From positions 1 to 19,167 of the forward strand of contig NW_021824282.1 of assembly GCF_006345805.1 (NCBI RefSeq): DNA of 19,167 nt, read 5' to 3'. Under the pieces are notes generated by a model. It did no database searches. It had not been told where the DNA came from and worked only from the letters and a program-made list of their open reading frames with translations. Position 1 is the stretch's first letter, and each line of letters begins with the position of its first letter. The position numbers and the translations under genes were made by a program. Origin of the DNA: Octopus sinensis. Lineage: Eukaryota. Shown in pieces: positions 1 to 19,167 of this stretch.

Positions 1-220
1 GCTTACACTTTTCTTAGCTAAAAAATATTTTGTTAATACATGTGTGTGTTTGTTATGTTACATCAGAGTACATTTGCTAAATTAAGGAGAAATATTTAAA
101 TGTCTGATTTGAATGTTTTTTTAACCAGTTTAATATTGGGCTCTTTTTCTGCAAATTCGTCCAAACAGTGAAGAAATGTTTCTCAAAATATACATATGCA
201 CTAAGTGTATATCTATGTGT

Positions 221-232
221 AAGCTCGTCGTA

Positions 233-272
<40 letters not shown>

Positions 273-586
273 TATATATAATTATATATTTTATATAATA
301 TATATATATGTATATATATATGTATATATATATGTATATATGTATATATATGTATATATACATGTGTGTGTATATGTTTGTGTGTCTGTGTTTGTCCCCC
401 CAACATCGCTTGACAACCGATGGTGGTGTGTTTACGCCCCCGTAACTTAGCGGTTCGGCAAAAAGGAAGCGATAGAATAAGTACTAGGCTTCCAAAGAAT
501 AAGTCCTGGGATCGATTTGCTTGACTAAAGGCGGTGCTCCAGCATGGCCACAGTCAAATAACTGAAACAAGCAATAGAGTAAAAGA
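221..586 (+). mobile_element. SINE family 1, 5'-truncated copy (internal TA/TG microsatellite plus 3' half)
   Basis: aagctcgtcgtata at 221 matches the aagcccgtcgtata junction of the full copy near 18174. After the microsatellite, tttgtccccccaacatcgcttgacaaccga...cagcatggccacagtcaaataactgaaacaag aligns with the copies at 10255-10673 and 18027-18491. The tRNA head is missing. Confidence 0.9.
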
Positions 587-1067
587 TTATATGCATATGT
601 GGATGCATCGGAAATTTCTCCTCTCAGAGTTTTAATTCACAGAAAGTTAGATTCAACACTTTATGCTGCCACATCCTGCACCTCCTCCATCGACTCCACA
701 TCCTGATGAGTCGACCAATCATAGCTCATCCTCTGATCACTGTGTCATTTGGTCATTTTAAAACTTTTGTTATTAATAGAGAATGCCAACTGTCTGCAGC
801 TTATGTTACTAGATAATGCAGGATTATCTGAAGATAATAATTAATAAAGGGCACTTTTAAGTCTGCGTAGCAACTCTGTTGTAATTTGCTTTTATATTGT
901 GTATTCAGGTGAAACCTTTCGTAACGTGGAGTAATTGCTTAGATTAACCAAATAATATTGGCTAAAGGCAGGCATTTAGTACATTACGAGGCATGGATAG
1001 ATAATGAGAATAGTGTCTATACCACTCTATTCCCTTCTTCCCCCCTCTCTCTCACTCACTCCCTCTC

Positions 1068-1102
<35 letters not shown>

Positions 1103-1241
1103 ATTTATCTATTTCTGTATTTCTATCTTCGGTTAACATGCATGATTGTAAGAGCGATTGTGTAGGACTCAAGATTCCCACAATATATCGTATGACGTTT
1201 GTAAGATGGAAGTAATTATCATCTATCATATTACTTGACAG

Positions 1242-1317
1242 TGCAGACCCGTACAGATGCAGACACAACCACTCCAATAAATGCATACATACAATTCTAT
1301 AGACCAGAACGAAAGAG
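1242..1317 (+). CDS. Candidate internal coding exon (76 nt, phase 1 to 2), product unknown
   Basis: Acceptor ttacttgacag, donor AG|gtgata, open frame (x)QTRTDADTTTPINAYIQFYRPERK(R). It is phase-compatible with 6563-6605. No homology recognised. Confidence 0.3.
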
Positions 1318-1347
1318 GTGATACAATTACAGAAACACTTGTTAATT

Positions 1348-1801
1348 CATACATACATACATACATACATACATACATACATACATACATACATACATAC
1401 ATACATACATACGTACGTACATACATACATACATACATACATACATACATACATACATACATACATACGTACATACATACATACGTACATACATACATAC
1501 ATACATACATACATACATACATACATACATACGTACATACATACATACGTACATACATACATACATACATACATACATACGTACATACATACATACATAC
1601 ATACGTACGTACGTACATACATACCTACATACATACATACATACATACATACATACATACATACATACATACATACATACATACATACGCACATACATAC
1701 ATACATGCATACATACATACATACATACATACATGCATACATGCATACATACATACATACATACATACATACATACATACATACATACATACATACATAC
1801 G

Positions 1802-1833
<32 letters not shown>

Positions 1834-2236
1834 CACATACATACATACATACATACATACATACATACATACGTACGTACATACATGCATACATACATAC
1901 ACACATACATACATACATACATGCATACATACGTACATACATACATACATACATACATACATACATACATACGTACATACACACATACCTATATGCATAC
2001 ATACATACATACATACGTACATACATACATACATACATACATACGTACATACATACATACATACATACATACATACATACGTACATACATACATACATAC
2101 ATACATACATACATACATACATACATACATACATACGTACGTACGTACATACATACATACATACATACATACATACATACATACATACATACATACGTAC
2201 ATACGTACATCATACATACATACATACATACATACA
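1348..2236. repeat. ~890-bp (ACAT)n tetranucleotide array with ACGT/ATGC/ACAC variant units
   Basis: Directly visible. It explains all HTYI/MYVC ORFs between 1226 and 2314. Confidence 0.99.
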
Positions 2237-2384
2237 GGGGACTATAAGATCTTAAGGTTTAAAGGATGGGGGTTAAAACAAGATGCTTTCCATCACAACC
2301 TTGCTACTAAGTAGGTGACCGGTCAAAATTTGTTCTGAATTAAAAAATAAAAGAGAACATACATACATAGTTTCAATTCTCTAT

Positions 2385-2465
2385 GCTAAGAATTTAAGTC
2401 CCGCCGATATCAAATTTTACCTTACATTCTGTTAAGGTCGACAAATAAAGTTCTGGGATAGACTT
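2385..2465 (+). mobile_element. Degenerate SINE family 2 fragment
   Basis: aagtcccgccgatatcaaattttaccttacattctgttaaggtcgacaaataaag aligns loosely with aaattccgccgaggtcgactttgcctttcatcctttcggggtcgataaattaag of the intact copies. Confidence 0.6.
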
Positions 2466-2719
2466 TCTCCTTCTCCACGTGTTTCTTTCTATCTGTCTGA
2501 CTATCTGTATTCTGGAAGAACTAGCAGTGGTCAATCTTGTCGAGGGTTAAGCTTCGCCACTTTACAATTACCCAAGATGCACCGTATGTCTCGTCGGTGT
2601 CCCTAGAACATCATCAAGGTTTTGAGTCCTACGTCCAAAGCAATACATATATATATATATGCGTGTGTGTGTGTGTGTCTCTGTGTGTTTATCCCACCCC
2701 AATAGTCCTACTAGTTATA

Positions 2720-2907
2720 ACAATTTTTTCCAACCTTGACACAATGACAGAAATTTAGAATGTGAGGACCCTGATTATTCATTGATACACTTTTTTATTG
2801 ATCCCAGAAAGGTGAAATTCAAAGTTGAAACTGGCGGAATTTGAACTCAGAATATGAAGTGAGTTAACTAAATACAATATGTGTCTACCCCTCTACCGAT
2901 TCACCCA
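2720..2907 (-). mobile_element. Degenerate SINE family 2 copy
   Basis: ggcggaatttgaactcagaa (B-box region, minus strand) and gatcccagaaaggtgaaattcaaagttgaa match the minus-strand copy at 16883-17115. Confidence 0.7.
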
Positions 2908-3623
2908 TGATAATAATGATGAAGCATCTAAAAAAAAAAAAAAAAAAAAAAAACAGTGGCAAAAGAAATTATAACAAAAAAATTAAAACATTTAAAGACT
3001 CACAATAAATTCAATTAGAAATATAGGAAAATAAAATGCATTTAAAATTAAAAACGACTCCCCTCTCTTTACTATATGTCTATTTATCTGGTCAAAACAA
3101 CTATATTTTATAAGCTAAATCTGTAAAAATGCTAAGTAAATTACGAGACTAATCTAAAACTAATATGCAATTACTGCAACCTAAACATACCAATACGACT
3201 ATTATAATTCTTCTGTGTGTTTACATAACAGCAATGTATGCATGCATCGTTTCATGGCACATGTGAACGAGCATTTTATAAAGGTTAAATGGCGTAGCTA
3301 GTCTACTTCAGCATTGCGTTGCAGACACAGGCACACATATGTTCTCACATGCACATGATCAATACAGACTATGGAGGAGTGGTGTAATTTGCAGCTAATA
3401 AATAGTGAAGCAACAAGTAACTGTTTCGAGCCCTGTCTGGGGATACTCTTTGTCCATTAATTAATTTCTTTCTTTATATGATAATATTTATTCTAAATGA
3501 AATGAGTCAAAAGAAAAAATATGTTGGCTTAGTATTATTTACATTATCTTATTCACAAACATATATAAAAAGCGCACAAATACACAGGCTCACTCTTACT
3601 TACACAAAAATATATGCATACAC

Positions 3624-3626
<3 letters not shown>

Positions 3627-3666
<40 letters not shown>

Positions 3667-3733
3667 GTATATATTGATAAAAACGGTAAGACAACATCAT
3701 GACTACCGAATAATTGTCACATTTTACATTTAC

Positions 3734-3789
<56 letters not shown>
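3627..3789. repeat. Two (TA)n microsatellites (~3627-3675 and ~3737-3789)
   Basis: Directly visible. Confidence 0.95.
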
Positions 3790-3792
<3 letters not shown>

Positions 3793-4398
3793 AGTTTAAA
3801 AGTGGAGAAAATAATTCATATACGTCTCAGCGTGTGTGCTAAACCATTTTTTATATTTTTCAAGGTTTTTTTTTAATTCTCTGTACATTTAACAGCCATA
3901 GCACTTACTCCCAACTCGAACATACATTGAGAATTAATTGACAATAGTATAAAAAATTGAATTTGTTTTGTCATAAAGAGTCATGGGATACGAGTTCGAC
4001 TCTGCCATAGATCATTTAGTAAATTTTTTTACTATTTCTGTTAATTTTTTTCTCTGTTGACAGTCATTGTGTTTAATCTTTCTATATTTCTACACACTCA
4101 CACGCGTATATAAATGTGTGTGTGCGTGCATGTCTGTGTATGTGTGTGTGTGTATGTTTGTGCACATAAACATTCATAAACCTTAAATATACTCTCACTC
4201 TTGCATTGTCGCCCCTCTGTTTCATCTATTAGTTAGAAATAAAAAGAGCAGCACTAACCCTATCTAAGATTAATTAAAATCTCATTAAGCATTTCTCCGT
4301 CAAACACAGTTTAATTACCTTCAAATGTGTGACATATATTTTCATTTTCAATTCATAAACACACTAACAATTAGTGTTCGATATGCTCCTCATAATAT

Positions 4399-4609
4399 TG
4401 GCAGAAACGTTAGCACGCCGGGCGAAATGCGTAGCCGTATTCCGTCTGCCGTTACGTTCTGAGTTCAAATTCCGCCGAGGTCGAATTTGCCTTTGATCCT
4501 TTCGGGGTCGATAAATAAAGTACCAGTTACGCACTGGGGTCGATATAATCGACTTAATCCCTTTGCTTGTCCCCTCTATGTTTAGCCCCTTGTGGGCAAT
4601 AAAGAAATA
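4399..4609 (+). mobile_element. SINE family 2, near full length (tail type a)
   Basis: tggcagaaacgttagcacgccgggcgaaatgcgtagccgtat...gagttcaaattccgccgaggtcg...gggtcgatataatcgactt...ccccttgtgggcaataaagaaata is highly similar to 11986-12213 and 16883-17115. Confidence 0.95.
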
Positions 4610-4971
4610 TATATTATTTTAAACAAAGATTATATTAAATATATAATTATATTTACATGGTTGGGTGCCTAAGTCACGGGCTATATGTATATATTTATGC
4701 AGTTATTTCTATATATATATATATAAATAACAGACAGGATCGATTATTTAATAGTTTTGATGACTGACAATGAGGTTTAGAAGTATAGGAAGGCATAGTT
4801 TATTTATATGGGTATTGCATATTACTTGACTTTATAAAAAGTTCGAAGAATGCACAATGTCTCTGCTATTCTATATTACTCGAGAAAGAAAAGAAATATA
4901 TGTCTGTATACACATGGATACAGACACACATGAATACACACACACATACACACATACACTCACACACACAC

Positions 4972-5168
4972 ACGAGGTTTTAGGGGTATCGGAAAGGTAT
5001 AGTTGGGGGCCCAACCTTCCGAGTTCTTCTACAGATCTTAGAAAATCTGACGGACCGCTGTCATAAGTGCGTGAATCTGAGAGGAGAATATGCTAAATAA
5101 AATCATAATTAACTGATCCTCCTGTTTTACTTTTTACTGAAAGAAAGGAATATTTCAGCAACCCCTTG

Positions 5169-5170
<2 letters not shown>
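4972..5170 (+). mobile_element. Mariner (Tc1/mariner) transposon 3' remnant: transposase C-terminus, right TIR and TA
   Basis: 5038-5100 encodes LENLTDRCHKCVNLRGEYAK*, preceded by frameshifted QPSEFFYR. This resembles the mariner C-terminal L..RW.KC...GeY motif. The end reads TA-CAAGGGGTTGCTGAAATATTCC on the reverse strand, a mariner-type terminus with TA at 5169-5170. The left boundary is uncertain. Confidence 0.75.
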
Positions 5171-5202
<32 letters not shown>

Positions 5203-5230
5203 TATATATATATATATACATACATATAAT

Positions 5231-5286
<56 letters not shown>
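5169..5286. repeat. Compound (TATG)n/(TA)n/(TG)n microsatellite
   Basis: Directly visible, immediately after the mariner TA. Confidence 0.95.
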
Positions 5287-5288
<2 letters not shown>

Positions 5289-5534
5289 CCATCGGGATAT
5301 CTTTGATCATATTAAGAAAAAACAAATTCAAGTAATCGATATCGAGGAATGAAGGGTACCTGAAATTGGGTATTTGTAAAGATATATATACATTAACAAA
5401 GGCACATCGACACGCACACACATACTGACGAATATATTTTGTGTGTATGTATGCATATATATATGTATATGCACCAACAAACACTCTTTAATTTCTCTCT
5501 ATCCCTATTTTCTCGTCGCTCTTTATACATACAT

Positions 5535-5563
5535 ATATAATTTAAATATACATATATATATAT

Positions 5564-5614
<51 letters not shown>

Positions 5615-5767
5615 AATATATATATATATATATATATACAATATATATATATATATATATATATAATATGATATATTATATATATATCTATATATATATA
5701 TATATCATTATATATATATAAACTATTATATATATAATATATATATATAATATATATATATATAGAT

Positions 5768-5805
<38 letters not shown>

Positions 5806-5855
5806 CGTACACATATGTGTGCATGCATATTATATATATATATATATATATATAA
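5535..5855. repeat. Long imperfect (TA)n tract
   Basis: Directly visible. Confidence 0.97.
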
Positions 5856-6562
5856 TCATTTGCACCTAGATATAATTATACATGCACACATATAATATAT
5901 TATGTATATTATATTTCCACTTAGTAGGAACCATAACTAGTTGTTATAAGTAAATGAAGTATAGCGGAATATATTCAAATATACTTACAGATATACATAT
6001 AATGAAGTATCGGAAAATTAGATTCAAGAAGTGATCGATTTCCAGGAATGAAGGGCGCCTGAAATTAGTTATTTCTAAATGAATATACACTTCTAATGAA
6101 GTATGTTTGTAAGCTCAAACGGTCTGTATCTCGAATTCACTGGCACACTTACTTTTGAACTTGTATATAAACAAGAAAATAATTGCAGGTTATAACATTA
6201 ATTGATAAATAAACTGTAAAAGAGTTTTTTGTGAGTGCATTCATTGTTTTACAGTTGTTATTGCTATGGTAAACTGTGCGCACATAAGTAAGTAACAGTG
6301 TGTCATTTTATATACCTTCATCGGAGTCGTAATATTAAGGGCAGTCAAGAAGTTATAAGTCGTCACAATATCTCTTAATACTGAGTGCAAAGTTTCTTAT
6401 AGCGAAACTAAGTATTATTACGTAACTTCTGTTTTTTTTATTAATATATGTATGTAAAGGCATTCAAATATTGATCAAAGTAATTAATGTAGGATCTAGG
6501 GAGAGGTGATATCAAGTTGGGATGCTGAAAATATAGAGACAGCCTTTGCTTTCTTTGGGTAG

Positions 6563-6605
6563 ATATGGTTTGGAGGTCGATAGTACAAATGATAATGTAT
6601 CAACG
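6563..6605 (+). CDS. Candidate internal coding exon (43 nt, phase 2 to 0), product unknown
   Basis: Acceptor cctttgctttctttgggtag, donor ACG|gtaaaa, frame YGLEVDSTNDNVST. It is phase-compatible with both 1242-1317 and 9900. Confidence 0.3.
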
Positions 6606-7053
6606 GTAAAAAAAAATACATAGGGGGTTGCATGATGGTGAGTGACTTGTTTCAACTGCAGTTTCGGCTCTTTAGGTATCATCTATAATGTTTGTAGAAG
6701 GTGAATCTTTCCAGATATGTTGTCACTTATGTAATGGGATGACTACTTTGTGTGTGTGTGTGTGCATTTACGATTTGTATGTGTACGGTGTGTGTGTTAT
6801 CTAGCATAAAGACTTTCTTCATACAGACAGGCTGATGTGCAGTGTTTTTGTACGGGTTAAGTGTGGTCTCTCCTGAGCGACAGTCAATGCTCAAAGCTAC
6901 AGGGTCGATTTATTCGTAAAAAGGAAATTTTGATATTGCGATTCGGCTGGTTCAGTGTTGTATGTGGTAGGACGCCTTAGAGATATACATAAATACACAC
7001 ACGTTCAACACACAGACACACAGACACACACACGCGCGCACAGATATATATAT

Positions 7054-7086
<33 letters not shown>

Positions 7087-7277
7087 GCGAGTCTAAGTGT
7101 GTGTGTGTGTTTATGTGTGTGTGTGTTCACATATCCAGATATGCCTATGTATATGATATATATACACAGATATAGACACAGTGTATATGTGAAGACACAC
7201 GCACACACAAACATACACACACACACACGCACACACTTATATATATACATATAATTTACAATCGTGTATTTATAGAG

Positions 7278-7305
7278 GCAGACAGACAGACAGATAAATA
7301 TATAT

Positions 7306-7384
<79 letters not shown>
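7278..7384. repeat. (GACA)n/(GATA)n microsatellite
   Basis: Directly visible. Confidence 0.97.
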
Positions 7385-7759
7385 CTAGCTCAATTGTTTT
7401 TCCAATAACATAATAACTTATCGATAGTATTCTACTATAAACTCATGATGTTCTCTTCCTTTCTTTTTTTCTTTTTGTTATTGTTGTCATGGTCACCGTC
7501 AACATATTTTTGTTTTTCTATATAACCATATAAGTACTTTCCCAACCAATTTGATAACATCCTGTGGTTTATTATTGAAATTGTTTTACATTTGTTTTAT
7601 TTCGTTCTTAAAATTTGTTGTTATTGTACTTTTATCTCTGCTAGACAAAATATCACCCAGGAGGTTAATACAAGCTGGATATACCATACTTATAACAATA
7701 CGTTTCTTTTGCAATGTATAATTATTATGTAATTCAATTGTATTAACTATACATGTATA

Positions 7760-7777
7760 TGCATATATATATAATGT

Positions 7778-7814
<37 letters not shown>

Positions 7815-7885
7815 ATATATATATATACATATTATATATACCACACATATATATATAATATATATATATATACATACACACACAT

Positions 7886-7921
<36 letters not shown>

Positions 7922-8016
7922 GTAGTATAATATATATATATATATCTATATATGATATATATAATGCATGTATGTATGTATATATATATATGTTATATAT
8001 ATATATATATATATGT
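7760..8016. repeat. Compound (TA)n/(CA)n microsatellite
   Basis: Directly visible. Confidence 0.95.
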
Positions 8017-8121
8017 ATAAGTAGCTTCTTCGCTTTTTGTCATGTTATATTCAGTTTGTATTGTAACAGTTTCTTTCTTCAGAATACATTTGCCTTTCAT
8101 CGCTTCACTATTCAGTAACAT

Positions 8122-8202
8122 TTGAGTACTAGGGTCGATGTAATCGACCTACCCTCTCCTCAGAAGTTACTGGCCTTGTGCCAAAATTTGAAATCAATAT
8201 TA
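8122..8202 (+). mobile_element. SINE family 2 3' fragment (tail type b)
   Basis: gagtactagggtcgatgtaatcgacc...ggccttgtgccaaaatttgaaatcaatatt shares the gggtcgat..atcgac hairpin, and its tail resembles those at 11171-11325 and 14800-14950. Confidence 0.75.
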
Positions 8203-8554
8203 ATATGAATTGTTGAGATGGACTTAGGTTTCATTCACATAATTTTAAATAGTGTATGTTCAAGTCATATTCTGTTTAAAATTTGCCTGTGTATGGAACC
8301 GACCCACTTTATTTCTCTTTATCTCTTCCCTCTCTCTTTCTTTCTCTCTCTCTTCCTTTCTCTGTCTGTGTCTCTATCTCCATATGTATACATACATACA
8401 TATATATATATAATATATATATGGAGATAGATATAAAATAGACAATCTACATACATGAAGGTATGTGGGGTAGGTATAGGCTGGTGCTTTAGTTTTCATC
8501 TCTACCCACCTATCGATTTATATGTAACTATATATATATATATGTATATATATT

Positions 8555-8585
<31 letters not shown>

Positions 8586-8692
8586 ATGTATAAATCCATA
8601 TACACACACACAGTCTGCTCAAGATCTTCGTTCCGAAGTGGAATATACTTTCACGCATATATCAACACATACATATATATGTGTATGATACT

Positions 8693-8787
8693 GGTAGAAT
8701 AAGTACTTGGGCCGATTCGTTCGGCTAAACTTCATCAAGACGTTACCACAGCATGGCCGCAGCATAATGAGTGAAACCAGTAAATAA
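8693..8787 (+). mobile_element. Degenerate SINE family 1 3' fragment
   Basis: gtagaataagtac...gattcgttcggctaaa...cagcatggccgcag...gagtgaaaccagtaaa matches the family 1 3' end. Confidence 0.7.
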
Positions 8788-9442
8788 TATATGCATATAT
8801 TTCATATAATATACACGCGCACATAGAATACAAACACATGCACATTCGCACATTACATTTTCCCTCCCATAACTTAGTGGGATAGTTCTGGTTCTGTCCC
8901 GCATTTCTCTCTCTTTTTCTCCCTCTCACTTACCTCCCCTCACACACAACACACACACTCACCTCTCCTCTCCTCTCTCTCTCTCTCTCTCTCTTTGCTT
9001 TTTTTTTTTTTTTTTGAGGCGTGGCTAGACATAATAAATTTATGGTTCAACATTGAATTGGAATCCAATTAAAATATATTTCTGTGTTGTATTTATGAAA
9101 AGGACTTTTTTTTTTCTCCTTGTTTCCTATTATTTGTTTCCTATTATTTGTATTGATATAACAGTTTGAATGCCGTTTCAAATCTAGTCAACGTTGAATA
9201 CTCAATACCTTTTTTTTTTTTTTTTTTGTTATTTACTTACATTTATTTGTTTGTTTTTTTTTTTCAAATATCTATTCCCTATTATATCGGTTCAGCTCTT
9301 GGAAATAATTTATATATACCCCAAGCAGATTCGATCACTCGCTGCAGGATTAATATCGAAGAACAAATAATTTCTTCTATCCACCTTTAGAAATAGAAAA
9401 TATTAATTAGGCGCCGTTCCTGTGTGTGTGTGTATATATATA

Positions 9443-9477
<35 letters not shown>

Positions 9478-9678
9478 AATTGGATGTATGTGCGTACACC
9501 CGAACGAGAGCGTGCTGAAAATACAGAGGGATTCTTACACTTACTGCAGCGGCCCTTTAGTTTACTTAGCCCTATTAAAGAACTTGGAATGTTGGGCCTC
9601 TAGCTAGACCTTTCGAGTTACCCTTAAAACCAGAAACGTGTCAGCACTCTCTCGCGTGTGCATGTGTGCGTGTGTATG

Positions 9679-9720
<42 letters not shown>

Positions 9721-9899
9721 CCCCGTGTGTGTGTATGTATGCTTGTATGTATGTATAACCGAACGTATGTATATACACACAGGTACCCATTTTTTTTCCT
9801 TACTCTCATCCTTTGGCGCTGGTCATGCTGGGATGTGTGTGTGAGTGTGCGCGCGCGCCCGAACTATACCCTGTATTGCGTATGAATTAAACATTTCAG

Positions 9900-10025
9900 A
9901 GAAAGCTGGCTGGGGCACCAAATGCTCTTTGGGTTGATTTTGAATCGTTCCATAACGATTATTTTACGTTTCAGCATCCAGGGCCCAAAATACAGTATGC
10001 ACCAAACCGGTGGTGTCACATTTAA
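9900..10025 (+). CDS. Candidate coding exon (phase 0 start; terminal if read to TAA 10023-10025), product unknown
   Basis: Acceptor aaacatttcag with an in-frame TAA just upstream. Frame RKLAGAPNALWVDFESFHNDYFTFQHPGPKIQYAPNRWCHI* has coding-like, T-ending codon usage inside a unique island of higher GC. Confidence 0.45.
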   Translation, partial: RKLAGAPNALWVDFESFHNDYFTFQHPGPKIQYAPNRWCHI

Positions 10026-10131
10026 ACCAGAACAACCATTTTCTACCCGACATTGCCGAACGCGTTTAACCGCCAGCATCTCCTATTTTGTTACTGCAAA
10101 TTATATTTATTTTGTTTTTACAAACTTGTAG

Positions 10132-10207
10132 TTGAATTTGTAAGTGGTTACCAGCATGCAACAGGTGGTCTTAGTTCCGTTAGCCAACTTAGAACTACTA
10201 TGCGTTG
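10132..10207 (+). CDS. Candidate internal coding exon (76 nt, phase 1 to 2)
   Basis: Acceptor ttttgtttttacaaacttgtag, donor TG|gtaaaa, single open frame (x)EFVSGYQHATGGLSSVSQLRTTMR(W). No good phase-1 donor links it to the 9900 exon, so it may instead be 3' UTR. Confidence 0.3.
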
Positions 10208-10254
10208 GTAAAAATAATTGTTTATGATATTCCTGGTGTTGTTAGCACTAAATA

Positions 10255-10673
10255 CTATTTACTATTTTTACTATTTTACTTTTTTCAGTCATTTGACTGC
10301 GGCCATGCTGGAGCACCGTCTTTAGTCGAGCAAATCGACCCCGGGACTTATTCTTTGTAAGCTCAGTACTTATTCTATCGGTCTCTTTTGCCGAACCGCT
10401 AAGTGACGGGGACGTAAACACACCAGCATCGTTTGTCAAGCAATGCTAGGTGGACAAACACAGACACACGAACACATACACACGCATATATTTATATATA
10501 TACATATATACGACAGGCTTCTTTCAGTTTCCGTCTACCAAATCCACTCACAAGGCATTGGTCGGCCCGGGGCTATAGCAGGAGACACTTGCCCAAGATG
10601 CCACGCAGTGGGACTGAACCCGGAACCGTGTGGTTGGTTAGCAAGCTACTTACCACACAGCCACTCCTGCGCC
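10255..10673 (-). mobile_element. SINE family 1, full length
   Basis: The minus strand starts GGCGCAGGAGTGGCTGTGTGGTAAG, with A-box TGGCTGTGTGG and B-box GGTTCAGTCCC at 10620-10610. Then come a CORE-like CTTGGGCAAGTGTC, the internal microsatellite, the 3' body and an (A)nGT-type tail. Confidence 0.95.
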
Positions 10674-11025
10674 TAGCTAAATAGCTAAATAGCTATAATC
10701 TCCTTGTTTTTATACTATTTTATTTTGGTGGGTGGAGGTAATTCATCGAAACATATTGGAAACACATTTTGAAACACACATCATCCTTACGCTCATCTCG
10801 CATCACCTTTTCTCTGAGACCTTTTACACATATACACACAGTAACACACTTGAATATAATTACATATGTATATGGTCATCCTTGCAAAAATAAATGTGAT
10901 TCACTATTTAAACATATTTCGTGATTATTCAGTTCATGTTTGACCTGGTTTTGTTTGAAACTGCACATAAAATTTAACCGGTAAATGACTTAAATAAAAT
11001 CATGGATGTCAAAAAGCTCCGTTCT

Positions 11026-11047
11026 CCTTGTCATTATTAATACTATA

Positions 11048-11085
<38 letters not shown>

Positions 11086-11170
11086 ATATATATATATATA
11101 GATATATATTAATATATATATAGATAGATAGATATTTATATATATATATATATATATATACATATATATT
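11026..11170. repeat. (TA)n/(GATA)n tract
   Basis: Directly visible; boundaries approximate. Confidence 0.9.
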
Positions 11171-11325
11171 GATTTCAAATTCCACCTAGGTCGACTTTGC
11201 CTTTCATTCTTTCGGGGGTCGATAAATTAAGTACCAGTTACGCACTGGAGTCGATCTAATCGACTGCCCCCCTCACTCTCCCAAAAGAATTTCGAGCCAC
11301 GTGCCTAGAGTAGAAAAGAATACTA
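11171..11325 (+). mobile_element. SINE family 2, 5'-truncated, tail type b
   Basis: ttcaaattccacctaggtcgactttgcctttcattctttcgggggtcgataaattaagtaccagttacgcactgg is near-identical to the family 2 body. It is followed by gtgcctagagtagaaaagaata instead of tail a. Confidence 0.9.
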
Positions 11326-11985
11326 TATGTGTGTGTGTGTGTGTGTACATACATGAACATGCGCAAATGCTGCTTATATGGTGGCGTTGGCGAAAGCACT
11401 ATAATTTTAAAGTGTATTATAATAATGTAGCAGTCAAGTATTCAAGTCTATATAAATGGTGGTACATTCTCTTAAATATGTGGCTTTTGATTTATAAATT
11501 TCCTAGATTTTTTTAAAGATGTAATATTTATTCCTTTTGTTCTATGATGAATGTTATCTAAAACCTAGCTCCCAAACTTGTTTCATTGTATTGAAAATTT
11601 AAATTGTTTTCAGTTTTGTCCCATAGCTAAATTAAAAGTCGAATACTTGTATGAAGTTAAATAGGGACCTGTAAAATAGTATTAAATGCTAACTGAACCC
11701 TAAGAAGTTCCTTACTTTATAAAGGCTCTTATTTCTATTTCGTTGCATGAGTTCATTATTCATAATATTTTACTCGTGATGTTCCATAGTTAAGGTTGCT
11801 TAAAGTAGAATACTCAAACTTGATTTCTAAACGCTTCAAATTTCTTCCATGCCCTTCTTTCCATATTTCGGTGCGTAATATTTCTTTTTGTTTCATTATT
11901 AATCAATTATATCAGATTTCTTTAAATAAATAAGTTTGTTTAAAGTGTAACATTAGGCAATCGGGATTGTATCGCAAATAATTAC

Positions 11986-12210
11986 GGCGAGCTGGCAGAA
12001 ACGTTAGCACGCCGGGCGAAATGCGTAGCCGTATTTCGTCTGCCGTTACGTTCTGGGTTCAAATTCCGCCGAGGTCGACTTTGCCTTTCATCCTTTCGGG
12101 GTCGATAAATTAAGTACCAGTTACGCACTGGGGTCGATGTAATCGACTTAATCCGTTTGTCTGTCCTTGTTTATCCCCTCTGTGTTTATCCCCTTGTGGG
12201 TAGTAAAGAA

Positions 12211-12213
<3 letters not shown>
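11986..12213 (+). mobile_element. SINE family 2, full length (tail type a)
   Basis: ggcgagctggcagaaacgttagc (A-box-like) ... gggttcaaattcc (B-box) ... ccccttgtgggtagtaaagaaata, running into (TA)n. Confidence 0.95.
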
Positions 12214-12283
<70 letters not shown>

Positions 12284-12286
<3 letters not shown>

Positions 12287-12484
12287 GAAAGAATGGAGTT
12301 GAACGACGAATTAACAAAATTCCCTTATTCTCGACATATGTTTCGAAGGCTGCATATTCCTAATTTCGAAGGAATAAGGGGTGCATTATGCCGCCTTCTC
12401 ATCAGAAAAATCAAGGAACTTATGTCAGCATCAAGATGAACAAAAACTTTTAGATGACTGCCCACACGGAGCCCATAGCGATAA
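12284..12484 (-). mobile_element. ~200-bp hammerhead-carrying module (putative non-autonomous Penelope-like/retrozyme-type element) flanked by (TA)n
   Basis: Unique sequence bounded on both sides by (TA)n and containing the hammerhead at 12321-12417. The element class is inferred. Confidence 0.6.
12321..12417 (-). ncRNA. Type I hammerhead ribozyme, canonical core
   Basis: Minus strand: UCCUUGAUUUUU-CUGAUGA-GAAGGCGGCAUA-[30 nt]-UAUGCAGCCUUC-GAAA-CAUAUG-UC/GAGAAUAAGGGA. Stem II pairs 11 of 12. Stem I pairs 11 of 12 including three G-U. Stem III is the palindrome ACAUAUGU. The GUC triplet predicts cleavage between 12333 and 12332. Confidence 0.85.
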
Positions 12485-12544
<60 letters not shown>

Positions 12545-12546
<2 letters not shown>

Positions 12547-12727
12547 CAACTCTGTTGTAGAAATTTTTTTCTCTCCTTGTTTCTTTTCTGTGTATCTTTC
12601 TGTCGAAGAGCGTAGGATCGAAACGTAAAAGACTTGTTTTATTTCTATTCCTGAGCGCCATACTAATACACTGTTTGTTTGTATTCCACCTGCCTTCGTC
12701 TTTTGTTTATTTCATAAACCTTCCCGT
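12545..12727 (+). mobile_element. ~180-bp module with hammerhead-like motif (putative Penelope-like terminal-repeat derivative) flanked by (TA)n
   Basis: Bounded by (TA)n on both sides, pyrimidine-rich, and contains the motif at 12595-12632. Confidence 0.55.
12595..12632 (+). ncRNA. Minimal non-canonical hammerhead-like motif
   Basis: UCUUU-CUGUCGA-A-GAGC-GUAG-GAUC-GAAA-C-GUA/AAAGA. Stem I is 5 perfect bp, stem II pairs 3 of 4, and stem III is a loopless ACGU palindrome. The core differs from CUGANGA by A6>U plus one extra A. Confidence 0.5.
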
Positions 12728-12760
<33 letters not shown>

Positions 12761-13452
12761 TATTATATATATATATATTATATATATATGTATGTATGTA
12801 TTAGAAATTGGATATTCTACAGTGTACTGATTAAGATAGTTAATTATTGATCGACAGTAGGCGAAGTCAAAAGATAAGTCACTTGTCAGAGGAGTAATAA
12901 TATATGCAAGAAAGAAATTGCGAAATTTTCGTAAGATATTTGACTCGACTTAAGTAGTTTTCCTTTCTGTGAGCGATGCACTGGAGCAGAGTAGTGACCA
13001 TTTTAAAAGGCAAACTGCGTGTGTATGTATGTGAGTTTGTTTGTGTGTGTGTGCGTGCGTGCGTATGTGTGTGTGTTTGTGTAGTGAAATGCATGTGCGT
13101 GTTGAAGTATTCATGTAGTGCCTATAGCGTAGGGCGAGCACTTATGTATAAGGAATGCAGTTGAATGCCTGTAATTATATGTCTATTAGTGTTTAAGCAG
13201 TTATGCTCATGTGTGTGTGTGTGTGTGTGCGTGTATAACTGTGTGTGTTAGAATGTGTGTATTTGGGTACGTATGTCTAGTGGTGTATGTATGAGGTGAA
13301 ATCCGTGCGCCTGTCCTATAGTCGTATATGTGTTGTACATCCTGTAGTAACTCATATGTACTAAAGTTTAAATTGGAGTATGTGTAGTGTATGTGTAGTT
13401 ACGACTGCATTGATGACAGTTTAGTGGTGTATGCGACACCATTTTGGATATA

Positions 13453-13758
13453 GACCTTCTCGACTTACGACCGTGTTCGTTCCGACTGTCAGGTCGGAAG
13501 TCGATTTGGTGATATATCGGATTTATATCTTTGAATACTATTCAAATGTAACTAATGCTTAAAAGCGACTGAGCCCGAGACATTGGCTGGCAGTGGATGC
13601 TTGGGTCTACAGGAGGCCCACGTTGCCCGATGCTGCCATAGTTATCGTATTCGCAGCTGTCCAACGTCCGAAAATCGATTTTTTATTAATATATTATTTC
13701 TTATTTCCTTATTTTTTGTGGTCGTAAGTGCGACTGGTCGTAAGTCGAAGAGAAGGTG
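13453..13758. mobile_element. 306-bp pogo/Tigger-like MITE with TA TSD
   Basis: Left end TA|GACCTTCTCGACTTACGACC (13453-13472). Right end GGTCGTAAGTCGAAGAGAAGGTG|TA (13736-13758). They match except for the first base and a 3-nt indel. A subterminal GGTCGTAAGT copy lies at ~13720. The CGACTTACGAC motif recalls Tigger/pogo TIRs. Confidence 0.8.
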
Positions 13759-14799
13759 TATCCTCAGATTTTCAGTTAAGATGGCTGCCAAATAGTTACT
13801 ACATTATTCTGTTTCTCCAGTAACTTCTCTTAAACAAGCTCTGTCATCTTAGCTTTCCTCATATTCTATGTATTTATCAGATTATATGAAATCCAACTAG
13901 AATTTAATATACAACAGCATCACTATAACCAGACTGAGTTAAATACCAGTTATGTAAGTAACCCCTCAACTCCTACCAAGTCTCTACCTTATGCTAAAAT
14001 AGAAACTGAAACGATATACTCAGATATGTATGTCTGAGCATATGTATATTATGGTGGTTATATGTAGGGAAACATTTTCCGCCTCGTAATTTCACAATTT
14101 CTTACCACTTTTCACTACTTTTCAATTTAAGGCCTTTAGAATCAAGGAGTCTCTTTCTTCCACACATTCAGCTTACTCTCTCTCTCTTTCTCTCTCTCCG
14201 CTACCTCTCTCCTATCTTTCCTTCTCTCTCTTTTTTTCTGTTCTATTCTGATGATCGTTTTGGAGTGTGTTCTTCCTCAAAGAAAAATGTGTCAAAGAAA
14301 AACAAGTAACATAGAAGAGAAAGATGGAGAAGAGAGGAAAAGTGGGAAAGTCAATTTAACTTTATAGCATTAATTTGTTTTCACATTTCCCTTTTGTGAA
14401 GCAACCACACTAATAAGATTTTGCAAATGAGAGGTGACATGTACATCAACCAGCCATGAGAGCGATACATAATGGAGCTAATAACTGACCCTATCGATCA
14501 AGGATTAACTTTTTTTCTTTTTCTTTTAAATATTTAACACGCAAATGGTTGATACAATACAATAATCCACTGAAATAGAGCAGATTAAGAAAGAAAGTTA
14601 ATCTCTCCACTACTGTGATCTGCCCTGGGGGTAACAAAAGGCTCAGTCAAGCTAGTGTAGATTTAAGGTCAAATCCATTCGGTACCTCAGTAACTTAGTA
14701 TTACTGTTCTTATTATTATTGTTACTGAGAATGCTTGATTGTCAGTATTATAGAAGAATCGGGTAAAATCACCTTGCAGTAATTATTGCAGTTTCATAT

Positions 14800-14950
14800 G
14801 TTGAAAGTTCAAATCCTGTCAAGATAAACTTCCCTTTTGTCCTTCCAAGGTCATTAAAATTAAGCACCAATCAAGTACAGGGGTTCGATTTAACCGACTC
14901 ACTTCTACCCTCAATCTGAATCCTTGTGCCTGTACTGGAGAATATTATTA
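14800..14950 (+). mobile_element. Degenerate SINE family 2 (tail type b)
   Basis: aagttcaaatcctgtc...aaaattaagcacc...ggggttcgatttaaccgact...ccttgtgcctgtactggagaata. Confidence 0.65.
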
Positions 14951-14973
14951 TTATTGAGGTTGGCAGTATCGCT

Positions 14974-15190
14974 GTTGTTATTGTTGTTGTTGTTTCAGCA
15001 ACAAGACTGGTAAGGGTGATTAGGTGAGGTCTAGGGCTTAGGGACGGGAGACCCCAGACCTTGGAAAAAGAAAAAAAACTTTGGTCGTCTTGTTGTAGTC
15101 GAGGGCTCTTCGTTGACGCCCAACACCACTGGGAGGTGGCCCTCGAAGTCACTGGAAATGGAGATCTCCAGGTCCAAATTCTTGGTCGGC
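14974..15190 (-). mobile_element. 217-bp retroposed insert with (AAC)n-like 3' tail and 12-bp TSD
   Basis: ggcagtatcgct occurs at 14962-14973 and 15191-15202. A gttgttattgttgttgttgtt tract abuts the left copy, and the interior is GC-rich. Confidence 0.6.
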
Positions 15191-15215
15191 GGCAGTATCG
15201 CTAGAAGTCGGTACC

Positions 15216-15255
15216 CCAGCATGGCCGCAGTTCAATGACTGAAGCAAGTAAAAGA
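15216..15255 (+). mobile_element. SINE family 1 extreme 3' end
   Basis: ccagcatggccgcagttcaatgactgaagcaagtaaaaga matches the family 1 terminus. Confidence 0.8.
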
Positions 15256-15386
15256 TGAAGGAATAATGACAGCTGTTTCTAACTGAAACAATGACTGAGG
15301 CAAATTGGTTTTTATTGGAAATTTACGATTATTGCCATTGTTTTATGCTATCCGTATTACATCTGTTGCTGTTAATATACACTTAA

Positions 15387-15727
15387 GGGTAAAGACCTCC
15401 TTCGGTCATGAATGACCATGGGATTGCACCTAGAAAGTTACCCTCCTAGACACAAGTCCGGACAAGGTTGTTTATGGAAGACCAGCAGTCGCCCATGCAT
15501 ACCAGCCTCCCCTCTCCACGCCACCATTGTTATCCAAGGGAAAGACAAAGGTCGATACAGCTTGGCACCAGTGACGTCGCCACTCATTTCTACAGCTGAG
15601 TGAACTGGAGCAACGTGAAATAAAGTGCCTTGCTCAAGAACACAACACGCAGCCCGGTCCGGGATTCGAGCTCACAACCTCACGATCGTAAGCTCGACGC
15701 TCTAACCACTGAGCCATGCGCCTTCAC
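15387..15727 (-). mobile_element. SINE family 3 (tRNA head plus CORE-like domain), full length with 15-bp TSD
   Basis: Minus strand GGCGCATGGCTCAGTGGTTAGAGCG...GAGCTCGAATCCCGG (A-box 15716-15706, B-box ~15671-15661), then GTGTTCTTGAGCAAGGCACTT...CAGCTGTAGAAATGAG (CORE-like). The TSD ttaatatacacttaa is at 15372-15386 and 15728-15742. Confidence 0.92.
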
Positions 15728-15804
15728 TTAATATACACTTAATCATGTAATAATTACCGATTCTTTTTATGTCTGTTTGTCTTAATATTCATCTCTAAAA
15801 GGTT

Positions 15805-16030
15805 GATCGAATGGCTGAATCGGTAAAGTAAAAGACAAACTTTCTTTCTGAATTGGTTTACGTCTCTTTGTTTTCTAATTGTTAACCCCACGAAGACCGG
15901 CTTTTTTTTTTTTTTTGTTATTCTTCTAGAGTCGATAAAATAAAGTACCAGTGTACCAGTCAAGTACCGGCGTCTCTTCGATTAAGTGCTTTCTCTCCCA
16001 GTTTGTGACTCTATGAATCTGGAATCAATA
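15805..16030 (+). mobile_element. Old degenerate family 2-like SINE
   Basis: gagtcgataaaataaagtaccagt core is recognisable; boundaries approximate. Confidence 0.5.
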
Positions 16031-16257
16031 AAACCAGCAGCAATACTAATTGTAATTGTTGCTTAACACAAAGGTAGCTTTGTTCAAGCTAACATGTGAA
16101 GTAAGACGTTACAGTCGTGACAATTACACCACGTATTGTTTCAAAGACATCGTTATTTCGTCGCTCCTATTTTTAGACGATGAGTTTAGACAGATTTGCT
16201 TGCTGTTTACATCGCCTATGTAGAAGCATGCTAGTGGATTTGTTTAGCAAGTAATAG

Positions 16258-16385
16258 AGCGACGATGTACAGAATCGGTAGAGCTTCAGATACAACAGCT
16301 CATCGTATTTTGCTACCTTCTGAGTTCAAATTCCGATAGAAGAGCGTATGCCAGCCTTCTTTCAATGGTCGATAAAATATGTAGC
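16258..16385 (+). mobile_element. Old degenerate family 2-like SINE
   Basis: ttctgagttcaaattccg...ggtcgataaaatatgtagc. Confidence 0.6.
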
Positions 16386-16882
16386 TGATAAGTGTTGCAC
16401 ACGAGAGTAGTTCGATTCCCACGGCGTTCGATTTTCAGAGCCCCTGAATTCATTCTATGCTGTGTTAACACGGCTGGAGGTTCGTCCTATGGCGAAGATA
16501 TCCGAGTACTGCGGTTTGTCGAAATCTGCATCGATATTTTCTCTCTGTACGTGAGAGGCGATGATACAACCATCAATAACTTTTGAATTTTGGGAGGAAT
16601 TAGAACGGAAAGAGCCGAAAAAAACACGACAAGGTAGCTTGTCTGATGTTCCTATAATTCTGCTGAAACGGATAAATGAGGAAGCCTTTACATGGTCATT
16701 TATTATACTAGAAATAGAAGCTAACCAACCTCCAAATTACACCGTAATGCTTCTCAGATATATATTTTAAATAAATGGATATGTTGGATCAGAATGTTGC
16801 CATAAATATATACATAAAAAGGAATAATGCTCCTTACTGAAATACTTCCGATAGCAGATCTGGCCTGTGGCTAAAAAATACC

Positions 16883-17115
16883 TATTTCTTTACTACTCAC
16901 AAGAGGCTAAATACAGAGAGGACAAACGAGGACAGACAAACGGATTAAGTCGATTATATCGATCCCAGTGCGTAACTGGTACTTATTTAATCGACCCCGA
17001 AAGGATGAAAGGCAAAGTCGACCTCGGCGGAATTTGAACTCAGAACGTAACGGCAGACTAAATACCGCTAATCCTTTCGCCTGGCGTGCTAACGATTCTG
17101 CCAGGTCGTCGCCCT
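16883..17115 (-). mobile_element. SINE family 2, full length (tail type a), 19-bp TSD
   Basis: Reverse complement of 11986-12213 with few changes. cctgtggctaaaaaatacc occurs at 16864-16882 and 17116-17134. Confidence 0.97.
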
Positions 17116-17544
17116 CCTGTGGCTAAAAAATACCCTCAAAATTAAAACACTGTCATGGCAAATGAATTCCCAGTAAATGCATCATTGTCTCTTTTTCTCA
17201 TTTCTGTTTCATTTTATAAAAGAAATCAATAACACATGTAGTTTCAGTCTTCATAGATACTTCTAGGACAAAAATTAAGTGGAAAGAGAGTGAGAAATGG
17301 TGAGAGTGAGAAGTCATAACGATATCAGAATGCTTGGCAAGATAAATATAAAACTAAAAAAATTGATTCTTCATATATTTTTCTATTTTTCTTTTTCTTA
17401 TACTGTTTTAGTTATTGTTTTGGTTGCTGCTGAAGATAACGTTTACAAGCGTCGTTAGTATTACAGTGAATGGAATATATTGATTTCTAGTGCAACGTAC
17501 AGGGTTATATATTTTGATGTATTGGTATAATTGCCTGAAAAACT

Positions 17545-17675
17545 GAAGATTAGCAAAGTCGTTCGAATATCGGACAGAATGACCGGTGTTGCTCGATCTA
17601 GTGTTCTGAGTTCAAAACTTGCCGAAGTCAACTTCGCTTTTCATCCTTCTGAGTTCGATAAATAAAGTAGCAACA
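17545..17675 (+). mobile_element. Old degenerate family 2-like SINE
   Basis: gttctgagttcaaaacttgccgaagtcaacttcgcttttcatccttctgagttcgataaataaagtagc. Confidence 0.65.
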
Positions 17676-17689
17676 ACACCGGAGGCAGA

Positions 17690-17703
17690 CTCTTTCTCTT
17701 CCC

Positions 17704-17739
<36 letters not shown>

Positions 17740-17800
17740 GTTCTTTCTCTATCTTTCTCTGATACTCCTCTCTCTCTATCTATCTCTCACCCTCCCTCTC
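17690..17800. repeat. (CT)n-rich tract
   Basis: Directly visible. Confidence 0.9.
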
Positions 17801-18026
17801 ACATCGGCTAATGTTGTGCCATGAGACGGGGTAATCAGAAGCCGTTCACAGCAGAGTTACCCTTTATATAAGATTGTAATGGGTTGAGTAAAGGGTTAAG
17901 AGCCCTTCTATCGAGGGAAAAAAGAATTAACTGATATATTGCTGGAATAGAAATTAAAATGAAAAACGGTAGATTGCATGAAATCGCTCCTATTTCTTAA
18001 ACAACATTTTGTTTAGTAGACCCCAG

Positions 18027-18205
18027 AGGAGTCTACTTTGGTAAGTAGCTTGCATACGAACCACATTGTTCCGGGTTCAGTCCCACTGCGTGGCACCTTG
18101 AGCAAGTGTCTTCTACTATAGCCTCTGGCTGACCAAAGCCTTGTGAGTGGATTTGGTAGACGGAAACTGAAAGAAGCCCGTCGTATATATATATATATAT
18201 ATATA

Positions 18206-18260
<55 letters not shown>

Positions 18261-18491
18261 TGTGTGTGTGTATGTTTGTGTGTCTGTGTTTGTTCCCCCC
18301 CAACATCGCTTGACAACCGATGTTGGTGTGTCTACGTGCCCGTAACATAGCGGTTCGCCAAGAGAGACCGATAGAATAAGTACTAGGTTTACAAAGAATA
18401 AGTCCTGGGGCGATTTGTTCGGCTAAAGGCGGTGCTCCAACATGGCCACAGTCAAATGACTGAAACAGGTAAGTAAAAGTAAATAAAAGTA
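18027..18491 (+). mobile_element. SINE family 1, near full length
   Basis: ggtaagtagcttgc...ccgggttcagtcccactgcgtggcaccttgagcaagtgtc..., internal (TA)n(TG)n, 3' body and taaaagt tail. The A-box region is altered. Confidence 0.95.
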
Positions 18492-18607
18492 TTTTAAGAG
18501 ATTATACTCGTTTTATAAAATTTTAAAAAAATATTTAGATAATTGTTTCTAATTTTAGCACAAAAATTTCATCGATTGGACTCAGTAACAACTAACACTT
18601 TATAACA

Positions 18608-18722
18608 CTTTATAGTATCGACCCACATAGGATGAAAAATAGTGTTGGCGTCGGTGCAATTTGAACGCGGAATTTAAAAAGCTATAAGATATATTACAAG
18701 AATTTTTGCCCAACGCCGTAGC
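18608..18722 (-). mobile_element. Old degenerate family 2-like SINE
   Basis: atcgacccacataggatgaaaaatag...ggtgcaatttgaacgcggaa loosely matches atcgaccccgaaaggatgaaaggc...ggcggaatttgaactcagaa. Confidence 0.55.
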
Positions 18723-19167
18723 AAAATTTACACTTGAAAAAGACTTTGACATGCAAACAGGCATCGCATATAGATGCGTGCACGCACACAGAGATTCATG
18801 TATACACACACATATATACATGCATCCATATATTGATATGCATACGAATCTACACAAACGTATGCATTTATATATATGCTCACACACGCAGACACACGCA
18901 CACAGATGCGGATCCGTTGTGGTTAGCAAGTGATAACAGCAATGTGACTGGGCGTTCGCTAAAGGAAGGGATTACGCGTGCGCGATACGCAGATCTGTCT
19001 GATAGTCGTAACGCTGATGCATCGACCACTTAGACACGCCCACCAATTGAGTGAGTGCAAGCTATACTAATATTGGTGTGTGTGTCTGTTGTATTTGAGG
19101 AGTTTCTGTGTGTGCGTATCTGTAAGCACGCGCTCATCTGTGTGTACTTGTGAAAAAAAAATGAAGT

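What the first reader, a model, noticed from the sequence alone, without database searches (positions are those of the whole stretch)
12321..12417. Complete type I hammerhead ribozyme with an oversized stem II hidden in a (TA)n tract
Seen in sequence: the minus strand has CUGAUGA (12405-12399), GAAA (12344-12341) and a GUC triplet (12335-12333) in the correct order. All three helices can be drawn: stem I UCCUUGAUUUUU/GAGAAUAAGGGA (11 of 12, three G-U), stem II GAAGGCGGCAUA/UAUGCAGCCUUC (11 of 12) and stem III AC/GU closing AUAU. Stem II encloses a 30-nt insert with its own UUCCU/AGGAA hairpin. Established: short type I hammerheads with a palindromic stem III occur in Penelope-like retroelements and metazoan non-LTR retrozymes, often acting as dimers. 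Inference: this is a self-cleaving mobile RNA family, and a stem II domain of ~54 nt is much longer than in minimal forms. The G-U pairs next to the core may be C>T decay of ATTCTC.
Basis: partly seen in the sequence, partly recalled or inferred. Interest (0 to 1): 0.85.

Follow-up and report, generated by a model that had tools for sequence, protein, structure and literature searches.

The report
Solo hammerhead ribozyme between (TA)n tracts

Summary
CUGAUGA, GAAA and GUC sit where stated, and stems I (11 of 12), II (11 of 12) and III (A-U and C-G closing AUAU) can all be drawn. Rfam Hammerhead_1 aligns over its full length at 25.2 bits. That is below the gathering score of 34, because of a 50-nt insertion in stem II. 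A descriptor scan finds no other hammerhead in the window and none in 40 Mb of random sequence. At the observed helix quality I expect about 0.01 chance hits per 5 Gb.

New here: the 30-nt "insert" repeats CCUUCGAAA, U-H and a stem I 3' strand. With the same CUGAUGA box this draws a nested minimal hammerhead (3 of 10^6 shuffles). The insert also holds a perfect 9-nt complement of the outer stem I 3' strand.

The 197-nt unit is single-copy in the window. It has no tandem partner and no reverse transcriptase or endonuclease remnant nearby. It lies between two (TA)n tracts, a reported preferred target of some Penelope-like elements.

No homologues could be reached, because the databases here hold almost none of this organism's DNA. 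Family membership, covariation and activity are therefore untested.

Best reading: a solo relic of a Penelope-like element or retrozyme hammerhead. It is a new member of a known kind, of modest interest.

The parts
12284..12480 (-). 197-nt unique unit carrying the hammerhead. It has 63 nt upstream and 37 nt downstream of the motif, and 40% GC.
   Evidence: Bounded by TRF-defined (TA)n tracts. No other copy in the window. GC. The fold of the whole unit is not unusually stable (z = -0.15).
12406..12417 (-). Stem I, 5' strand: UCCUUGAUUUUU.
   Evidence: Pairs with 12332-12321, 11 of 12 including 3 U.G. Duplex energy -6.6 kcal/mol.
12399..12405 (-). Core box CUGAUGA (C3-A9).
12387..12398 (-). Stem II, 5' strand: GAAGGCGGCAUA. 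G10.1 is 12398.
   Evidence: I1, 92% complementary. Pair probabilities 0.94-0.99 for the first ten paired positions, falling to 0.60 and 0.35 for the two distal pairs.
12357..12386 (-). The 30-nt 'insert' in stem II, which is a nested second copy of the ribozyme's 3' half. It reads AUGCAC | CCCUUAUU | CCUUC GAAA | U U | AGGAA(UA).
   Evidence: With the same CUGAUGA box it draws an inner minimal hammerhead: stem II 12398-94 with 12372-68, GAAA 12367-64, U16.1 12363, U17 12362, and stem I 12411-06 with 12361-56. Only 3 of 1e6 shuffles of the insert give this.
12364..12372 (-). Inner CCUUCGAAA, an exact 9-nt direct repeat of 12349-12341.
   Evidence: D1, spacing 23.
12372..12380 (-). CCCUUAUUC, a perfect complement of the outer stem I 3' strand at 12330-12322. 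This pairing crosses stem II, so it is a pseudoknot or a competitor of stem I.
   Evidence: I2, 100%. Duplex energy -13.7 kcal/mol, and 113 of 200,000 shuffles reach 9 nt.
12345..12356 (-). Stem II, 3' strand: UAUGCAGCCUUC. C11.1 is 12345.
12341..12344 (-). Core box GAAA (G12, A13, A14, A15.1).
12334..12340 (-). Helix III: C15.2, AUAU loop, G16.2, U16.1. ACAUAUGU (12341-12334) is a palindrome.
   Evidence: Monomer pair probability is about 0.01. The intermolecular 8-bp helix has -7.0 kcal/mol and the dimer minimum-free-energy fold is the double hammerhead.
12333..12333 (-). C17. The predicted scissile bond lies between 12333 and 12332.
   Evidence: Position follows from hammerhead numbering applied. 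Cleavage was not tested.
12321..12332 (-). Stem I, 3' strand: GAGAAUAAGGGA.
12211..12283 (.). (TA)36 flank, 97% pure. It abuts the 3' end of a SINE copy (11985-12211).
12481..12544 (.). (TA)32 flank.

Best explanation
The segment 12284-12480 is a solo, non-autonomous retroelement fragment. It is either the hammerhead-bearing terminal part of a 5'-truncated Penelope-like element (PLE) or a monomeric 'solo' non-LTR retrozyme. It sits in a (TA)n microsatellite of an AT-rich, SINE- and microsatellite-laden animal genome.

Its minus-strand transcript can fold into a canonical type I hammerhead. Helices I and II flank an intact 15-nt core, and cleavage would occur 3' of C12333, by the hammerhead's known transesterification chemistry (2',3'-cyclic phosphate and 5'-OH ends). 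Helix III has only two base pairs on a palindromic AUAU loop. Efficient cutting would therefore need two copies to pair through ACAUAUGU as a double hammerhead. This lone genomic copy has no partner in cis, so it is probably a dead-end insertion rather than a source element.

The long stem II is a by-product of an internal duplication of about 23-30 nt of the ribozyme's 3' half (AUGCAS...CCUUCGAAA...UY-RRGAAUA). The second AUGCAG pairs with CGGCAU and extends stem II from 5 to 12 bp, looping out the first copy.

Shown: the motif, its non-random nature, the nested second 3' half, single-copy status in the window and the (TA)n flanks. Inferred: retroelement origin, the duplication mechanism and dimer-dependent activity.
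For: The motif is complete and canonical.

Chance is excluded.

The outer hammerhead fold is near-optimal: -34.5 kcal/mol against a free minimum of -36.8, and -22.0 for the inner fold.

The dimer minimum-free-energy fold is the double hammerhead, at -56.8 against 2 x -25.1 kcal/mol.

The second 3' half is supported by the 9-nt exact repeat and by an inner hammerhead solution seen in only 3 of 1e6 shuffles.

The flanks fit. Only 2.3% of the window lies in short gaps between (TA)n tracts, and (TA)n is the reported preferred target of Neptune and Naiad PLEs (PMC8557442).

The literature fits in four ways:
- Most genomic PLE-type hammerheads occur as single motifs, attributed to truncated PLEs, and a short palindromic helix III is typical (PMC4209133).
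- Retrozyme units are 170-400 nt with low GC (PMC7229834).
- Solo monomers are common and are viewed as non-transposing offspring, and retrozymes are related to the terminal repeats (pLTRs) of PLEs (bioRxiv 10.64898/2026.07.22.740005).
- PLEs, some recently active, are reported in Octopus vulgaris (PMC13282606). This matters only if the window is cephalopod.
Against: No homologous copy was found, so the existence of a family, helix covariation and any link to a PLE are unproven.

There is no reverse transcriptase or GIY-YIG remnant in ORF pieces upstream. There is no second terminal repeat and no tandem copy.

(TA)n tracts are very frequent here: 13 tracts covering 7.1% of the window. The flanks are therefore only modest evidence for targeted insertion.

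The Rfam score is below gathering. At 25.2 bits, about one chance hit per genome would be expected for the Rfam model alone.

Generic alignment supports only the 9-mer of the proposed duplication (p about 0.005). TRF sees no tandem repeat.

There are no canonical loop I to loop II tertiary contacts, so activity at physiological Mg2+ is doubtful.
Confidence: 0.55

Rival explanations
1. One reading: an active member of an undescribed family of self-cleaving mobile RNAs, in which the roughly 54-nt stem II domain is a conserved functional feature.
For: The core is intact, and helices I and II are kept with wobble pairs rather than breaks. The outer fold lies within 2.3 kcal/mol of the minimum free energy. 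The unit size and GC fit retrozymes.
Against: The window holds a single copy with no tandem array. The insert is explained by a repeat of the ribozyme's own 3' half. Stem I is weak, at -6.6 kcal/mol, and is out-competed by the insert's CCCUUAUUC at -13.7 kcal/mol. No family evidence was obtainable.
Confidence: 0.2
2. A conformational switch. The two alternative 3' halves and the anti-stem-I segment are selected features that toggle the RNA between a cleaving fold and a protected fold, or between two cleavage sites (C12333 and U12362). This would resemble the way viroid-like RNAs avoid re-cleavage after ligation.
For: Three non-random internal relationships involve exactly the functional segments. 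Pseudoknots between loop II and sequences flanking stem I are common in hammerheads (PMC3088659).
Against: The inner fold is 12.5 kcal/mol worse than the outer one. It also lacks helix III beyond A15.1-U16.1. The 9-nt pairing overlaps stem I itself rather than a free tail. With only one sequence there is no covariation.
Confidence: 0.1
3. A host-exapted hammerhead, for example in an intron or UTR, with a regulatory role unrelated to transposition.
For: Isolated conserved hammerheads exist in vertebrate genes (mentioned in PMC7229834).
Against: The window shows no coding sequence or gene structure. The surroundings are microsatellites and SINEs.
Confidence: 0.05
4. A chance match to the hammerhead consensus in AT-rich DNA.
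For: The Rfam score is below gathering. Hammerhead-like consensus matches are known to occur by chance in large databases (PMC3088659). Three database hits to CTGATGAGAAGG-N30-60-CCTTCGAAAC were chance matches.
Against: Those chance hits lack helix III, U-H and stem I. The full descriptor gives 0 hits in 40 Mb. The expectation is about 1e-7 per window at the observed helix quality. A second nested 3' half (3 of 1e6 shuffles) cannot arise by chance.
Confidence: 0.03

Closest known systems
Hammerheads in the terminal repeats (pLTRs) of Penelope-like elements and their truncated solo copies (Cervera & de la Pena 2014, PMC4209133).
   Same: Type I topology, G10.1-C11.1, a helix II longer than the canonical 4 bp, and a small palindromic helix III as in the Drosophila, rotifer and shrimp variants. 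They mostly occur as single dispersed motifs. The (TA)n context matches the target preference reported for Neptune and Naiad PLEs (PMC8557442).
   Different: There is no adjacent RT or GIY-YIG ORF and no second terminal repeat. There is no unpaired nucleotide between A9 and G10.1. Helix I is long (12 bp) rather than 4-5 bp. Helix II is 12 bp plus a 30-nt branch, against 6-8 bp.
Metazoan non-LTR retrozymes with canonical type I hammerheads (Cervera & de la Pena 2020, PMC7229834; Li et al. 2026 preprint).
   Same: The unit length of 197 nt falls within 170-400 nt, and GC is low. Helix III has 2 bp capped by a palindromic tetraloop, so dimer-dependent cleavage is expected. 'Solo monomer' copies have been described.
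   Different: It is not in a tandem array. It lacks the 6-bp helix I and 4-bp helix II with conserved loop-loop contacts. No circular RNA evidence is available.
Rfam Hammerhead_1 (RF00163).
   Same: Full-length alignment to the model (positions 1-45 of 45) with all conserved core positions.
   Different: It scores 25.2 bits, below the gathering score of 34, because of a 50-nt insertion in stem II.
Newt satellite 2, Schistosoma Sm-alpha and ASBVd-type double hammerheads.
   Same: Helix III is weak in the monomer. Two copies are predicted to form an extended helix III (8 bp here).
   Different: Those ribozymes sit in tandem or multimeric transcripts. This locus offers no second copy in cis.

Membership tests
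Hammerhead ribozyme, type I (Rfam RF00163) | Conserved core C3 U4 G5 A6 N7 G8 A9 ... G12 A13 A14 ... A15.1-U16.1 H17, in that order. | tested here: met
   All positions are canonical and H17 is C.
Hammerhead ribozyme, type I (Rfam RF00163) | Three helices around the core, with helix I open-ended and a G10.1-C11.1 pair. | tested here: met
   Helix I has 11 of 12 pairs, helix II 11 of 12, and helix III 2 bp.
Hammerhead ribozyme, type I (Rfam RF00163) | Score at or above the curated gathering threshold. | tested here: not met
   25.2 bits against 34. The deficit is due to the 50-nt insertion in stem II.
Hammerhead ribozyme, type I (Rfam RF00163) | Helices supported by covariation among homologues. 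| not testable with these tools
   No homologue was retrievable. The control with the abundant SINE shows that the databases hold almost none of this genome.
Hammerhead ribozyme, type I (Rfam RF00163) | Site-specific self-cleavage. | not testable with these tools
   Needs in vitro transcription and cleavage mapping.
Hammerhead ribozyme, type I (Rfam RF00163) | Tertiary contact between helix I and loop II (the extended, fast form). | tested here: inconclusive
   There is no canonical loop I to loop II arrangement. A 9-nt complementarity between the stem II insert and the stem I 3' strand exists, but it overlaps stem I.
Metazoan non-LTR retrozyme | Head-to-tail tandem repeats of 150-450 bp, each with a hammerhead. 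| tested here: not met
   No tandem repeat of that period. Single hammerhead and single unit in 19 kb.
Metazoan non-LTR retrozyme | Unit of about 170-400 nt with low GC (below 45-50%). | tested here: met
   197 nt and 40% GC. This is weak evidence, because the unit boundaries are set by the (TA)n tracts.
Metazoan non-LTR retrozyme | Expressed as linear and circular unit-length RNAs. | not testable with these tools
   No transcriptome data are available.
Penelope-like element (PLE) | An ORF with a telomerase-like reverse transcriptase and a GIY-YIG endonuclease. | tested here: not met
   No long ORF. Ten stop-free pieces at 12434-16736 (eight minus-strand, i.e. upstream on the hammerhead strand, and two plus-strand) gave no RT or GIY-YIG Pfam hit.
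Penelope-like element (PLE) | Hammerhead located in direct terminal repeats (pLTRs). | tested here: not met
   No second copy of the unit in the window. This is compatible only with a truncated or solo fragment.
Penelope-like element (PLE) | Insertion bias for (TA)n microsatellites (Neptune and Naiad clades). | tested here: inconclusive
   The unit is flanked by (TA)36 and (TA)32, and only 2.3% of the window lies in such gaps. However, (TA)n is very common here.

The most novel reading that the evidence does not exclude
The nested second 3' half and the loop-II segment complementary to the stem I 3' strand may not be accidents of this copy. They could be conserved features of an undescribed invertebrate, possibly cephalopod, hammerhead family. 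In that case one 5' half would choose between two 3' halves, or between a cleaving fold and a pseudoknotted protected fold. That would be a built-in switch controlling self-cleavage against ligation or circularisation of a PLE-dependent mobile RNA.
Probability: 0.1. Interest if true: 0.6.

Novelty: new member of a known kind. Interest (0 to 1): 0.32.

Why it matters
Type I hammerheads with palindromic helix III are already known by the thousand in invertebrate genomes, so one more solo copy changes little.

Its value is as a lead. If the source genome holds a family of these units, it would document hammerhead-bearing PLE or retrozyme elements in that lineage, which none of the papers found and read here describe. 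It would also show whether hammerheads can tolerate, or exploit, a duplicated 3' half and a 12-bp helix II.

It is also a useful benchmark. A true hammerhead missed by Rfam's gathering threshold because of a stem II insertion was picked up by eye.

Tried and rejected
1. Rfam at gathering threshold over the whole window gave nothing. At E-value threshold, about 190 'miRNA' hits all sit on microsatellites and are artefacts.

2. Other copies in the window. BLAST of the unit with word size 7 gave only noise. The neighbouring inter-(TA)n segments also have no copies.

3. Pattern scans with CTGATGAGAAGG-N30-60-CCTTCGAAAC.
   - Metagenome and prokaryote collections returned one and the same gammaproteobacterial sequence, with no helix III and no stem I.
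   - Viral contigs returned one chance hit.
   - The 20-mer CCTTCGAAACATATGTCGAG returned none.

4. The 'peptide trick', which uses ORFs across the unit to pull repeat copies out of the protein collections. The + and - frames both returned nothing.
   - The control with an ORF across the abundant SINE found a single 543-bp ENA metagenome contig.
   - These negatives are therefore uninformative.
   - For the same reason I did not spend the all-representatives HMMER job.

5. An exact look-up of ten window ORFs found none in the collection.

6. Pfam on ten stop-free pieces at 12434-16736 (eight of them upstream on the hammerhead strand) gave no RT or endonuclease hit.

7. Thermodynamic support was weak:
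   - Motif z = -1.9.
   - Whole unit z = -0.15.
   - Extension of helix I beyond 12 bp is not significant (p about 0.17).
   - A 10-nt 90% complementarity between 12426-12417 and 12342-12333 (I3) is within chance expectation.

8. TRF at score 30 sees no tandem duplication inside the unit. The duplication inference rests.

9. Sequence strings of the SINE and of the ribozyme were not found in the paper library. Supplements of the key papers are not held or do not mention cephalopods.

10. ARAGORN found no tRNA. The bacterial promoter and terminator scan is irrelevant here.

Full report
**1. The observation**

- Stem I 5' strand: UCCUUGAUUUUU, 12417-12406
- Core box: CUGAUGA, 12405-12399
- Stem II 5' strand: GAAGGCGGCAUA, 12398-12387
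- A 30-nt insert: 12386-12357
- Stem II 3' strand: UAUGCAGCCUUC, 12356-12345
- Core box: GAAA, 12344-12341
- Helix III: C-AUAU-G, then U16.1
- C17: 12333
- Stem I 3' strand: GAGAAUAAGGGA, 12332-12321

Stem I pairs at 11 of 12 positions, three of them U.G, with a G.A at pair 7. Stem II pairs at 11 of 12 positions, all Watson-Crick, also with a G.A at pair 7. The repeat finder reports the stem II arms independently (I1). Every conserved core position is canonical, including G10.1-C11.1, A15.1-U16.1 and C17.

**2. Is it more than chance?**

Rfam finds nothing at gathering thresholds. With permissive thresholds, Hammerhead_1 (RF00163) aligns over the whole model (1-45) at 25.2 bits, against a gathering score of 34. 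E is 2.6e-4 on the 181-nt stretch. The cost is a 50-nt insertion in stem II.

Rescaled, that score alone would be E of about 0.03 for the window, and about 1 per 5.4e9 positions for this one family. The Rfam score by itself would not survive a genome-wide scan.

The covariance model gives no credit for the long helices, so I wrote an RNAmotif-like descriptor: CUGANGA, helix II of at least 4 bp, GAAA, A15.1-U16.1 plus at least 1 bp, U-H, and helix I of at least 5 bp.

- It finds only this site in the window, on either strand.
- It finds nothing in 40 Mb of first-order Markov sequence with the window's composition.
- The analytic expectation is 4e-4 per window for the relaxed descriptor.
- At the observed helix quality it is 9e-8 per window, or about 0.013 per 5.4e9 positions.

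Three database matches to the two-box pattern CTGATGAGAAGG-N30-60-CCTTCGAAAC lack helix III, U-H and stem I. They serve as negative controls.

Thermodynamics adds little. The motif has z = -1.9 and the whole unit z = -0.15. Even so, the minimum-free-energy fold contains stems I and II, and the enforced hammerhead fold is within 2.3 kcal/mol of the optimum.

Conclusion: this is a real hammerhead-derived sequence.

**3. What the stem II 'insert' is**

A looser scan that allows no helix III returned a second solution using the same CUGAUGA box:

- Stem II GAAGG/CCUUC: 12398-94 with 12372-68, closing a 21-nt loop
- GAAA: 12367-64
- U16.1: 12363
- U17: 12362
- A 6-bp stem I, AUUUUU/AGGAAU: 12411-06 with 12361-56

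- CCUUCGAAA is an exact 9-nt direct repeat, at 12372-64 and 12349-41.
- AUGCAC and AUGCAG precede the two copies.
- U-Y and RRGAAUA follow them.

The two copies differ by two indels. CCCUUAUU is present only in the inner copy. CAUAUG, which is helix III, is present only in the outer copy.

Only 3 of 10^6 composition-preserving shuffles of the insert give an inner hammerhead of this quality, and 79 give a relaxed one. Generic alignment recovers just the 9-mer (p about 0.005) and TRF sees no tandem repeat. The duplication is thus an inference from the functional pattern.

The simplest history is a duplication of about 23-30 nt, by slippage or by template switching at AUA microhomology. Afterwards the second AUGCAG could pair with CGGCAU. 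That lengthened stem II from 5 to 12 bp and looped out the first copy.

The outer fold is 12.5 kcal/mol better than the inner one.

**4. A further non-random feature**

CCCUUAUUC (12380-72), inside the insert, is a perfect Watson-Crick complement of GAAUAAGGG (12330-22) in the outer stem I 3' strand (I2).

- Its duplex energy is -13.7 kcal/mol, against -6.6 for stem I itself.
- Only 113 of 200,000 shuffles reach 9 nt.
- This pairing crosses stem II, so it would be a pseudoknot.

It could be a competitor that switches the ribozyme off. It could be a remnant of a pseudoknot-type tertiary contact of the kind common in hammerheads (PMC3088659). Or it could be a relic of an undecayed stem I 5' strand. 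With one sequence I cannot decide.

**5. Context**

The window is AT-rich non-coding eukaryotic DNA. It has no credible ORF, and 13 (TA)n tracts cover 7.1% of it. It also contains a (CATA)222 array and several interspersed repeats.

One of those repeats is a tRNA-like SINE. One copy of it (11985-12211) ends exactly at the left (TA)36.

The hammerhead lies in a 197-nt unique segment (12284-12480, 40% GC) between (TA)36 and (TA)32. Only 2.3% of the window lies in such short inter-(TA)n gaps.

There is no second copy of the unit, no tandem array and no second hammerhead in 19 kb. No reverse transcriptase or GIY-YIG remnant appears in ten stop-free pieces at 12434-16736, eight of which lie upstream on the same strand.

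**6. Comparison with what is known**

- Metazoan type I hammerheads typically have a 1-2 bp helix III capped by a small palindromic loop, and they work as dimers.
- PLE hammerheads have a longer helix II and mostly occur as single dispersed motifs, attributed to truncated PLEs (PMC4209133).
- Non-LTR retrozymes are tandem units of 170-400 nt (PMC7229834).
- A 2026 preprint relates retrozymes to PLE terminal repeats, and describes frequent solo monomers as non-transposing offspring.
- Neptune and Naiad PLEs prefer (TA)n targets (PMC8557442).
- In a purified PLE system, hammerhead mutants did not affect insertion in vitro, so the role of PLE hammerheads is still open (PMC11167929).

The present motif matches the class in core, topology, palindromic helix III and predicted double-hammerhead formation. 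Two monomers cofold to -56.8 kcal/mol against 2 x -25.1, with an 8-bp ACAUAUGU helix.

It differs in its 12-bp helices I and II, the branched stem II, the lack of canonical loop-loop contacts, and its solitary state.

It fails the defining tests for a retrozyme (tandem array) and for a PLE (ORF, terminal repeats) at this locus. It can only be filed as a solo derivative.

**7. Mechanism proposed**

If the minus strand is transcribed, the RNA folds into the outer hammerhead and would cleave 3' of C12333. Helix III is almost never formed in the monomer, with pair probability about 0.01. Efficient cleavage would therefore need a second copy, in trans or in a tandem transcript, which this locus does not provide. 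Without tertiary contacts the rate should be low at physiological Mg2+. The copy is most likely a dead-end insertion.

My confidence, by step:

| Step | Confidence |
|---|---|
| Hammerhead-derived | about 0.9 |
| PLE or retrozyme solo copy | about 0.6 |
| Insert is an internal duplication | about 0.7 |
| Cleaves in vitro as a dimer | about 0.4-0.5 |

**8. What could not be done**

No collection available here contains this organism's genome.

- The peptide trick failed in two frames.
- The control with the abundant SINE returned one 543-bp metagenome contig.
- The window's own ORFs are not on record.

The absence of homologues is therefore uninformative. Family membership, covariation, the C>T decay idea and the 'cephalopod' attribution all remain untested. 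Octopus vulgaris is reported to carry PLEs, some recently active, and 11.6% SINEs, with no mention of hammerheads (PMC13282606).

**9. Verdict**

This is a new member of a known kind, and the 'oversized stem II' is explained by a nested duplicate of the 3' half. Interest is modest at 0.32. The switch reading deserves attention only if other copies conserve the nested features.

Noticed in passing
4399-4572 (+), 11985-12211 (+), 16878-17111 (-); degenerate copies at 11166-11235, 16317-16386 and 17603-17672: An interspersed SINE-like family with a tRNA-like B-box region (GGTTCAAATTCCGCCGAGGTCGAC...GGGGTCGATAAATTAAGTACC) that ends in TAAAGAAATA. Copies are 90-95% alike. One copy ends exactly at the left (TA)n of the hammerhead unit. 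ARAGORN calls no tRNA.
   Followed up: partly
339-584, 10266-10655 and 18039-18410: A second interspersed repeat in inverted orientation, 82-90% complementary. Each copy is interrupted by TA or TG microsatellite. Its spurious ORFs share the peptide SFSFRLPNPLTR.WSARGYSRRHL.
   Followed up: no
1348-2236; 7280-7384; 5524-5854; 7748-8019: Very long microsatellites: (CATA)222, (AGAT)26, and (TA)n arrays of 171 and 137 units. The 13 (TA)n tracts make up 7.1% of the window.
   Followed up: partly
Whole window, for example 1386-2186, 5166-5228, 7028-7223 and 9654-9738: About 190 sub-threshold Rfam matches to mir-297, mir-466, mir-3149, mir-1277 and others all lie on microsatellites. They are artefacts of simple repeats. 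A weak SCARNA7 match at 18148-18440 also overlaps TA and TG repeats.
   Followed up: partly
12545-12727: A second short unique segment (183 nt) is caught between two (TA)n tracts, directly upstream of the hammerhead unit on the minus strand. It has no copy elsewhere in the window and no ribozyme motif. It could be part of the same insertion or another one.
   Followed up: partly
12426-12417 and 12342-12333 (minus strand): GACAUAAGUU, just 5' of stem I, is 90% complementary to AACAUAUGUC (A13, A14, helix III and C17). That makes it a near-copy of the helix III palindrome. It is within chance expectation for a 197-nt AU-rich segment, but it could sequester the cleavage site.
   Followed up: partly
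L001 4784-4840 and L002 1356-1412: An identical gammaproteobacterial sequence (a Tara Oceans MAG and a metagenome contig) matches the two-box pattern CTGATGAGAAGG...CCTTCGAAAC but has no other hammerhead element. It is a chance match and served as a negative control.
   Followed up: yes
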